Part shown: positions 1 to 64,000 of the stretch, piece by piece | Layout: every line of letters begins with the position of its first letter | Position numbering within the stretch: the stretch's first letter is position 1 | Source of the DNA: an uncultured bacterium | Lineage (GTDB): Bacteria; Acidobacteriota; HRBIN11; JAKEFK01 | Direction: 5' to 3' | Length of the DNA stretch: 64,000 bases | NCBI GenBank assembly: GCA_963777505.1 | Contig: CAVZQN010000004.1 | Span: forward strand, 800,001 to 864,000 | Made by a program: the position numbers and the translations under genes | The notes under the pieces: generated by a model | Told to the model about the DNA's origin: nothing | The model's input: the letters and a program-made list of their open reading frames with translations, nothing else | Database searches by the model: none

Positions 1-795
1 CAATTTTGGGCGATTCTCTGATCGCGTTGTCCAGTATCCTGATGCTCGATCCGCGGATTCCATCCGGATCTCTCCGATGCCTTCCAACTGTGGCGCATTC
101 GGGTCCATTGGCCGTTCGCCCTTCCAATAATAGAAGACGCCTGACAACTCCTTTTTCTCCTTAACCGCTTCACTCCAGTATCTGGCTGACAGACTTCCAT
201 TCTCTTGCCAGGAGCGACCGGTCACCTCTAAAGCACCGTCGCGGTTGCGCGAAATCCGCAAGAGGCTTACAGCAGAAGGTTCCGTCGCGGTGCGCTCTGT
301 GAGCGAATACTGCCACCACAGTCCTTCGATGCGGGAGAGGCGTCCTGAATCCTCGATCGCCTTCCGAATTTTTTGGTTAACCACTTTTATTTCTGCTGCG
401 GTCGTTGCTTCGTCGTACCGCACACATGTAAGACCAAGAAGATCGCTTGGAAGCTTAGCGCCTTTCGCATGAAGGATAAAAGTGCGGCGCATTCCGAGGA
501 TTCCTCCAAAAAGGCCGGCTTCAAAGACAACATTGTCTCGCGGAGAGGCTTGACCAGATTCTGGCGGAGGCAAAGCCGTTGTGTTCACGCTCGTCCAGTC
601 GTCGCGGGCAAACACAAATGCCGCGAAGTCGACATCATACGCAATCTCGAGAAGCCGCTCCAACGTAGTTGTCCCTGGATTGAATGATGTTGTCCAGGGT
701 TGAACGTGCGCGACGTCTTCAAGGCCGCGTGTCAGTGCATTCAACAATTTCTCTTGCTTTCCTGACGATCCTAGAAAGATGCGTGGTTTATCCAT
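1..795 (-). CDS. TIR-like domain protein (Cap12/Pycsar-type TIR, PF10137-like) with C-terminal beta-strand-rich domain; 3' end runs off the window
   Basis: Not in ORF track. Hand translation from ATG at 795 (GGAGG RBS at 800-804) is open for 265 codons to base 1: MDKPRIFLGSSGKQ...VDFAAFVFARDD...SPRDNVVFEAGLFGGILG...KLPSDLLGLT...RIEGLWWQYS... Confidence 0.85.
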   Translation of the reverse strand, partial: MDKPRIFLGSSGKQEKLLNALTRGLEDVAHVQPWTTSFNPGTTTLERLLEIAYDVDFAAFVFARDDWTSVNTTALPPPESGQASPRDNVVFEAGLFGGILGMRRTFILHAKGAKLPSDLLGLTCVRYDEATTAAEIKVVNQKIRKAIEDSGRLSRIEGLWWQYSLTERTATEPSAVSLLRISRNRDGALEVTGRSWQENGSLSARYWSEAVKEKKELSGVFYYWKGERPMDPNAPQLEGIGEIRMESADRASGYWTTRSENRPKL

Positions 796-821
796 CCGTC
801 CTCCAAATTGCAGATCGGCTT

Positions 822-1451
822 TTATTTAGGCAGCACTCCTGGGGCAGCCCCAGCGCTAGAAGCCTTTTCTTTTCTCTCCATATCGGCGACCAGATCTTTG
901 GCACCCGCGCCCCATCGGGAGATGGTTCGGAGAGCCTCAGTGAAAGGGATGTCCAGAGGATGCACCCGCCTCCCTTCGATGACATAGACTGTACCTGCAA
1001 GCGGCGTTGGTATCGATGGCACAAAGATCGTGTAACGTCCATCTTCAAACTCCTCAATGATGAATGCGGGGAGAAGACCCTCGTCACCTTCGAATAACGC
1101 CGGTCTCCAAATGTTTTCACGGCTCTCCCCAGCGATCTGCTGTGTGAGACTCCGAAAGAGTGCATAACCCGGGATTCTTTCAAAGAATCTTTTTTCCACC
1201 TTATCACGAACTCTTTTGCCTGTTCGAGTGCGGACGGCGACGCCAACGAGGAAGCATATCAAAAGCACGAAAAGCAGGGACAATGCTGACTCAGCAGGTA
1301 TCCAGTCTGGCAACATCGCGGCGATCGGACGCACAAGGCCCACGATGGATTTCATTCCCTTGAGCAGTAAAAGTACGGCAAGGTAGAGCGGTACAACAAT
1401 GAGCAAGCCGGAAAATAGCGCTCGTACAATGAACACTAGTGCTTTTTTCAT
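822..1451 (-). CDS. DUF502-family membrane protein
   Basis: Two N-terminal TM segments, ERIPGY and FVPSIPTPLAG motifs; GGAGG upstream. Confidence 0.8.
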   Translation of the reverse strand: MKKALVFIVRALFSGLLIVVPLYLAVLLLLKGMKSIVGLVRPIAAMLPDWIPAESALSLLFVLLICFLVGVAVRTRTGKRVRDKVEKRFFERIPGYALFRSLTQQIAGESRENIWRPALFEGDEGLLPAFIIEEFEDGRYTIFVPSIPTPLAGTVYVIEGRRVHPLDIPFTEALRTISRWGAGAKDLVADMERKEKASSAGAAPGVLPK

Positions 1452-1533
1452 AACGGCAACTTCCTCCGTTCTTGATTAAACATTACACAATAAAGCAATG
1501 ATGTGATACCACCTGCGGGTCATTCACCCGCAC

Positions 1534-3285
1534 CTACATTTTTAGTTTCACCTTAATCAGGCCGCGAATCGCATTGCTCACATAAACCTGATCTGCGTTT
1601 TGTACATCGTCCAGAGTCAAAGTTTTTTCGTGAGCATCCCAATTTCCTGATTCAAGCACATATCGCCTGTATGTTCCAGCAAGCAATCCTGATTGCACAG
1701 GTGGTGTATAAAACTTTCCGTTTCTTTCAACAAAAATATTTGAAATGGCTCCTTCAGTAATTTCATCGCGCTCATTCATAAATATGACATCGAAGTGTCC
1801 TTCACTTTTTGCATGCGCATGTTCTTTTTCGTAGAGCGTTCTTGCAGTTGTTTTGTGATATAAAAATCGATCGTTAGAATCCATTCGGTGTTGCGACAAA
1901 GTTACAGTGCATGGCTCATTCAATCGCATGATGTCTTCGGTTTCAATGTGCGCGTCTCCTGATTCATGCAAGATTAACCGCACTCGCGCGTGGCTATGCT
2001 GTGTTCCTATTCCATTCAGCGCGGCTTCGATTGCATCGCGATCAAATTTGAAAAGAAAATATTGTGCGGATCGTTCCAAACGTTCTAAATGAAACTTTAA
2101 GTGACGATATCCTTTTTCAGATTCCCACAAAATCGTTTCAAAGAGGCTGAATTGTGGTTTGGCTTCAGTGAGAAATTGTGCTTTCAACTTGCACTCTTCA
2201 TACTCACGAGTTGCATCGGCTTCGTATAAGATCCCGCTGCCAACTCCCATTTCGAGTTGTCCGGAGACACGATCCAAAGCTATTGTACGGATCGCAACAT
2301 TAAAGACACACTGAGTTGCTGACCACCAGCCGATTGTACCTGTGTAGATACCACGCGGTACTTGTTCGAGTTCATGGATAATTTGCATTGTTCTCAGTTT
2401 TGGCGCGCCCGTTACTGAACCAGATGGAAAAGTCGCCTCAAGGATCCTCGCTACATCTGTTTGTGAGTTGAGTGTTCCTCTCACAGTGGAGGTCATTTGC
2501 AGCAATGTTTCATATTGTTCGATCTCCATAGGCGCAGCAACATGAACGCTGCCGGATTCGCAAATTTTTCCCAGATCGTTACGCAGCAAATCAACAATCA
2601 TAAGATTTTCACTTTGTTCTTTAATGCTGTTGCGCAACGTAGAAGCATTTTCGGCATCTTCTTCAAGAGTTTTCCCGCGGGCTGATGTTCCTTTCATCGG
2701 ACGCATTTCGATTTGTGTTCCATCTTTTCGGAAAAATAGTTCAGGGGAAAAAGAAAGAGCCGCCCATTCCGGCGTTTCAATTAAAGCTGCATAGTTAACT
2801 CGTTGTTGTTGACGCAACCATGCATAGAGATCGCGCGGAGTTCCATCATAAGCTCCGGTATAACGCAGTGTGTAGTTGACTTGATACGTATCGCCCCGCG
2901 CTATGTGAGATTTAATCCTTTGAAGAGCGTCATTATAAGAACTTAGATTTTCATTTAAATGCAGATTGAGGATTTCAGGCTGGCTTTCATTGCCAAAAAA
3001 GCTATGTGGCAACTCGGTTTCAAAATTCTTCGACAATGCAAACCAGAGAAGCGGCAGGCTTGGTTTTCGGGGCTCAGGCAAATTCGGTAAGAATACATAC
3101 CCAGCTTCATAACTTAAGAAACCAAATGCAGTCCAACCTTGCCTGGTATGTTCCTCGATTTCTTTCAGCAGGTATTTGATCTCATCAGGATTATTTGACT
3201 GCACAATTTTCTCGGGTTCACGTACCAGAAAGGTTTGTCTTTCTTGTAAATTCGGACGAAGCGATTCGAGGAGCACAAGAGTCAT
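1534..3285 (-). CDS. pabB: Aminodeoxychorismate synthase component I fused to ADC-lyase/aminotransferase class IV domain (PabB-PabC)
   Basis: GDTYQVN, SPELFF, RPMKGT, ENLMIVDLLRND, PSGSVTGAPK; C-terminal HLERL, HKTT, TEGAISN, GLLAGTYR. Confidence 0.9.
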   Translation of the reverse strand: MTLVLLESLRPNLQERQTFLVREPEKIVQSNNPDEIKYLLKEIEEHTRQGWTAFGFLSYEAGYVFLPNLPEPRKPSLPLLWFALSKNFETELPHSFFGNESQPEILNLHLNENLSSYNDALQRIKSHIARGDTYQVNYTLRYTGAYDGTPRDLYAWLRQQQRVNYAALIETPEWAALSFSPELFFRKDGTQIEMRPMKGTSARGKTLEEDAENASTLRNSIKEQSENLMIVDLLRNDLGKICESGSVHVAAPMEIEQYETLLQMTSTVRGTLNSQTDVARILEATFPSGSVTGAPKLRTMQIIHELEQVPRGIYTGTIGWWSATQCVFNVAIRTIALDRVSGQLEMGVGSGILYEADATREYEECKLKAQFLTEAKPQFSLFETILWESEKGYRHLKFHLERLERSAQYFLFKFDRDAIEAALNGIGTQHSHARVRLILHESGDAHIETEDIMRLNEPCTVTLSQHRMDSNDRFLYHKTTARTLYEKEHAHAKSEGHFDVIFMNERDEITEGAISNIFVERNGKFYTPPVQSGLLAGTYRRYVLESGNWDAHEKTLTLDDVQNADQVYVSNAIRGLIKVKLKM

Positions 3286-3375
3286 AACAACATTTTAACG
3301 CGTAGTTCAATCAGAAACCTGACGAGATATGCGAAATTCTGAAGAAGTGATCGCAGTCAATCGAGGACAGAGACA

Positions 3376-3391
3376 TGGCAAGCCTCTTGCT
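3376..3391 (+). promoter_or_regulatory. sigma54 (-24/-12) promoter candidate
   Basis: TGGCAAGCCTCTTGCT has exact GG-N10-GC spacing, about 47 nt before the OMP start. Confidence 0.65.
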
Positions 3392-3437
3392 GAGGAACAT
3401 AGGCGTGGTTAAGAAGCTAATCACGGAGGGTTTTCGA

Positions 3438-4079
3438 ATGAAGAACATCTTAGTTCTTGCCTTTGTTTTGTTAGTGTCCTTAATTTCGGCTGTTTCTGTG
3501 CAAGCCGAAACAGAAATTTTGATTCATTCCGGATGGTCTTTCGCAAATGCTGAGATGGATTCTGTTCCGTGCATTTTTTGCCGTGATCCTATAATTGTTC
3601 CTCCTTTCACCTTCACAACCGAAGCCGGCAACAGTCCTGTATTCGGCTTCAAGGTTGCGTATTTTCTGAATAACCGGGCGGGCATCGAAGGGGGATTTTC
3701 TATCGCCCCGAATCATACCGTAACCACTTCAAATGTTTTTGAATGCCCGCCCGGTATGATATGTCCATTGGCGCTTTTTCCTTTCTTTCTAAGCGAACAC
3801 AACATGGTTACCTATCAATACGATGCAAATTTTGTCTACAACATACTCACCGGTGATGTGCAGCCGTATATCACAATCGGTGTGGGTGGAATTTCTTCCG
3901 ATCTTGAAACGGATGTGCGAAGTGATTTCGTTTTGAATTATGGTGGCGGCGCCAAATTTTGGTTTAACAAATTTGGATTACGCTTTGAATTAAATGATCA
4001 TGTCATTCCGAACTATTTCCTTACTGAGGAAACAGAACACAACATTCAAGTTCAGTACGGTTTTCTATTCAAGCTTTGA
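3438..4079 (+). CDS. Outer-membrane beta-barrel protein with Cys-containing loops
   Basis: Start re-placed at MKNILVLAF (GGAGGG RBS); signal peptide, PYITIGVGG, NYGGGAKF, C-terminal YGFLFKL. Confidence 0.75.
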   Translation: MKNILVLAFVLLVSLISAVSVQAETEILIHSGWSFANAEMDSVPCIFCRDPIIVPPFTFTTEAGNSPVFGFKVAYFLNNRAGIEGGFSIAPNHTVTTSNVFECPPGMICPLALFPFFLSEHNMVTYQYDANFVYNILTGDVQPYITIGVGGISSDLETDVRSDFVLNYGGGAKFWFNKFGLRFELNDHVIPNYFLTEETEHNIQVQYGFLFKL

Positions 4080-4104
4080 GTCTTTGCGGTAAAAGAAATC
4101 CTTA

Positions 4105-4968
4105 TTAGTCGGATTGAAACATGGAATTCTTTTTTGCGCTAAACGAGCTGAAAGAGATTGCTGTTGGGCCATTCGCGCCGCCTTGAGCGTAAATTCCGAC
4201 TTTACCTTTATGATCCGTAGCATCGACAAATTGGAGGAGAAGCTCATCGTCCAGATAGGCACTCACTAAATCGTCTTCAGTTTTGAGAGCTAATTGATAT
4301 TTAACGTTCTTACGGATTTCTTTTGTTTTTGGAAGTTTTAAGAATCCTGTGAGATCGTACCAGGTCCCGCTTGCATAACCCTGAACGAGATAATTATTCT
4401 TCCCACCAATCATAAACACGTGGAAATTATCTACGCTTGCCGCGCAACAAATAATACCGAAGAGAACATCTTGTTCACCTTCTTTCCATTCAATCGTGCC
4501 TTCAATCGTTGAATTGTCTGAAGCGACGGTATCGTAAATTACAGCATAAAAACTTTTATCGGGTGGGAGAAGTTCCAGGGTGTTGTCTACATATCTCGCT
4601 TTGTTACCAAAGAGTTGTATGTCCTTTTCTATTTGGGGATGAGGCTTTCGAAACGTATCGCGAACAAATACACCTGGCGGAAAGAAATAAAAATATGCTA
4701 CTGCGCCGCCAATTCCGAGCACCAATAAGAATGCGGCAGCTAAAGCGACAATAATTTTTGCTGATCCGCTTTTCGATGGAACTTGAATATTTGGAATACC
4801 ACCGGGTGACAGAGGACCCGAATAAGGTTGATGAGCCGGTTGTTGAGGAAGCGGCTGAGGTGGAGGATCTGGTGGTCTTGGATGAGTTCGATCGACCTGT
4901 TCACGTCCACATGAAATACAAAATCGCGAACCCGGATTGATTGGTTGACTACAATGAATGCAATTCAT
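4105..4968 (-). CDS. Zinc-ribbon, Pro-rich linker, single TM, C-terminal lectin/DUF1080-like beta-sandwich protein
   Basis: CIHC...FCISCG, PPDPPPQP, hydrophobic helix, SAYLDD...GKVGIY. Confidence 0.65.
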   Translation of the reverse strand: MNCIHCSQPINPGSRFCISCGREQVDRTHPRPPDPPPQPLPQQPAHQPYSGPLSPGGIPNIQVPSKSGSAKIIVALAAAFLLVLGIGGAVAYFYFFPPGVFVRDTFRKPHPQIEKDIQLFGNKARYVDNTLELLPPDKSFYAVIYDTVASDNSTIEGTIEWKEGEQDVLFGIICCAASVDNFHVFMIGGKNNYLVQGYASGTWYDLTGFLKLPKTKEIRKNVKYQLALKTEDDLVSAYLDDELLLQFVDATDHKGKVGIYAQGGANGPTAISFSSFSAKKNSMFQSD

Positions 4969-5084
4969 TAGATGAAATCTTAACCGATTGGAAGTAAACC
5001 TCCAAGGAGCCGGGACATATCAAAATTCTGAGGATTATCAACTTTTAGTAGGGTCTATTTTCATGCTTCTCGACGATGAAATGA

Positions 5085-5100
5085 TGGCAAATTGCTTGCA
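5085..5100 (+). promoter_or_regulatory. sigma54 (-24/-12) promoter candidate
   Basis: TGGCAAATTGCTTGCA, exact GG-N10-GC. Confidence 0.65.
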
Positions 5101-5139
5101 AGTGCAAGATTCATCATGAAAAAGGACTATGCAATCAGG

Positions 5140-5544
5140 ATGAGAAAATTGATTTGGTTTTTATTAGGTTCACTTGTCATTTTGCTTCTTGGATGTTCAT
5201 CTGAAAATCCAGCTTTGAATGTGCCTCCGGATGGTCAATATTTTACGGTCCAGGCTGGAAACGATACGTTCGTTATGTTTGTGACCGATGAAGCTTCAAT
5301 CCGTCTTGCTACGGAAAATTTTCAGAGAAAAAACAAAATGTTCCCTTCAGGGCGCATTGAAACAGGACATGGCGGATACAACTGGCCATGGAATTGGCAT
5401 TTTATTCCGCAAAGTGTCCGCATGGTTGAAGTTTCGATTGAAGTTTGTGATGGTGCGCCAAGTTATGTTGAGAAACATGTGAATGATTTTGTGGCGGTGG
5501 GTTACTGCCCTTGGAATGCGAGAGTAATTAAGATCGGTCGTTAG
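5140..5544 (+). CDS. Lipoprotein, BP74 N-terminal-like domain
   Basis: Lipobox LLGC; GYNWPWNWH, SIEVCDGAPSYVE, YCPW motifs; start re-placed at MRKLIWF. Confidence 0.65.
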   Translation: MRKLIWFLLGSLVILLLGCSSENPALNVPPDGQYFTVQAGNDTFVMFVTDEASIRLATENFQRKNKMFPSGRIETGHGGYNWPWNWHFIPQSVRMVEVSIEVCDGAPSYVEKHVNDFVAVGYCPWNARVIKIGR

Positions 5545-5582
5545 TTTTCATTCCGTCAATAGAACTAGGTCCCCCCTAGATG

Positions 5583-5618
5583 GGCCTCCTGACTGGACGC
5601 AGGAGGCCTTTTTCTTTT
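5583..5618 (+). terminator. Intrinsic terminator
   Basis: GGCCTCCTG-actggacg-CAGGAGGCC followed by TTTTTCTTTT. Confidence 0.85.
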
Positions 5619-5626
5619 AGTCCAGT

Positions 5627-5887
5627 TTATTTTGCCAGCCGGCTGAGTCTTGCTTTATGACGTGCCGCAGCATTCTTATGCAAAACACCTTTCTTCACTG
5701 CCTTGTCGATGATCGAATAAGTTTCTGGTAATGACTTTGCGGCTCCGGCTTTATCACCCGATGCTCCAATCGAACGCACCTTTTTCAGTTGCGATTTCAA
5801 TCGCGTCTTATTGGCCTTGTTCCGAGCCTGTGCTTTCTTCGACTGTCGTAAACGTTTCTTCGTTGATAGTGAACTTGCTTTACCCAT
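5627..5887 (-). CDS. rpsT: 30S ribosomal protein S20
   Basis: IDKAVKKGVLHKNAAARHKARL; downstream of holA. Confidence 0.95.
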   Translation of the reverse strand: MGKASSLSTKKRLRQSKKAQARNKANKTRLKSQLKKVRSIGASGDKAGAAKSLPETYSIIDKAVKKGVLHKNAAARHKARLSRLAK

Positions 5888-5969
5888 TTTTACTCCACTT
5901 GAAATTGTTATTAATTCTTGGCGTCATGGCGCCTTGGCGGTTGAGTTCGGAAAAACGGTTAATTTATCA

Positions 5970-7010
5970 TTATTGGAGCGGAACGTCAAAGATAGGCTGC
6001 GGAGGGAGTTTCAGGTTACAAAGCTGAATTGTCATCAATTGTAGAACAGTCTCATCCTTCGCCTGGCTTGTTTTTAGTGCTTTGTCGGCTGTCGATAAAA
6101 TAGCAACCGCCTTTACGAGATCCTGGATCGTGTAACGCGAAAGCTGATTTAGATACCCTCTCAAATAATAAACAGGTTTTCCGATTTTCTTTGAAATTGT
6201 TGCTTCAGGTACTTTTTGCTGAACCATCTCTTTAGTCAAAATCATCTTCTCGTATTGCTTCCCTAGAATCGCTACGCATTTGATTGGCTCTTCGCCGTTT
6301 TCAAGAAGATCATTTAGATATTGAATTGCCGGTTCGGCATTTTGATCCAGAATCGCTTCGGTCCACTGCCAAACCGTGGCAATCGGAGAATGGCCAACCA
6401 TGATTGCAACATCCTCTTCCTTGATCCTTTTTTCCGCACTTCGCAACAACATTAGCTTTTCAAGCTCTCCTGCAATTCTTTGCAAATCATTTCCCGTGCG
6501 TTCTATGAGGGCTTGAGCTGCACCAGAATCGATTTGAAAATTTAAAGTCCGCAAATGACTGTTGATCCAGCTTGGCAATTCCTTTTCGCTTAAAGGAGTA
6601 AATTCCACAATTGTCGTTTTTTTCTCAAGAATTGCTTTCAACTTCGAACGTCCTTCCCATTGATTAACATCAAAGATGAGGAGAGTATTTGGGGATGGAG
6701 AATCGAGATAACGTTCAAGATAGTCCTTCACTTTATTCAATGACTTATCCAGCGCTGCTGCGCCTTTAATATGGACAATCTTCCAATCCGAAAACATTGG
6801 AAGGGTGCTGGCGTCTTCAAGAAATGTGTTGTCCTTCAACTCATCACCTGTGAAGGAACGGTAGTTATATTGTTTCGAATCGGCATCCATGAAGCGTGCC
6901 AACACAGCATCCATAGCGCGATCCTTTAGAAATACTTCCTCACCGAGAAGTGTAATAACTGGAGGAATATTTTTACTTTGTACGGCTTTCAAAAATTCTG
7001 AATATTTCAC
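5970..7010 (-). CDS. holA: DNA polymerase III delta subunit
   Basis: LLGEEVFL, TLPMFS, ELEKL; leuS-lptE-holA-rpsT synteny. Confidence 0.9.
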   Translation of the reverse strand: MKYSEFLKAVQSKNIPPVITLLGEEVFLKDRAMDAVLARFMDADSKQYNYRSFTGDELKDNTFLEDASTLPMFSDWKIVHIKGAAALDKSLNKVKDYLERYLDSPSPNTLLIFDVNQWEGRSKLKAILEKKTTIVEFTPLSEKELPSWINSHLRTLNFQIDSGAAQALIERTGNDLQRIAGELEKLMLLRSAEKRIKEEDVAIMVGHSPIATVWQWTEAILDQNAEPAIQYLNDLLENGEEPIKCVAILGKQYEKMILTKEMVQQKVPEATISKKIGKPVYYLRGYLNQLSRYTIQDLVKAVAILSTADKALKTSQAKDETVLQLMTIQLCNLKLPPQPIFDVPLQ

Positions 7011-7025
7011 TTTGAGTCTTTGCGG

Positions 7026-7541
7026 TTAGAATCCTTCTAAGATGGCGCTGACTATTGACTCCGCAAAATCCCGCGCGATTTCATCTATGGCTTGTGATTG
7101 TCTATCGAAGAATGCAAGTTCACTTTGATCAATTTCGTATTGTCCACGAAATACAAAGCCTGGATTTTGAAAAAGGATCTTTTTTTGAACTTCATCACTA
7201 AACGTAACCTTTGCGGAAATAATAACGTTGTACTCTCTTGCGCGGCCATCCGGATTAAATACAACCGGGACAAGCGATAAGGAATTAATTGTTCCTTTTA
7301 AAACGGCATCTACGTTTTGAGCTTCTGGTTTCACTTCGTACTTTCCGCGTTGAATTAAGACTGTAATCACGCTGCCTGTAATTTTTTGTTCGACTTCATA
7401 TCCTTGAGTGTTGTTCACAAAAATTGGAACACCAATCGTATGAATATGTTCAGGAAGGCTGGTACCGGTTCCAGCCAGATGATAACCACAGCCGTTGAAT
7501 AAAAGAGGCAACAAAATAACCAGGAATAAAATTCTTTTCAT
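7026..7541 (-). CDS. lptE: LPS assembly lipoprotein LptE family
   Basis: Lipobox NGCGYHL; canonical position after leuS. Confidence 0.85.
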   Translation of the reverse strand: MKRILFLVILLPLLFNGCGYHLAGTGTSLPEHIHTIGVPIFVNNTQGYEVEQKITGSVITVLIQRGKYEVKPEAQNVDAVLKGTINSLSLVPVVFNPDGRAREYNVIISAKVTFSDEVQKKILFQNPGFVFRGQYEIDQSELAFFDRQSQAIDEIARDFAESIVSAILEGF

Positions 7542-7553
7542 ATCACCCTAATT

Positions 7554-9992
7554 CTACTTCACAACGATGTTTAAAAGCTTATCGGGCACGAAAATCATTT
7601 TTACAATATTCTTGCCTTCCAAATGCTTTCTGATTTTTTCTTCCTGAGAGGCAGCTTCAAAAACTCGATCCTGATCCGAACCATGTGCGATATGAATTGC
7701 GCCTCGCATTTTTCCATTCACTTGAACGACCACAGTTGCCTCTTCTGTTTTTGCGAGTTCAGCATCAAAGGCAGGCCATGACTGATTCGCAAGTAAATCA
7801 TGATGGCCAGTAGCGGCCCATAATTCTTCGGTTATGTGCGGTGCAAATGGATTCAACAAATGGATGATCGTCTGCAAAGCTTCGTTCAAAACACCTCGTG
7901 ACCCTTGCTCATTCAAATGATTGAGACTGAAATCTGTGGCTTCATTCACAAGCTCCATAATTGCGCTAATCGCGGTGTTTTGATGCATTCGTTCATCGAC
8001 ATCCTGCGTAACCTTTCGAATTGTTTGGTGAGTCTTCCGGCGAAGGCCGCGCTGCTCGCTAGTAAGTGATTCAGGGATCGGCTCCTTTGCACTTGAATTT
8101 GTTTCAATCAGTTTCCAAACACGATGCAAGAAACGATTGCATCCTTCGACTCCCTGATCGTTCCATTCCAATTCTTTTTCAGGAGGCGCAGCAAACAATG
8201 AAAACAAACGAACAGTATCCGCACCGTACTTTGCAATTAGTTCATCCGGATCAACGACGTTTCCTTTGTTTTTGGACATTTTTGCGCCGTCTTTGATGAC
8301 CATACCCTGAGTGAACATACGATTAATTGGCTCATCAAAATTGCACATTCCCATGTCGTAAAAAATTTTGGTGAAAAAGCGGCAGTAAATCAGATGAAGA
8401 ATTGCATGTTCAACGCCGCCGATGTAAAGATCGATCGGCATCCAGTAATTCACCTCATCCGAATTGAACATTGCATTTTGTTCATGTGGTGAACAGTAAC
8501 GGAAAAAGTACCAGCTTGAATCAACAAACGTATCCATCGTGTCAGTATCTCGTTTTGCAGGAACTTTGCATTTCGGACACGTAACGTTAACGAATTCAGG
8601 CAAATGACCTAGCGGCGAGCCTTTCTCACCCGTAATTGGAATATGCAAAGGAAGTACAACCGGCAGTTGATCTTCCGGAACAGGAACGATTCCGCAATTA
8701 GGACAATGAATCATTGGGATAGGCGTTCCCCAATATCGCTGCCGTGAGATGCCCCAATCTTTGATCTTGAATGTTGTTGCGCCTTCACCGAATTTTTCGC
8801 GTTGTGCATGTACGGTCATCTGTTTTTGAGCTTCTTCACTTGAAAGGCCGTTGTATATACCGCTTGATTCAAGTGTTCCGTATTCTTCTTGACCTGGTTC
8901 TCCGGCGGAGTTACGAATTACGATCCGTTCTGCAATTCCATATTTTTTTGCGAATTCTCCATCGCGTTCATCATGGGAAGGTACTGCCATAATTGCGCCG
9001 GTACCATAATCCATCAACACATAGTTGGCAATCCAGATCGGCACACGTTCGTGTGTGAATGGATTGATCGCATAGCGATTTGCAAAAAAACCTTTCTTTT
9101 CGAGATCTTCTCTACCGCGAAGAATTTGCTCTTCACGTAGAGCTTGTGATTGACGCCGTAACTCTGGCTCTTCATTGCCCCAGATTGAATCCAGCAGTGG
9201 ATGTTCCGGCGCGAGAACGACAAATGTGGCGCCGTAGATTGTATCAATCCGTGTTGTAAATACACGGATGTTCACATCACTGTTTTCGAGACGAAAGTCT
9301 ACATAAGCACCTAGACTTTTTCCGATCCAGTTTCGCTGCATCGTTATAACTTTTTCCGGCCATTCTGTAAGACGATCCAATCCTTCAAGAAGGCGATCTG
9401 CATATTCAGTGATTTTGAAATACCATTGCTCCAATTGTTCAATGCTGACAAGACTGTCACAACGCCAACAATGACCATTGATTACCTGTTCATTTGCAAG
9501 CACTGTTTGACAACTCGGGCACCAGTTCACAGTTCCTTTCTTGCGATATGCAAGACCTTTCTTAAAGAGTTGAATAAAGAACCATTGATTCCAGCGGTAA
9601 TATTCCGGTTCGCATGTCGCGACTTCACGGCTCCAGTCATAACTGATACCGAGTCGATTCATCTGTTGGCGCATCGCTTTGATGTTTTGCCATGTCCATT
9701 CATATGGATCGGCACCATGCTTCATTGCAGCATTTTCTGCAGGCAAACCAAGGGCATCCCAGCCGATTGGATGCATCGCATTCATTCCACGCCGCCGTTT
9801 AAACCGCGACATCACATCACCGATCGCATAATTGCGGGTATGTCCCATGTGCAATTTGCCTGATGGATATGGGAGCATTTCAAGTCCGTAAAACGGTTCT
9901 TTTTCTACGGACATGTGCGTTTCAAATGAGCGCTCTTCTGCCCACCTTTGCTGCCATTTTTGTTCAATTTTTGTAAAGTCGTAGCCGTTCAT
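7554..9992 (-). CDS. leuS: Leucine--tRNA ligase
   Basis: MLPYPSGKLHMGH, DWGISRQRYWG, KMSKN, 812 aa. Confidence 0.98.
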   Translation of the reverse strand: MNGYDFTKIEQKWQQRWAEERSFETHMSVEKEPFYGLEMLPYPSGKLHMGHTRNYAIGDVMSRFKRRRGMNAMHPIGWDALGLPAENAAMKHGADPYEWTWQNIKAMRQQMNRLGISYDWSREVATCEPEYYRWNQWFFIQLFKKGLAYRKKGTVNWCPSCQTVLANEQVINGHCWRCDSLVSIEQLEQWYFKITEYADRLLEGLDRLTEWPEKVITMQRNWIGKSLGAYVDFRLENSDVNIRVFTTRIDTIYGATFVVLAPEHPLLDSIWGNEEPELRRQSQALREEQILRGREDLEKKGFFANRYAINPFTHERVPIWIANYVLMDYGTGAIMAVPSHDERDGEFAKKYGIAERIVIRNSAGEPGQEEYGTLESSGIYNGLSSEEAQKQMTVHAQREKFGEGATTFKIKDWGISRQRYWGTPIPMIHCPNCGIVPVPEDQLPVVLPLHIPITGEKGSPLGHLPEFVNVTCPKCKVPAKRDTDTMDTFVDSSWYFFRYCSPHEQNAMFNSDEVNYWMPIDLYIGGVEHAILHLIYCRFFTKIFYDMGMCNFDEPINRMFTQGMVIKDGAKMSKNKGNVVDPDELIAKYGADTVRLFSLFAAPPEKELEWNDQGVEGCNRFLHRVWKLIETNSSAKEPIPESLTSEQRGLRRKTHQTIRKVTQDVDERMHQNTAISAIMELVNEATDFSLNHLNEQGSRGVLNEALQTIIHLLNPFAPHITEELWAATGHHDLLANQSWPAFDAELAKTEEATVVVQVNGKMRGAIHIAHGSDQDRVFEAASQEEKIRKHLEGKNIVKMIFVPDKLLNIVVK

Positions 9993-10106
9993 AAAAATTG
10001 TGCAGTTAATTGTAAATCAGTAACGGCTTGAAGGCCATTAACCGCAAAGACACGAAGTTGTGGGAAGGCCGAGTTTCGCACCCCACTGCGAAGCTCGACC
10101 TCTTAA

Positions 10107-10490
10107 CTACTTTGAATGGTTGGTAAGGACCTCGTTAATCGTCTTTAGTAAGTGAGACGATTGGATCGGTTTAACAACATAGGCGTTAGCTCCAAGGGCA
10201 AGGCCTCGATGTCGATCCTCTTCAGACCCCTCTGTGGTAATTATTATTACCGGCAAGTGATTAATCTTGGGATCTTGACGAACAAGACTCACAAGCTTCA
10301 AACCATCCATTACCGGCATATTTATGTCTACAAGAATGATGTCAACTTTGGTTGATTGTAACTTCTTTAAAGCATCCACTCCATCGACTGCTTCGACAAT
10401 ATTACATCCTTTATATCGCTTCAAAGCAAAAGAAATCAATTGCCTCATCGTGGGCGAATCATCAACAACAAGAAATGTAATCGGATCCAT
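10107..10490 (-). CDS. Single-domain CheY-like response regulator
   Basis: VVDDS, D-INMPVMDG, TT, KP receiver motifs. Confidence 0.9.
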   Translation of the reverse strand: MDPITFLVVDDSPTMRQLISFALKRYKGCNIVEAVDGVDALKKLQSTKVDIILVDINMPVMDGLKLVSLVRQDPKINHLPVIIITTEGSEEDRHRGLALGANAYVVKPIQSSHLLKTINEVLTNHSK

Positions 10491-10493
10491 GTA

Positions 10494-11315
10494 TTAGTTT
10501 GTTAAAAGATCCAGGAAACCCTGAATCGTTGTCAGTTTGCGTTCAGATTGTGAATAGAGTTTTGCGCTAAAAATAGCCGTAGCTGCATGGCCTGCAAGCA
10601 AAGTGAACAGTTCATAATCTACGGCCGTAAAACCTTCCTTCTGAACAAACAGTCTGTAAATTGAAATCACACCGATTACATGTTCCTTAATTTTTAATGG
10701 GATACATGCCAGCGGGTGAAAGAAATCTACACTGTTCAAAGATTCAGGTTCATGATCGATGTAATACGCTTCACCCGATTTGGCAACTATGCCGATGATT
10801 CCAGCGCCCAGTTGAATCCGTTCATTTTTATACTCATCAAGACCTTCATTGGCTGCAATTTTCAAATCATTTGATTTTTCGTCAAGCAACATGATGCAGA
10901 AAGTCTCGGCGCCGATCAGATTAATAACGATTTCCATTACGATGCGTATTACTTCATTAAAATCAAGTGTGGAATGGAGTTGATAACTTGAGACGTAAAG
11001 ATTTGCTAGATTGTTATTCTGCTCTTCGATTTCTAAATAACGGTTTGCAAAATCTTTATTTTCATCTTCCGCTTGTTGAAACTTGAGCTCCAGCAGCTTT
11101 TTTTGTTCTTCAAGCTCCTGGAGTTTTTCTTCGAATTGTTTCAACTTCCGTTGATAAAGAACGGGAAGAGGCACATCAGCACCTTGTTCATAAGAAGCTA
11201 CTTTGAATCGAAGGCGCTCATTTTCCCGCAGAAGTTCCTCGGTGAACTCCCGGGTTTTTTGAAGCATCTGAAGAAAGTCGTCGCTTTTGCCGAAAAGATC
11301 CTTTTTCTCTTCCAT
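10494..11315 (-). CDS. Coiled-coil + GAF domain protein without output domain
   Basis: Start re-placed at MEEKKDLF; long E/K/Q coiled coil then GAF (LHSTLD, GIIGIVAKSGE, ACIPLK, FT..DYEL). Confidence 0.8.
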   Translation of the reverse strand: MEEKKDLFGKSDDFLQMLQKTREFTEELLRENERLRFKVASYEQGADVPLPVLYQRKLKQFEEKLQELEEQKKLLELKFQQAEDENKDFANRYLEIEEQNNNLANLYVSSYQLHSTLDFNEVIRIVMEIVINLIGAETFCIMLLDEKSNDLKIAANEGLDEYKNERIQLGAGIIGIVAKSGEAYYIDHEPESLNSVDFFHPLACIPLKIKEHVIGVISIYRLFVQKEGFTAVDYELFTLLAGHAATAIFSAKLYSQSERKLTTIQGFLDLLTN

Positions 11316-11395
11316 CCCCCTGAAAACCTCGTGGTATAAAAAGGTAGTTAATGTTACAGCATCTATTGAGGAAAGGTCAACGTAATTCAGGCCCG

Positions 11396-11467
11396 GTAGG
11401 GGCGGGTCTAAGACCCGCCCGGCAAGAATCGGGTATAAACACGGGCGGGTCTTAGACTCTTCCCTAC
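11396..11467. repeat. REP-like doublet, family A (GTAGGGGCGGGTCTAAGACCCGCCC)
   Basis: GTAG-headed palindrome plus inverted copy ending CTAC; homologues at 46752, 54617, 62442. Confidence 0.85.
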
Positions 11468-11485
11468 ATGATAAGATCGTGATCC

Positions 11486-11800
11486 ATGGATCAAACAGCC
11501 GCTTCTTTTCAAGTTTTAACGGCAATGATAACGCCCGCAGTGTTGATATCAGCCTGTGGAACCTTGATTTTCTCGACGAGCACACGATTGGGACGTGTCG
11601 TCGACCGGGTCCGTCACTTAGCAGAGAAGGTTCAATCAAGCAGCGCGGAAGTGGACGCAAATCGACAGGCGCTTATGCTCGAGCAATTATCCAGTGTGGC
11701 GCGCCGGGTGGTTTTGCTCCGTTCCGCAATGACCTGTTTCTACATCGCCACCGGTCTGTTTGTTGCAACCAGGGGGGCAATTGTGGTGCATATGATTTAG
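11486..11800 (+). pseudogene. DUF2721-family membrane protein, probably 3'-truncated
   Basis: AMITPAVLISACGTLIFSTSTRLGRVVDR is family-like; ORF ends after only the second TM segment at a palindrome cluster. Confidence 0.55.
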
Positions 11801-11916
11801 CCCGCCGAAGGCGGGCGTAAGAGTCTTCATAGTAACCGGTAATCGGTCTTGTCGCCCGCTTGAAGCGGGCTGGTTCTTTTCAGACTCCTTTACCCCCCGG
11901 CTTACGCCGGGGGCTA
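11799..11916. repeat. Cluster of three GC-rich REP-like hairpins
   Basis: GCCCGCCGAAGGCGGGC, GCCCGCTTGAAGCGGGC, CCCCCGGCTTACGCCGGGGG. Confidence 0.75.
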
Positions 11917-11981
11917 GCGGTTTTCAAGGCAAAAATAATGCTTCGTGTTGCTTCGAACCGTCCGTGGACTTCGTGGTGTCG

Positions 11982-13217
11982 TTATTCTTTCAGGAAAGAA
12001 GTGAATTCATCAAGATGGAGTGAATGCGTTCTGGCTTCTGCTTCTGTGATTAGATCAGAACGGACTAACTGAGCTAATGAATTTTCCAGCGTAGTCATTC
12101 CGATTCTTTTTCCAATTGTCATTTCGGTGTGAAGTTGATGAAGATTTCCTTTACGAATGTGATGTCTCACGGCATCATTTGCGATTAAGATTTCGCAAGC
12201 AACAGCACGGCCTTTTCCATTTTTTTTCGGAATCAGCTGCTGATAAATGATTGCAGAAAGGGCCAGCGAAAGTTGTTGCCTGATTTGCGGCTGCTGATCG
12301 GAAGGAAAAACATCAACGATACGATGCACTGTTTGAGCGGCATCGTTCGTATGAACTGTGGTTAAAACGAGATGTCCTGTTTCAGCAGCAGTGAGGACTG
12401 TTGCGATGGTTTCCAAATCGCGCATTTCTCCCACAAGGATTACATCAGGATCCTGCCGTAATGCAGCGCGAAGGGCTTCGGCAAAGCCTAATGCATCCGT
12501 TCCTACTTCGATTTGTTCAACAACAGATTCACGATGGATGTGTTCGTATTCAACTGGATCTTCGATTGTCACGATATGCCGTTTCTCACGCCTGTTAATT
12601 GCATTCACAAGCGCCGCAAGAGTCGTTGATTTCCCACAACCACTTGGACCTGTGACAAGAATTAGCCCCCGAAATGAACGTGTTAATTCTTCGAGTGAAT
12701 CCGGAAGTCCTAATTCAGTGATGGATGGAATATTTCGCGGCAAGAGCCTTAATGCAGCGGCTGAACCTTTCCGCGTGCGATGCAGATTAATTCTGAAACG
12801 TCCCAACGGAGGAAGTCCAATCGATAAATCAACTGAGCCACCTTCTAAAAAACGGCGTCTTCGTTCGGGTGAAAGTGAAGGAAGCAGAAAATAGGCTGCA
12901 TCATCAGGTCCAAGTTCTTCGGCTCCAAGTGGAACAAGAGCGCCATGCAAACGGATGGTTGGAGGGGCACCTGGTACAAGAAGAAGATCTGTTGCATCAC
13001 GTTTCACAACTTCGGCAAGGTACAACTTAAGGCGTGATGCTCCTTCTTCTGAATCAATCAAGTCTGATGAAGGCTCGAGCGATACTTCAATTCCGCTGTC
13101 TTCCGGACGCATCAGCTCAAAGGAAAGACCTTCCGATGAACGTTCAGTATTATCCGTGCGTGATTCACTGTCGGCATTCAGCTCACGGATAAAGCGATTC
13201 AGATCGTCGGTATCCAT
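11982..13217 (-). CDS. pilT: PilT/PilU-family type IV pilus retraction ATPase
   Basis: GPSGCGKSTT, TIEDPVE, LRQDPDVILVGEMRD, AETGHLV; acidic N-terminal extension. Confidence 0.88.
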   Translation of the reverse strand: MDTDDLNRFIRELNADSESRTDNTERSSEGLSFELMRPEDSGIEVSLEPSSDLIDSEEGASRLKLYLAEVVKRDATDLLLVPGAPPTIRLHGALVPLGAEELGPDDAAYFLLPSLSPERRRRFLEGGSVDLSIGLPPLGRFRINLHRTRKGSAAALRLLPRNIPSITELGLPDSLEELTRSFRGLILVTGPSGCGKSTTLAALVNAINRREKRHIVTIEDPVEYEHIHRESVVEQIEVGTDALGFAEALRAALRQDPDVILVGEMRDLETIATVLTAAETGHLVLTTVHTNDAAQTVHRIVDVFPSDQQPQIRQQLSLALSAIIYQQLIPKKNGKGRAVACEILIANDAVRHHIRKGNLHQLHTEMTIGKRIGMTTLENSLAQLVRSDLITEAEARTHSLHLDEFTSFLKE

Positions 13218-13290
13218 ACGCTAAATCATAGCCGAACGGGAGAGGTGAGGCAAAGGTTATCGGTGGAGTAGTACTACGAGTATAGTACTA

Positions 13291-14808
13291 CTATTTTTGA
13301 ATAACGTCGAGGGTTTCGGAAGTCCCGAGCAGCGCAGAACTAACAGTCACCTGGGTAGGCATCGGAGCTACGGGCCTCATGTTGAATACGAATTTTTTCT
13401 TTAGAGGTTTGTAGATCATCGTTCCTAAGCCTTGCACAGTTAAAACATCATTAGGACCAGCACTGCTGGTTGCCGTAATGGTTAACTTTTGTTTTTGAGC
13501 TCTGTAAATTGCTTTCTTGATTTCAAGATTGCCAGCACCATCGAAACCTTCGAGAGCACTCAACATATCGATTCTTCCTTCACCCAAATCGATATCTGGA
13601 TTTTCATCTTCGATGTCGTCGGCCGTATTTTCGATTAAGTCTTCCAGTTCATCGTTGCTGCTCTGGGTGGGTTCTACTGCTTTGATTAATGCAGCAAGCC
13701 CGGTCACAAATGGAGCAGCCATTGAGGTGCCTGCCCATGTGGCATATTGTCCATTTATAAAAGTGCTGTAAATGCCGACTCCGGAATTGTTGTTCGCAAT
13801 TCCAGGAGCAGCAAAATCAACATCGTGGTGATTTGTGAAGTCAGCAGCGATATCGTTTTTGTCCACTGCAGCAACAGAAAAGACATCCCCTTCACTTGCG
13901 GGATAATGAACTTCTTCTAATCCATCGTTTCCTGCCGAAGCAATCACAGGAATTGGAAGCTCTTCATCATCAATGACTTCTTTGATTACATCATGAATGA
14001 TTTCAACTCGATCGATATCCGGAATACCCAGACTTAAATTAATGATCTTCTTATTGCCTGGTACATTTGCAGGATCGATAAACCAGCGTATCGCTGCAGC
14101 AATATCATCGGAAAAGCCAACACCTTCTGTATCTAACACACGGATCGGAACAATTTTCGCTTCCGGTGCCACAAGCGCGATGATTCCAGCGACATGAGTT
14201 CCATGTCCGGCGCCTTCATCGATGTCTCCATCTCCGTCTTCATCAGCTCCGTTTGTCTCATCCATTGGATCGCTGTCGAGGTCTACAAAATCATGCCCAA
14301 TTACTTCATTGCCTGAGCCGCGCAAAACATGATCAGTTAAATCAGGATGGTCATAATCCACACCTGTATCAATGACTGCTACCACTACACCTGCACCTTT
14401 GGAAATTTGTTGTGCTTGTTCAACACGCATTCTAGTGAGCACCTGCTGATCGAAATATTCGCCAGGAGTTGGATCTCCATCAATGACAGCAAGAGTCCGG
14501 CGGCTTCCTTCCGGAGTTTCACCTAAATAAGTAAGGCTGGCCCATATAAGATCAACATCTGTTTGCATTGCCTCAACTGTGGAGTCAAGGTCGTCTGGAT
14601 CTGAAACACGAACTTTATAAACACTATTTGGAATTTCTGTTTCTGTAGTTGTCGTGTTGTAACGCGCGTTTATCGTGTTGATTGATACGCCAGGTTGAAG
14701 GCGTACTAAGATTTCATCAGTATCAAAATCATCCGCAAAAAGAGATAAAGCAAACAGGAATGGGACTAAAAAAATAAAGCGTCGCAGCACAGTAACCTCA
14801 AAGCGCAT
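13291..14808 (-). CDS. Secreted S8 subtilase with prodomain and C-terminal beta domain
   Basis: Signal peptide; triad IDTGVD / GHGTHVAG / GTSMAAP; oxyanion SAGN; DEDGDGDID acidic insertion. Confidence 0.92.
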   Translation of the reverse strand: MRFEVTVLRRFIFLVPFLFALSLFADDFDTDEILVRLQPGVSINTINARYNTTTTETEIPNSVYKVRVSDPDDLDSTVEAMQTDVDLIWASLTYLGETPEGSRRTLAVIDGDPTPGEYFDQQVLTRMRVEQAQQISKGAGVVVAVIDTGVDYDHPDLTDHVLRGSGNEVIGHDFVDLDSDPMDETNGADEDGDGDIDEGAGHGTHVAGIIALVAPEAKIVPIRVLDTEGVGFSDDIAAAIRWFIDPANVPGNKKIINLSLGIPDIDRVEIIHDVIKEVIDDEELPIPVIASAGNDGLEEVHYPASEGDVFSVAAVDKNDIAADFTNHHDVDFAAPGIANNNSGVGIYSTFINGQYATWAGTSMAAPFVTGLAALIKAVEPTQSSNDELEDLIENTADDIEDENPDIDLGEGRIDMLSALEGFDGAGNLEIKKAIYRAQKQKLTITATSSAGPNDVLTVQGLGTMIYKPLKKKFVFNMRPVAPMPTQVTVSSALLGTSETLDVIQK

Positions 14809-14974
14809 TTCGATTCATTCTGGAAATAATGTATTGGCCAACAAAGTTAAATCTTACAAAGCTGGTAGTCAAACGGAGAACCTCATACTTATATGAGCAG
14901 GATACAGCTAGAGAAAATACATCTGATACACCATCACTTTTCTCGAGAATAGTCCTATATTATTGAAGACGAAA

Positions 14975-17666
14975 ATGAGACAAAAAAGGCTGAGCCCCTG
15001 GAGAAGTCGATCAGCGTGTTCGCCAGATTTATAAGGAAGTCATTCGAGATCCACGAAAAGCGCTGATTTTGGCGAACCAGGGACTTTCCGAATCGCGAGC
15101 GGAGCGCCTGGCTGTTGGAGTTGCAAAGATGACTTTGGCGCGCGCACATTGTTTTCGCGAAATTGGTAATTTCAGCAAATCACTTCGTGACTACACTCAC
15201 GCGGCTAAATTGTTCCGGCGCCAAAATATGATTGATGAGTCCTGGCGCACATCCATCGGGAAAATGGATGCCCTGGATCAAATGGGACGTTACAAAGAAG
15301 CTCTTTCACTTGCGAAACGTACAGCAGACTATTTTAAAAGCGCCGGCCGTCCTTATTGGGAAGCAAAAATTCTTGCGAATACAGGAAATATTTATCAACA
15401 CCTTGACCGCTATGACCGCGCTCTTCACTTCTACAAGAAGGCGTATCCAGTACTTTCGCGCGAGCAGCCCGGTGATGGATTTATTTTGTTGTTTAATCAA
15501 GCGACCACTTATCTGTGCGCCGGTCATCCACAGGAAGCAATCAATTTATTGAAGGAATGTCTTCAGTATTTTCAGCAACAAAATCTCACATCATTTCTTG
15601 CGCGAACTCATTACAATCTCTCCTATGGTTTTTATCTTCAAGGGAAATATCAGGACGCTCTCTTTCATTTAACAGAAGCGCGGAATCGTCTCATTCGCTT
15701 GAAAGACTGGAGTTTTCTCGGCTCTTGTTATCTTGATGAAGCAGAAATTTATTTGCGGCTGAATCAAGTGGATGAAGCGATTGCAAGCGCTCGAAAAGCG
15801 CGAAAGTTTTTTCTGAAACTCAAAATGCCGTATGAGCTGGCTGAAAGCAACTCATTTCTCGGTATCTCGCTGATTCGCCAGGCTGCCATAAAAGCCGCGT
15901 TCCCTTTTTTGAATGAGGCTCGTCAATTTTTTTCAAAACAAAAAAATGCAATCAAAACCGCTGAAATGGACTCGCATCTCGCATTGGCTTTTTTGAAACA
16001 AAACAATCTGAGTGAAGCCAGGACTCATTTAATCAAGGCTTTTCGAACGTTTTCTAAGGCGAGAATCCATTCCAGGATGCTATCCATAAATACGTATCTC
16101 GCTCAAATTGAGATTTCACAGGGCAACATCCATAAGGCTTTAGCGCTTTTGAAGAAAAGTACAAGATGGATTTCTGAAATCCATCTTCCATGGGTGCTGT
16201 TGCCGTTTTATTTAACTTTGGGACAGGCTCAGTTGAAAGCTGGGATTGCAGGGGGCAGAAAATCACTGGATCGCGCCATCCGATTGATTGAATCGATGCG
16301 TTCTGAAATTCCAGCTGAAGATCTTCGCATTTCATACTTTCAAGACAAACTGCTTCCGTATCATTTGTTAATTGAACAGGATTTGAAAAGCAGTGAACCA
16401 AAAAGAATTGAACGCAGTTTTGAATATGCTGAACGAGCTCGCTCGCGGGTATTGCAAGATTTGCTGGAAGGCGCATTACATTTTGAAAATTTGGAAACTG
16501 ATTCAGCAAAATTAGCGGCAGAAGTGAATGCAATGCGTAGCGAAAGTTGGCGGCGAACGCTTGCTGTCAGCGCAGAACCAGACAAGGCGAAAGACCACAG
16601 AGCCGAAAAACGACTCATTCAAATCTTGCGCCGTGCGCAACGCATGCGCAAAGACTATGCAGCGTGGTCTCCAAAGATCAAAGATATTCAGAAGTTGCTG
16701 CTCCCGCGCCAAACGCTGTTAAGTTATTACAGGATTGGAGAAGCAATTCATGCATTCGTTCTCAATTCAAAAGGGGTTCGTGTTTATCCTGAGATTGCAA
16801 AGAACAGCGAACTCATTTCATCCTGGCATTTTTTCCGTTTTCAGCTTGAATTAGGCAGAACAGATCCTGGAAATTCTTTAAAGGCCTGTGATACTCATCT
16901 TGCGGGGCTTTACTCAAAACTTGTTGAGCCTTTAATGGATCAAATCGAGACCTCTGACATTCTTACAATTGTCCCGCATGGATGGCTTCATTCATTTCCA
17001 TTTCATACGTTGAAAGATGAACACGGCTATCTCGTAGATCGTTTCATGATTTCGTATGCGCCAAGCATTTCTGTTTATTCACATTGCCTGCAACGGAAAA
17101 CCTCCGCGAAGGATGTTCTTGTTTTTGGACATTCCGATTCGAAAGCTCCATGGATCGATCATGAAATTCGCGAAATTCATTCGATTTATCCGAAGGCTCA
17201 AATATTTTCCGGCGCTCTAGCCAGTGCAGATCAGCTTCAGGAAGAAAGCAAAAATGCGGGGATTATTCATATTGCAAGTCATGGACGGTTCCTTCAAGAT
17301 CAGCCATTTCTCTCAGGAATTCATCTTGCAGATGGATGGCTCACTCTTCCGCAAATTTATCAAATGAAACTGAATGCCAAACTTGTTACATTGAGCGGCT
17401 GTGAAACTGGAAGCAACGAAATCACAACCGGTGACGAATTGCTTGGATTAACTCGTGGTTTGCTTTATGCCGGCGCATCTTCTTTGCTTGTAAGTCTATG
17501 GCGAGTTTTTGATGCCTCAACCGCGCAGTTTATGAAGGCTTTCTATTCAGCGCTTTCTTCCGGTTCCTCAAATATTGAAGCATGGCATCATGCCGTATTG
17601 GAAACAAAGAAGGAGTGGCCGCATCCATATTACTGGGGACCCTTTGTTCTCATGGGGAAGATTTAA
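14975..17666 (+). CDS. TPR-CHAT (caspase-like) protease; likely true start at 14975 with a 1-nt frameshift near 14995 (track ORF begins 15069)
   Basis: TPR repeats, AERARSRVL, IVPHGWLHSFPF, catalytic HIASHG and LSGCETG, HPYYWGPF. Confidence 0.88.
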
Positions 17667-17675
17667 ATCGCAGAG

Positions 17676-18326
17676 TCACAGAGACGCCCAGGTTTCCGCA
17701 CGCGTTCTTAACTCATTCAGCGTATTTTCTAGCTCAATGCGTTTTTGTTCCAGTACTTCTTCCGGCAGATCTTTTTCTAAAAACATCGGTTCAGCGATAT
17801 CAAGGCGAACGCGAGAAAATGGAAGTGGAATTTGAAATTGGTCCCAGGATGAAAACTTCTTCACGCTTCTTCCTTCAGTATGAAAAGGCAAAATCGGATG
17901 CTGCGAGTAGCTCGATAGCCATGTAACTCCTTGTTGAACGAGGTAACGCGGCCCGCGTGGTCCATCTACTGCAAACCCAGCATGTGCTCCTTGTTTGAGT
18001 GTACGAATCAATCCAATCATACCTTTCACAGCACCTTTTGAAGTCGAGCCACGGCTGCTTCCATAGCCAAAACGACGGATTACGTTCGTAATATATTCGC
18101 CGTCTTTGTTTTCGCTTATAAGAACGACAATGCCTCGATTACGAAAATAATACGTAGAAGCAAGAATACGCCCGTGCCAGAATGCTAAAATAATTGGGAT
18201 TTTTTCCGTTTCGAGTTTTCTGAGATTTTCCAGGCCATGAATTTCCCAGCGCCACGTACGCCCTATGGCATGGAGTAAAATCCAGCCAAGTATTCCAACG
18301 GTGGTTAACACAAAACGGTTCCACAC
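17676..18326 (-). CDS. DUF374 lysophospholipid acyltransferase family protein
   Basis: FWHGR, S.NKDGE, RGST, DGPRGP, SWDQF.IPLPFS. Confidence 0.88.
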   Translation of the reverse strand: MWNRFVLTTVGILGWILLHAIGRTWRWEIHGLENLRKLETEKIPIILAFWHGRILASTYYFRNRGIVVLISENKDGEYITNVIRRFGYGSSRGSTSKGAVKGMIGLIRTLKQGAHAGFAVDGPRGPRYLVQQGVTWLSSYSQHPILPFHTEGRSVKKFSSWDQFQIPLPFSRVRLDIAEPMFLEKDLPEEVLEQKRIELENTLNELRTRAETWASL

Positions 18327-18336
18327 TTTTGATTTC

Positions 18337-19401
18337 TTATTGGCCGATTTGACGGATGGTGTCGCAGATGAAATCGCCGGCAGCTCGCGTGCCGAGATTG
18401 CCGCCTAGATCACGTGTGATTTGATTTTCAGCAACCGCTCTCGCGATCGCTTTCGATACAAGCTGAGCTTCGGCATCCAATTGCAAATGTTCAAGCATCA
18501 ATTGAGTTGTAAGAATTGCACCAAATGGATTTGCGATATCCTTTCCCGCGAATTTAGGAGCCGAACCATGAACAGGTTCAAACATGCTTGTGCTCTTTGG
18601 ATTAATGTTCGCGGAAGCAGCCATACCGAGACCGCCCTGTAATGCTGCTCCAAGATCCGTAATAATGTCGCCAAACATATTGCATGTCACAATGACTTCA
18701 TAATTCTTTGGATGCAATACCATTTGCATCGTCAAAGCATCAACATACATGTGTGACGATTCAATCGATGGATACCTGGCTTTAACTTCATTGAAAACAC
18801 GCTGCCATAAATCATGTCCATAGGTTAAGACATTTGCTTTGTCAGCCATCAAAACTTTGTTTCTGCCGGTACGCGTTGCAAATTCAAATGCATATTCAAT
18901 GATACGCTGGACACCCTTTCGCGTATTGATGTCTTCCTGAATCGCAATTTCATCAGGAGTATTCTTTTTGAAATTACCACCCATGCCTACATAAGAACCT
19001 TCGGTATTTTCGCGGAAGATCGACATGCGGATTTCTTCCTTTTTTATGTTCTTCAAGGGGCAGAGTCGTTCATCAAGCAAATAGACGGGGCGGTAATTCA
19101 CATATAAATCCAACTTAAATCGCGTTCCCAGAAGAATATCCGCGGCATGTTTGTTGTCTGCAACACGCGGATCGCCAAATGCCCCCATAAAAATTGCATC
19201 ATGATCGCGCAAGCGATCATAACCATCTGAAGGAATACTGATACCAGTCTGCAGATATTTGTCAGCGCCCCAGTCAAAATGCCCAAGTTCAAACTTTGTA
19301 CCTGTAACATCGGCACATGCTTGCAATACTTTGACAGCTTCGGCAGTTACATCAACACCGATTCCATCCCCTGGAACAACTGCAATTTTTTTCGATTTCA
19401 T
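18337..19401 (-). CDS. leuB: 3-isopropylmalate dehydrogenase (isocitrate/isopropylmalate/tartrate family)
   Basis: [30 protein letters not shown]; start re-placed at MKSKKIAVV; substrate not provable. Confidence 0.75.
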
Positions 19402-19458
19402 AATTGCTTGAGAAATTAGAAGATGCAGTTTAAAAGATGGCTTGTTAGGTGTCAATCC

Positions 19459-19565
19459 GGAGCGCGGACATCCTTGTCCGCATTACGGGCCGCAGGCATC
19501 TTGCCTGCAAGAAATTGCGGACTAGAAGTCCGCGGCCCTAAATGCAGGCTGGAAGCCTGCGCTCC
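19459..19565. repeat. REP-like composite element, family C
   Basis: Ends GGAGCGC...GCGCTCC; internal hairpins GCGGACATCCTTGTCCGC, GCAGGCATCTTGCCTGC, GCAGGCTGGAAGCCTGC. Confidence 0.7.
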
Positions 19566-19569
19566 GTAC

Positions 19570-19600
19570 TTGACACATCCAATTTCCTTTAGATATAAAT
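19570..19600 (+). promoter_or_regulatory. sigma70-type promoter with overlapping palindrome (candidate MarR operator); probably leaderless mRNA
   Basis: TTGACA 19570-75, TATAAA 19594-99, TTTA-gata-TAAA 19588-99; ATG at 19606 with no RBS. Confidence 0.55.
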
Positions 19601-19605
19601 GATTT

Positions 19606-20301
19606 ATGTATAAAGCTTTGGTCACCGGTGGAACGCAAGGCATTGGGCTTGTGATTGCGACAAATCTGAAAGATTTGGGCTATCAAGTCACTACGTGTGC
19701 GCGCGGAAAGGACGCTGATATTCAATGTGATGTAACCGATCCAACCGCTGTTCGCAAAATGCGAGAAACGACAGGTCCGATAGATATCCTGATCAACAAT
19801 GCGGGGGGTGTGATTACTGCGCCTTTTTTAAAAATAAAAGAATCGGATTGGGATCAGCAATTCAACTTAAATGTTAAGAGCGTGTATTACTGTATCCAGG
19901 AATATCTTCCAGCAATGCTTGAGAAAAAATTCGGACGAATCATCAATATTGCATCAACAGCAGGAAAGGTGGGTTATCAATACATCACAGCATACTCGGC
20001 GGCAAAGCATGCAGTGATCGGATTAACTCGTGCTTTAGCGCGTGAAATCGCTACACAAGGAGTTACTGTCAATGCAGTTTGTCCATCTTTTGTAGACACT
20101 CCGATGCTTCAAAAGTCTGTTGAGCCAATTGCCAAAAAAACCGGAAAATCTCCGGAAGAGATTTTGGAATCCTTCCGGGCTCATAGTCCTCAAAAACGTT
20201 TTGTAACACCTGAAGAAGTTGCATCGGCCGTTCGTTTTCTGATTGAAACTCCATCGGTAAACGGACAGGCCATTTCACTATGTGGGGGGGAAACAGTTTG
20301 A
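19606..20301 (+). CDS. SDR family oxidoreductase
   Basis: TGGTQGIG, NNAG, YSAAK. Confidence 0.9.
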   Translation: MYKALVTGGTQGIGLVIATNLKDLGYQVTTCARGKDADIQCDVTDPTAVRKMRETTGPIDILINNAGGVITAPFLKIKESDWDQQFNLNVKSVYYCIQEYLPAMLEKKFGRIINIASTAGKVGYQYITAYSAAKHAVIGLTRALAREIATQGVTVNAVCPSFVDTPMLQKSVEPIAKKTGKSPEEILESFRAHSPQKRFVTPEEVASAVRFLIETPSVNGQAISLCGGETV

Positions 20302-20693
20302 AGAAATTTGTGAATCCTGAAACGCTTGCGCGTCCTAAGGGATATAGCCATGGAACAATTGGAAGATCTGATGGACGTATTTTTTTTATTGCCGGCCAAA
20401 TCGGCTGGGATAAAAATGAAAAATTTGCAAATGGTTTGCTTGCCCAATTTGATCTTTGTCTGGCGAATATCCTTGACGTTCTTCATGCCACCGGCGGGAG
20501 TGTTGAAGATATTGGACGTCTCACAATATTTGTAAAAGATAAAACAGAATATCTAAATCTTCGCAAAGAGATTGGAAAAGTTTACCGAAACCGGATGGGA
20601 CGTCATTATCCGGCAATGAGTCTTTTTGTTGTAAAAGATCTGCTGGAAGATGACGCGCTTGTTGAAATTGAAGCAACAGCGGTGGTACGGTGA
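20298..20693 (+). CDS. RidA/YjgF family protein
   Basis: PKGYSH, AGQIG, HYPAMS, VEIEATA; TTG start overlapping the SDR stop. Confidence 0.9.
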   Translation: MKKFVNPETLARPKGYSHGTIGRSDGRIFFIAGQIGWDKNEKFANGLLAQFDLCLANILDVLHATGGSVEDIGRLTIFVKDKTEYLNLRKEIGKVYRNRMGRHYPAMSLFVVKDLLEDDALVEIEATAVVR

Positions 20694-21145
20694 AACCTGC
20701 AGTTCGCAAAGTGAGCTTAGACTCAAACCATGCGGGTGTGAGCGCCTGGATCCGTTTGATTAAGGCTTACAATCTCGTGTTGCGGAAAGCACGAGGCCGT
20801 TTAACCGAATGCACATTATCGCAATTTGATGTAGTTGCGCATCTCGTCCGCGAAAAAAACGGTATGACTCCTGTGGAATTGTCCCGCAAATTGCTTGTAA
20901 CGGCCGGCAATATCACAGGATTAATCGATAGAATGGAAAAATCTGGATTAGTACAGCGCATTCGTGACACAAAAGATCGCCGAACAATTCGAATTCAACT
21001 TACGGAAAAAGGCCGCAAACTCGCAAGCCGTGTCATTCCAAGACATTCCGCGGATATTGAATCAATCTTTACTGCACTGAATGAAGCAGAAAAAAATCAG
21101 CTTCACAAGACGCTTGATAAACTGATCCTTTCGTTGGAAAAATGA
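20690..21145 (+). CDS. MarR family regulator
   Basis: QFDV, ELS..LLVTAGNITGLIDRME, DRR, LTEKG. Confidence 0.92.
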   Translation: MKPAVRKVSLDSNHAGVSAWIRLIKAYNLVLRKARGRLTECTLSQFDVVAHLVREKNGMTPVELSRKLLVTAGNITGLIDRMEKSGLVQRIRDTKDRRTIRIQLTEKGRKLASRVIPRHSADIESIFTALNEAEKNQLHKTLDKLILSLEK

Positions 21146-21957
21146 TGAAAGTAAAAAGTTTTGAATTCACAATCAAGGACGGAATCGCTCGAATCTTTCT
21201 TAATCGTCCTGAAGTTTACAATGCAATTACTTTCGATGTTTATCGCGAGATGTCTGATCTTTTTCTAGAACTTCGTTCGGATCCTGAAACGAAAGTTGTC
21301 ATTATCAGCGGAAAAGGCAAAGCTTTTTGCAGTGGTGGTGATGTACGAGAAATTATTGGTCCATTATTGGATCATGGTGAAGAGGAACTGCGAAAGTTCA
21401 CGCGTCTCACATGCGATTTAATCTGGAATATGCGAATGCTGCCAGTGCCGGTGATCGCCAGCCTGAATGGTGTTGCGGCTGGTGCGGGCGCTATGATTGC
21501 AATCGCATCCGACTTTCGCATCGCAGTAGAGAATGCAAAAATCGCTTTTCTTTTCGTACGTGTAGGTCTTTCCGGTGCGGATATGGGTGCCTGTTATCTT
21601 CTTCCAAAGATTGTTGGCCTTACCAAAGCAACTGAACTTCTAATGACTGGTGATTTCATTTCAGCTCAAGAAGCTTACCGGATCGGCTTATATAACAAAG
21701 TTGTTTCACCAGAAGAGCTTGATGAAGCGGTTCTGACACTGGCGCAGCAGCTTGCAGAAGGACCTTCGACTGGACTCGCCGTAACAAAACAGCAAATCAA
21801 TCAAGAAACTTTACCTGAATTAAGGAAGGCTCTGGATGAGGAAGAAAAAGCACAAGCGCGATGTATGATGCATCCAGACTTTCGCGAGGGATATGCTGCA
21901 TTTACTGAAAAACGAAGACCTTCATTTCAACCGCGCAGGATCCCAGAGGAGTCATAA
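21142..21957 (+). CDS. Enoyl-CoA hydratase/crotonase family protein
   Basis: AFCSGGDV, GVAAGAG, VGLSGADMG (type found in anthraniloyl-CoA clusters). Confidence 0.9.
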   Translation: MMKVKSFEFTIKDGIARIFLNRPEVYNAITFDVYREMSDLFLELRSDPETKVVIISGKGKAFCSGGDVREIIGPLLDHGEEELRKFTRLTCDLIWNMRMLPVPVIASLNGVAAGAGAMIAIASDFRIAVENAKIAFLFVRVGLSGADMGACYLLPKIVGLTKATELLMTGDFISAQEAYRIGLYNKVVSPEELDEAVLTLAQQLAEGPSTGLAVTKQQINQETLPELRKALDEEEKAQARCMMHPDFREGYAAFTEKRRPSFQPRRIPEES

Positions 21958-23061
21958 ATGATTGATCCTCTGCCGCATGAATATGAGCTCTTAGCGACAA
22001 TCGTTAAGAACTTTTTTTCAAAAGAAGAATATCAACAAGAAAACCAGCTTCCTGAGTTTTGCCGAAAATTAATTCGAGCAATGGGAGATCACAAGCTGCT
22101 TGATTATGTCGCGCCTTCGCCTTCTTCGCGCAACCTATGTTTTCTGCGTTACTCTATCGCGCAATACTCCGCGCTCGCAGATCTTTTGTTTGCCATGCAG
22201 GGACTTGGAAGCTTCCCGATTTCGATTGCTGGAAATGAGGAACAAAAACAGAAATATTTAGCTGCAGTTGTTCGTGGCGAAAAAATTGCAGCATTCGCAA
22301 TGACTGAACCGGAAGCGGGTTCCGATGCAGGCGCAATGCAGATGCAAGCTCAAAAAAAAGAAGGTGGTTATGTTCTGAATGGAACTAAAACCTTGATTAG
22401 TAATGCAGGACTTGCGGACTTTTACACGATTTTCGCCCGCACCTCCACCGGACAGCGCGGCATTTCCAGTTTCATTTTAGATGCAGACAACCCGGGAATT
22501 AAAATAATTCCGATGGAATTGATGGGAGCTCATCCGATCGGCCGCCTGGACTTGAAAGATTGTTATGTGCATGAAAGAAATCGTTTAGGTGCTGAAGGAG
22601 ACGGATTGCGGATTGCAATGAGCACACTTGATGTTTTCCGCTCAAGTGTCGCGGCTGCTGCAATAGGAATGGCCCAAAGAGCTTTTGAGGAAGCAATTTC
22701 TTATTCAAAAAAAAGAAAACAGTTTGGCAAATCCTTATCCGAATTTCAGGGAGTTCAATTTAAGATCGCTGAAATGGCTACGGCATTAGCTGCGTCGAAA
22801 AGTCTTGTTTGGCATGCCGCATCTCGCAAAGACTCAGGAGCCCGAACTAATCTTGAATCCGCAATTGCTAAAGCATTTGCAACCGAATCAGCTCAACAGA
22901 TCATTGATCAATCGTTGCAAATCCATGGAGGGATCGGACTGTTGAAGGGTTCAATTACAGAAAGACTCTACCGGGATGTGCGAGCGCTGCGGATTTATGA
23001 AGGCGCAACAGAAATTTTGAAATCGATTATTGCGGCCCATTATCTGAAGGAGGATGCGTGA
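21958..23061 (+). CDS. Acyl-CoA dehydrogenase
   Basis: FAMQGLGS, AFAMTEPEAGSD, QIHGG, RIYEGATE. Confidence 0.92.
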   Translation: MIDPLPHEYELLATIVKNFFSKEEYQQENQLPEFCRKLIRAMGDHKLLDYVAPSPSSRNLCFLRYSIAQYSALADLLFAMQGLGSFPISIAGNEEQKQKYLAAVVRGEKIAAFAMTEPEAGSDAGAMQMQAQKKEGGYVLNGTKTLISNAGLADFYTIFARTSTGQRGISSFILDADNPGIKIIPMELMGAHPIGRLDLKDCYVHERNRLGAEGDGLRIAMSTLDVFRSSVAAAAIGMAQRAFEEAISYSKKRKQFGKSLSEFQGVQFKIAEMATALAASKSLVWHAASRKDSGARTNLESAIAKAFATESAQQIIDQSLQIHGGIGLLKGSITERLYRDVRALRIYEGATEILKSIIAAHYLKEDA

Positions 23062-23768
23062 ATACCTTCCGTACTGCAGCGGACCTGCCTCAGGATTACA
23101 AGCATCTTTTGTCTCAGGTACTGCGTAATCAAGCCTATTGCGAAATGGCTTCCGCAAACATGCTGGGCCATTCACTGAAATTCATCCCAGAGTTGTATTA
23201 CAAAATTGCTGCAACGCAGCAAATTGGAGAAGAGCTTGAAAGATTCACACAGATCGCGCGTATCTATGGTGAACTAACAGACGGAAAAGATTTATTTGAT
23301 GATCCCGATCCGCGCCTTTTTAATATTCCATATGCTGAAAATTGGTTTGAACTTTCAATGGTGCAGTTTTTATTCGACCGCTCGTGTGAGTTTCACCTTC
23401 GTGAATACATGAATTGCACATTCGAACCATATGCAAATCTTGTGAAGGCTCTCATTCGTGAAGACAAACTAAACGGCGGCTTCGGAGAAAAAGTATTAAA
23501 GGAATATTGCCAGTATTCAACCAACCGGGGCGAAGCTCAACGCATTTTTGATCAATGGTTTCCAATTGCACTTGAAAATCTGGGATATATGGATCCTTCG
23601 CGTGAATTGCTTGCAATCAAACATGGGATGAAGAGCCGTGAGTCGGGGGCTGTGATTCAAGATTTTATTTCGCAGATAAAACCTGCCATGCGCGAATGCG
23701 GATTGACTTTCAGAACGCTTGATGACCTGGAGACGCCACTTCCCGCAGATTTGGATCTTACGGTATGA
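23058..23768 (+). CDS. PaaA/PaaC-like ferritin-fold protein with degenerate di-iron motifs
   Basis: LPQDYK, QAYCE, EELER, LFDR, FEPYA, REDKLN, QWFP..LE.LG pattern; no His in either ExxH position. Confidence 0.6.
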   Translation: MNTFRTAADLPQDYKHLLSQVLRNQAYCEMASANMLGHSLKFIPELYYKIAATQQIGEELERFTQIARIYGELTDGKDLFDDPDPRLFNIPYAENWFELSMVQFLFDRSCEFHLREYMNCTFEPYANLVKALIREDKLNGGFGEKVLKEYCQYSTNRGEAQRIFDQWFPIALENLGYMDPSRELLAIKHGMKSRESGAVIQDFISQIKPAMRECGLTFRTLDDLETPLPADLDLTV

Positions 23769-23790
23769 AAACGTAAAACGTATTGGTCTT

Positions 23791-25245
23791 ATGAAATTAT
23801 TCACTCCTTTCACGATCAACGGAATGACACTCCCCAACCGTTTTGTGCTTCCAGCAATGGTGACACGACTTTCTGGCGAAGATGGATTTGTAAATGAAGA
23901 TATCAGACAACGTTACATCCGATTCGCAAAAGGGGAGCCTGGTTTAATTGTGATTGAAGCCATGGCAGTTCATACGGCTAAGAGTGGTCCGCTTTTGAGG
24001 CTAAGTGAAGATGCGCATATTCCTGGACTGTCAGCGCTTGCGAAAGAGATCCACGAAATCAGTCCATCAAAAGTTGTTCCGCAAATCATTCATTTTTTAA
24101 AAATCGCGCGAAGTGGTTGGCGGCAGAAGATCAAAGATTTATCGCACGATGAAATCCGCTTTATTGTAGAAGCCTATGCTGCATCTGCCGAGCGTGCGCG
24201 CCGAGCCGGATTTGATGGCGTTGAACTTCATATGGCGCACGCATATACGCTTTCTTCCTTTTTGTCTTTGCGCAATACACGCAACGACGAATATGGACGC
24301 TCTCTTGAAAATCGGATGCGGTTGATGACTGAAGTTATTTCGGCTGTACGCTCCCGAATTGGATTTGATTTTCCACTGGGTATCCGTTTTGATGGCGAAG
24401 AATGTATTAAGAACGGTTACACACTCAACGATTCGAAAAAGATGGCTTTACGAATGGCGCAGCTTGGTGTTGATTACATCAGTATTTCTGCCGGCGGAAA
24501 ATTTGAAGATGCTATTCACAAACCTGGAGATCCACTCTACCCATATACAGGCTATTCCGGTGATCGTTGTATGCCATCTTCAAATTATCCGGATATGGCA
24601 AACACGTATCTGGCAAGCGGCATTAAAGATTTTCTGATCCAAAACGGTTTTTCACTGCCAGTTGTAACGACAGGAAAAATTCGGACACCTGATCAAGCAG
24701 AAGAAATATTGCAACAGGGTCATGCAGACCTGATAGGAATGGCACGCGCATTGTTAGCTGATCCTGATTTGCCTCGTAAGGCACGTGATGGACGATCGGA
24801 TAAAATCATCTGGTGCACCTATGGGAATGTCTGTAAGAATTTGGATGAGAATTTTAGAAAAGTTACATGTGTGTTGTGGCCCAAAGGAAGTCTTCAAGCA
24901 CCAGAAAGTTCTGATACAACGCCTCCGGTTTGGCCCGAGAAAGGTGCAGCATTAACGGCGGAGTATCGAATCGGTCAAGTTTTTTTGAAATGGAGTGAGG
25001 CTTCAGACAATGAAGCGGTGTATGGATACGAAATTTATAGAAGTGTAAATAAGGATAAGCCAGTGCATCTAGCAACAGTGAAGCGCAATACACATTATGA
25101 TTTGAGTGTTGCGGGCGGCGAAGTATACAGCTATTTTGTTGTTGCATATGATCTTGCAGGAAATCGTACGGAGCCATCGAATATCGTGAATGTGGAAATA
25201 AGGCCAGGCAGTCGCGGATGCGGGGATCGGAGACCGGCCCATTAG
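23791..25245 (+). CDS. NADH:flavin oxidoreductase (OYE family) with C-terminal fibronectin type III domain
   Basis: LPNRFVLPAM, GFDGVELHMAHAY, ARALLADPD; DTTPP..W..ASDN..YEIYR..AYDLAGN; start re-placed at MKLFTPF. Confidence 0.85.
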   Translation: MKLFTPFTINGMTLPNRFVLPAMVTRLSGEDGFVNEDIRQRYIRFAKGEPGLIVIEAMAVHTAKSGPLLRLSEDAHIPGLSALAKEIHEISPSKVVPQIIHFLKIARSGWRQKIKDLSHDEIRFIVEAYAASAERARRAGFDGVELHMAHAYTLSSFLSLRNTRNDEYGRSLENRMRLMTEVISAVRSRIGFDFPLGIRFDGEECIKNGYTLNDSKKMALRMAQLGVDYISISAGGKFEDAIHKPGDPLYPYTGYSGDRCMPSSNYPDMANTYLASGIKDFLIQNGFSLPVVTTGKIRTPDQAEEILQQGHADLIGMARALLADPDLPRKARDGRSDKIIWCTYGNVCKNLDENFRKVTCVLWPKGSLQAPESSDTTPPVWPEKGAALTAEYRIGQVFLKWSEASDNEAVYGYEIYRSVNKDKPVHLATVKRNTHYDLSVAGGEVYSYFVVAYDLAGNRTEPSNIVNVEIRPGSRGCGDRRPAH

Positions 25246-25315
25246 AGGCCCGGGTTTAACGCGCGGCGGGTCCGCAAACCCGGGCCTCAAGTGACAGATC
25301 CGAGGCGCAAAGATA

Positions 25316-26503
25316 ATGGATGAGTTGCTGAGTTTACGATCAGAGTTTCCGATTTTAGAAACAACAACGTACATGATCAGCCATTCTCTTGGTGCTATGC
25401 CCCGGAAAGTTTACGATCGTTTACGTGAATTTGCTGATACATGGGCAACTCGCGGAATTCGTGCATGGGCCGAAGGTTGGTGGCAGATGCCGGTTACGAC
25501 CGGAAATAAGCTTGCCTCTTTGATTGGCGCTCAACCCGGCGAAGTCGTGATGCATCAAAATGTTTCTGTTGCAGTCTCAGTCGTTTTATCTGCATTGAAG
25601 TTTAACTCGCCAAGGAATCGTATTCTTTATCTTGATGTTGAATTCCCTACAGTGATTTATGTTCTGGAAGCGCACCGTCGCCATGGGGCGGAAGTCATTT
25701 CAATCAAATCTCCTGACGGTCTGGAAGTTCCATTAGAAGCCCTCATCGATGCAATTGATGAACGCACATTGATCGTGCCTTTGTCTTATGTTTTTTTCAA
25801 AACATCTACACGGATTGATATCGAAAGAGTTGTAAAAAAAGCGCATGAACATGGTGCATATGTTCTTTTAGATGCATATCAGGCGACCGGAGTTGTGCCG
25901 ATTGATGTAAAGAAATGGGATATTGATTTTCTCGTTGGCGGCTCTGTGAAGTGGCTTTGCGGCGGGCCAGGCGCTGGATATCTATATGTAAAGCCTTCGT
26001 TGTACTCATTGATTGAGCCCACCGTTACAGGATGGGTAGCACACGAACATCCATTTGCATTTGAAACAGGCGCAATAAAATATGCAAAAGATAGCATGCG
26101 TTTTTTGCATGGATCGCCACAAATTCCAGTTTTCTATGCAGCCGAACCAGGCTATGACTTGATCAATCAAGCAGGAGTGGATCGGATCAGAAAAAAATCG
26201 GTCGAGCAAACCACACGAATGATACAACTGTGTGATCAACGTGATTATAAGATTCAAACACCGAGGGATTCCGAAAAGCGGGGTGGAACGATTGTTGTCG
26301 ATGTTCCATATGGAGATGCTGTCGTAAAAGAATTGTCCGCTCGAAATATTCTTGTCGATTATCGCCCAGGCGCTGGGATCCGCATTTCACCGCATTTTTA
26401 TACACTGGATTCCGAAATCGATCAGACTTTTGAAGCGATCGATGAAATCATCAAATCAAAATCGTACGAGAAACATTTGAATCAACGAGGAAGCCAATAT
26501 TAA
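25316..26503 (+). CDS. kynU: Kynureninase
   Basis: SHSLGAMP, DAYQ, GGSVKWLCGGPG; adjacent to TDO. Confidence 0.85.
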   Translation: MDELLSLRSEFPILETTTYMISHSLGAMPRKVYDRLREFADTWATRGIRAWAEGWWQMPVTTGNKLASLIGAQPGEVVMHQNVSVAVSVVLSALKFNSPRNRILYLDVEFPTVIYVLEAHRRHGAEVISIKSPDGLEVPLEALIDAIDERTLIVPLSYVFFKTSTRIDIERVVKKAHEHGAYVLLDAYQATGVVPIDVKKWDIDFLVGGSVKWLCGGPGAGYLYVKPSLYSLIEPTVTGWVAHEHPFAFETGAIKYAKDSMRFLHGSPQIPVFYAAEPGYDLINQAGVDRIRKKSVEQTTRMIQLCDQRDYKIQTPRDSEKRGGTIVVDVPYGDAVVKELSARNILVDYRPGAGIRISPHFYTLDSEIDQTFEAIDEIIKSKSYEKHLNQRGSQY

Positions 26504-26508
26504 TGTTT

Positions 26509-26549
26509 GTAGTAAGGGACGCAGCCGAGCGAATGCGAGGCAGTGCCGT
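26509..26549. repeat. Partial copy of REP-like family B
   Basis: GTAGTAAGGGACGCAGCCGAGCGAATGCGAGGCAGTGCCGT matches 45730 and the reverse of 56428-56527. Confidence 0.7.
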
Positions 26550-26558
26550 TTATAAAAT

Positions 26559-27344
26559 ATGAAAGACGATTACGGAAAGTCACAACTCACGTACAACGAA
26601 TATCTCAAGGTTCCTGAACTGCTGAAACTACAGCGCTGCCTTAGCGATCCAGCTTCGCACGATGAATTGCAATTCATCATTACTCATCAAGCATATGAGC
26701 TGTGGTTCAAGCTCATGCTTTTCGAGATTGATACGATCAAAGAGCGCATGAACGGCGGCGATGTGCGTACTGCGGTGTGGTTGTTCCGGCGTGTCAATGC
26801 GATTGCGAAATTATTAATTCAGCAAATTCATATTTTGGAAAGCATGAGTCCGCTCGATTTTCTTGAATTCCGCGGAAAGCTAAACCCCGCGAGCGGCTTT
26901 CAATCCGTACAATTTCGAGAAATTGAGTTTGTTTCCAATCTGAAAAATGAAGCCCTCATGACGCATCTCAAAAGCGACCCTGAGACAATGGCAAAACTTC
27001 AGAAGCGTTTTAATGAACCAACGTTGTGGGATGCATTCCTGGAATTATTGAAGAAAAACGGTTTTGAAATTCCAGAGGATCGTAACAGTGAAGCGATTGC
27101 GAAAGAACTCGCCCGGCTGCATAAAGAATCTGAGAAACATTACGATCTGTTTGCGTTATCAGAAGAGATGATGACTTTTGATGAATCCATTGGACTCTGG
27201 CGCATGCATCATGTTCGGATGGTTGAGCGCATGATTGGAAATAAAATAGGCACTGGCGGAAGTGAAGGTGTACGGTACTTAACCACAACCATAACTAAAA
27301 AATGTTTCCCGGAACTCTGGGACGCTCGTACATACTTGGAGTGA
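26559..27344 (+). CDS. kynA: Tryptophan 2,3-dioxygenase
   Basis: HDELQFIITHQAYELWFK, SGFQSVQFR, RMIG.KIGTGGS. Confidence 0.96.
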   Translation: MKDDYGKSQLTYNEYLKVPELLKLQRCLSDPASHDELQFIITHQAYELWFKLMLFEIDTIKERMNGGDVRTAVWLFRRVNAIAKLLIQQIHILESMSPLDFLEFRGKLNPASGFQSVQFREIEFVSNLKNEALMTHLKSDPETMAKLQKRFNEPTLWDAFLELLKKNGFEIPEDRNSEAIAKELARLHKESEKHYDLFALSEEMMTFDESIGLWRMHHVRMVERMIGNKIGTGGSEGVRYLTTTITKKCFPELWDARTYLE

Positions 27345-27380
27345 CCCACAGGAGGGCGGGCGTCTCTGCCCGCCATAAAA

Positions 27381-28115
27381 ATGTCGTTATATTGGGAAGA
27401 ACACAGCTGGACTGATTTACAAGAGCGAAAGCCTCAAGTCGTACTCCTTCCGATCGGTTCAGTTGAAGCGCATGGCCCACATTTGCCGCTCGCGACAGAT
27501 ACAATTATTTCTGGTGAAATGGCGCGGCGCTCCGCGCTGGAATTACAGCAAAAAGGAATCTATTCATTAATCCTTCCCCCATTGCAGTATGCGGTCACCG
27601 ATTTCAGCCGTGATTTCCCCGGAACAATTACAATCCGGAAGGAAAATTTTCAAAACATACTAAAGGATATTTGTAATGCGCTTCGTGATACTGGAATTCC
27701 TGTATTGTGTGTTGTGAATTCTCATTTGGAGCCTGCACACATCAATGCAATCCATGATGCGATTCGTGAAATCAAAGGGATCCGGGTTGTGTTTCCTGAT
27801 AAAACTAAAAAACCGTGGGCTTCCTTGTTAACGCCAGAATTTAAGCAAGGAGCTTGTCACGCCGGATGTTATGAAACGTCTCTTGTACTTGCAGCACGCG
27901 AGGAGCTTGTTCGGAATGAACGTGCGAATTTGCCTCCGAATCCAGTTAATCTCGCAGTATTAATGAAGCAAGGTGTAAGTACATTCAATGAAGCAGGTGC
28001 CCCGCAAGCATATTTTGGTGATCCAGCCGCTGCATCGATTGAAGAAGGGGAGCAAACATACGAAATTCTCACTCGCATGATCGTCGAAAGCGTTCTGAAT
28101 TCACTTAACGATTAA
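27381..28115 (+). CDS. Creatininase-family amidohydrolase
   Basis: PIGSVEAHGPHLPLATD, NSH, HAGCYETS, GDP. Confidence 0.9.
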   Translation: MSLYWEEHSWTDLQERKPQVVLLPIGSVEAHGPHLPLATDTIISGEMARRSALELQQKGIYSLILPPLQYAVTDFSRDFPGTITIRKENFQNILKDICNALRDTGIPVLCVVNSHLEPAHINAIHDAIREIKGIRVVFPDKTKKPWASLLTPEFKQGACHAGCYETSLVLAAREELVRNERANLPPNPVNLAVLMKQGVSTFNEAGAPQAYFGDPAAASIEEGEQTYEILTRMIVESVLNSLND

Positions 28116-28135
28116 ATCGACTGTTTGCTTTTGCT

Positions 28136-28762
28136 TTAATTAAAAACGTATTCGTAACCACTCGCTCCGAGAGGAAAATCTACAATCGAATAAGATAACC
28201 CACATTTTTGAAGTATCCCTGTTACAAAAGAATTGCTGTTCGGACCTTTCTTTGCTCTAAAGTCATATTGAAATTTTGAATTATTAAATTCCTTTGTAAG
28301 GCTTCGCAAACAATCAATTTTGAAACATGGAATATCGTTGTTCCTACTGCATTGAAGGCATCGTTCATCTTCTGCGAGCGAACCATTCAGTCTGACTTGC
28401 CATGAGGCGATCCTGCTGCGCTTTCTTGGATCCGGACCTGCAGTGAATTTGACTGCAATAAGTTCCTCATGCCGGTTATCGCTGGTAATTATGTAGCAAT
28501 GTATGGATGGTATAAGGGCTCCAGTCGGCCGGCAAAAAATATTCAAACTACATTGACCAGGATTACTGAACCATCCAACTGTTCTATTTTTAGGCGCAGA
28601 AATGAAAGTATTTTCAACTTTCATTAACGAAGTTTCGCCCATAAAACGTTCAATTGGACGCTCAAGTATTAAATTGTCTGAACCTGAAACCGCCTGGTCT
28701 TTCGGCGGGATGTATGCGAAAAGGACTAAAATTATTAGAAAGACAACGTAAAGGCCCCTCAC
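28136..28762 (-). CDS. Exported DUF3750-like protein (permuted papain-like fold, Ser in place of Cys)
   Basis: GTG start at 28762 with GAGGGAG RBS; N-terminal hydrophobic helix; HCYI ... GPNSNSFV ... GASG. Confidence 0.5.
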   Translation of the reverse strand: MRGLYVVFLIILVLFAYIPPKDQAVSGSDNLILERPIERFMGETSLMKVENTFISAPKNRTVGWFSNPGQCSLNIFCRPTGALIPSIHCYIITSDNRHEELIAVKFTAGPDPRKRSRIASWQVRLNGSLAEDERCLQCSRNNDIPCFKIDCLRSLTKEFNNSKFQYDFRAKKGPNSNSFVTGILQKCGLSYSIVDFPLGASGYEYVFN

Positions 28763-28960
28763 ATCTACGGCTCCCTCATCGCAATTATACAATTTGTACC
28801 AATTCGAGAAAACTGGAATGAAATGAGACATCCAGTACCTCAAAAAATCAACATCTGTACAGAAAATAACACACATTTGGTTAGCATTTTGTAGGACCCT
28901 TTTGAGGTTTCTGTTGTCTAAGTATAGATAGAAGTAAGATTTACAAGATTATTGCAATAC

Positions 28961-28976
28961 TGGCATCGTCTTTGCT
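28961..28976 (+). promoter_or_regulatory. sigma54 (-24/-12) promoter candidate
   Basis: cTGGCATCGTCTTTGCT, exact GG-N10-GC, 34 nt before ATG 29010. Confidence 0.75.
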
Positions 28977-29009
28977 TAGCTAATAAGCGATTGGAAGTTA
29001 GGAGGCGAA

Positions 29010-29180
29010 ATGAGAAAACGGAAGAAATTGTCTCTAGGTGATTTAATTGCAGCTCTTTTTGAGGAATCTAAGAAAGTGACGACCGATCGACTCGAGCAGA
29101 ACTTGCTTGTTTATGCAGCTTTACGGGATTTATTGCGTACAAAAGTTATTAGCGTACGGCCGATAGCGATCCGGGCATAA
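29010..29180 (+). CDS. Small basic protein (56 aa), paralog 1
   Basis: Not in ORF track; AGGAGG RBS; MRKRKKLSLGDLIAALFEESKKVTTDRLEQNLLVYAALRDLLRTKVISVRPIAIRA; core 25/32 identical to paralog 2 by hand alignment. Confidence 0.88.
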   Translation: MRKRKKLSLGDLIAALFEESKKVTTDRLEQNLLVYAALRDLLRTKVISVRPIAIRA

Positions 29181-29183
29181 TTT

Positions 29184-29274
29184 AGGAATTTTATTCCTTA
29201 TGGTTTATCCCCTCCTGGATAAGAACATGGACGTGGCCGTTCGATCTTGACTGAGGTCGGACGGCCTTTCTTTT
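29184..29274 (+). ncRNA. Candidate 3'-UTR structured RNA/sRNA, copy 1, ending in an intrinsic terminator
   Basis: AGGAAT/ATTCCT hairpin; TTATCC-CCTCCT-GGATAA hairpin; GGCCGTTCG...CGGACGGCC-TTTCTTTT. Confidence 0.55.
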
Positions 29275-29308
29275 AGCAACATTTATACAGTGATACCGAT
29301 AATTTGAA

Positions 29309-29336
29309 TGATCCGAAATGAATTCTGGATCGTACT
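29309..29336 (+). promoter_or_regulatory. ECF sigma promoter candidate (RpoE/ChrR-type motif)
   Basis: TGATCC-N16-CGTACT just upstream of paralog 2. Confidence 0.55.
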
Positions 29337-29361
29337 TAATAAGAAGAATATGGAGAATGCA

Positions 29362-29547
29362 ATGAGAAGCAAAAAACATTCGGTTCGAGTAACAGTTGGT
29401 GAGTTGATTGAAGCATTATTTGATGAAACAAAGAAGGTGACACGGAACCGGATGGAACAAAATCTTCTGGTATATGCAGCCCTCCGTGATCTTGTAAAAG
29501 GACGCAGATTACGTCCTGTTCCAGTTCGTTCAAAATACACGCATTAA
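29362..29547 (+). CDS. Small basic protein (61 aa), paralog 2
   Basis: GGAG RBS; MRSKKHSVRVTVGELIEALFDETKKVTRNRMEQNLLVYAALRDLVKGRRLRPVPVRSKYTH. Confidence 0.88.
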   Translation: MRSKKHSVRVTVGELIEALFDETKKVTRNRMEQNLLVYAALRDLVKGRRLRPVPVRSKYTH

Positions 29548-29552
29548 TTCTG

Positions 29553-29639
29553 AGGCGGAGTGATGCCCGCCTATCCATTCCTGGATAGAATGTTACAATT
29601 CTGAGCCGTTCGCAGATTGCGGACGGCTTTTCTTTTTTT
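29553..29639 (+). ncRNA. Candidate 3'-UTR structured RNA/sRNA, copy 2, ending in an intrinsic terminator
   Basis: AGGCGG/CCGCCT hairpin; CTATCC-ATTCCT-GGATAG hairpin; AGCCGTTCGC...GCGGACGGCT-TTTCTTTTTT. Confidence 0.55.
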
Positions 29640-29667
29640 ACCTCACAGTTTAATATTCAGATCTATC

Positions 29668-31572
29668 ATGAAACCGTTTTACATCACTACGCCCATTTAC
29701 TATGTAAATGGACTGCCTCACATTGGACATATGTTTACGACAATCCTGTCCGATGTGATCGCGCGTTATCATCGATTGCTTGGGGATGATGTTTATTTCT
29801 TAACCGGAACCGATGAGCATGGTGTGAAAGCCGAAAAAGCTGCGCTTGAGCTTGGAATTCCCCCGCGCGAAATGGCAGATCGCATCGCTCTCCCATTTAA
29901 GGATCTTTGGAAGCGGCTCAATATCGACTTCTCTGATTTCATTCGCACAACAGAACCACGCCACTATGAATCGGTAGCCGAACTTTGGAAACGATGCAAA
30001 CAGAATGGCGATATTTATTTAGGTGAATATGAAGGTTGGTATTGCACGTTCGAGGAAGCATTCTGGACAGAAGGTCAACTGGTTGAAGGAAAATGCCCGG
30101 ATTGCGGACGTCCTGCGGAACGAATCAAAGAAGAAAGTTATTTTTTCCGTCTTTCAAAATATCAAGAGCCGCTTTTAAAACACTACCGAGAGCACCCCGA
30201 TTTCATTTTTCCGCGTAAGCGTTTCAATGAAGTTATTAGTTTTGTAGAAAGCGGTTTGCGCGATCTGAGTGTCAGCAGAGTCCGGTTGAAATGGGGAATA
30301 CCAGTTCCTGATGATCCACGTCATGTGATTTATGTCTGGTTTGATGCTTTAACAAACTACATTACAGGCGTTGGATTTCCATCGAATCAGGAAATGTTCA
30401 AACGCTACTGGCCTGCCAAGTTACACATGATTGGCAAAGATATTGTGCGTTTTCATGCTGTATATTGGCCCGCGTTTTTGCTTTCAGGTGGAGTCGAGTT
30501 GCCGAAACAGCTTTTGGTTCATGGCTGGTGGATGAAGGATGATACGAAAATCTCAAAGTCGCGCGGAAATGTAGTCGATCCAGAAACGCTGATCAACACA
30601 TTTGGTGTTGATGGCTCGCGATATTTTTTAACGCGTGAAGCTCCTATTGAATCGGATAGCACTTATGATTTCGATAGTATCTTGAAGCGTGTTAATAGTG
30701 ATCTTGCAAATGATCTTGGGAATCTTGTGAGCCGCTCGCTGACAATGGTTCATCGTTACAATGCAGGTGTAATTCCTGAGGCACAACCTGGCTCAGCTCC
30801 ATTTCAGGCTTCACTTGAAAAAATCATCACTCATTTGGAAACCTCAATTAAAGATTTTGCATTTCCTCGTCTACTTTCAGAAATCTGGGGCGTTGTGAAT
30901 GCGATGAATCGATACATTGTTGATGAACAGCCCTGGACACTTGCGAAGGATCCCACAAAAACTCAAAGCCTGAATAATGTTTTGTATAACACAAGTGAAG
31001 GACTCAGATTGATTGGAGGAATGATTGCTCCGGTCATACCCGCATCAGCCGATGCTTTGTGGAAACAACTGGGTCTAAAAAAAGCAGCATCACACGCAGT
31101 GATGGACGATTTGCGGTGGGGACAGTTGCAGCCAGGTACAAAACTTGAGGAAGTGTCGCCATTGTTCCCAAGAATCGAAATCAAAGGAGAGGAAACGGTG
31201 GAAGATCAACAGCCAAAAACAGAAGAGAAACCAGTAGAACCGGTGCAAGAAAGAATTTCGATTGAAGACTTTTTGAAAACAGGATTGCGTGTTGCGGAAG
31301 TAAAAGCAGCCGAGAAAGTTCAAGGTTCAAAAAAGCTGCTGAAGATCACCGTTGATCTTGGTACTGAAGTGCGAACAGTTGTTGCAGGAATTGCTGATGC
31401 ATATGCACCTGAAGATCTGGTTGGCAAACAAGTCGTGGTTGTAACGAATTTGAAGCCTGCCAAATTAATGGGAATCGAGTCGAATGGAATGATTTTGGCT
31501 GCAACGCTGGATGGCAAACCCGTTTTAGTCTCGATTTCAGCTCCTGTTCCGAATGGAACGACGGTAAGATAG
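29668..31572 (+). CDS. metG: Methionine--tRNA ligase with C-terminal tRNA-binding domain
   Basis: ITTPIYYVN..PHIGH, YVWFDAL, KISKS, OB-fold tail; start re-placed at MKPFY. Confidence 0.97.
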   Translation: MKPFYITTPIYYVNGLPHIGHMFTTILSDVIARYHRLLGDDVYFLTGTDEHGVKAEKAALELGIPPREMADRIALPFKDLWKRLNIDFSDFIRTTEPRHYESVAELWKRCKQNGDIYLGEYEGWYCTFEEAFWTEGQLVEGKCPDCGRPAERIKEESYFFRLSKYQEPLLKHYREHPDFIFPRKRFNEVISFVESGLRDLSVSRVRLKWGIPVPDDPRHVIYVWFDALTNYITGVGFPSNQEMFKRYWPAKLHMIGKDIVRFHAVYWPAFLLSGGVELPKQLLVHGWWMKDDTKISKSRGNVVDPETLINTFGVDGSRYFLTREAPIESDSTYDFDSILKRVNSDLANDLGNLVSRSLTMVHRYNAGVIPEAQPGSAPFQASLEKIITHLETSIKDFAFPRLLSEIWGVVNAMNRYIVDEQPWTLAKDPTKTQSLNNVLYNTSEGLRLIGGMIAPVIPASADALWKQLGLKKAASHAVMDDLRWGQLQPGTKLEEVSPLFPRIEIKGEETVEDQQPKTEEKPVEPVQERISIEDFLKTGLRVAEVKAAEKVQGSKKLLKITVDLGTEVRTVVAGIADAYAPEDLVGKQVVVVTNLKPAKLMGIESNGMILAATLDGKPVLVSISAPVPNGTTVR

Positions 31573-31597
31573 TTCTTTGCGCCTTTGCGGTTGAACA

Positions 31598-32596
31598 TTG
31601 AAATTCTCAGTAGTATTTTCTGATCTCCACTTCGGAGACTCTCGATGCACTCTTCACTCGATGAACACCGCTCGAGTTTTATTCAACAAGTTATCCGAAT
31701 TTAAACCGATTCACGAAATCATTTTGCTAGGCGACATTCTGGATCTTCAGCTTGCAAACTGGGCGCAAGCATTGGAAGGAAGGATCGGTGGAAGAATGGA
31801 AAAACGCGCAGCCGGCTTCCGATATTTTCTGAATGTCTTGTTACGCGAAACCGGCGCTCGCAAGGTTGTGTATGTTCCTGGAAATCATGATTACCGGGTC
31901 TTCGATTACCATTCAGTCGAACGTTATCTCATGGGACCATTGAAGCGCGGGAAAAAATTATCCGGAAAAATTGCTTTCTTCAGGAAATTTCAACGTGGAT
32001 TTCTCCAGGGAATTATTGAAGATGCCGGGGTTTCTCTTCAAATTCTATATCCACATTACAGCATACGGATCGGGAAGAGCAGAGTGATCCTGACTCATGG
32101 ACATCTTTTTGATCCAAGCCAGGCATTCAGTCATGAAGTCGGAAAAGTTTTTCGCAAAAGCGAAAACTTGACTAGAAAAGATGTGCATAAAATTAGAGAA
32201 CAATATTTTCGCCGTGTTTCACTGTATCAAAATGTGATCAGCGGTCTTTCGATGAAGAAAGAATTTCGAAAATGGTTTAGCTCTTTGTATGATCCTCTTT
32301 CAGCATTCAAAGAAAATTGGCATCATCGATCACGAAAATCATTCTTGACGCCGGCGATGCGAAGAAGTATTGAAGCGTATGTGCGATATTGTTGCCGTCC
32401 GGGCAAAGTAGGAGGGCTTATTTTCGGACATACACATAAGCCCGGAAAGGCCACTTTGAATTCCGGACCTGTGCAATATGTATGGAACTCAGGGACATTT
32501 TTGCGTGAATCACCGAATTCACCTACGGGAAGCTTCATTACAATTGAACATTCCAAGAAAACAATTCCTGACGCAGTGCAAGTTCATATTTTGTAA
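31598..32596 (+). CDS. Calcineurin-like metallophosphoesterase
   Basis: SDLHFG, LGD, PGNHD, THGH, FGHTH, NSG. Confidence 0.85.
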   Translation: MKFSVVFSDLHFGDSRCTLHSMNTARVLFNKLSEFKPIHEIILLGDILDLQLANWAQALEGRIGGRMEKRAAGFRYFLNVLLRETGARKVVYVPGNHDYRVFDYHSVERYLMGPLKRGKKLSGKIAFFRKFQRGFLQGIIEDAGVSLQILYPHYSIRIGKSRVILTHGHLFDPSQAFSHEVGKVFRKSENLTRKDVHKIREQYFRRVSLYQNVISGLSMKKEFRKWFSSLYDPLSAFKENWHHRSRKSFLTPAMRRSIEAYVRYCCRPGKVGGLIFGHTHKPGKATLNSGPVQYVWNSGTFLRESPNSPTGSFITIEHSKKTIPDAVQVHIL

Positions 32597-32635
32597 GCCC
32601 GAATTGATTTAACAAAAGCTTAGGTAGCCTTCTAT

Positions 32636-33101
32636 TTGAAGATATCAATACGTCGCAATACAGCGGTCTGTCCCTACTGCAAGCAGTCAGTGACTACTAA
32701 GGGTGAACTCGGTTTTTGTTCTGTATGTCACACAGTGCATCATTCCGAATGTTGGCGGCAACTCAATGCATGCAGCGTGTACGGGTGTGCCGGATCCCTT
32801 GCACAACTGGATGTTAAGGGGCAACGCATTCCGTTCCGACAACATTTGCTTTCATTATTTCCGCTTCTTTCCGTAATTCTTTTCATTTACGGTGGCACTT
32901 ATCTTTTTAGTCGTCTCTTTCCCATGAATTATCTCGGCACATTCATTGTGTATGTTATTCTCACAATGGCGACCTTAATTTTCGTCGCATGGAGAATGAA
33001 TCGAGAGTATGCATGCCCTGCATGCGGCATGGGACTACGTCAAAAAATTGCAGGGCTCTATCTCTGCACTTTGCGGCGTGCGGTTCCAGGGCCGCCTTTG
33101 A
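32636..33101 (+). CDS. Prokaryotic RING-like Zn finger + 2 TM + zinc ribbon protein (probably frameshifted at ~33071)
   Basis: CPYC...CSVC.T.HH.EC.....CSVYGC; TM pair; CPACG; alternate frame gives CGVRFQGRL-stop at 33099-33101. Confidence 0.55.
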
Positions 33102-33109
33102 CAAATGGA

Positions 33110-34531
33110 ATGATGATGCAAAACCCAATGATATTGATCAAGATTACCATCGCGCTAGTTTGCGTTCTGATGAACTCTGGACTCTGGGCTGCTCCGCAGC
33201 ATGAGCGGCCGAATATCATCTTCATTCTCATTGACGACTTGCGATGGGATGAGATGGATTATCCGTTTGTGAAAGTTCCGAACATTCAGCGCATTGCACG
33301 TGATGGAGCGCGATTCACAAATGCTTTCGTAACCACGCCACTTTGTTCGCCCAGCCGTGCTAGCTTTCTTACCGGACAGTATGCGCACAAGCACGGCATT
33401 ACGGATAACACCGATCGCAGTAAGCGGAGCCATGAGCTAATCACGTTCCCGCGTTTGCTTCACGATTCTGGCTATGAGACGGCCTTCATGGGCAAATGGC
33501 ACATGGGTCTTGATGACAACGTAAGGCCAGGGATCGATCATTGGGTCAGTGTAAAAGGGCAGGGCAGTTATATCGATCCTGAGTTCAACGTGAATGGTAA
33601 ACGTGAGAACATCTCCGGATACTTCACCGACATTCTCAACAAGTTCGCTCTTGATTTCTTGAAGCAGAAGCACTCAAAGCCATACTTGCTTTATATTTCG
33701 CACAAAGCAGTGCATCCTGACCTGATTCAAAACGCTGACGGAAGCGTGTCTGATCCGAATGCAGGAAAATTTATCCCTGCCAAAAAATATTCGCAGCTTT
33801 ACGCGGGAGCTACAATTCCGCATCGTCCAAATTATGGAAAAACTCCAGAAGGCAAACCTGCGCTACTCAGATCAATCCCAGGAATGAATCAACTCAGTTC
33901 AAAAACTGTAACGGACGACGAAACGATTCTCAATCGGTTACGAATGCTCGCGTCTGTAGACGAAGGTTTGGGTCAGATTTTGGAGACTCTTGAAACGCAA
34001 GGAGAGTTGGACAACACATTGATCGTGTTTACAAGCGACGAAGGATACTTTTATGGTGAACACGGTCTGAGTGTTGAGCGAAGGTTGGCATACGAAGAGT
34101 CTGCAAGAATTCCGCTATACATTCGCTGGCCAAAGCTCATCAAGTCTGGTACCACAATTAATGAAGTGACTCTCAGTATCGACCTAGCTCCTACTTTATT
34201 AGAAATCAGCGGTGCTCCAGCCGCAAAAAACATGCACGGACGCTCACTCGTTCCACTTTTGCGAGGCGACAAAATTCAATGGCGCAACGCGTTCCTGATC
34301 GAATATTTCTCAGATAAAGTTTTCCCGCGAGTATTAAAAATGGGTTACCAGTGCGTGCGAACGGAGAAATGGAAGTACATCCACTACGTTGACCTCAATG
34401 GAATGGATGAACTATACGATCTCCATGCCGATCCGTTCGAAATGAGGAATGTTATCAGCGATCCTGACTCGCAGTCTGCCTTAAATGAGATGAAAGCTGA
34501 ACTGAAACGCCAGTTACAAGAAACCGATTAA
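33110..34531 (+). CDS. Secreted Cys-type (formylglycine) sulfatase, N-acetylglucosamine-6-sulfatase-like
   Basis: Signal peptide then RPNIIFILIDD, LCSPSRASFLTG, GKWH, HKAVH, ELYDL..DP. Confidence 0.88.
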   Translation: MMMQNPMILIKITIALVCVLMNSGLWAAPQHERPNIIFILIDDLRWDEMDYPFVKVPNIQRIARDGARFTNAFVTTPLCSPSRASFLTGQYAHKHGITDNTDRSKRSHELITFPRLLHDSGYETAFMGKWHMGLDDNVRPGIDHWVSVKGQGSYIDPEFNVNGKRENISGYFTDILNKFALDFLKQKHSKPYLLYISHKAVHPDLIQNADGSVSDPNAGKFIPAKKYSQLYAGATIPHRPNYGKTPEGKPALLRSIPGMNQLSSKTVTDDETILNRLRMLASVDEGLGQILETLETQGELDNTLIVFTSDEGYFYGEHGLSVERRLAYEESARIPLYIRWPKLIKSGTTINEVTLSIDLAPTLLEISGAPAAKNMHGRSLVPLLRGDKIQWRNAFLIEYFSDKVFPRVLKMGYQCVRTEKWKYIHYVDLNGMDELYDLHADPFEMRNVISDPDSQSALNEMKAELKRQLQETD

Positions 34532-34992
34532 TGAAGATGAACGACCTTCGGCTTATGCAAATCAATATTGATGGAACGCCACAAGAGGACGTCGGAATTC
34601 TTTCGCAAGAAGCGAAAGATGTTTGTACTCAAACTGTATCCCTGTATCGTTTAGCTGGGTTTAATCCGCCGTGGGTTGGATATCTTGCGTTGCAAGGGTC
34701 TCAACTAGTCGGCACTTGCGCTTTTACGGGAGCCCCTAAGGACGGTCGTCTTGAGATCGCATATTTCACTTTTCCTGAGTTTGAGGGCCGTGGCATAGCA
34801 ACTTCTATGGCAAGTGAGCTCATCGAGATCGTAATTGCGTCGGGCATTAACGTTCTAGTCTTCGCTCACACGTTGCCGGTTCTCAATGCGTCAAATAGCA
34901 TATTGAAGAAGCTAGGTTTCGTATTCTCTGGCGTTGTAGCCCATTCCGAAGAAGGATCCGTTTGGGAGTGGCAGTTTAGAATAGGTGAATGA
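34531..34992 (+). CDS. GNAT (RimJ/RimL-like) acetyltransferase
   Basis: EIAYFTFPEFEGRGIAT, NAS..IL.KLGF. Confidence 0.85.
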   Translation: MKMNDLRLMQINIDGTPQEDVGILSQEAKDVCTQTVSLYRLAGFNPPWVGYLALQGSQLVGTCAFTGAPKDGRLEIAYFTFPEFEGRGIATSMASELIEIVIASGINVLVFAHTLPVLNASNSILKKLGFVFSGVVAHSEEGSVWEWQFRIGE

Positions 34993-35103
34993 GGTAGCTT
35001 AGCTTTTAGTGTTCCATTCAGCGTTTTGCAATGGAATCGTAACGCTGAGAAAAGCATTTAACAAATTATACTGAAGCATTAGCCAATCGTTCCAGGAGTA
35101 GCG

Positions 35104-35502
35104 ATGAATTGGATCGTAGCCAATATGAAGTGGGTGATGCTGATATGTGGATTACTCACGTTCACGATGGTCTATGCCGCCATTTCTCCGGATGCTTCCT
35201 TGCGTTCAACGTTCGGAGAGACATTGAATGGTCCAGTTGCAGACATTATCGTTCGGAGTTGGGGTGCACTGATTGCCATGGGCGGATTAATGTTGATCTA
35301 CGGAGCGTTCAATTCTTCTTACCGGCCGCTCATTCTGATCTACACCGGACTTGGCAAGTTGATCTTCATCGGCCTTGTTCTCGCTCATGGTACGAAATAC
35401 CTCAGCCATCAGGCCGGCCTCGCCGTTGTTATTGATTCATTGATGATTTTGCTTTTCATCGCGTATCTTTTCGGACTAAGACGCGATTTGAGTTTAAGAT
35501 GA
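35104..35502 (+). CDS. Four-TM hypothetical membrane protein
   Basis: AGGAG RBS; four hydrophobic segments; stop overlaps cyclase start. Confidence 0.75.
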   Translation: MNWIVANMKWVMLICGLLTFTMVYAAISPDASLRSTFGETLNGPVADIIVRSWGALIAMGGLMLIYGAFNSSYRPLILIYTGLGKLIFIGLVLAHGTKYLSHQAGLAVVIDSLMILLFIAYLFGLRRDLSLR

Positions 35503-36242
35503 GTGGTTCAACATCGATGTTTTGCAAGGGTTGTTGGCAACATATGCATGTGCCAATTCCAATTCGTGGAATTCTTTCAATTCCATTTCGCTCAATCGGT
35601 ATCAAAAAAAGTCAGATGAACCCTAATTTATGTACGATTTGCGAAACGAACTTTACTAAAGTAAAAAAGAAAAAACAGGTTGTCATTCCAGCGACCATAT
35701 TGTTTGCTGATTTGCGAGGCTACACAAGCCTTTCTGAAAGAGCGCATGGGACAGAAGTTCTTCCTATGTTGCATAACTTTTATGATGAGTGTGCTTCTGC
35801 AATTTGGGAAAGGGACGGGATTGTCAATAAATTCATCGGAGATGCTGTGCTTGCCATCTTTAATTTTCCAATTATGCGAGAGGATCATGTACGGCAAGCA
35901 GTCTTAGCTGGAATGGAAATACAAAAAAGGTTTGTTGAAAAAAAGAATCTAACGGTTACGACGATCGGTGGAAAGGACGTTTCAATCGGGATTGGAGTTG
36001 GAATTCATACAGGCAATGCTTCCATTGGCGAGGTCGGCACTGCGTACAAAGATTTCACAATCATAGGCCCTGTTGTGAATCTGGCTTCGCGAATTCAAGG
36101 AGCTGCTGAGCTTGGTGAAGTTCTTGTGACCGAAGCCGTTTATCGACAGGTAGAGGACCTTTTTCCGCAGGCTGAAAACCGCCCGTATCAACTGAAAGGA
36201 ATCGAAGAACCCGTTATTGGATATCTGTTACGCTCTAAATAA
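35499..36242 (+). CDS. Class III adenylate/guanylate cyclase with N-terminal CxxC...CxxC module
   Basis: LFADLRGYT, NKFIGDA, GVGIHTG, GPVVNLASR; CKGC and CTIC. Confidence 0.88.
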   Translation: MSGSTSMFCKGCWQHMHVPIPIRGILSIPFRSIGIKKSQMNPNLCTICETNFTKVKKKKQVVIPATILFADLRGYTSLSERAHGTEVLPMLHNFYDECASAIWERDGIVNKFIGDAVLAIFNFPIMREDHVRQAVLAGMEIQKRFVEKKNLTVTTIGGKDVSIGIGVGIHTGNASIGEVGTAYKDFTIIGPVVNLASRIQGAAELGEVLVTEAVYRQVEDLFPQAENRPYQLKGIEEPVIGYLLRSK

Positions 36243-37036
36243 TGCTTAATCTCGAATCCGGAGAGTATCTGGGTGTTGCCAGAAGAAAATATGACGCTGA
36301 AGGTGTGTTGATTAGTGAGGTTGAATATCATCAACGCGTATTTGAAGGATGGCACGATCATAAGAACAAACACCTGACGCTTCTTGTCACCGGAGGAAAT
36401 AAGGAACAGAGAAAGCATGCGGAGTTACGAGCTTACCCGGGTGAGGTTCTTATTTACAATAGCGGAGAGCTGCACCGCAACATCAATACACTTCACCCCT
36501 CTTTGAATATTAATATTGAAATCGAAGATGTTTTCTTCGAAAATTATTCTCTCGCTCCTGGTTTATTCGACAAACTATCGCCTGATCATCCGAATTTGAA
36601 GCTTGCAGTATTGAAAGCGTTTCGAGAGTGTCTTTCAAATGATGCTCAAACCACCATGACCATCCATTCCATTTTGCTTAGCTTGTTGAGTCCCCGAAGA
36701 CAAGAAAGGATGATCAATCAATATCCGCGGTGGGTGCCTCGAGTTAAAGAAATAATTCATGATCGTTGGAACGAAAAACTTTCGCTGAAAGAGCTTTCGC
36801 TGGCTGCAGGTGTTCATCCCGTCACAATTTCGAAAAGCTTTTCCAGATACTTCTTTTGTTCGCCAGGTGAGTACATGCGTCAAGTAAAGATCGAGAAATC
36901 AGTTTGTTTGATCAAGCAAACGCAAATACCCCTAACTGAAATCGCCCATCGCTGTGGCTTTTCTGATCAAAGCCATTTCATCCGAACATTTAAAGCTGTA
37001 ACAGGTTTTCTACCCAAAGAGTTCAGGAATCTGTAA
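36242..37036 (+). CDS. AraC family regulator
   Basis: Cupin-like WHDH; GVHPVTISK, CGFSDQSHFIRTFK. Confidence 0.92.
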   Translation: MLNLESGEYLGVARRKYDAEGVLISEVEYHQRVFEGWHDHKNKHLTLLVTGGNKEQRKHAELRAYPGEVLIYNSGELHRNINTLHPSLNINIEIEDVFFENYSLAPGLFDKLSPDHPNLKLAVLKAFRECLSNDAQTTMTIHSILLSLLSPRRQERMINQYPRWVPRVKEIIHDRWNEKLSLKELSLAAGVHPVTISKSFSRYFFCSPGEYMRQVKIEKSVCLIKQTQIPLTEIAHRCGFSDQSHFIRTFKAVTGFLPKEFRNL

Positions 37037-37103
37037 GCAGGCTAAAATCATTCTATTTTTGGATACGCATCTGTGAAATCTTCGTAAAGGACACGGAGGA
37101 TTC

Positions 37104-38063
37104 ATGAAATCAATTCTTGCAATAATCTGTTTCTTTATTTGTGCGGTTCTTCAAGCTCAAAGTCTGCCGAAAGAAGAAATCGATAGTGCAGTCGTAAAAA
37201 TATCAGATCTCATCAAAAGCAACTATGTGTTCGAGGAACAAGGAAACAGAATCGCGGCTCATTTGGAACAAAAGAAACTGGAATTTAAGTCAGTAAAAAA
37301 CTGGGATGAATTCGCCGCTATATGTAACGGGATTTTGCAGTCGTACAGTAACGATGGGCATCTCTTTGTTCGTCATGATGCGAAAACCGTCAAAGAGCTA
37401 TTGACTGCCACAGATCACGAAAGCGAGTCCGCAGTTGATGATCCTTTCTTTCATAGCAAAGGAGCGAGCGAGAGAAACTTCGGGTTTGAAGAAGTAAAGA
37501 TTCTTGAGGACAACATCGGCTACATCAAACTTTCGGAAATAAACATTTCAGAGAAAAGCCTTCCGACACTGTTTGCTGCGATGGAGTTTGTCTCTAACAC
37601 TAAAGCGCTAATCCTGGATCTTCGGGATAATGGAGGAGGCGGTAGTGAGGTCGGTCCCGTGCTGGAAAGTTTTTTCCTTCCTAAAAATATTGACCTTCTG
37701 GAATTCAAGAGCAGAACCGGTGAGGTCACAGCCGAGAAAACAGTCCCATGGCTCACACAGAAGAAGTACAACCATCCTCTGTTCATTATTATTAATAAAA
37801 AGACGGGTTCGGCCGCGGAGGCTCTAGCTTTCGTCTTGCAAGCCAAGAAAAGGGCCATTGTCGTAGGGAGTCCTTCAGCCGGGGCAGCTTATATGAACTC
37901 ATGGTATGTCGTAAACGAGAATGTATTTGCCTCTATTTCAACAGGAGCGCCAACCTTACCCGGAACTGATACTTCCTGGGAAAAAAGTGGAGTACAGCCA
38001 GATCATACTGTCGCCGAAGGTGATGGATTAAAATATATATTGGAGAAGATCAAAAAGAATTAA
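37104..38063 (+). CDS. Secreted S41 family peptidase
   Basis: DGHL, NIGYIKL, DLRDNGGG, TGSAAE, WE..GVQPD. Confidence 0.9.
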   Translation: MKSILAIICFFICAVLQAQSLPKEEIDSAVVKISDLIKSNYVFEEQGNRIAAHLEQKKLEFKSVKNWDEFAAICNGILQSYSNDGHLFVRHDAKTVKELLTATDHESESAVDDPFFHSKGASERNFGFEEVKILEDNIGYIKLSEINISEKSLPTLFAAMEFVSNTKALILDLRDNGGGGSEVGPVLESFFLPKNIDLLEFKSRTGEVTAEKTVPWLTQKKYNHPLFIIINKKTGSAAEALAFVLQAKKRAIVVGSPSAGAAYMNSWYVVNENVFASISTGAPTLPGTDTSWEKSGVQPDHTVAEGDGLKYILEKIKKN

Positions 38064-38085
38064 ATCCAAATGGAAGGATAGTACT

Positions 38086-38652
38086 ATGGAAATAGTATTT
38101 GATATTGCCTTGACCGATCAACAGTTCGAACAGATATTACAACTCCAAAGAAAAAATCTTGTGAGTGAGATCAGCGCGGATCAACAAGCGCAGCAGGGTT
38201 TTGTTTTTGCAGAACATACAGTTCCATTGTTAAAAAGGATGGCATCTGAATTGCCACAGGTAATAGCAGTCAGCAGTGGCAGAGTAGTTGGTTACAATCT
38301 CGCGATGCCTGCTTCAATGAAAAATGAGATCGCGAGTCTGGTGCCGATGTTTACGGAATTCGAGCGGTGTGAATACAAGGGTAAACCTTTATCAAAGTAT
38401 CGGTTTATAGTGGGTGGACAAGTTTGCGTAGATAAAGAATTCAGAGGGCATGGTTTATTAAGCAGGCTTTACCACGAAACCAAAAACAGAGTGTCATCTG
38501 ATTATCAGCTCTGTGTTACCGAGGTGTCTGCAAGAAACAACCACGGTTTAAAAGCGCATCAGAAGATGGGCTTTGAAGAGGTCAGTACGTATCATGATGG
38601 AAAAGAGCTGTGGAAAGTCGTAGTCTGGGATATGGAAAATACTCAGAAATGA
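38086..38652 (+). CDS. GNAT family acetyltransferase
   Basis: GQVCVDKEFRGHG, N...LKAH.KMGF. Confidence 0.85.
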   Translation: MEIVFDIALTDQQFEQILQLQRKNLVSEISADQQAQQGFVFAEHTVPLLKRMASELPQVIAVSSGRVVGYNLAMPASMKNEIASLVPMFTEFERCEYKGKPLSKYRFIVGGQVCVDKEFRGHGLLSRLYHETKNRVSSDYQLCVTEVSARNNHGLKAHQKMGFEEVSTYHDGKELWKVVVWDMENTQK

Positions 38653-39113
38653 AGCGTAGTCCTGCAGCTTTTGCAATCGTTGTTGGCGGTCTTGTTGCCG
38701 GCATATTTGATATCACATACGCGATTATTTTTTCCTCCTTTCGTGGCCGTACTGCAATTGGCACTCTTCAATCGGTTGCCAGCGGTATTCTAGGCACAGA
38801 GGCTTACAATGGCTGGCTCAATACCGCGATTCTTGGTCTCTTGCTTCATTTCTTCATAGCATTTTCAGCAGCCGCGATATTTTACATGTTTAGCCGGAAG
38901 ATTCGCTTTCTTACGCAACATGCAATCGTATCGGGCCTTCTTTACGGAATTATTATCTACGGGGTAATGAATCTGATCGTTCTACCGTTGTCCGCGTATC
39001 CGCATCATATTAACTTTTCGCCTTCACGGCTTGCAATCAACTTGTTTGTCCACATGTTTCTAATTGGACTTCCAATCGCACTAGCAGTGCGGAAAGCCGC
39101 AGCTTCTATATAA
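38649..39113 (+). CDS. DUF1440-like four-TM membrane protein
   Basis: GGLVAGIFDI, QSVASG, GLLLHF, VLPLS, HM..IGLP; start re-placed at MKRSPAA. Confidence 0.7.
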   Translation: MKRSPAAFAIVVGGLVAGIFDITYAIIFSSFRGRTAIGTLQSVASGILGTEAYNGWLNTAILGLLLHFFIAFSAAAIFYMFSRKIRFLTQHAIVSGLLYGIIIYGVMNLIVLPLSAYPHHINFSPSRLAINLFVHMFLIGLPIALAVRKAAASI

Positions 39114-39120
39114 TATTGCC

Positions 39121-39750
39121 ATGGGATACATAACGAAATTACTCGGCAGCACTGAAAACATTACGTTCCGAACGCGGCGGCATTTCTTTGTTATTTTCAG
39201 CGCGATACTGAAAGAGTTCTTGATTCTGCTCGCGTGTGCAATCGCGTTTGTATTTGTTCAAAATTGGTATAAGGGTGATCCGTTGTTCATTTACATCGGA
39301 CTCGCCGTGTTAGCGTTCTGGGCACTCATTTCTGCGCTGGTCGATATTATCAAGTGGCAGAATGATGAATTCGTAGTGACAAATCACCGCGTAATTCGAG
39401 TGAGCGGAGTTTTCAGTAAAAATATTCTGGATTCTTCACTCAATAAGATTAATGACGTCATTCTTCAACAAAGCTGGTTGGGCAGAATCTTCAATTATGG
39501 AACGATCAAAATCTTAACTGCGACAGAAGAAGTCATAAATCTTTTGGACCGCATCCAAAACCCGATCGGATTCAAACAGGCAATGCTTGAATCGAAAAGT
39601 TTACTTGAACCGGTGGGCGGGCATGCCGCTTTTGCAGCGCCGCTAACGGCAACACAACTTCTCGAAGAATTGGAGCAGTTGCGCGCACGACAAATGATTT
39701 CTGATGCGGAATATCAAGAAAAGCGGAAAGAAATTTTGAAACGAATGTAA
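39121..39750 (+). CDS. Membrane protein with bacterial PH domain and C-terminal SHOCT
   Basis: VVTNHRVI, GRIFNYGTI; LEELEQLR...ISDAEYQEKRKEIL. Confidence 0.85.
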   Translation: MGYITKLLGSTENITFRTRRHFFVIFSAILKEFLILLACAIAFVFVQNWYKGDPLFIYIGLAVLAFWALISALVDIIKWQNDEFVVTNHRVIRVSGVFSKNILDSSLNKINDVILQQSWLGRIFNYGTIKILTATEEVINLLDRIQNPIGFKQAMLESKSLLEPVGGHAAFAAPLTATQLLEELEQLRARQMISDAEYQEKRKEILKRM

Positions 39751-39759
39751 GAGGCTTCT

Positions 39760-40281
39760 ATGATTCGATTGTTTTTGTTTTTGCTTCTTGTTCCATCATT
39801 CGTCTTTTCTTACACAGTAGTAAGAAAAGATGGAAGACCATTTCATGGAGATTTGATTACCGAAACCTCCGAGCACATTCTTTTGGAAGATAAAATTGGA
39901 ATAAAAGTAAAGTTCAAAAAAGATCAGCTCGATCTCGAAAAAACAAAACAAGCGAATACAGGATCAAAAAAGGAAGATAAGGACTCAGCTTTCGCTCCTA
40001 AACCAGAGCCGGCATACGAAACAAAAACAATTGGTAACGATCAAACAGAAAATACCTGGACAGGCGAAAAAATATCAGTCGATTTCAAAGACATCGACAT
40101 CAAAGATTTCTTCCGATTTATTGCTGAGATTAGCGGAATGAATATGATTCTGGATCCCGCAGTGAAAGGTTCATTAACAATCCGTTTGGTTGATGTTCCA
40201 TGGGATCAAGCACTCGACTTAGTCTGCCGGCAATATGGCTATGGATACCAAATCGAGGGGAATGTTTATTCAGTGAAGTAG
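39760..40281 (+). CDS. Exported protein ending in a lone secretin/TonB N-terminal (STN/N0, PilQ-like) domain
   Basis: Signal peptide; GEKISVDFKDIDI, NMILDPAVKG, DVPWDQALD. Confidence 0.75.
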   Translation: MIRLFLFLLLVPSFVFSYTVVRKDGRPFHGDLITETSEHILLEDKIGIKVKFKKDQLDLEKTKQANTGSKKEDKDSAFAPKPEPAYETKTIGNDQTENTWTGEKISVDFKDIDIKDFFRFIAEISGMNMILDPAVKGSLTIRLVDVPWDQALDLVCRQYGYGYQIEGNVYSVK

Positions 40282-40318
40282 TCTTTGCACCGCGCAAACG
40301 GAATTCTCTAAAGCCGAA

Positions 40319-40413
40319 TCACGGAAACACGGAAGTCACGAAAAACACGAAAAAGATCTAATATTTTCTCTAATATTTGATTTCGTGTTTTCAGTGAATT
40401 TTGAGTTTTCGTG
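40319..40413. repeat. Inverted arrays of degenerate CACGRAA units
   Basis: CACGGAAACACGGAAGTCACGAAAAACACGAAA ... TTTCGTGTTTTCAGTG...TTTTCGTG between convergent genes. Confidence 0.6.
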
Positions 40414-40527
40414 ATTATGATGTCTTTGCAAGAAAAACCAAGATTCAACAATGAGCTATGCAAAGTAGAAATGAAAAGTAAACTCGGCGTACTCGGCGTT
40501 AAAAAAGATGGTTCGTAAGAAGAAATA

Positions 40528-40815
40528 CTAACGCGGAACTTTGCCCAGTACGTTGATCTCTTCTTCGTAATATCTACGATATAGAATTTGCCATTCCTGT
40601 CCTCCTTCGGGAATTTTCCGCTTAAAGGAGGCAATTCGATCACGTACTTTTTGATCCAGCATCTCGTCAATTTTCAATCGATTGTTTAACACTTTTACGA
40701 TTTCAAGCCGAATTTCATTTAAATCTGTTTTTAAAATTACTTCAGGATCCACACGTAATGCTTCTGCGACTTGATGAGAGATGCGGGTTACTTTTTCACG
40801 ACTTAGTCTCAACAT
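40528..40815 (-). CDS. DUF507 family protein
   Basis: RLSREKV..., IPEGGQEW.ILY..YYEEE. Confidence 0.8.
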   Translation of the reverse strand: MLRLSREKVTRISHQVAEALRVDPEVILKTDLNEIRLEIVKVLNNRLKIDEMLDQKVRDRIASFKRKIPEGGQEWQILYRRYYEEEINVLGKVPR

Positions 40816-41093
40816 TAAAAAATTAAGTTCCTTTCTCTTTGAAGTTTAGCCTTAACCTTCTTGAACATCTCGTGATATTGCACATTTGCTGCCTGAATCT
40901 CGTCATTGTGTTCGGTCAGAATCTGGCGGACTTCCTCATCAACTTTATCCTCGACCATGAGCTCTTCGAGAATGACTTGATGGACGAGAGAATAGAGCTT
41001 TTCTCTATCGGGATGGCCGATCATATCTTGAGAAACCAGCTCGTGAAGGATCTGTCCCGCCATGTCATCCACCATTTTTTTTGGCACGCGCAT
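40815..41093 (-). CDS. DUF507 family protein
   Basis: EL.VED.VDEEVR.IL, MFKKVK.KL.RER; typical tandem pair. Confidence 0.8.
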   Translation of the reverse strand: MRVPKKMVDDMAGQILHELVSQDMIGHPDREKLYSLVHQVILEELMVEDKVDEEVRQILTEHNDEIQAANVQYHEMFKKVKAKLQRERNLIF

Positions 41094-41171
41094 AAAAACC
41101 CCTTCAAGAAGATAAACCGTAATATTACCAGAAATCCTCTAAAACTCACAAGACCTTGGCCACTTTTTTGC

Positions 41172-41957
41172 TTAAGAGGAACCGCGAAGACGCTGAGGGT
41201 ATTTTTTGGTAATGGAAAGAACTTCAGGCAGTAAAGAGCCATTTGTTGAGATGCCTTCCGATGAATAAGCAGTGCGATTGCCCTGCCAATCTGTAAATGT
41301 TCCGCCGGCTTCCTCAATAATTGGAATGAGAGCTCCCGCATCCCATGGATTCAATACCGGATCAACGCAAATACCGGCTCTTCCTGTTGCAACCAGAATA
41401 TGCGCATAACAATCACCCCATGTGCGTTGCCAGGCTGTAGCCGTTTCCAACTCGTTGTAAGCTTCCAAACGTCCAGATTCCACAAAATATTCCCTGCCTG
41501 AATGACAGAACAACGCATCTTTAAGTGAAGTAATTTGATTCACGTGCGCGCGAGTTCCATTCCAGAAACATCCCTCGCCTCGGGCAGCACCGATAATCTC
41601 ATTCAATACAGGAAGGTTTACAACACCCACCGAAAAATTTCCGGAAATTTCCAATGCCAGCATCACTCCATAAATTGGAACTCCCTGAGCAAAAGCTTTG
41701 GTGCCATCAATAGGATCAATGTACCAACAGTACTCATTGGTCGATTTATCACCACCGTACTCTTCCCCAATGATTGAATGCGACGGAAAATGTGTTTGAA
41801 TTAGTTCGCGAATTTTTTGTTCTGATTTTCGATCGGCAATTGTGACAGGAGACTGATCAGCTTTTCTTTCAATTTCAAAATCTTTTTGAAAGTATTCGAG
41901 CGTGATTCTGCCTGCTTGTTCACAAGCATCCATTGCAAAGCTAAGAAATTCTTTCAT
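41172..41957 (-). CDS. hisN: Histidinol-phosphatase (inositol monophosphatase family)
   Basis: KADQSPVTIAD, GEEYG, IDPIDGT, WGDCY, PWD. Confidence 0.8.
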   Translation of the reverse strand: MKEFLSFAMDACEQAGRITLEYFQKDFEIERKADQSPVTIADRKSEQKIRELIQTHFPSHSIIGEEYGGDKSTNEYCWYIDPIDGTKAFAQGVPIYGVMLALEISGNFSVGVVNLPVLNEIIGAARGEGCFWNGTRAHVNQITSLKDALFCHSGREYFVESGRLEAYNELETATAWQRTWGDCYAHILVATGRAGICVDPVLNPWDAGALIPIIEEAGGTFTDWQGNRTAYSSEGISTNGSLLPEVLSITKKYPQRLRGSS

Positions 41958-41977
41958 AACTACAAAGACGCAGAGTT

Positions 41978-43828
41978 TCAGTTTTCATCTGTTAAAGCTG
42001 CTGCTTTGGTGGCGATAAGACCAAAGCCTTTCGCGCGCGCTTCTTTTTCGATGTTTGTCATAGCATTTCGGCTGTCAGGGCGCTTCCCGTATTTCAACTC
42101 GATTGCACAAATTGCAAATCGTGCTTCCCATTGAATGTCGACAAATCCGCGGCGGGTCGCTTCATCTAAAACACCTTGAATCCGGGTGAGCGCCTCTTGC
42201 CAGTAAGGAGCTTGAGCGGTTGAGGCGCAGACCTGAGATGCATGAAGTGTAACAAGAAAATAAGTTCGCAAACCTTTGTTTCTGTTATTCACAGCAAGAG
42301 CACGCTCCGCAACTTGAACTGCTTCCAGCATTCTTCCATCTTCCATTAAGCAACGGCTGTGCAAAGTAAGTGCATATGCTTCACAATCAGAACGCATCTC
42401 ATCACGGAAAACTCCAATGGCTTCGATCGCAATTTCATTCGCCTGTTTTACTTCGCCTTCTTCCAGTAATATCGCAGCGATCCCAAGCCGGCTTTCAGCC
42501 GCAGTTCCTTTTTCGCCAATTTCTTCGCGTATTTTCAATGATGCTTCAAACATTTTCATACTGTCTTCGTATGTGCCTTCAGCAAAAAGAACTTCAGCCA
42601 GATCGAACAATGTGAATGCAAGAGAGCTTCGATCTCCCATTTCTTCTTTCATTCTTATTACTTCATCGTAAAAAGCACGCGCCTCATATAGTTTTCCCTG
42701 GAAGTGATGAATCTCCGCAAGATTATTCATGATCCGGGCATTTCCGATACCATAGCCGGCTTTCTTTGAAATCTGAAGCGCTTCGGTATACCGTTTTTTA
42801 GCTTCTTCAAGATCGCCTTCCTGCATGAGCACATTTGCAATTCCCATGAGTGCTCGAACAACGCCAATCCGATCTCCTACATCTCGCGATGCTTCAAGTG
42901 CACTTTCATAGAGAGTTCGAGCAACGGCAAGATATCCAAGAATACGGTCGGTGTTCGCCATACAATTCAAAGCGGCTGATTCGCCACTGCGATCGCCGAT
43001 TGATTTGAAAATCGTGAGCGACTCTTCAAACATTCTTTTCGCAGCCTGAACGTCCCCTTTTCGACGATAAACATTCCCAAGCGTCAGATTCATGCGCGCT
43101 AATCCATCTTGATCGCCTTCAGCTACCAAAATTTTCTGCACTTCATTCAAAATTTGTTCAGCACGTTTTGGTTCACCGAGATCCGTATATCCTGCCGCTT
43201 CCATCATGCGCGCGCGAGCGACCATCAAACGTGCGGCATGCGAACCATTGGATGACAATTTGTTTGCGGCGCGTGTGGCAGCATCCACCTTTCGAGTAAA
43301 ATCGGATAACGAATCGGCTGCAAGTGCTTCTGCAAAATCAATTCGAGGATCTTCTGAATGTTCGGCTGATGATCTTCTAAGCAAATCTAAAACGGCTTGC
43401 GCTTCCTGACCGCGGCCAGCTTGCGTTAGAACCATTGCTAGACGAAAAGCGCATTGGAAACTTTCTGGATAAAAAACCAGTAATGATCGATAAATCTGAA
43501 TTGCTTTGTCCCAATCGTTTGAGAATTCGCGGTACATTCCTTCGATCAAGAGATTCATTTCGCGGGGCAGTCTGGAGGATTGTCCGAATGCAATTTTCGC
43601 TTCCTCACGCGCTTTATCTGTGTGCCCAAGAATTGCGAGTGTCTCTGCCAGTGCCGCATGAATCAACGGATCAGCAGGATCAAGAGCGACGGCCTTATGA
43701 AGAGAACTTCTTGCAGAAAAAGCATCCATGATCCTCAAACTTTCCAGAGCTTCGCTATAATGCTTTGCGGCTTTCGGATTTGATGGATGTGCAGAGAAAG
43801 CAGGACCTAATCCCTCTACGAATGCCAT
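41978..43828 (-). CDS. Large all-TPR protein
   Basis: Repeated GD..G.A..L.N.A TPR units; no recognisable enzymatic or DNA-binding domain. Confidence 0.85.
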   Translation of the reverse strand: MAFVEGLGPAFSAHPSNPKAAKHYSEALESLRIMDAFSARSSLHKAVALDPADPLIHAALAETLAILGHTDKAREEAKIAFGQSSRLPREMNLLIEGMYREFSNDWDKAIQIYRSLLVFYPESFQCAFRLAMVLTQAGRGQEAQAVLDLLRRSSAEHSEDPRIDFAEALAADSLSDFTRKVDAATRAANKLSSNGSHAARLMVARARMMEAAGYTDLGEPKRAEQILNEVQKILVAEGDQDGLARMNLTLGNVYRRKGDVQAAKRMFEESLTIFKSIGDRSGESAALNCMANTDRILGYLAVARTLYESALEASRDVGDRIGVVRALMGIANVLMQEGDLEEAKKRYTEALQISKKAGYGIGNARIMNNLAEIHHFQGKLYEARAFYDEVIRMKEEMGDRSSLAFTLFDLAEVLFAEGTYEDSMKMFEASLKIREEIGEKGTAAESRLGIAAILLEEGEVKQANEIAIEAIGVFRDEMRSDCEAYALTLHSRCLMEDGRMLEAVQVAERALAVNNRNKGLRTYFLVTLHASQVCASTAQAPYWQEALTRIQGVLDEATRRGFVDIQWEARFAICAIELKYGKRPDSRNAMTNIEKEARAKGFGLIATKAAALTDEN

Positions 43829-43897
43829 AGGACTTCCCTCTCTGTCTAATATTGTATTCCTGTTTCGCGTGATTCCACAAAAACTTTGCGTCTCTTG

Positions 43898-43923
43898 GTA
43901 GGGGGCGACCCTTGTGGTCGCCC
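43898..43923. repeat. Single GTAG-headed REP-like palindrome
   Basis: GTAGGGGGCGACCCTTGTGGTCGCCC. Confidence 0.65.
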
Positions 43924-43968
43924 ATTTTTGGTCTCGGCGGTAAAGTGAACCTGTCGTATACTCTCCTC

Positions 43969-45726
43969 ATGAAATCAAAAACAATTTTGTTGGGTATCGT
44001 TTTTGTTTTATTTCAATTTATAACCGGTTTGTACGCTGCTGAACCTGATGTCGAGATCCGCTGGAGCGTAAAGATTCCAGTGAGAGATGGCGTAAAACTG
44101 AATGCAACTGTGTATCTTCCAAAGCCGAATGCGGGGCCAACTCCGGTAATTTTTACATTCACCCCATACATATCTGACAGTTATCATCCGAGAGCATACT
44201 ATTTCGCAAAACATGGATATGGCTTTCTTCTAATCGATGTTCGTGGCCGCGGAAATTCAGAAGGACTCTTTGAACCATTCAAAAATGAAGGTCAGGACGG
44301 ACATGATGTTGTTGAATGGATTGCAAAACAAAGCTGGTGTAATGGCAAAGTTACAATGTGGGGCGGATCCTATGCAGGCTTTGATCAATGGTCGGTCTTA
44401 AAAGAATTTCCCCAGCATCTTTCCACAATTGTTCCAGCTGCAGCTGCATATGCCGGAGTCGATTTTCCATTCTTCAAAAACATTTTTTACTCATACGACA
44501 TTCAATGGCTGACCTTCACAAGTGGGGTGGCTTCAAATGCAAATTTGTTTGGAGAATCTTCAGTATGGAATCAGTATTTTCGCGAAAGATATCTGAATCA
44601 CCGGCCTTTCCGCGAACTCGATCAGATTTCTGGCAATACTGCTTCACATTTTCAGACCTGGCTTAAACATCCGACACCTGATGAATATTGGGATGCCATG
44701 GTCCCATCTCAAGCTGATTACGAAAAAATTAACAGCCCAATTTTATCGATCACAGGCCATTACGATGGAGATCAGGCAGGAGCCCTGGAGTATTACAAAA
44801 GACATATGAAGTATGGTTCAGTGTCAGGAAAAGCAAAACATTACCTGATTATGGGACCTTGGGATCATGCAGGAACCAGAACACCTGAACTCGAGTTTGG
44901 CGGATTGAAGTTTGGTGAAGCTAGCAAGCTCGATATGAATAAGCTTCACACTGAATGGTATGACTGGACAATGAAGACTGGAACGAAACCAGAATTTCTA
45001 AAGGATCAGGTTGCGTATTTTGTTACGGGTGCCGAGAAATGGAAATATGCGAAAAGTCTGGAAGCAATTTCCAACGATAAAAAAGTTTTCTATTTAAACT
45101 CGAATGGCTCGGCAAATGATGTTTTTCGTTCCGGCGTAATGACGGAGAAGAAACCGGAGGGGTCAAAACCGGATGAATATGTTTATGATCCTTTGGATAC
45201 CCGTCCTGCCGAAATAGAAAAAGATGAAGTCGATTCACCGTATACGGATCAGCGATACGCCCTAAATTTATTTGGAAATGGTCTCGTATACCATACGGAA
45301 CCGTTTGCTGAGGAAACCGAATTCTCCGGATTCATCAAGTTTGTGGCATGGATCGCAATGGATGTGCCTGACACCGATTTTCAAGCAACAATTTATGAAA
45401 TCTTACCTGAAGGCAAAAGCATTCTTCTTACGCAGGATATGATTCGTGCAAGATATCGCGACTCATTGCGCGAAGCAAAGCTTGTAAAGCCAGGCGAAAT
45501 CAACCGTTACGAATTTAATGCTTTTACGTTCATGTCGCGTCAAATTGGAAAAGGGAGCAGGCTTCGTTTGTTAATTACGTGTCCGAATACAATTCATCTG
45601 CAAAAGAATTACAACAGTGGTGGTGATGTTTCTGCGGAGACTGCCAAAGATGCTCGCACTGCACACGTGAAGTTGTATCATGACGCAGAACATCCGTCGT
45701 TTTTGGAATTGCCAATCGTGAAGTAG
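43969..45726 (+). CDS. Secreted CocE/NonD family hydrolase (S15-like)
   Basis: RDGVKL, TPY, DVRGRGNSEG, GGSYAG, GPWDH; start re-placed at MKSKTIL. Confidence 0.92.
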   Translation: MKSKTILLGIVFVLFQFITGLYAAEPDVEIRWSVKIPVRDGVKLNATVYLPKPNAGPTPVIFTFTPYISDSYHPRAYYFAKHGYGFLLIDVRGRGNSEGLFEPFKNEGQDGHDVVEWIAKQSWCNGKVTMWGGSYAGFDQWSVLKEFPQHLSTIVPAAAAYAGVDFPFFKNIFYSYDIQWLTFTSGVASNANLFGESSVWNQYFRERYLNHRPFRELDQISGNTASHFQTWLKHPTPDEYWDAMVPSQADYEKINSPILSITGHYDGDQAGALEYYKRHMKYGSVSGKAKHYLIMGPWDHAGTRTPELEFGGLKFGEASKLDMNKLHTEWYDWTMKTGTKPEFLKDQVAYFVTGAEKWKYAKSLEAISNDKKVFYLNSNGSANDVFRSGVMTEKKPEGSKPDEYVYDPLDTRPAEIEKDEVDSPYTDQRYALNLFGNGLVYHTEPFAEETEFSGFIKFVAWIAMDVPDTDFQATIYEILPEGKSILLTQDMIRARYRDSLREAKLVKPGEINRYEFNAFTFMSRQIGKGSRLRLLITCPNTIHLQKNYNSGGDVSAETAKDARTAHVKLYHDAEHPSFLELPIVK

Positions 45727-45729
45727 TTC

Positions 45730-45827
45730 GTAGTAGGCACGCAGGCGAGCGAAGCGAGGCAGGCCGTATTGAATATGTTTCACGGTACTGTTCGGACGCA
45801 TAAATGCGCCTGACTGGTACCAACTAC
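45730..45827. repeat. REP-like ~100-bp element, family B
   Basis: GTAGTAGGCACGCAG...GTACCAACTAC; homologous to reverse complement of 56428-56527. Confidence 0.8.
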
Positions 45828-45843
45828 AAACCAAAGAATTTTG

Positions 45844-46023
45844 CTAAGGCGGCACGGATTTGATCCGGGACTCATCGGGTATTCGTGTATAATTCTCTAG
45901 AAAATCTTTAGGTGTCAAAAAAATAACCGCGATAATTGCCAGGCAATAAATATCCCATTGCCATGATCCGCGCGAATATGTCCAGTAAAAGGTCGCACGC
46001 AGAAATCTTGCTAAAGGGTTCAT
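45844..46023 (-). CDS. Small single-TM membrane protein (59 aa as written)
   Basis: Not in ORF track; ATG overlaps upstream stop (ATGA); MNPLARFLRATFYWTYSRGSWQWDIYCLAIIAVIFLTPKDFLENY... Confidence 0.7.
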   Translation of the reverse strand: MNPLARFLRATFYWTYSRGSWQWDIYCLAIIAVIFLTPKDFLENYTRIPDESRIKSVPP

Positions 46024-46739
46024 GCTTTCTTTCTTCGTTTCTTAATGATATCAGAAACGAGTTTTACGACTGCTGGAAGAAGAGTCACTAAAAACAAAAT
46101 GATGATCCATTTGAAAGGCAATTCCTTGCCTACATAAGCAAGAATTAGATAACGCGGAAAGCGTCCGGTAAAAGTCGCAAGAACGTATTTCCAATACGTA
46201 TAAGCTCGTGAGATTGCCAGTAGTCTGACGACATCAACGGGGATCGGAAGGAACGCAGCAGCACTTAAGGTTAGAAAAGCGTATTTATCAAAAAAATGTA
46301 AGAGCCTTCGATAGGTGCGAATGTCACGTACTTTTTTTACACGATGATGCCGAAACATCCATCCGAGAATTGCGTAATCGTTGAAATTCGCGATGCAGGT
46401 TCCGACAGCTCCAATGAAGGCAACGAGCACCGGATGGAATGCTTTTGCAACAAAAGCAATGGGAGGCAGAGTAGGGATTGGGAAAAACTGGCATGCGACG
46501 CACATGTATATAAAGAAGTCGTACAAAATTGATCCGTCTTGCGTCACCTGAACATCAGGCTTACGCACCTGTTTTAACAGCGTTAAAAGGCTTGGTCCTT
46601 CAACGTAAAAGATGCGAATAAGAATGAGGATCGTAAAAAAAACGGCGAGAGAAATGAAAATACGTTTTACGCGAATTTCAGGAATCGCAAGGGGCGGAAC
46701 TATTTCTTCTACTGGGACTTCGGGAGTGTCTATTTCCAT
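46020..46739 (-). CDS. DedA/VTT (SNARE-associated) membrane protein
   Basis: FFPIP, AAFLPIPVD, GRFPRY. Confidence 0.8.
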   Translation of the reverse strand: MEIDTPEVPVEEIVPPLAIPEIRVKRIFISLAVFFTILILIRIFYVEGPSLLTLLKQVRKPDVQVTQDGSILYDFFIYMCVACQFFPIPTLPPIAFVAKAFHPVLVAFIGAVGTCIANFNDYAILGWMFRHHRVKKVRDIRTYRRLLHFFDKYAFLTLSAAAFLPIPVDVVRLLAISRAYTYWKYVLATFTGRFPRYLILAYVGKELPFKWIIILFLVTLLPAVVKLVSDIIKKRRKKA

Positions 46740-46751
46740 CTGCGTTTATAA

Positions 46752-46823
46752 GTACGGGCGGGTCTAAAGCCCGCCCGAGAACGTTGTTGATGAATAACAG
46801 GCGGGTCTAAGACCCGCCCCTAC
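46752..46823. repeat. REP-like doublet, family A
   Basis: GTACGGGCGGGTCTAAAGCCCGCCC...GGCGGGTCTAAGACCCGCCCCTAC. Confidence 0.85.
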
Positions 46824-46837
46824 GTCAATATTTCTAC

Positions 46838-47494
46838 TCAGTCGATAATATAGCCGTTCCGTGTAATAAACAGCTTTCGCCTTCCACCTGAAAAATATGG
46901 AGATTCTACGTAAACAGCTTCAGGAAATTTGCAATATTTTCTGTTGCGATGCAGGAATCTGAAGATGACATCTGCGCCATGATCGGCGAGCCATTCATCA
47001 TTCGGTTGCTGATAGTGATGTTTGTTTTGTTCAATGCTTGTGAAGGTAATTAATTTTTCATAGTTTCCGAGCCCGGTGAATCGTATCCATTTTGGAAATC
47101 TTAGAAAAATTCCACCCGCTGAAGCGCGCGATCCGCTCCAGCGAAAATCTGTTGTGTGACCACGATTGTCAGTGTATTGAACGACACCTCGTTTTATTGC
47201 AGCCGTTCCTGCTGGATAAGCTCTGTCACCTACGTATCGATACGTGGAAAGATAGACGGCGGTGAGAATAAGAACAGCGGAAAGAATTAGAAAGGGAAGC
47301 CAAAACAAAACTGCATTTCGCTGAAATCGTAACAGAATAGGGTCATAGGGATAGGGAGGGTTCCATTTTCGCCGCAGTTGAGAGTACATCGTCGCCATTC
47401 TGCGGCAGAAAAAATAGAGACAAAATAAGAACAGTCCTGCGGCGACTAGCGTAAACCGCAAGTACGGACCCTGAAATGCAGAAACCAGCGACAT
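46838..47494 (-). CDS. Hypothetical two-TM membrane protein
   Basis: 218-aa ORF in operon context; two hydrophobic helices. Confidence 0.6.
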   Translation of the reverse strand: MSLVSAFQGPYLRFTLVAAGLFLFCLYFFCRRMATMYSQLRRKWNPPYPYDPILLRFQRNAVLFWLPFLILSAVLILTAVYLSTYRYVGDRAYPAGTAAIKRGVVQYTDNRGHTTDFRWSGSRASAGGIFLRFPKWIRFTGLGNYEKLITFTSIEQNKHHYQQPNDEWLADHGADVIFRFLHRNRKYCKFPEAVYVESPYFSGGRRKLFITRNGYIID

Positions 47495-47509
47495 CTATTT
47501 GAGGCCGGA

Positions 47510-47791
47510 CTACGGCGCGAGAATTTTCACATCTGACAACAATGGCCGTTTCAAGTACCGGTTAATTTTGCTGATAATTTCCGGCTTCATTGAATTCAGT
47601 GTTGAAAGCCATTGCGGATGGTGAACGCGCACTGTCAGCACTCCCTCCTGGAATCGTTCGGGCTCTGTTACTTTTCGTAAATTTTCCCCGACACAATAAT
47701 TCCAGGCAATCCGCACGATTCCCTGTTGCACTTCCGGAATGTCCGCGTAATGCTCCGTAAATACTGGATACAGTTCCGCGATTGGGAACAT
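47510..47791 (-). CDS. DUF721/DciA family protein
   Basis: W...VG, T.P..F..GVLTVRV....W...L......I..KIN. Confidence 0.75.
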   Translation of the reverse strand: MFPIAELYPVFTEHYADIPEVQQGIVRIAWNYCVGENLRKVTEPERFQEGVLTVRVHHPQWLSTLNSMKPEIISKINRYLKRPLLSDVKILAP

Positions 47792-47792
47792 C

Positions 47793-48293
47793 TCACTCCA
47801 TTATGATCAAAACCTGTTGTGAGGAAACAGGCGCACCTTCGGAAACTAAAATCTGTAGCACCTTACCTGGGCGCGGCGCCTTCAATTCGTTCTGCATTTT
47901 CATGGCTTCCATGATCAGCAGAGCGTCTCCCTCTTTGACTTCTTTGTTTTCTGTTACCGCGATCTTTACAATCTTGCCCGGCATTGGCGCAAAAACTTTA
48001 AATGGGCCCGCCGGCGTAGATTTTTTTGCAAGTTCGGACGCTTTGAACTTGCGAGCCTCATACAACTCAAAAAGAATTGTTCCATTGTGAAAATGCGCCT
48101 CAAAACGATTATTCTGTTTTGCAAGCGCAACTTCGTATGATTCGCCTTCCACCAGCAGCGAAAAAACCTGCGGATCCGGTCGAACCGCATTTACAGTAAA
48201 AGTTTTCTCTCCAATTGTCAAACTATAACTTCCATTTTTTTGTTCCACTTCAACGGAAACTTGTTTTCCCGAAATCATTGCAATGAATTTCAT
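47793..48293 (-). CDS. Biotin carboxyl carrier protein
   Basis: APMPGKIV, EAMKMQNE. Confidence 0.92.
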   Translation of the reverse strand: MKFIAMISGKQVSVEVEQKNGSYSLTIGEKTFTVNAVRPDPQVFSLLVEGESYEVALAKQNNRFEAHFHNGTILFELYEARKFKASELAKKSTPAGPFKVFAPMPGKIVKIAVTENKEVKEGDALLIMEAMKMQNELKAPRPGKVLQILVSEGAPVSSQQVLIIME

Positions 48294-49792
48294 TCGCGTA
48301 ATCCCTCTTTTCTTCCAAGTATTTTCCAGGCATTCACTTGTTTTGAAGAAGGATCTGGTATTTGTGAAAATCCGGATGTTAGACGCTCAAATTCCGAAAT
48401 CGCAGCTGCAGCCAGCGCGATGTCTTCATATGGATTTTGTTCTGAAGTTTTTTCTTTTTTAAAGAAGTCATCAATAAATGAAGTTGTGACGTTTCCTTTT
48501 TCGAACGCTGTAGTTCTTAACACCTGCTGATAAAAGGGGATTGTCGTTTTAATTCCGACAACAAGATATTCCTCCAGCGCTCGTGTCATCCGTTCGATTG
48601 CTTCTTTGCGATTTCGTCCCCATGCGACAAGCTTGGACAAGAGTGGATCGTAATGGATAGGCACTTCGAATCCCTCATAAATTCCACTGTCATCACGGAT
48701 TCCCGGGCCACCAGGGACACGTAAGGTCGAGATAATTCCTGGAAATGGAAGGAAATTATGTTTCGGATCTTCTGCATAAATCCGGCACTCAATCGCAGCA
48801 CCGCGAAAAACAATGTCTTTCTGACTGAATTGCAATTTTTCTCCAGCAGCAATTCGGATCTGTTCCTTTACGATATCGACTCCGGTCACCATTTCTGTTG
48901 TTGGATGCTCTACCTGCACACGAGTATTCATTTCAAGGAAATAAAAATTCTGATTTGCATCCACAAGAAATTCCATGGTGCCCGCATTTGTATAACCGAT
49001 ATCCTGCGCCGTTCGTACAGCAGCTGAACACATGTTTTCGCGTGTCTCATTTGTAATGAAAGGAGAAGGACATTCTTCAATCACTTTTTGATGCCTGCGT
49101 TGAATTGAACATTCCCGTTCACCAAGATGAATTACATTTCCAAAATGATCGGCGATCACCTGAATTTCTACATGATGAGGACTCTTAATCTGCTTTTCCA
49201 AATAAACGGATGAATCACCAAAAGCTGACAATGCTTCTGATTGCGCAATTTCAAAAGCAGCTTTCAATTCAGACTGACTTGAAGCAAGACGGAGGCCTTT
49301 ACCGCCGCCACCTGCTGCTGCCTTAATCATGATCGGGTAACCAAATTCATCCGCAATTCGTATCGCTTCATTGAGGTCGCTGATCGGTTCAAGCGTACCT
49401 GGCACCACTGGCATTCCTGTGCGCGTAACAGCTTGCCGCGCTTGTGTTTTGTTGCCCATCAATTCAATGATCTGACTTTTGGGTCCAATGAAAATAATGC
49501 CGGCTTTTTCGCAGGCTTCAGCAAAACCAGCACGCTCCGATAAAAAACCATACCCGGGATGAACTGCTTCACATTTTGTTTCTTTAATACATTCAATAAT
49601 CCGCGGAATATTGAGATAACTTTCTGAAGAAGGGGAAGGACCCAACAAGATCGCTTCATCCGCAAGCCGCACAGCAAGCGATGTGCGATCGGCTTCGGAA
49701 TAGCCCACGACTGCAGTTTTCCCCATCTCGCGACATGCGCGGATGATCCGGACGGCGATCTCGCCACGGTTGGCTATGAATATTCGATTCAT
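48290..49792 (-). CDS. accC: Biotin carboxylase subunit
   Basis: IANRGEIA, HPGYGFLSE, GGGGKG, FLEMNTRVQVEH. Confidence 0.93.
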   Translation of the reverse strand: MNRIFIANRGEIAVRIIRACREMGKTAVVGYSEADRTSLAVRLADEAILLGPSPSSESYLNIPRIIECIKETKCEAVHPGYGFLSERAGFAEACEKAGIIFIGPKSQIIELMGNKTQARQAVTRTGMPVVPGTLEPISDLNEAIRIADEFGYPIMIKAAAGGGGKGLRLASSQSELKAAFEIAQSEALSAFGDSSVYLEKQIKSPHHVEIQVIADHFGNVIHLGERECSIQRRHQKVIEECPSPFITNETRENMCSAAVRTAQDIGYTNAGTMEFLVDANQNFYFLEMNTRVQVEHPTTEMVTGVDIVKEQIRIAAGEKLQFSQKDIVFRGAAIECRIYAEDPKHNFLPFPGIISTLRVPGGPGIRDDSGIYEGFEVPIHYDPLLSKLVAWGRNRKEAIERMTRALEEYLVVGIKTTIPFYQQVLRTTAFEKGNVTTSFIDDFFKKEKTSEQNPYEDIALAAAAISEFERLTSGFSQIPDPSSKQVNAWKILGRKEGLRE

Positions 49793-49826
49793 GTGTATAC
49801 GCAAGTATAAGTGAAGTTGTACCGGC

Positions 49827-50006
49827 GGGGGAGCGGAGGTGCAGGGGAGCAGGGGGGCGGAGGAGCGGGGGAGGAGAGGGGAGAAAGGGTGAAGGGGAGA
49901 AAGGGTGAAGGGAGAAAGGGAGAAAGTGATAGCCGGTTAAAATGAAAGCGTATGACAAATACGTTTAGCCGATCACCCTCGCTCCCCTGCTCCCTTTCTC
50001 CCCTGC
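49827..50006. repeat. Purine-rich 8-mer array with downstream pyrimidine-rich inverted array
   Basis: GGGGAGCA / GGGAGAAA units 49827-49926 and CTCCCCTG units 49974-50006; same unit at 59341-59384. Confidence 0.75.
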
Positions 50007-50048
50007 ATTATCCATATACAAACGCAAAGAAGCGGAGAATAATTCTCC

Positions 50049-51590
50049 CTACAACGGAATATTCCCGTGCTTCTTCGGTGGATTTTTGTCCCTCTTGTTT
50101 TCCAGCGCCGCTAGGGCGGTGATCAGCTTTGCGCGGGTATGTTGTGGTTCGATTACTTCATCGATGAATCCGCGTTCTGCTGCCACATAGGGACTTGCGA
50201 ATTTTTCTCTGTATTCCTGGATCATTTTTTGGCGGAATGCTTCCGGATCTTTAGCCTTTGCAATTTCACGCTTATATACAATATTTACTGCGCCTTCGGG
50301 ACCCATCACCGCAATTTCAGCACCCGGATAAGCAAAATTAAAATCGGTGCGAATATGTTTGCTTGCCATAACGCAATATGCGCCACCATATGACTTACGT
50401 GTGATTACAGTAATTTTAGGTACAGTCGCTTCAGCAAATGCATACAGGAGCTTGGCACCATGTTTGATAATTCCGTTAAATTCCTGATCGGTTCCCGGAA
50501 GAAATCCTGGAACATCTTCAAAAACAATTAAAGGAATATTGAAACAATCGCAAAAACGAACAAACCGCGCAGCTTTAATTGACGCATTGATATCAAGTGT
50601 TCCTGCCAGATGGGCGGGTTGATTCGCAACAATTCCGGCTGTGCGTCCTGCGAATCGCGCAAAACCGATCACGATGTTTTGAGCGAAATACGGTTGTACC
50701 TCAAAAAAATTCCGATCATCAACTACCGAATGAATTAATACTTTGATGTCATAGGGTAAGTTTGGATCTTCCGGTATGAGCGTCAGCAAAGATTCATCCG
50801 ATCGACCCGGATCATCGGAAGTTTTCACAAAAGGAGGATCTTCTGCATTGTTGGACGGTAAATACGAAAAGAGTTCGCGGATTGAAGTTAAGCAGGATTG
50901 ATCGTCTTCAACTGCAAAATGTGCAACACCGCTAAGCGCATTGTGTGTCATCGCGCCGCCTAACTCTTCTTTTGTAACTTCCTCATGCGTTACTGTTTTG
51001 ATTACATCGGGACCTGTAATAAACATGTAACTCGTATCTTTGACCATAAAAATGAAATCAGTGATTGCAGGAGAATAAACGGCTCCACCTGCACAGGGTC
51101 CCATAATTGCACTGATCTGGGGAATCACACCCGATGCAAGTGTATTGCGCAAAAAGATGTCCGCATACCCTGCAAGACTTGCAACTCCTTCCTGAATGCG
51201 TGCGCCGCCGGAATCATTCAGGCCAATAACCGGAGCACCAGCTTTCATCGCAAGATCCATAATCTTGCAGACTTTTGCTGCATTCGTTTCACTGAGGCTG
51301 CCGCCGAAGACTGTAAAATCTTGCGCGAAAAGAAATACGAGACGTCCATCTATCCGGCCGTGACCCGTGATGAAACCATCTCCTGGAATTTTCTGTTCTT
51401 GCATTCCAAAATCCAGGCATCGATGAACGACAAAACGATCGGTTTCAACAAACGAACCTTCATCAACCAGCAGCGAAATTCTTTCACGTGCCGACAGTTT
51501 TCCTTCTTTATGTTGTCTTTCGATGCGCTCTTCGCCACCACCCTGATCGGATTGCTCATTTCGTTTGCGGAGTTCGTCTATCTTTTTCAT
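50049..51590 (-). CDS. pccB: Acyl-CoA (propionyl/methylmalonyl-CoA) carboxyltransferase beta subunit
   Basis: [35 protein letters not shown]. Confidence 0.92.
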
Positions 51591-51626
51591 ATCTTATTCA
51601 CCACAGAGACACAAAGTTCATCGATA

Positions 51627-53918
51627 CTATTCATCAATATACCCCAGAGCTTTGAGGTTTTCGCGGGTAGTTTCGTCCATGGTAGCGTGTTCGGCTTTTT
51701 GCCATGCTCCTATTTTTTTGCTTGCTGAAAGCCATCCGAAAACTCTGCTTCGTAAATACGCGGCTTGAACAGGATCTTTGTCAATCCTGTTATCTTTTTC
51801 GAGCGGATCAGCCTTCAGGTTGTAGAGCTCTTCGTTTCTGGATTGAATGTGTACCATGTATTTAAGATCATTTTCAATATAGCCATACGCTTGTGACGCA
51901 ATAGTCTGAGTCATGACTGGCCTTGTTGGAAAGTCTGATGATGAAAGATATGGAATGATACTGTTCCCATCGACATTCCAATTTCGACGCGAAAATTGCA
52001 TAAGATCTACAAGTGTTGGATAGATATCAACCGTCCGTACCGGCTGACTAATCCTTTTCCCTTTCAGCGGAGTTTGATCAGCGAATTTAATGACAAGTGG
52101 AATATGAATACTTTCTTCATAAAGTTGCGAATTATGGCCTTGAAAATTGTGTTCCCAGAATGCTTCACCATGATCTGCGGTAACAACGATCACAGTATTT
52201 TTATAAACGTTCAGTTGTTTTAATTTTTCGATGACACGGCCAACTTCATAGTCCCCATATAAAAGGTTTTCATCATATGTCGCGATGATGTAATCGCGAT
52301 CCGCTTTTGTTGCATCCACTTCTCCCATATTGATTTTCCGCCGCATTTCGTAAGAAGCGTCTCGATATCCTTTATAGGATGGATCTGTAAAGCGGTTCTT
52401 GAATTTCTCCGGAGGGTTAAATGGAGCATGAGGTTCTCGATAGTGTAAGTACGCAAAAAATGGACGATTCTTATCTGAGCGCTCAAGCCATTGAACAAAT
52501 CTGTTTGTGATATCTGAGCCCCATCCCGTATAATTTGGCTCCCGAAAAACTTCACGAACTTCCTTAAATCCTTGCGTCATTCCAAATGTATTTGAAGCAT
52601 TTCCATTTGCAACGAATGTTCCGGTATCGTATCCGCCCGATTGAAATCGCTCTGCAAGCGTAACAGTTGCGGAAGGAAGTTTGCTTTTCCGTAAAATGAT
52701 TTGATGGTTATAAGGATCGAGCCCTGACATTAAACTTGCAGTAGATGCCAGTGTATAAACTGCCTGGCAGTATGCTCGCTCAAACACGATACCTTCACGC
52801 GCTAACGCGTCAAAATTTGGTGCGGTCTTTCGATTGTATCCATAAGTCTGATAATGCTTCGCGCCTGCCGCATCCTGAACGATAACGATAACATTTGCGC
52901 CACGGTTGGCTTTGCGGATCCCTTCCACAATTTCCTGGTTAACATCAGGAGAATCAAGGGCATCCTGAAAAAGCACAGGCTCAATCCACGCAGCTTTTCC
53001 CGAATCAAAAACAGAATTTCTTTTTAACCCGAGCTCAATTTCATAAATAGCCGGTTCACTGGACGTAATGTGTTTTGATAGTGCAACATCTTCAAATGAT
53101 AGAATTTCTTTGTCTGTTCGTTTCTGGAAAATTCTTTTTTCAGATTGTCCATCCCTTCGTAATGTAACAGCGAATTCGGCAAAATCATCATCATCGGAAA
53201 TTGCAGCTGGATCAAAAAAGACTCCGAATTTAAGTCTGGAATTTTTATTGAGTTTTTCGTAATAACGAATTGTTCCACCGGCGGGTAAAACGAGTGCCGC
53301 GCGCCTTTTTCCATCAAAATTCAAGGACTGCGCTTCTGGCTCCGGATGTTTTTCGCCAATGTGTGGTGGTCCTGACAAATATTGTGCCGGAGTAATGACT
53401 GCATAGTAAGCTGAAGCTGCAAGAGTTCGTTGATCATTTTCGTGGGTTCTTAATTCATTCCACTTGAACTCGATAACATTTGTCTCAGGTAGCAGAGCTT
53501 TCGCAGGCAATTGAAGTGAATGAATATCAGCTTCGCCATTAACTTGAATTCTTCCTGCATCCTGTTTATTCAACAGAACGCTGACGGAATTCGGGAAAAA
53601 GGATCCTAACTTGATATGCAGATAAAGTGGAGTGATGCGGGGAGTCTTAAAGAAAAAGGATGTTTTTTCGGCAGAAGCCCATTGGAAAGTTTCATTTCCA
53701 TCCTTTTCTGGTTGCGACCATCCTGAGAGCAAAAACTTTTTATCTTCACTTCTACCAAAGATGATGACCTGGGATTGATCGTTTTTCTCAGCGTATGGAA
53801 GTCGTTTGATAAGATCAATTGGAATTTGCGAAGTTGTGTGCGATCGGCATCCTGAAAGGATCAGGCAGAGAAGTAGTGCGATTTTCAAATGCATGAATGA
53901 GCTCAACCGCCAAGACAA
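51627..53918 (-). CDS. Sulfatase-like hydrolase/transferase lipoprotein with N-terminal beta domains; Thr-type active site
   Basis: Lipobox LSGC; NVIVIVQDA, YTLAST in place of CxPxR, EPHAP, ADHGE, LKALGYI. Confidence 0.82.
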   Translation of the reverse strand: MSWRLSSFMHLKIALLLCLILSGCRSHTTSQIPIDLIKRLPYAEKNDQSQVIIFGRSEDKKFLLSGWSQPEKDGNETFQWASAEKTSFFFKTPRITPLYLHIKLGSFFPNSVSVLLNKQDAGRIQVNGEADIHSLQLPAKALLPETNVIEFKWNELRTHENDQRTLAASAYYAVITPAQYLSGPPHIGEKHPEPEAQSLNFDGKRRAALVLPAGGTIRYYEKLNKNSRLKFGVFFDPAAISDDDDFAEFAVTLRRDGQSEKRIFQKRTDKEILSFEDVALSKHITSSEPAIYEIELGLKRNSVFDSGKAAWIEPVLFQDALDSPDVNQEIVEGIRKANRGANVIVIVQDAAGAKHYQTYGYNRKTAPNFDALAREGIVFERAYCQAVYTLASTASLMSGLDPYNHQIILRKSKLPSATVTLAERFQSGGYDTGTFVANGNASNTFGMTQGFKEVREVFREPNYTGWGSDITNRFVQWLERSDKNRPFFAYLHYREPHAPFNPPEKFKNRFTDPSYKGYRDASYEMRRKINMGEVDATKADRDYIIATYDENLLYGDYEVGRVIEKLKQLNVYKNTVIVVTADHGEAFWEHNFQGHNSQLYEESIHIPLVIKFADQTPLKGKRISQPVRTVDIYPTLVDLMQFSRRNWNVDGNSIIPYLSSSDFPTRPVMTQTIASQAYGYIENDLKYMVHIQSRNEELYNLKADPLEKDNRIDKDPVQAAYLRSRVFGWLSASKKIGAWQKAEHATMDETTRENLKALGYIDE

Positions 53919-53929
53919 GACGCCAAGAA

Positions 53930-54574
53930 TTATTTTTTAACCTTTTCCCAGTCTTTGCGGAATTTTTCTGCACCAATGTCCGTTAGCGGATGGTTCAGAA
54001 GTTTATCCAGGACATTATAAGGCATGGTTGCAATATCGGCTCCTGCCATGGCTGCCTGAACAACATGTACAGGATGACGAATGCTGGCCGCGAGAATTTC
54101 TGTTTCCAAATCGTAATTGTCGAAAATGGTAACTAGCTGATCGATCAATTCCATTCCATCAATTGCGATATCATCCAATCTCCCGATAAATGGACTCACA
54201 AATGCAGCTCCGGCTTTTGCTGCAAGCAACGCTTGAGTCGGAGAGAAAATCAAAGTGACATTAATGCTGATCCCTTCTGATGACAGCTTTTTTATGACTT
54301 TCAGTCCTTCCCAATTGATCGGAACTTTCACAACTATATTGTCGGCAATTTTTGCGAGAGATTTGCCTTCTTCAACCATTTCTTCGAAACGAGTCCCGAC
54401 AACTTCAGCGCTTACAGGACCTGATACAACCTTGCAGATTTCTTGCAGAATTTCCCTATAATCACCCGATTCTTTTGAAATTAAAGATGGATTAGTTGTG
54501 ACACCATCAAGAATTCCCATTGCCTGAGCTTCACGAATTTCTTTCAGGCTGGCTGTATCAATGAAAATTTTCAT
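53930..54574 (-). CDS. tal: Transaldolase / fructose-6-phosphate aldolase family
   Basis: [31 protein letters not shown]. Confidence 0.9.
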
Positions 54575-54616
54575 TAGCCGTCACCTCCTGCATGCATTAT
54601 AAACAATTTCAAAAAA

Positions 54617-54685
54617 GTAGGGGCGGGTCTAAGACCCGCCCGAATAAGTCTCGATATAGCGGGCAGGTTTTTGACCCGCCCCTAC
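54617..54685. repeat. REP-like doublet, family A
   Basis: GTAGGGGCGGGTCTAAGACCCGCCC...GGGCAGGTTTTTGACCCGCCCCTAC. Confidence 0.85.
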
Positions 54686-54697
54686 GAATTCAAAAAA

Positions 54698-56224
54698 TTA
54701 ACTGCTTGGTACTTCTACTGGTACAAAGAAAGTATTGCCGCGGCGATAAATCAAGAAGAGGAGTGATTCGCCCACTTTGGCACGTGAAACGATATCACGA
54801 TAATCATCGACACTTTTTACTGGACGTCGATTGATTTCCAGAATGACGTCACCACGTTGAATTTCCGCCGTCTCTGCAGGGCTATTTACCTTGACTCGTG
54901 TTACGACAACGCCTTCTTCATTTTCCATCTCTAACTGGCGTGCGGTATCTGAATCAAGATCCTTAACCGTTAATCCAAGTTCCGCTGTTTCTTTTTCTTC
55001 ATCGGTACCTAATTCCTCACCGGAGGCAAGTTCCGTATCTTTCATGGTTCCGACTGTTACGGTTAATTCCTTTTCCTTTTTGTCGCGAAGAACTTTCATC
55101 TTTACTTGAGAGCCGGGTTTTGTCGCTGCTACGAGCTTCGGAAGTTCATTTCCTTCTTTTAAGGGTTTACCGTTGTATTCAATAATGACGTCGCCACGTT
55201 GTACGCCTGCTTGGTCTGCAGCTGATCCCTTGGTGACATCGGAAACGACTGCGCCATAATCCGCGCCAAATTCACGCTTCATGGCATCATTCCATTGTGA
55301 TTGGATAGAAACACCAAGCTGTCCGCGGATTACACGTCCTGAGGATTTTAACTGTGGCAAAATTTCTTTTGCCATATTAATCGGAACTGCGAATCCAATT
55401 CCTGCAGATTGTCCTGTTCTACTTGCGATCGCAGTATTGATTCCAATCACTTCACCACGCAAATTCAAGAGCGGTCCACCACTATTTCCAGGATTGATCG
55501 AGGCATCAGTTTGAATGAAATCTTCAAATGTAACGCTGCCTAGAGCTCTTCCTTTTGCACTGACAACACCAACGGTGACTGTGTGTCCCAAATTAAAAGG
55601 ATTGCCAATTGCGATTACCCAATCACCGACTTCAAGAACGCCGGAATCACCGAGTGGAGCGGCTATGAGTTCGCTTTTGGGTTCAATCTTTATTAAAGCA
55701 ATATCAGTCTTAGGATCACGACCGATTATTTTGGCATCAAGGCCATTACGGCCTGTTACATCATCATCTTCAAATGAAACTTTGATTGATTCTGCATTTT
55801 CAATGACATGATTATTTGTCAGAATATATCCATCTGCATCGATCACTACGCCAGAACCTAGCGAGTTTTGTCTGCTTTCACGTTCTTCTTCGGGTCGATC
55901 ACCGAAGAAGCGGCGGAAAAACGGATCATCACCAAAAAAATCATGAAAAGGATCACGCCCACGCACAACTTGCGTTGTGTAAATGTTTACAACTGTGGGG
56001 TTTAAACGTTTTGCAATTTTACGAAATACATCGAACGTTAAAGGCTGACCGGAAAGGTCTTCTGGGGATATTGTGCGGGCCACGCGAGTGACGTCAGCCT
56101 TTTCAGTATCCTGGCCAACGGCTTGGTTAAATAAATCAAGCCGAGCAGTAAAAACCATTCCAGCAATCAGGCCAACCAGCGCCACGCCGATCAGGGCCGC
56201 CAAGCCATATCGCCTGTTGCTCAT
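54698..56224 (-). CDS. degP: DegP/DegQ (Do) serine protease with two PDZ domains
   Basis: TNNHV, D..TDIA, INPGNSGGPL, two PDZ. Confidence 0.92.
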   Translation of the reverse strand: MSNRRYGLAALIGVALVGLIAGMVFTARLDLFNQAVGQDTEKADVTRVARTISPEDLSGQPLTFDVFRKIAKRLNPTVVNIYTTQVVRGRDPFHDFFGDDPFFRRFFGDRPEEERESRQNSLGSGVVIDADGYILTNNHVIENAESIKVSFEDDDVTGRNGLDAKIIGRDPKTDIALIKIEPKSELIAAPLGDSGVLEVGDWVIAIGNPFNLGHTVTVGVVSAKGRALGSVTFEDFIQTDASINPGNSGGPLLNLRGEVIGINTAIASRTGQSAGIGFAVPINMAKEILPQLKSSGRVIRGQLGVSIQSQWNDAMKREFGADYGAVVSDVTKGSAADQAGVQRGDVIIEYNGKPLKEGNELPKLVAATKPGSQVKMKVLRDKKEKELTVTVGTMKDTELASGEELGTDEEKETAELGLTVKDLDSDTARQLEMENEEGVVVTRVKVNSPAETAEIQRGDVILEINRRPVKSVDDYRDIVSRAKVGESLLFLIYRRGNTFFVPVEVPSS

Positions 56225-56247
56225 TTATTGATTCCTCCTACTTATTA

Positions 56248-56373
56248 AGCTGTGAAAAATGCCTTGTAATGCTGGAATCTCGCCGGCTCTAATAAGAAGC
56301 TCGAGCTCGGCCGGCCGGGAGGCCAGCGTTACAAATCCTAAGGCACAGATTGTTTTCTGCATTTTTCACAGCT
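56248..56373. mobile_element. MITE-like element
   Basis: Perfect terminal inverted repeat AGCTGTGAAAAATGC (56248-62 / 56359-73) flanked on both sides by TATTA. Confidence 0.8.
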
Positions 56374-56427
56374 TATTACACTTCCAATGTTAAATATCGA
56401 ACAAAAAAAAGCAAATAGGTACTTTTT

Positions 56428-56527
56428 TAGTAAGGTACGCGGTCGGACGCATGAAATGCGGCCGACAGCACCGTAAATATTGTCGCTACGGCACTGCTTC
56501 GCTTCGCTCAGCTGCGTGCCTTACTAC
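56428..56527. repeat. REP-like ~100-bp element, family B (inverted copy)
   Basis: TAGTAAGGTACGC...GCGTGCCTTACTAC. Confidence 0.8.
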
Positions 56528-56530
56528 AAA

Positions 56531-57430
56531 CTAATCTTCAAAAAGCCCGGGTTGTTTCTTCTTTTTACTTGTTTTTCGGGCAATTTTCTTTAGTTGCGGA
56601 AACTCTTCAAGCATCGGTTCAGGTACGTCTACAGGTCCTTCTGTAACTTTTGACTTCAACTGTAGAATATTGGCCGGCGCTTGTCCGCGAAAATGATTAT
56701 TTCCTACTACAATTACCTCTTTCGATTTTTCTCCCATTTCATGAATTCGGGGTACCCAATCATCCAATTCTTGATCACTGTATAAATAGTCGTAACGGGC
56801 ATCCCTGTTTTCGCGTCCTTTGCCTTTGGCAAACCAATTAGCGTAATTCCTGCCATGAAAACGTATATATGATGTTTGACCAATGACATGAGCAGAAGGA
56901 CGGATCATTTTTTTGAAAACTGGTTCATCCACATTACAAAAGCCGATATTATTTTTCTGCATCCATTTGAAAACACCTTCTTCAATCCAGCTTCTATGTC
57001 TGAACTCCACAACCAATGAATATTTTTTAAAATAGTCTGCAATTTCTTCCAGCCGTTCCTGATTTTCAGGCAAATTACGAAATGAAATCGGGAATTGCGC
57101 AAGCAAACAGGCAAGACGTCCTTCATCAACCAGCGGTTTAATTGCTTTTATGTAAGCCTGGACATCTTCTTTTTTGAGAGGTTTTTTTACGTGAGTAAAT
57201 TCTTGGAAAAGTTTCGCAGTAAATTTGAATTTAGGATTATGCTGGACCCTTTTTGCCCAGCTTTCGGCCATCTTAACTTCAGGAACCCGATAGAATGTGT
57301 TATTCAACTCGATTAAATCGAAATACGAAGCGAGATACGCAAGTTCATCAAAACCACGTTGACGCGGTGCCGGATACACAATGCCTTTCCAATCTTCATA
57401 GGACCAACCTGCAATGCCGAATAACACCAT
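56531..57430 (-). CDS. DUF72 (YecE-like) TIM-barrel protein
   Basis: GIAGWSYEDW, IELNNTFY, LAQFP, VEFRH.SW, YIRFHGRN, RYDYLYS, NNH. Confidence 0.9.
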   Translation of the reverse strand: MVLFGIAGWSYEDWKGIVYPAPRQRGFDELAYLASYFDLIELNNTFYRVPEVKMAESWAKRVQHNPKFKFTAKLFQEFTHVKKPLKKEDVQAYIKAIKPLVDEGRLACLLAQFPISFRNLPENQERLEEIADYFKKYSLVVEFRHRSWIEEGVFKWMQKNNIGFCNVDEPVFKKMIRPSAHVIGQTSYIRFHGRNYANWFAKGKGRENRDARYDYLYSDQELDDWVPRIHEMGEKSKEVIVVGNNHFRGQAPANILQLKSKVTEGPVDVPEPMLEEFPQLKKIARKTSKKKKQPGLFED

Positions 57431-57489
57431 AAAATTAAAAGTTAGAGAGAAAAAATAAAAATTAGATTGAGTTAGGGAGTTTATTTTTG

Positions 57490-57889
57490 ATTTTTCATTT
57501 TTAAAGAGTATTTCAAGAATAATTCCATATCCCACAAAAACTATCCCAAACAACGCAAGCGTAATATGCATAACATGTCTCAACCCTGAGGATGCTGATA
57601 CAGCTGCCGGAGGTGGGAAAATTGCTAGAAGAATAAAGAAAAGCAATCCAAAGCATGCTCCTTTCCACAGTGCAGGAGCGCCAAGTTTTTTCCTGATTGC
57701 AGCGTAGACAAGCGCAGCTGGAACTCCAAAAAGAAGTCCACTTGCGATCACTTCAAGCGTTCCTCCCCATGAAAATCCACTGGAACCAAGCGCGATCATG
57801 GCGATGATCCACATTGCTACACGTCCCCCAATGCCCAGAAATAGGCCGGACACCAGACTCGCCACTATAAGTCTTCGCCAAAACATCAT
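57490..57889 (-). CDS. Four-TM hypothetical membrane protein, read in frame into DUF72 as written; true 3' end uncertain
   Basis: GIGGRVAM, FSWGGT, four hydrophobic helices followed by an AT-rich low-complexity linker. Confidence 0.55.
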
Positions 57890-57891
57890 TA

Positions 57892-57952
57892 ATAGAGAAT
57901 AGAGAATGGAGGATAGAGGATTGTAGGAGCTATCCTCTATCCTCCATCCTCT
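57892..57952. repeat. Inverted 7-mer arrays
   Basis: ATAGAGA/ATGGAGG/ATAGAGG units facing TATCCTC/CATCCTC units in a divergent intergenic gap. Confidence 0.65.
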
Positions 57953-57966
57953 CTTCGTTTATAATT

Positions 57967-59283
57967 ATGTCACCTATGGAACAATATGTAATCGGCATTG
58001 ATGTTGGTGGTACAAACATAAAAGCGGGTGCGGTTGATTATCAGGGCAATATCATCGCAAGCTTGCGTGTGCTGAGTGAAGCATCATCCGGACCAGAAGC
58101 AATTTTATCGAAACTGGAGTCAATTGTTCGCGACCTCCAGTTGAAAGTAAAAGATCGAACCCTCGCAGCAATCGGATTTGGCATCCCGGGAGCCATTCAT
58201 TCGATTGAAGGGATCGTCACTCAAGCACCGAACTTTCCTGCATTAAATGGAATGCCGATCGGAAAATTATTAAGTGAGCGGATTCACAAGCCGTGTTTCA
58301 TTGAAAATGATGCTAATGCAATTGCATTTGGCGAAATGTGGGTTGGAGCAGGACGCGGCTTTTCTCATATTTTGTGTTTGATTCTTGGAACTGGAGTCGG
58401 CGGCGGAGTGATTATCAATGGTGAATTGCTTCGCGGCGCTGATGGCATGGCCGGAGAATTGGGGCATGTTGCCGTTGATATGGATGGTGCTCAATGCAAT
58501 TGTGGAAGTTTCGGATGTCTGGAGACATTAGCCTCTGCTACTGGAATTCTGCGAATGTATCGCGAACAAATCGCAAAACATCCTGAATCTTCACTGAAGT
58601 CATTTTCAGAAATGACACCCGCCCTTATTTTTGCTGAAGCCACAAAGGGCGACGAATTTGCTCGTTCTTTATTTAAACAAGCCGGACACGGATTGGGCGT
58701 TGGTATGGCTTCTTTCATTAACATCTTCAATCCGGAAGTTCTGATTATTGGCGGCGGAGTTGCAGCAGCATGGGAATTTCTGGTTCCTCCCGCAATTGAC
58801 ACAATGAAAAGTCGTGCATTTAAAGCTCCAGCTGAACGAGTAAAAATTGTACGCGCTGAAAAAGAGAATGAAGCTGGAATTCATGGATGTGCTTACCTTG
58901 CATGGGACGAATTGCGCCGCGGTAATTCGATTCGTAGGGCAGGAGAACACCGCATCGCTCCATGGGGATTCTGGGAAGTTCTTGAAGAAGCGAAAGACTA
59001 CAAAGTAAAACGGATTTTTGTCCATCCCGGCCATCGCCTCAGCTATCAAAAGCATCAACAACGCGAAGAAACATGGATGGTTGTAACCGGTACCGCCGGC
59101 GTTGTATTAGATGGCAAAGAATTGACATTAGAAGCTGGCCAAACCCTTCATATTAAAAAAACGCAATGCCATCGTGTATCCAATCCAGGTCAGAGTCCGC
59201 TGATTTTTATCGAAGTTCAGTGCGGGACCTACTTCGGTGAAGATGATATCGTGCGACTGGAAGACGACTACAAGCGAAGTTGA
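57967..59283 (+). CDS. ROK-family sugar kinase fused to type II phosphomannose-isomerase C-terminal cupin
   Basis: IGIDVGGT, ENDAN, GELGH, CNCGSFGCLE; then PWG, RLSYQKH..REE.W, IEVQCG.YFGEDDIVRLEDDY.R. Confidence 0.88.
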   Translation: MSPMEQYVIGIDVGGTNIKAGAVDYQGNIIASLRVLSEASSGPEAILSKLESIVRDLQLKVKDRTLAAIGFGIPGAIHSIEGIVTQAPNFPALNGMPIGKLLSERIHKPCFIENDANAIAFGEMWVGAGRGFSHILCLILGTGVGGGVIINGELLRGADGMAGELGHVAVDMDGAQCNCGSFGCLETLASATGILRMYREQIAKHPESSLKSFSEMTPALIFAEATKGDEFARSLFKQAGHGLGVGMASFINIFNPEVLIIGGGVAAAWEFLVPPAIDTMKSRAFKAPAERVKIVRAEKENEAGIHGCAYLAWDELRRGNSIRRAGEHRIAPWGFWEVLEEAKDYKVKRIFVHPGHRLSYQKHQQREETWMVVTGTAGVVLDGKELTLEAGQTLHIKKTQCHRVSNPGQSPLIFIEVQCGTYFGEDDIVRLEDDYKRS

Positions 59284-59384
59284 TACAGTCGTTTTCTCAG
59301 GAACCTTGTGGCGGCTTTCTACGTAAAATATTTCAGCAAATGCAGGGGAGCAGGGGAGCGGAGGAGCAGGGGAGCGGAGGAGAA

Positions 59385-60537
59385 ATGAAAATAATCCATT
59401 GGCTCGCCATTTTTGTTTCATTCATTTTCGTTAATGGTGTGTCGGCTCTTGAGCTAAAGTTTTACCCTTCTGATCAGTTGTTTCTAAATGAAGCTGAAGC
59501 CCGGCGGCAAACATACGATGTGATTGCCCATCTTCTTGTTGTAAAAAATGACTCCAACGAGCCAATTACGTTAACCAACGTAGACTTGCAAATCAAAAAA
59601 GATAATTCAGTAATCCAGGAAGTTCATTTGGATCTGGCTAACTTAATCGCTTCAACAAAGCAAATCGTTGGAATGAAAGAGCAAGGCATGCAAATTATGG
59701 CCGATATCATTTTGCCTGATAAAGCGCTGGGGAAAAATGGCAAATTGGGATCTTCTGCTGAATTAAAACCAGGCGAAGCTTTAATCGCACAGAATATGTA
59801 CATCACCTTGCAAAGAATCCCCGATGTCATGCAAGCAAAAGCCACAGCGAAAAGTACTTCCAACAGTCCGGTGGAAGGTTCAACGGAGATCAAGATCGTT
59901 CAATACAAGTCGCCAAACAAATATATTTTTCCACTTGAAGGTGTTTGGTACATGCAGGCGGTTCCAAATGTTACAAGCCATCATCGCTGGATGTCGCAAA
60001 CAGAATTTGGAATCGATTTTTTGAAGCTTGATGAAAAGGGTTCGCAATATAAAACGGATGGAAAATCAGCAGGTGATTTTTATGCTTTTGGCCAACCAGT
60101 CCTTGCAGCAGCAGATGGCGTTGTTGTGATGGCCATTAACGATGCTGTGCAAAACTGGGATGCATGGATTCCACGCGAAGGCGAATCAGATGAAGCTTTT
60201 TCGGAACGTGCAGAAAAATTTCAATTGGAATCGATGAAAAAGGATTTGTATCGCACTGTCACCGGTAACCTTGTGGCGATCGAACATCCTGGCGGTGAAT
60301 ATTCCGCCTATGCTCACTTAAAAACGGGAAGTGTCCGCGTCAAAGTTGGCGACCGTGTAAAACAAGGCCAGCAAATCGCAGAGGTAGGCGATACGGGTGA
60401 CTACTATATGGCGCATCTGCATTTTCAGATCAGTAATAGCACAGATCTTTTGAGACGCAAGAAGCTTGCCTTTCGAATTCGTCAACTTAAGAAGAGGCCT
60501 TGAGCTTGGCCACTTTGCCCGAATCAAAAAACAATAG
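59385..60537 (+). CDS. Secreted M23 family metallopeptidase; probable frameshift at ~60453 (as written ends 60503)
   Basis: HH...FGID, YAHLK, VGDTG, HLHFQ; alternate frame continues DARSLPFEF... to TAG 60535-37. Confidence 0.82.
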
Positions 60538-60554
60538 CTTTGTGTCTTTGCGGT

Positions 60555-62351
60555 TCAGGTTTGGCTCCAGCTGCGCGGGAAATAGCCAAGATTTTGTGCG
60601 AGTGAAGAAGGTACACAAAAATACGTCATTGAAATCGGCGGATTATATCCACCATGTTTTGGGAATGGGTAGATTGTTCGAGTGTGGACCGAATACTTAG
60701 AAAGCACCGCAAAACCGCCGAGAGCTGCACAGATTTTCCAGCTATGTCTTCCATAGTGATCAGTGCCAAATACAGGACGCAATCCTTGTCCGGATAATTC
60801 ATGTACATATCGAAAACCGGCATGGTACGTGTTCCACCCTGTATGCATAAGATCATAATCATTCAGCGCGGATTCTTCAGTGAAGATGACGACGATTCCT
60901 GCCGCACAATACTTTCGGAAGACTTCCACAATTTTTTGATTTGTCTGGCTCCGAACTTCATGAAAGCCGTTACCGACAAACATCACTGCGCTTTCTGTTG
61001 AATGTCCGGAAGTTCGAACAGCATCAATCACGATATCTGGATTTGCTATATCCGCTTTTCGGATAAAGATCATATTTTTAGGGAGGATGTTTTTGCGTTG
61101 TAAATCTTCAGCCTTATCGATTGCCGCATCTTCCAGATCCGCGCCAAAGTACTGAATATTTTGTTCACCGCTGCGATCAAGCCGCTGTCGTGTTGCTTCT
61201 CCCTGACCTAATGCGTGTTCAATAAACACGGAACATTGCAAATTGTGATCTTTGCAGAAACGATCATATGTATCATTTGCCATTTCAAAAGTTTTGCGAT
61301 TTGCATCCTGGCTTGCTGCAATATTTTTTCCGCGCTGAACCCATGTCTTTGTTGCTTTACCGGAGAGTCGATCCGCCAGCACTTGCATATACGGTACATA
61401 GGCATGAATAATTCCGAAAGGTCCTGGTCCGCGCTGAATTACTCGCGCTCCAAGCGCCGTTAGCTTTCCTTTCGATTGAATGATTCCAGCATTGACCAAC
61501 AATGTTTTCATTTCTGGAGTTATCTTTGGAAGCGCTTGAAAGACATTCGAGCCTTCATCCATTCCCTTCAGCGCCTTCGTTGCATGCAAACTTAAAATCA
61601 AAGGCACGAGCCGGTAACTTGTTTCTAATTCAAATCGAGAGGCAACCCATCCCGTAGTTTTGCCTTGCGGAACAGAGTATTTAAGAAAAGAGGAAACAAG
61701 GTCCAGCGTTTCGGAAGTGATCTTTCCGCCGGACAATATTTCCAGCATGGGTTCAACCATGTCGCGTAAAAATTCTGGAGGAATTGGAATCGTGTTTCGA
61801 AAAACATCATGAGCCTGAGGAATGTCTGCGATGTGATAGGTCTTCCGCTTTGCAATCAAATAGCCGCGGCAATGAAAAAGTGAAAGATCCCAGCTAAGCT
61901 GGTTTTGATCCAACATCATTTTGTTTGAAAGTTTTTCTGGATCAATCCGTTTTTCATCTGCGATTACTTTTGTAAGACCGAATTGACTGTGGGCAGAAAG
62001 TACATGTTTCAAGATCCAGAGATCAGACGGTGCACACACCGCGGCGCTATAAACAATCGTGCGTAACACACGCACTGCACTGAGAAAGGAATCCTGTTCA
62101 CTTTTGGAGAAGCCTTTTGCTTGCTCCATTTTCTTTTCAGCATTTTTGAGCCAGGTCAGCAGCGCATTGCCATGTGTAAATAAATGAGGGACATGTTGCA
62201 GAAATAATTTGAAAGATCGTTCTGAAATGTAAGGAAAACCTGTGCTGCTTAAGCTTGTGCGTCCGGTAAGAATCCGAACCAGGTAACTTCTGCGCGGATG
62301 GGGCAAATCAACCAAAAGCTTGCCGGCTCGTCGTAAAATAGGGCTACTCAT
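60555..62351 (-). CDS. Uncharacterised 598-aa protein with probable class I SAM-methyltransferase-like C-terminal domain
   Basis: IEHALGQG, YFGAD, ADI, MFVGNGFHE, VVIFTE in Rossmann order; helix-turn-helix-like segments N-terminally. Confidence 0.5.
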   Translation of the reverse strand: MSSPILRRAGKLLVDLPHPRRSYLVRILTGRTSLSSTGFPYISERSFKLFLQHVPHLFTHGNALLTWLKNAEKKMEQAKGFSKSEQDSFLSAVRVLRTIVYSAAVCAPSDLWILKHVLSAHSQFGLTKVIADEKRIDPEKLSNKMMLDQNQLSWDLSLFHCRGYLIAKRKTYHIADIPQAHDVFRNTIPIPPEFLRDMVEPMLEILSGGKITSETLDLVSSFLKYSVPQGKTTGWVASRFELETSYRLVPLILSLHATKALKGMDEGSNVFQALPKITPEMKTLLVNAGIIQSKGKLTALGARVIQRGPGPFGIIHAYVPYMQVLADRLSGKATKTWVQRGKNIAASQDANRKTFEMANDTYDRFCKDHNLQCSVFIEHALGQGEATRQRLDRSGEQNIQYFGADLEDAAIDKAEDLQRKNILPKNMIFIRKADIANPDIVIDAVRTSGHSTESAVMFVGNGFHEVRSQTNQKIVEVFRKYCAAGIVVIFTEESALNDYDLMHTGWNTYHAGFRYVHELSGQGLRPVFGTDHYGRHSWKICAALGGFAVLSKYSVHTRTIYPFPKHGGYNPPISMTYFCVPSSLAQNLGYFPRSWSQT

Positions 62352-62363
62352 GATTTTATCAGC

Positions 62364-62400
62364 GTTTCACATTGTGAAACATCGTTTCAAAATCTGGAAT
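62364..62400. promoter_or_regulatory. Palindromic operator candidate with a degenerate tandem copy
   Basis: GTTTCAC-ATT-GTGAAAC (62364-80) and GTTTCAAAATCTGGAAT (62384-400), 13 nt upstream of ATG 62351. Confidence 0.55.
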
Positions 62401-62441
62401 TATTATTTTATCACACTGGTAGCGGGAAGTAATGGATGGAA

Positions 62442-62466
62442 GTAGGGGCGGGTCTAGGACCCGCCC
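62442..62466. repeat. REP-like single unit, family A
   Basis: GTAGGGGCGGGTCTAGGACCCGCCC just 3' of recA. Confidence 0.8.
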
Positions 62467-62475
62467 GGAGAAATT

Positions 62476-63504
62476 CTATGCGGTTGCAGCAGCTTTCGCT
62501 TCTTCTTTTGTCAGGTTCAGTTTCAAGCGAACCTGATCTTCAACTTCTTTTGAAATATCAGAATTATCCCGCAGGAATTTTTTTACATTTTCACGGCCCT
62601 GGCCCAGCCGGGTGTCTTTAAACGAGAACCATGCGCCACTTTTTTCAATGACAGCATGGATTGTTCCGAGATCGAGTAAATCGCCTTCACGCGAAATTCC
62701 TTCGCCATAAATAATGTCAAATTCAGCAATCTTAAAGGGAGGCGCAAGTTTGTTTTTAACAACTTTTACTTTTGTGCGATTTCCCACTGTTTGATCACCT
62801 TCTTTAATCGGCATTTCACGGCGAATTTCCATGCGTACGCTTGAATAAAACTTGAGAGCGCGTCCGCCTGTTGTGACTTCATTGCTTCCAAACATCACAC
62901 CGATTTTTTCGCGAATCTGATTGATGAAAAGCAGACATGTTGCAGATCGAGATACAATTCCTGTCAATTTGCGCATTGCCTGTGACATCAATCGAGCCTG
63001 CAAGCCCATATGTGAATCACCCATTTCACCTTCGAGTTCCGCTTTCGGTACCAGAGCAGCAACTGAATCAATTACAACAAGATCAATTGCTCCACTGCGG
63101 ATTAACATTTCTGCGATTTCAAGCGCTTGTTCTCCGCTGTCCGGTTGCGAAACCAAAAGATTATCGATGTTCACCCCCAGTTTGCGCGCATATTCCGGAT
63201 CTAATGCATGTTCTGCATCAATAAATGCAGCCATCCCTCCGGCTTTTTGCGCTTCGGCGATTATATGCAAAGCAAGAGTCGTCTTGCCAGAAGACTCCGG
63301 CCCAAAAATCTCCACTACACGTCCACGTGGCACACCGCCGATACCCAGAGCCGCATCGATTGAAAGAGCACCAGTTGAGATTGTCGGAATCGAGATCGCT
63401 TCCTTGTCACCAAGTCGCATGATCGAACCTTTTCCGAACTGTTTCTCAATCTGGAGTAGTGCAACTTCAATCGCTTTGCTCTTATCGTTTCTTACTTCAG
63501 CCAT
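62476..63504 (-). CDS. recA: Recombinase RecA
   Basis: [30 protein letters not shown]. Confidence 0.99.
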
Positions 63505-63655
63505 TTTGATGCAGCTCTCCTTTTTTGAATTTTATGTAATCTTATTGTATCTCTTTCAAAGACGCAAAGGCGGGATGCGGGATGCGCGGTGCGCGATTAG
63601 CTCAACCGCCAGACGCCGAGACGCCAGGTTAAGAATTTGTGTCTTTGCGGTTCAG

Positions 63656-64000
63656 TTATTGCTTTTCTAAATCCAGTGTCTCTACCGGCAAATCCCAATG
63701 CGCCAAAAGTATCTCAAAGCGTCGCTGTTCTTCTTTCTTGAATGTTTCTTGATCAGGGTAAAGCGGCTTGGTGATTGTTTCCGGATCAAAATCATCATGT
63801 GCAATCGTGGAATTTTTCCAAACAATTGTTACACGATAATCCCAGCGTCCATCTTCCGTAAAATGATAAACAGGTGTCGATGCCGTTACCTGCAAAATGC
63901 GCCCCATCTCAATTTCTTTCTTTAAAACGGGGTAGTGATTTTTCTTAAACAAACGGATGAATTCGTTCTGAAATCCCCAACGTGCTTTGTAATAATACTC
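63656..64000 (-). CDS. Conserved hypothetical protein, 5' end outside the window
   Basis: Frame open to the edge: EYYYKARWGFQNEFIRLFKKNHYP...RWDYRVTI...EEQRRFEILLAHWD. Confidence 0.7.
   Translation of the reverse strand, partial: EYYYKARWGFQNEFIRLFKKNHYPVLKKEIEMGRILQVTASTPVYHFTEDGRWDYRVTIVWKNSTIAHDDFDPETITKPLYPDQETFKKEEQRRFEILLAHWDLPVETLDLEKQ

Follow-up and report, generated by a model that had tools for sequence, protein, structure and literature searches.

The locus considered here raises the question of why two similar small genes, each closed by a structured 3′ region, stand in tandem directly ahead of metG, and of how their transcription is started. It lies within the window, that is, the whole stretch of 64,000 nucleotides of an uncultured acidobacterial genome that was analysed. 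According to the original prediction, made from the letters of the sequence, the pair arose by duplication of a module with two functions, a peptide and a regulatory RNA, so that two signalling pathways, acting through sigma-54 and an RpoE/ChrR-type ECF sigma factor, give the same output. The reading favoured here, with moderate confidence, is that the tandem genes belong to an undescribed family of small proteins and are terminated separately, and that the first would be driven by sigma-54 and would encode a stress or dormancy regulator.

Gene organisation and paralogy

The features of both units are collated in Table 1. Each unit carries a ribosome-binding site, a small ORF and its own terminator, as the original prediction had it, and the tandem pair is also kept in a second genome (locus L001). 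When the two proteins were aligned with BLASTP, 31 of 59 positions were identical (53%, E 1e-20); the 32-residue core that starts at G10 and contains EQNLLVYAALRDL holds 25 identities by count on this alignment, the same figure as had been predicted. The paralogy of units 1 and 2 exceeds chance, and the tandem duplication of a small-protein gene, each copy with its own structured and terminated 3′ end, is real. The ORF of unit 1, earlier described as missing from the ORF track, is present in the mechanical ORF list.

Coding constraint on the ORFs is indicated by an excess of third-codon-position changes relative to L001 (33 of 57 coding differences in unit 1, 30 of 54 in unit 2), together with a protein pattern common to 214 clusters of the family. 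Ahead of the start codon assigned to unit 2, further in-frame ATGs occur at 29308 and 29350; the L001 orthologue of unit 2 carries GGAGG at a distance from the ATG equal to that in the window. Proteins of the unit 2 type form one clade (99/95 support), and their C-terminal tail differs from that of unit 1.

Table 1. Features of the tandem units and of the adjoining gene, with positions in the window.
Feature	Positions	Strand	Remarks
Candidate upstream element	28851..28866	+	ACATCTGTACAGAAAA; short ACAnnTGT palindrome and A-tract; lies 110 nt ahead of the -24 box
Putative sigma-54-type promoter	28961..28976	+	TGGCATCGTCTTTGCT, TGGCAT-N5-TTGCT; GG 28962-28963, GC 28974-28975
Unit 1 Shine-Dalgarno sequence	29000..29005	+	AGGAGG, read off the sequence
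Unit 1 ORF	29010..29180	+	56 aa, basic; predicted helices at residues 9-23 and 27-45
Unit 1 3′UTR hairpins 1 and 2	29184..29229	+	Loop of hairpin 2 shows CCUCCU
Unit 1 intrinsic terminator	29235..29274	+	14-pair stem 29235-29266, then T-run
Conserved spacer block	29276..29303	+	GCAACA-N16-GATAAT; only conserved part of the inter-unit spacer
ECF-like box	29309..29336	+	TGATCC-N16-CGTACT; also inverted repeat GATCC-N12-GGATC
Unit 2 Shine-Dalgarno sequence	29352..29355	+	GGAG, read off the sequence
Unit 2 ORF	29362..29547	+	61 aa from ATG 29362; distinct subfamily, RPVPVR-type tail
Unit 2 3′UTR hairpins	29553..29602	+	Three in the minimum-energy fold
Unit 2 intrinsic terminator	29603..29639	+	12-pair stem 29603-29629, then T-run
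metG, methionine--tRNA ligase	29668..31572	+	Pfam tRNA-synt_1g, E 3e-114; conserved downstream neighbour, outside the module

The protein family

At E≤1e-3 the family comprises at least 214 clusters, out of 2842 candidates, and 30 representatives; other than the few that bear automatic labels, all clusters are unnamed or called "hypothetical". DNA context was available for 14 members, from the window and 11 loci (L001-L011), the other approximately 200 being metagenomic; all 11 genome loci belong to Acidobacteriota or to unclassified metagenome-assembled genomes. The proteins are approximately 55-63 aa long and basic (median net charge +7). In the AlphaFold2 monomer (mean pLDDT 82.6), coil at residues 1-8 is followed by the two helices listed in Table 1, the second of which has more than one hydrophobic face, and the product is modelled as a basic two-helix hairpin.

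Searches of Pfam, NCBIfam and PADLOC with the window proteins and with 23 or 98 family members gave sub-threshold matches only, and a Foldseek search of the PDB with the AlphaFold2 model returned three matches, all with E above 5. Designed PPR repeat proteins, the only PDB profile match, were rejected because the score was a sum of roughly 5-bit stretches, each with E above 90. Literature searches on Acidobacteria in connection with sigma-54/RpoN, small proteins or enhancer-binding, at the level of listings and abstracts, brought up nothing on the family. The view that the family is undescribed and that no named family fits is supported by these searches and agrees with the earlier statement that none was recognised.

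An unlikely identity of the product, though one with several points in its favour, is a minimal ribbon-helix-helix (VapB/CopG-like) DNA-binding protein that represses its own and other stress promoters. VapB_antitoxin (PF09957) recurs as a weak match (best E 0.0025, with 9 of 98 members matching at E≤1; 2 of 23 in the smaller set), a conserved basic-hydrophobic-polar-hydrophobic-Gly segment lies ahead of helix 1, the lengths of the two helices after it are typical when set against the general layout of the fold, and several members stand first in their operons. On the other hand, all PF09957 matches lie under the curated cut-off, the AlphaFold2 monomer is strandless and finds no such fold with Foldseek, and none of the 14 members with known context is adjoined by a PIN or other toxin domain.

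The putative sigma-54-type promoter of unit 1

Promoters used by sigma-54 follow the consensus TGGCAC-N5-TTGCW, with GG at -24 and GC at -12 separated by exactly 10 nt. The GG-N10-GC arrangement is exact in the box ahead of unit 1, where 15 of 16 positions fit the extended consensus (one mismatch). With at most one mismatch to the consensus, 7 matches were counted in the window alone, against 2.74 expected. The pattern TGGYAY-N5-TTGCW occurs seven times in the 255,038 nt searched, and all seven sites precede a family ORF by 22-37 nt. These sites are found in the window and L001-L005, which together make up the metG-linked loci (6/6), and ahead of the paralogue in L011. The assignment of unit 1 to a sigma-54-type box, as originally proposed, is therefore strongly supported as a conserved sequence feature that is specific to family genes and beyond chance.

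As the box is missing in 7 of the 14 members from the window and the 11 loci, sigma-54 control is not family-wide. In the seven upstream regions without it, a shared two-part promoter motif scored no better than in shuffled sequences. ORF scans of the 64-kb window and the 11 loci showed neither rpoN nor a gene for an enhancer-binding activator. Upstream of the box, a pattern of ACAnnTGT plus A-tract, defined post hoc, recurs 66-110 nt before the box in 5 of the 6 metG-linked loci, with nine other matches in the 255,038 nt; the copy in the window is suggestive of a candidate site for an activator or a DNA-bending protein.

The 3′ regions

Folding of both 3′ regions exceeds chance: when compared with shuffled sequences, z-scores of -4.21 (unit 1) and -4.63 (unit 2) were obtained, and none of 200 shuffles was as good. 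The minimum-energy folds consist of two hairpins plus terminator for unit 1 and three hairpins plus terminator for unit 2. All eight 3′ regions that were folded gave z-scores between -3.6 and -7.9, and all metG-linked copies are strongly folded. Rho-independent terminators were recognised at two sites, three occurring in the region against 1.4 expected. The hairpin TATCCnnTCCTGGATA is common to both units (three matches with at most two mismatches, against 0.35 expected), its two exact matches being the two units themselves. A dispersed repeat as the origin of the terminator stem was considered and rejected, the core GCCGTYCG...CGGACGGC being confined to these units.

Conservation is locally high. 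Positions 29192-29233 (42 nt, loops included) are invariant relative to L001, with 50 of 53 ungapped columns of the unit 1 3′UTR identical, as against 114 of 171 (67%) in the coding sequence; in the upper stem of the terminator the sequence differs in L001 and the pairing is kept. The corresponding values for unit 2 are 85% (ungapped columns) and 71%. Between L003 and L004 the terminator hairpin is invariant over 29 nt, with coding sequences 69% identical, whereas the comparison of L002 with L005 (3′UTR 83%, coding sequence 86%) gave no extra conservation of the 3′UTR. A 3′ motif common to the whole family was not found.

The hairpins and the terminator probably shield the mRNA against 3′ exonucleases. 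The invariance of 42 nt, loops included, is more than a mere mRNA stabiliser needs.

A regulatory function of the conserved 3′UTR, whether as a released sRNA whose CCUCCU loop would pair with Shine-Dalgarno sites of target mRNAs or as a docking site at which the encoded protein would regulate its own mRNA, is considered quite improbable. It would account for the contrast between the invariant segment and its coding sequence and for the exposure of CCUCCU in the loop of hairpin 2, and precedents are available in GlnZ, from the glnA 3′UTR, and in RNAs that both base-pair and encode small proteins (see below). Against it, the element is absent in L002-L005 and in the operonic paralogues, and the CCUCCU loop is lost in unit 2 and in unit 2 of L001. 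An Rfam scan at E≤10 returned four matches (E 0.66-7.4), all well under the gathering scores, and a duplex scan of two 3′UTR elements against 53 start regions gave no credible RNA target; its sole outlier was a trivial artefact, in which the element cross-paired with another GC-rich hairpin at 27356-27374. Palindromic DNA of this kind is equally explicable as a protein-binding site.

More improbable still is a wider form of this proposal, in which sigma-54 would induce, from the metG-linked unit, a transcript with two functions that supplies a small basic nucleic-acid-binding stress protein of a new class together with a second effector in the invariant 3′ hairpin, the tandem copy offering the same pairing behind a different promoter. 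In such a transcript the CCUCCU loop would mimic the anti-Shine-Dalgarno sequence, and the effector would be a released sRNA that blocks ribosome-binding sites or a docking site for the protein.

Gene neighbourhood and stress context

A metG gene also lies downstream of the family gene in L001, L002, L004 and L005. The order creatininase-family gene, family gene(s), metG is shared by the window, L001 and L004, and is kept in L005, where a further gene on the minus strand intervenes; of the two neighbours only metG was identified in L002, and L003 contains the creatininase-family gene and ends before any metG. The paralogues in L006-L011 are accompanied by ferritin-like genes at four of six loci, by BON-domain genes at two, and by CsbD, CBS, SOD, Hsp20, DUF2383, DUF1328 and DUF3309 genes at one locus each; they head or sit within clusters of general-stress-type genes. 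A link of the family to stress, as had been suggested, is plausible, judged by the family names of the neighbouring genes.

The ferritin-like neighbours are also compatible with a truncated BolA/IbaG-like protein acting in iron-sulfur or glutaredoxin-linked stress control, an identity that is nevertheless very doubtful. BolA (PF01722) was the commonest weak match (best E 0.0021, with 19 of 98 members matching at E≤1), residues ~27-52 always aligned to profile positions 42-67 of 76, and three JGI records bear automatic BolA-type names. The matches, however, reach 12.6-15.2 bits against a gathering cut-off of 25.7 and cover one third of the domain; since they come from closely related members, their count is not independent. 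Alignments with hhalign gave E values of 0.35 (E. coli IbaG) and 0.24 (E. coli BolA) at a probability below 1%, with single-sequence templates and hence low power. Among the matches listed in a homologue search with IbaG, none had an identity to it of less than 75%, and nearly all exceeded 80%. In addition, both window copies carry Arg in place of the His at column 50.

The inter-unit spacer and the candidate promoter of unit 2

Unit 2 is without a sigma-54 box. The original prediction assigned it to an RpoE/ChrR-type ECF promoter, and the complete proposal of two sigma factors producing one output through duplicated dual-function modules would require this assignment. Both boxes do occur in the window, the sigma-54 half is well founded as set out above, and folding and local conservation are seen in the 3′ regions. 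The ECF-like box, on the other hand, falls within a 30-nt segment that is missing (alignment gap) from the syntenic unit 2 orthologue in L001, and it stands before none of the other 13 family members, being confined to unit 2 of the window. The loose pattern TGATC-N16-19-CGTA occurs six times in 255,038 nt, one of these matches preceding a family gene, and no rpoE-chrR pair was found among the window ORFs scanned. The RpoE/ChrR-type ECF consensus to which the box was likened is that of the original prediction. The box is probably a chance match and not a promoter. The two proteins, moreover, belong to different subfamilies with different C-terminal tails, which speaks against the same output from both units. 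The complete two-sigma proposal is accordingly rated as highly improbable.

A more suitable candidate for the promoter of unit 2 is the spacer block GCAACA-N16-GATAAT, in which AGCAACATTT and ACCGATAA are the same in the window and L001, the remaining spacer having diverged; on the comparison of these two related sequences it is the most likely one. Overall, the earlier interpretation is partly supported: the search of homologues for the boxes and hairpins bore out the sigma-54 box in half of the 14 members and yielded neither the ECF box elsewhere nor a family-wide 3′ motif. The observation as a whole is real and is partly confirmed.

A leader-peptide role of the small ORFs, with the hairpins as an attenuator of metG, can be dismissed as extremely improbable: although the position directly before metG is kept in four further loci and terminators lie between the ORFs and metG, the protein is conserved over at least 214 clusters, six loci are away from metG, no methionine run is present (unit 1 has no Met besides the initiator), an alternative anti-terminator fold was not seen, and no T-box or other leader family was matched.

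Proposed mechanism and significance

Under the favoured reading of two separately terminated genes, the box would direct sigma-54 RNA polymerase to unit 1, the metG-linked copy of six genomes. As sigma-54 transcription needs an enhancer-binding activator, a signal would be required for expression. The resulting mRNA would be monocistronic and approximately 290 nt long; its hairpins and terminator would stop transcription ahead of the next gene and probably guard against degradation from the 3′ end. Unit 2 belongs to a separate subfamily and would be an older tandem paralogue; its most likely promoter is the conserved spacer block, possibly with some read-through from unit 1. The product may oligomerise and bind nucleic acid or another protein, and would act as a small regulator in a stress or dormancy programme; this role is suggested by the presence of paralogues within, or at the start of, operons of general-stress-type genes. 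What the sequences themselves show is the paralogy, the coding constraint, the association with the sigma-54 box, the terminators and folds, the synteny and the stress-type neighbourhoods. We infer the activator dependence, the promoter of unit 2, the mRNA-stabilising role and the biochemical role of the protein from these patterns.

Acidobacteriota are abundant soil bacteria, and to our knowledge almost none of their regulons have been mapped experimentally. A sharply defined sigma-54-type promoter is now tied to one undescribed small-protein family, the paralogues of which are markers of general-stress-type gene clusters. The locus thereby offers an entry point, namely a reporter for the enhancer-binding activator and its signal and a small protein as candidate regulator of stress or dormancy, together with a short mRNA in which the 3′ end surpasses the coding part in conservation. 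Specialists in bacterial regulation will see nothing extraordinary here, and the most striking claim, that of two alternative sigma factors with one output, fails.

Comparison with known systems

The box of unit 1 resembles sigma-54 (RpoN) promoters in its GG and GC doublets 10 nt apart and in its distance from the start codon, and the candidate element upstream in five of the six metG-linked loci may correspond to the upstream activator sites of such promoters. It differs from known sigma-54 systems in that the regulated gene encodes an unnamed small protein. With ribbon-helix-helix proteins of the VapB type (PF09957) the product shares its size, two helices, a basic N-terminus and, at some loci, the first place in the operon, and it differs in its sub-cut-off score, the lack of a partner toxin and the strandless model. 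Helix 2 and the tail resemble profile positions 42-67 of BolA/IbaG (PF01722), and both families are named in connection with stress, but the score is again below the cut-off, two thirds of the domain are absent and the hhalign result is not significant.

GlnZ is an sRNA released in enterobacteria from the 3′UTR of the NtrC-dependent glnA mRNA (PMC9731577; bioRxiv 10.1101/2022.04.01.486790). Unit 1 is similar in that the mRNA would belong to the regulon of an enhancer-binding protein and ends in a terminator-closed 3′UTR that is more than a terminator; it differs in that its ORF encodes a 56-aa protein whereas glnA encodes an enzyme, and in the absence of any sequence relation. The dual-function RNAs SgrS/SgrT, AzuCR, VcdRP and Spot 42 contain ORFs of 15-43 aa, and their base-pairing was shown experimentally (PMC2760806, PMC8915982, PMC8672173, PMC8916003). 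Unit 1 would share with them a short transcript (~290 nt) that combines a small ORF with a separate, conserved and structured segment, and is set apart from them by an ORF with paralogues that stand in ordinary operons without the RNA part.

Tandem genes and their surroundings

Each of the two tandem units upstream of metG was found to carry a ribosome-binding site, a small-protein gene, 3' hairpins and a terminator, all where the original prediction had placed them. The two proteins are 53% identical (31/59, E 1e-20), with 25 identities in the 32-residue core named in that prediction. Relative to L001, the nearest genome among eleven loci that encode relatives (L001-L011), differences pile up at third codon positions (33/57 in unit 1, 30/54 in unit 2), which indicates coding constraint on both ORFs.

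Table. Features of the window around the tandem units and elsewhere
Feature	Position	Strand	Remark
Edge-cut ORF	1-795	-	N-terminus weakly matches CBASS Cap12 NAD+ hydrolase models (81.5 bits, cut-off 450)
TPR protein, 865 aa	15069-17666	+	C-terminal match to Csx29 (TPR-CHAT) model (64 bits, cut-off 300)
Co-directional gene run	21142-28115	+	ends in creatininase-family gene
Creatininase-family gene	27381-28115	+	upstream neighbour of the small-ORF pair
ORF, 246 aa	28136-28876	-	inside creatininase-unit 1 gap; no significant family match
Sigma-54-type box TGGCAT-N5-TTGCT	28961-28976	+	upstream of unit 1
Shine-Dalgarno AGGAGG	29000-29005	+	unit 1
Unit 1 ORF, 56 aa	29010-29180	+	between creatininase-family gene and metG
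Invariant 42-nt run	29192-29233		unit 1 hairpin segment, window vs L001
Terminator-like stem with T-run	29235-29266	+	unit 1, 3' of hairpins
GCAACA-N16-GATAAT	29276-29303		inter-unit spacer
ECF-like box TGATCC-N16-CGTACT	29309-29336	+	upstream of unit 2
Inverted repeat GATCC-N12-GGATC	29309-29330		window-specific 30-nt insert before unit 2; resembles TCCTGGAT core of both 3'UTR hairpins
Shine-Dalgarno GGAG	29352-29355	+	unit 2
Unit 2 ORF, 61 aa	29362-29547	+	between creatininase-family gene and metG
Terminator-like stem with T-run	29603-29629	+	unit 2, 3' of hairpins
metG	29668-31572	+	downstream neighbour of the small-ORF pair

The co-directional run looks like a tryptophan/kynurenine degradation cluster (enoyl-CoA hydratase, acyl-CoA dehydrogenase, PaaA/PaaC-like proteins, old-yellow-enzyme-type reductase, kynureninase-like aminotransferase, tryptophan 2,3-dioxygenase); the final three genes of the run also precede the family gene in L001, and two of these three do so in L004. 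The gap between the creatininase gene and unit 1 (28116-29009) is about 700 nt longer than that of L001, and a DUF975 gene occupies this gap in L003 and L004. The metG start is an ATG without a Shine-Dalgarno site (window 29640-29670), and the conserved TAATATTC precedes metG by about 10 nt in the window and by a greater distance in L001 (3640-3715), which suggests that the metG leader is very short or absent.

Small-protein family

The proteins belong to a previously undescribed small-protein family of Acidobacteriota, further paralogues of which occur in stress-type operons. Searches of Pfam, NCBIfam, PADLOC and Rfam with the window units gave no family match. At E<=1e-3, 30 proteins came from a full HMMER search of 1.84 billion representatives and 214 clusters, among 2842 candidates, from a profile search of a 5.8-billion-protein set; none of the 120 clusters listed carried a curated name, and apart from three automatic BolA-type names and a single 'sterol carrier' name the label was 'hypothetical protein'. 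When 185,579 species-representative genomes were scanned once, the pattern matched 222 times; 11 of these matches encode relatives, all on contigs whose titles read Acidobacteriota or 'uncultured bacterium', at 2-3 loci in each genome. An HMM run over six-frame translations of the window and the 11 loci found 14 members. In L004 (2983-3255) the family ORF extends to 91 aa and the homologous part stops near residue 58; its stop codon seems to have been lost or shifted relative to L003.

Across 98 members, a basic N-terminus is followed by h-p-L-G-[DE]-L-I-x-A-L-F-E-E, a short loop, E-Q-x-x-L-V-Y-A-A-L-K-D-L-L and usually V-x-x-x-H-P-I-x-L; the median net charge is +7. The unit 1 protein was modelled with AlphaFold2 from 23 sequences (mean pLDDT 82.6) as two helices, residues 9-23 and 27-45, with less confident tails. 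The conserved hydrophobic positions of helix 2 span more than one face, which suggests that the protein may oligomerise, and its charge suggests nucleic-acid binding. A Foldseek comparison of the model with the PDB gave no match (best E 5.6). Membership of the BolA family was considered, as 19/98 members match its profile (best E 0.0021), and was rejected because the scores (about 15 bits) fall below the cut-off of 25.7, the match is always that of helix 2 plus the tail, aligned to positions 42-67 of the 76-position profile, and hhalign comparisons with IbaG and BolA of E. coli were not significant. The VapB antitoxin family also fails, with weak matches in 9/98 members (best E 0.0025).

Probable sigma-54 promoter of the metG-linked copy

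The loci were divided into a metG-linked set (window and L001-L005) and a stress-cluster set (L006-L011). In the window, L001, L002, L004 and L005 the family gene immediately precedes metG, and the L003 contig stops before any metG. A creatininase-family gene, followed in some cases by a DUF975 gene, precedes the family gene in the window, L001, L003 and L004; in L005 it is more distant, separated from the family gene by a minus-strand subtilase gene, and the upstream ORFs of L002 matched no family.

When both strands of the window and the 11 loci (255,038 nt) were scanned, TGGYAY-N5-TTGCW had exactly seven matches, all 22-37 nt upstream of a family start codon (window unit 1, L001-L005 and L011), an association far beyond chance. 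The box is thus present in 6/6 metG-linked loci, whose L001-L005 proteins are merely 59-74% identical to unit 1. Because of this association and the exact GG-N10-GC geometry, the probable sigma-54 dependence of the metG-linked copy is the best-supported conclusion of the analysis; the sigma-54 half of the original prediction is confirmed and generalised. Neither rpoN nor an activator gene was found in the window or loci. A short palindrome with an A-tract lies 66-110 nt upstream of the box in 5/6 metG-linked loci; as the pattern was defined post hoc from the same loci and also matches nine other places, it is a candidate activator or bending site.

Proposed promoters and origin of unit 2

An RpoE/ChrR-type ECF promoter had been proposed for unit 2. 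L001 allows a direct test of this, because it carries the same tandem pair followed by metG: the 30 nt bearing the ECF-like box are missing there, no such box was found before any other family member in the window and the 11 loci, and a loose form of the pattern occurs six times in the 255,038 nt. The box was therefore rejected as a probable chance match. Conserved between window and L001 in the inter-unit spacer are AGCAACATTT and ACCGATAA, that is, GCAACA-N16-GATAAT, and, judging from these two related sequences, unit 2 is more likely to be transcribed from this block. Given the strong terminator of unit 1, read-through is unlikely to supply most unit 2 transcripts. No two-part motif common to unit 2 and the other copies without a sigma-54 box was found.

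Maximum-likelihood analysis of 18 members groups the unit 2 type in one clade (support 99/95), made up of window unit 2, L001 unit 2, four metagenomic proteins and one long-branch row that may be misplaced; members share an RPVPVR-type tail different from that of unit 1. The second copy occurs in the window and L001 only, L002, L004 and L005 being single-copy and L003 ending too early. This distribution and the clade argue that the tandem pair predates the split of the window and L001 organisms. The proposed duplication thus holds; the idea that both copies give the same output does not, the separate clade and different tail marking the products as distinct paralogues rather than redundant copies.

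Structured 3' regions

The 3' regions fold better than all of 200 shuffles (z -4.21 for unit 1, -4.63 for unit 2). Strong structure was obtained for each of the eight metG-linked 3' regions that were folded (z -3.6 to -7.9), with at least one hairpin ahead of the terminator in every case; the stress-cluster copies instead run directly into the next gene. Both units share the small hairpin TATCCnnTCCTGGATA (two exact matches; 0.35 expected at <=2 mismatches) and the terminator core GCCGTYCG...CGGACGGC, found elsewhere in one other locus only and nowhere else in the window. Between window and L001, the unit 1 hairpin segment, which includes the 42-nt run, is identical in 50/53 ungapped columns, compared with 114/171 for the coding sequence and 63% for the upstream DNA; the upper terminator stem differs with pairing retained, and in unit 2 identity is 85% for the hairpins and 71% for the coding sequence. 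L003 and L004 share an identical 29-nt terminator hairpin (coding sequence 69%), and the 3' regions of L002 and L005 (83%) are no better conserved than their coding sequences (86%). The metG-linked loci as a whole share no 3' motif, whether of sequence or of structure.

The eight strong folds and the window/L001 and L003/L004 identities argue that the metG-linked copy characteristically ends in a folded 3' region with its own terminator, an architecture that is conserved and, in two or more lineages, constrained in sequence. On a minimal reading, this 3' end would serve termination and protection of a short mRNA; the invariant loops of unit 1, among them CCUCCU in hairpin 2, would also be compatible with base-pairing or with binding of a protein. 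A duplex scan with the 3' regions gave no credible target, and the proposed regulatory RNA stands as a possibility.

Stress-cluster copies

In the stress-cluster loci the next gene begins about 1-75 nt downstream, or the family gene is embedded among genes of the domain families listed below. The pattern [CT][GTA]AC[AG]-N18-CGATA[GTA] was built from five of its 10 matches in the 255,038 nt (about 2 expected), so that the other five are independent; nine lie in stress-cluster loci (L006:2905, L007:1967, L008:2895, L008:869, L008:934(-), L008:3217(-), L009:1902, L010:2708, L011:5020) and one at window:46820. Some of these sites precede family ORFs or the operons in which such ORFs lie, and the L010/L011 and L006/L008 sites are alike beyond the pattern itself. 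The pattern may represent the promoter of an alternative, possibly general stress, sigma factor.

Single-domain response regulators are encoded near the family gene in L007, L008 and L010, and a larger protein with a receiver domain in L011. Further neighbours encode CBS, BON and SOD domains (L006), DUF6600 and ferritin-like proteins (L007, L008), ferritin-like and DUF3309 proteins (L009), DUF1328, BON and CsbD (L010), and DUF2383 and Hsp20 (L011). Judged from these domain families, the neighbourhoods are probably of stress type; such families are typical of general stress regulons in other phyla.

Follow-up and report, generated by a model that had tools for sequence, protein, structure and literature searches.

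A tandem pair of small-protein genes with conserved, putatively structured 3'UTR tails and a candidate anti-Shine-Dalgarno hairpin upstream of metG in an uncultured bacterium

Unpaired C-rich motifs target G-rich Shine-Dalgarno (SD) regions in the RsaE/RoxS (PMC6158497) and RNAIII RNAs of Firmicutes, which are independent sRNA genes carrying several such motifs. The closest precedent for the locus described here is ccaF1-CcsR1-4 of Rhodobacter, where RNase E is described as cutting four sRNAs with CCUCCUCCC anti-SD loops out of the 3'UTR of the gene for a 71-aa DUF1127 protein, and where the CcaF1 protein is reported to bind the ccaF1-CcsR transcript (PMC8034643). CcsR, RcsR1, alpha-r14 and NfeR1 form the cuckoo family, presented as two to four adjacent hairpins with CCUCCUCCC in each loop; the hairpins are 24-50 nt long, with loops of 9-27 nt and at least 6 bp, and in that account the family is confined to Alphaproteobacteria (PMC4615179). 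Action in cis is also on record: in the icaR mRNA of Staphylococcus aureus, a UCCCCUG motif in a long 3'UTR pairs with the transcript's own SD, a pairing that is proposed to block initiation and is described as an RNase III substrate (PMC3868564), and the 5'/3'UTR interaction of hbs is given as a further cis precedent, of a different kind (PMC5737220). Enterobacterial sRNAs derived from 3'UTRs, such as NarS (PMC7038943), share the terminator of a protein-coding gene and depend on Hfq and RNase E. The literature that we searched on sRNAs with CCUCCU loops, a search not aimed at the present element or protein family, yielded no system outside the known model organisms, and we found no mention of Acidobacteria in the literature searched on UTR-derived small RNAs and SD sequences. 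To our knowledge, hardly any work has been done on the regulatory RNAs of uncultured lineages from soil and sediment.

The window, a stretch of 64,000 nucleotides from an uncultured bacterium, carries two tandem paralogous small-protein genes (units 1 and 2, 56 and 61 aa) upstream of metG. The genes before them encode kynureninase, tryptophan 2,3-dioxygenase and a creatininase-family enzyme, and after these comes an unassigned minus-strand ORF; this is an ordinary chromosomal setting. The segment 29184-29639, which a preliminary description had singled out for its hairpin, consists of several elements and not of one: the unit-1 3'UTR, a spacer, the 61-aa ORF and the 3'UTR of the latter. The unit-1 gene (29010-29180, +), recognised from the ORF list, its homologues and an AlphaFold model, encodes a basic protein predicted to form a helical hairpin; its SD, AGGAGG (29000-29005, +), ends 4 nt before the ATG. 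The unit-2 gene (29362-29547, +), identified as a paralogue by the similarity of its product to that of unit 1, has a weaker SD, GGAG (29352-29355, +), and metG has none of its own. Each small gene is followed by a 3'UTR of about 90-95 nt; according to folding and a terminator scan, it comprises two or three short hairpins before a strong intrinsic terminator. These folds are better than those of shuffled sequences (z -4.3 and -5.1), none of 200 shuffles being as good.

A scan of species-representative genomes gave four further loci from three uncultured genomes (L001-L004), and L001 alone among them carries the tails. This locus is syntenic with the window (dioxygenase, creatininase, unit 1, unit 2, metG), its flanking enzymes being 77% and 81% identical at the protein level; AGGAGG again precedes the ATG of unit 1, and GGAGG stands at the place of the unit-2 SD. 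L001 comes from a long-read metagenome-assembled genome in which one or more homopolymer frameshifts seem to be present, one of them in metG, so its single-base indels are not to be trusted. In L002, a single copy of the gene family precedes metG and is followed by unrelated hairpins, with no tail of the unit-2 type, and in L003 and L004 the family member is followed by another gene within 20-30 nt, again without such a tail. Among the loci examined, the element is thus found in two genomes only, that of the window and that of L001.

The unit-1 tail opens with a predicted hairpin, AGGAAU-UUU-AUUCCU (29184-29198, +), whose stem GGAAU/AUUCC is retained in L001 around the loop CAU instead of UUU. 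Next comes the anti-SD hairpin (29199-29229, +), also identified by folding and 100% identical in L001. An outer stem of 4 bp (29199-29202 with 29226-29229) and an inner stem of 7 bp (29204-29210 with 29217-29223) enclose the loop CCUCCU (29211-29216), whose predicted probability of being unpaired is 0.97-0.99 in both genomes; the corresponding DNA motif, TTATCC-CCTCCT-GGATAA, occupies 29205-29222. The tail ends with an intrinsic terminator found by folding and by the terminator scan (29235-29275, +), in which a 14-bp stem (29235-29266) with the arms GGCCGTTCG (29235-29243) and CGGACGGCC (29258-29266) precedes a U-tract. In L001, one pair of this stem is U-A instead of A-U, the loop differs and the U-tract is interrupted. 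Two other functions were considered for the segment around the CCUCCU hairpin. A 16-aa ORF, which opens with the ATG at 29200 in the window and has a partial counterpart in L001, was rejected as a tail-encoded peptide: the absence of any synonymous change over 42 nt speaks for constraint on the RNA, and in L001 the C-terminal part is out of frame. As for a palindromic DNA operator (TTATCC-N6-GGATAA), the position of the site between a stop codon and a terminator, the asymmetry of its conservation and the compensatory nature of the stem changes make it unlikely.

The unit-2 tail begins with the predicted hairpin GGCGG-AGUGAUGC-CCGCC (29554-29571, +); in L001 its outer pair is A-U instead of G-C, changed on both sides, and its loop is identical. 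The second hairpin, CUAUCC-AUUCCU-GGAUAG (29571-29588, +), is the paralogue of the anti-SD hairpin. It is followed by the hairpin AGAAU-GUUACA-AUUCU (29587-29602, +), which has an identical stem and the loop GUCACA in L001, and by an intrinsic terminator directly upstream of metG (29603-29639, +; fold and terminator scan), made of a 12-bp stem with the arms AGCCGTTCG (29604-29612) and CGGACGGCT (29620-29628) and a U-tract. This terminator differs from that of L001 by one-sided changes, U-G to C-G and G-C to G-U. The L001 counterpart of the paralogous hairpin reads AGUCC-AUUUCU-GGAUU: one U-A pair is replaced by A-U, one A-U by G-U, and C by U in the loop. The unit-2 loop is predicted to close into a tetraloop, with a probability of being unpaired of 0.24. 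The preliminary description had proposed that the two units express sRNAs with slightly different seeds, which does not fit a unit-2 loop that in L001 is AUUUCU and not anti-SD. The unit-2 tail is a diverged duplicate that has kept the hairpin scaffold and not the anti-SD loop. Because AUUCCU is AUUUCU in L001, a tetraloop is predicted and the stem is kept by compensation, the unit-2 hairpin was probably selected for something other than an anti-SD loop; selection would thus bear on the hairpin scaffold in both units and on the anti-SD loop in unit 1 only.

How strongly the tails are constrained appears from the comparison with L001. The coding sequences are identical at 114 of 171 positions in unit 1 (66.7%) and at 132 of 186 in unit 2 (71.0%), and third codon positions agree in only 23 of 56 (41%) and 31 of 61 cases (51%), whereas the 3'UTRs are identical at 77 of 85 (90.6%) and 71 of 82 positions (86.6%), respectively. 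The longest identical run, 42 nt (29192-29233), spans the whole CCUCCU hairpin and the linker; in the three flanking coding sequences (3.4 kb, 69-73% identical) the longest runs are 20, 17 and 26 nt. The differences that do occur in the tails fit the folds: the loops of the first unit-1 hairpin, of the third unit-2 hairpin and of both terminators vary and the stems stay, with compensatory changes in the unit-1 terminator, in the first unit-2 hairpin and in the unit-2 paralogue of the anti-SD hairpin. The alignment indicates that, at the level of nucleotides, selection bears harder on the tails than on the genes that precede them, and that this selection is strongly purifying. Considering (i), the 42-nt run as against 17-26 nt in the flanks, (ii), an identity of the 3'UTRs far above that of the coding sequences and their third positions and (iii), stems that are kept as loops vary, the two duplicated small-gene units very probably carry functional, structured RNA tails.

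Covariation adds little to this argument. The hairpin and terminator strings quoted in the preliminary description are each present once where it had placed them, and CTATCC-ATTCCT-GGATAG, confirmed at 29571-29588, does covary with TTATCC-CCTCCT-GGATAA. In an ungapped alignment of four hairpin sequences, only three of them distinct, two pairs are changed on both sides (U-A to C-G and U-A to A-U) and one on one side. The compensatory change claimed earlier is real, but with three distinct sequences 103 of 500 shuffles equal the number of pairs changed on both sides, so that the covariation is statistically unproven; within the unit-1 hairpin there is none, because nothing varies there. The covariation of the hairpins is therefore real but thin: it is consistent with structure and statistically proves nothing. 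The G-C to A-T change reported between the two terminators is likewise real, but it shows only that the whole unit, terminator included, was duplicated. Of the checks proposed earlier, the covariance test could be run on four copies, and a covariance model built from the four tails found those four only in 88,588 bases (next best E 0.79). The Rfam search gave no match at the gathering level in the whole window and six permissive hits, far below that level, in 28700-29800. Nor did the minus-strand ORF overlapping the unit-1 tail, compared with a protein set in search of further copies, give any match. Matches of the unit-1 type and of the unit-2 type had longest contigs of equal size in three cases (1,900,386, 142,724 and 3,406 bases), which suggests that other relatives, too, carry the tandem pair.

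The two small proteins share 31 of 59 aligned residues (53%, E 1e-20). A word-indexed search gave 15 homologues for unit 1 and seven for unit 2, and among 1.84 billion representatives a profile search retrieved 48 cluster representatives at E <= 1e-3. Family members measure about 55-63 aa, with 21 invariant columns among 21 aligned sequences; homologues of 89-371 aa look like ORFs extended upstream and not like fusions. The label of the nearest Atlas cluster, Acidobacteriota, derives from two members. In the AlphaFold model of the unit-1 protein (pLDDT 77), two helices (residues 9-23 and 27-43) form a hairpin between basic disordered ends, and both proteins are predicted to be soluble, amphipathic helical hairpins. 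Their pI is 10.6-11 and they have no hydrophobic segment, the best 19-aa Kyte-Doolittle windows scoring 0.89 and 0.34. Neither protein has a match in NCBIfam, PHROGs or PADLOC, or in Pfam above the curated cut-off, and the 15 matches of the AlphaFold model among PDB folds include none with E < 3. A profile search of PDB sequences matched only a designer PPR protein, and this was kept as a lead only, because the score is a sum of repeats that are each insignificant (i-E > 200).

Our best reading of the locus, to which we would give a probability of roughly 0.4, is that of an RNA embedded in or derived from the 3'UTR that pairs with SD sequences. Each small-protein gene would be transcribed together with its structured tail, and the unit-1 tail would present CCUCCU as a hexaloop that is always open, above an 11-bp stem with an interruption; by pairing with strong SD sequences (AGGAGG), this loop would block the binding of 30S subunits. 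The tail may act while still attached to its own mRNA, whose AGGAGG would be the nearest target, other AGGAGG-led mRNAs being possible as well; alternatively, an endonuclease might free it near the stop codon to give a 3'UTR-derived sRNA. SD-targeting is still the leading idea for unit 1 because the loop is predicted to be unpaired and is identical in L001.

Several results bear on how such pairing could work. As the preliminary description had pointed out, CCUCCU is the complement of the unit-1 ribosome binding site, and this is true of both genomes, but the match is generic: AGGAGG occurs nine times on the plus strand of the window, so complementarity to the gene's own site is not specific. 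Hairpins with CCTCC in the loop are not enriched either (the window has four, and 200 shuffles average 4.5). Elsewhere in the window, a CCUCCU hairpin near 40601 (+) sits within a minus-strand coding sequence and is thus taken as a chance match, and a hairpin at 27355 (-) reflects, on the opposite strand, the AGGAGG at 27350-27355 in front of the creatininase gene. Pairing of the loop with AGGAGG over 6 bp has a computed energy of -8.6 kcal/mol, and as opening the unit-1 SD region costs about 5.3-5.5 kcal/mol, the net gain is only about -3 kcal/mol. The cis fold-back suggested earlier finds no specific complementarity to the gene's own start beyond the generic six nucleotides: the 42-nt block scores -15.7 kcal/mol against its own start region, compared with a mean of -15.6 kcal/mol (sd 4.5) for 80 start regions of the window. 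Long-range inverted repeats between the UTRs, common to both genomes, were sought and none was found; in minimum free energy (MFE) folds of the full mRNAs, the 3' hairpins remain local structures and no 5'-3' fold-back appears, although nested folding cannot model pairing between a loop and a distant site. Inspection of the tail alignment by eye revealed no conserved internal promoter. Two observations speak against the anti-SD reading as such: conservation in the stems and linker equals that in the loop, and the paralogous unit-2 hairpin is kept by compensation with a loop that in L001 is not anti-SD. Moreover, a loop of six nucleotides can hardly pair all of its bases without opening the stem.

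These two observations are better explained by the main rival, which we nevertheless consider somewhat unlikely: the hairpin may be a binding site for a protein (the encoded small basic protein, an RNase or a chaperone) that controls the stability or processing of the mRNA, its anti-SD identity being incidental. Such a site would account better than SD-targeting for the survival of the unit-2 hairpin and for the equal conservation of stems and linker. All four hairpin copies share UCC-NNUNCU-GGAU whatever their anti-SD content, the unit-2 stem is maintained around a loop that is not anti-SD, and the perfect 42-nt block suggests sequence-specific recognition across the stems and the linker. Each of the paralogous genes has its own diverged copy of the hairpin, their products are very basic, and the small protein CcaF1 is reported to bind the ccaF1-CcsR transcript in the closest analogue (PMC8034643). 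On the other side, the proteins gave no family or fold match, their PPR-like similarity being the sum of individually insignificant repeats, and no such hairpin follows the family members of L003 and L004. The tails could also be passive stabilisers and terminators, with hairpins that shield the 3' ends of short, highly expressed mRNAs from exonucleases. Hairpins directly before terminators are a common arrangement, and those seen here directly precede strong ones; we think this explanation improbable, as it predicts sequence drift with compensated stems and not a perfect block of 42 nt near synonymous saturation.

Each tail might also serve the gene after it as a regulated attenuator or leader, that of unit 1 for unit 2 and that of unit 2 for metG, a role that would suit the order of unit 1, unit 2 and metG kept in L001, the single copy before metG in L002, the broken U-tract of the L001 unit-1 terminator and a metG gene without its own SD. 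However, no alternative antiterminator pairing and no T-box or other Rfam leader was found, the interval from the terminator to metG contains a TAATAT box that is conserved between the window, L001 and L002, and L002 is without a tail of the unit-2 type, all of which makes this role quite improbable. Scarcely credible, finally, is the type I toxin-antitoxin-like unit evoked in the preliminary description, in which the mRNA would fold back from its 3' end to silence a toxic peptide. Such a unit would agree with the small ORF, its strong SD and the anti-SD motif of the 3'UTR, but the product is hydrophilic and basic, with a predicted helical hairpin and no membrane segment; the family is conserved (the 48 cluster representatives) and also found inside operons; the MFE folds lack the fold-back; antisense promoter-like sites, present in three of the four units only and absent from unit 1 of the window, stem from one codon stretch; and PADLOC gave no match. 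A type I toxin of the usual kind is ruled out, because the proteins are basic and hydrophilic, have no hydrophobic segment and belong to a family that occurs in ordinary operons without tails.

It is tempting to speculate, improbable as the whole scheme is, that SD-targeting and protein binding are parts of one small protein-RNA module, independent of the alphaproteobacterial CcaF1-CcsR system and possibly belonging to the Acidobacteriota. The basic helical-hairpin protein of about 60 aa would bind the hairpin in its own 3'UTR and govern the release of the tail, the tail would mimic the anti-SD of 16S rRNA and titrate strong SD sites, and the two units would be diverged cognate pairs of protein and hairpin. 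The locus offers a candidate regulatory 3'UTR RNA without an Rfam family, tied to a small-protein family without a Pfam or NCBIfam model. With about 270 nt per unit, it is also a compact system in which to study the competition between a 3'UTR loop and the ribosome for a consensus SD. If the SD-targeting reading is true, the combination of a small-protein gene and an anti-SD tail would have arisen more than once, and would be a general design instead of an alphaproteobacterial peculiarity.

Compared with the systems described to date, the tails share features with each of them. Like NarS-type sRNAs, they share the terminator of a protein-coding gene: G+C-rich stems of 14 and 12 bp, each followed by a T-run, are the mark of intrinsic terminators and are found in L001 as well. 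As in RsaE and RNAIII, a C-rich loop is unpaired; unlike them, the element is part of a gene tail and has no Rfam match. As in icaR, the 3'UTR carries a C-rich anti-SD motif that complements the mRNA's own SD (29211-29216 and 29000-29005, and likewise in L001), but here the complementarity is limited to 6 nt in a tight loop and a specific extended duplex was not found. The resemblance to ccaF1-CcsR and the cuckoo RNAs is the most extensive: a gene for a small protein (about 50-70 aa), 3'UTR hairpins with a C/U-rich anti-SD loop, tandem duplication and a terminator. The length of the hairpin (31 nt with the outer stem) and its stem (7+4 bp) are within the limits of that family. Unlike cuckoo RNAs, however, each unit has one such hairpin and not two to four, and the loop is a 6-nt CCUCCU and not 9-27 nt with CCUCCUCCC, that of unit 2 being AUUCCU (AUUUCU in L001). 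In contrast to the cuckoo CIN1 subgroup, neither small protein is a DUF1127 protein (Pfam, E up to 1), and the Rfam model of RcsR1 (RF02552) matches unit 2 only, mostly through the terminator, with 17.7 bits against a gathering threshold of 60 (E 0.91). Since it departs from the cuckoo family in motif, loop size, copy number, Rfam score and DUF1127 adjacency, the element is not a member of that family but an analogue of the CcaF1-CcsR/cuckoo systems, which are its closest described counterparts.

The short segment that follows unit 1, the first of the two tandem small-protein genes upstream of metG, can be read as a 16-codon ORF (29200-29250, ATG at 29200) that crosses the CCUCCU hairpin, the anti-Shine-Dalgarno hairpin of the unit 1 3'UTR, and ends in the terminator. 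Codons 1-12 are identical in L001, the syntenic locus of another uncultured genome in which both structured 3'UTRs are present, and the frame is different beyond. Synonymous change between the window and L001 is entirely absent, which argues that the RNA, and not an encoded peptide, is under constraint here.

Conservation between the two genomes also extends upstream of unit 1, where two blocks are common to both: TGTCTAAGTAT(A/T)GATAG (28915-28932; L001 2888-2905) and, in the presumed 5'UTR, CTGGCAT.G..TTTGCTTA (28960-28981; L001 2931-2952). Both blocks are likely to belong to the promoter and leader of unit 1, and unit 2 is preceded by a similar pair, AGCAACATTT and ACCGATAA. Further upstream, a 246-aa ORF on the minus strand (28136-28876) separates unit 1 from a creatininase gene. 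No family was found for it in Pfam, PHROGs or PADLOC, the sole weak match being DUF3750 (E 0.033). L001 lacks this ORF, the distance from the creatininase gene to unit 1 being ~180 nt there, and the ORF is probably an insertion in the lineage of the window. Immediately upstream lies a cluster of kynurenine-pathway genes (25316-28115), which encode a kynureninase-like aminotransferase, a tryptophan 2,3-dioxygenase and, as a possible formamidase, a hydrolase of the creatininase family.

On the metG side, no Shine-Dalgarno sequence precedes the gene in the window (29640-29670), in L001 (3640-3715) or in L002 (3480-3510), a locus with a single family member before metG. A conserved TAATAT box (29651-29656) lies 11 nt upstream of the metG ATG, and 10 nt upstream in L002; L001 carries an insertion at this point, an inverted repeat of ~45 nt that separates box and ATG. 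The missing Shine-Dalgarno sequence and a TAATAT box so near the ATG suggest that the metG mRNA may be leaderless or carry a very short leader. Within 3712-3930 of L001, the metG reading frame also shifts by one base at a C run. Since metG is an essential gene, the shift most likely reflects a homopolymer error in the long-read assembly, so single-base indels in the L001 record call for caution.

The L002 family member (3260-3470) has lost the usual stop codon, making its ORF ~35 codons longer. Downstream of it come a long inverted repeat with almost perfect arms and two more G+C-rich hairpins, unrelated to the 3'UTRs of the window. A profile built from the protein alignment (A2) of the family to which the products of unit 1 (29010-29180) and unit 2 (29362-29547) belong gave a summed match to a designer pentatricopeptide-repeat (PPR) protein, 5iww_D (E 7.6e-6), each repeat by itself being insignificant (i-E above 200). 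As a lead only, this PPR-like similarity might point to RNA binding: in the A2 stretch LFEEAKKV..E.N..VYAAL.D, the sequence looks like the junction of two PPR motifs, with helix B of the first joined to helix A of the second.
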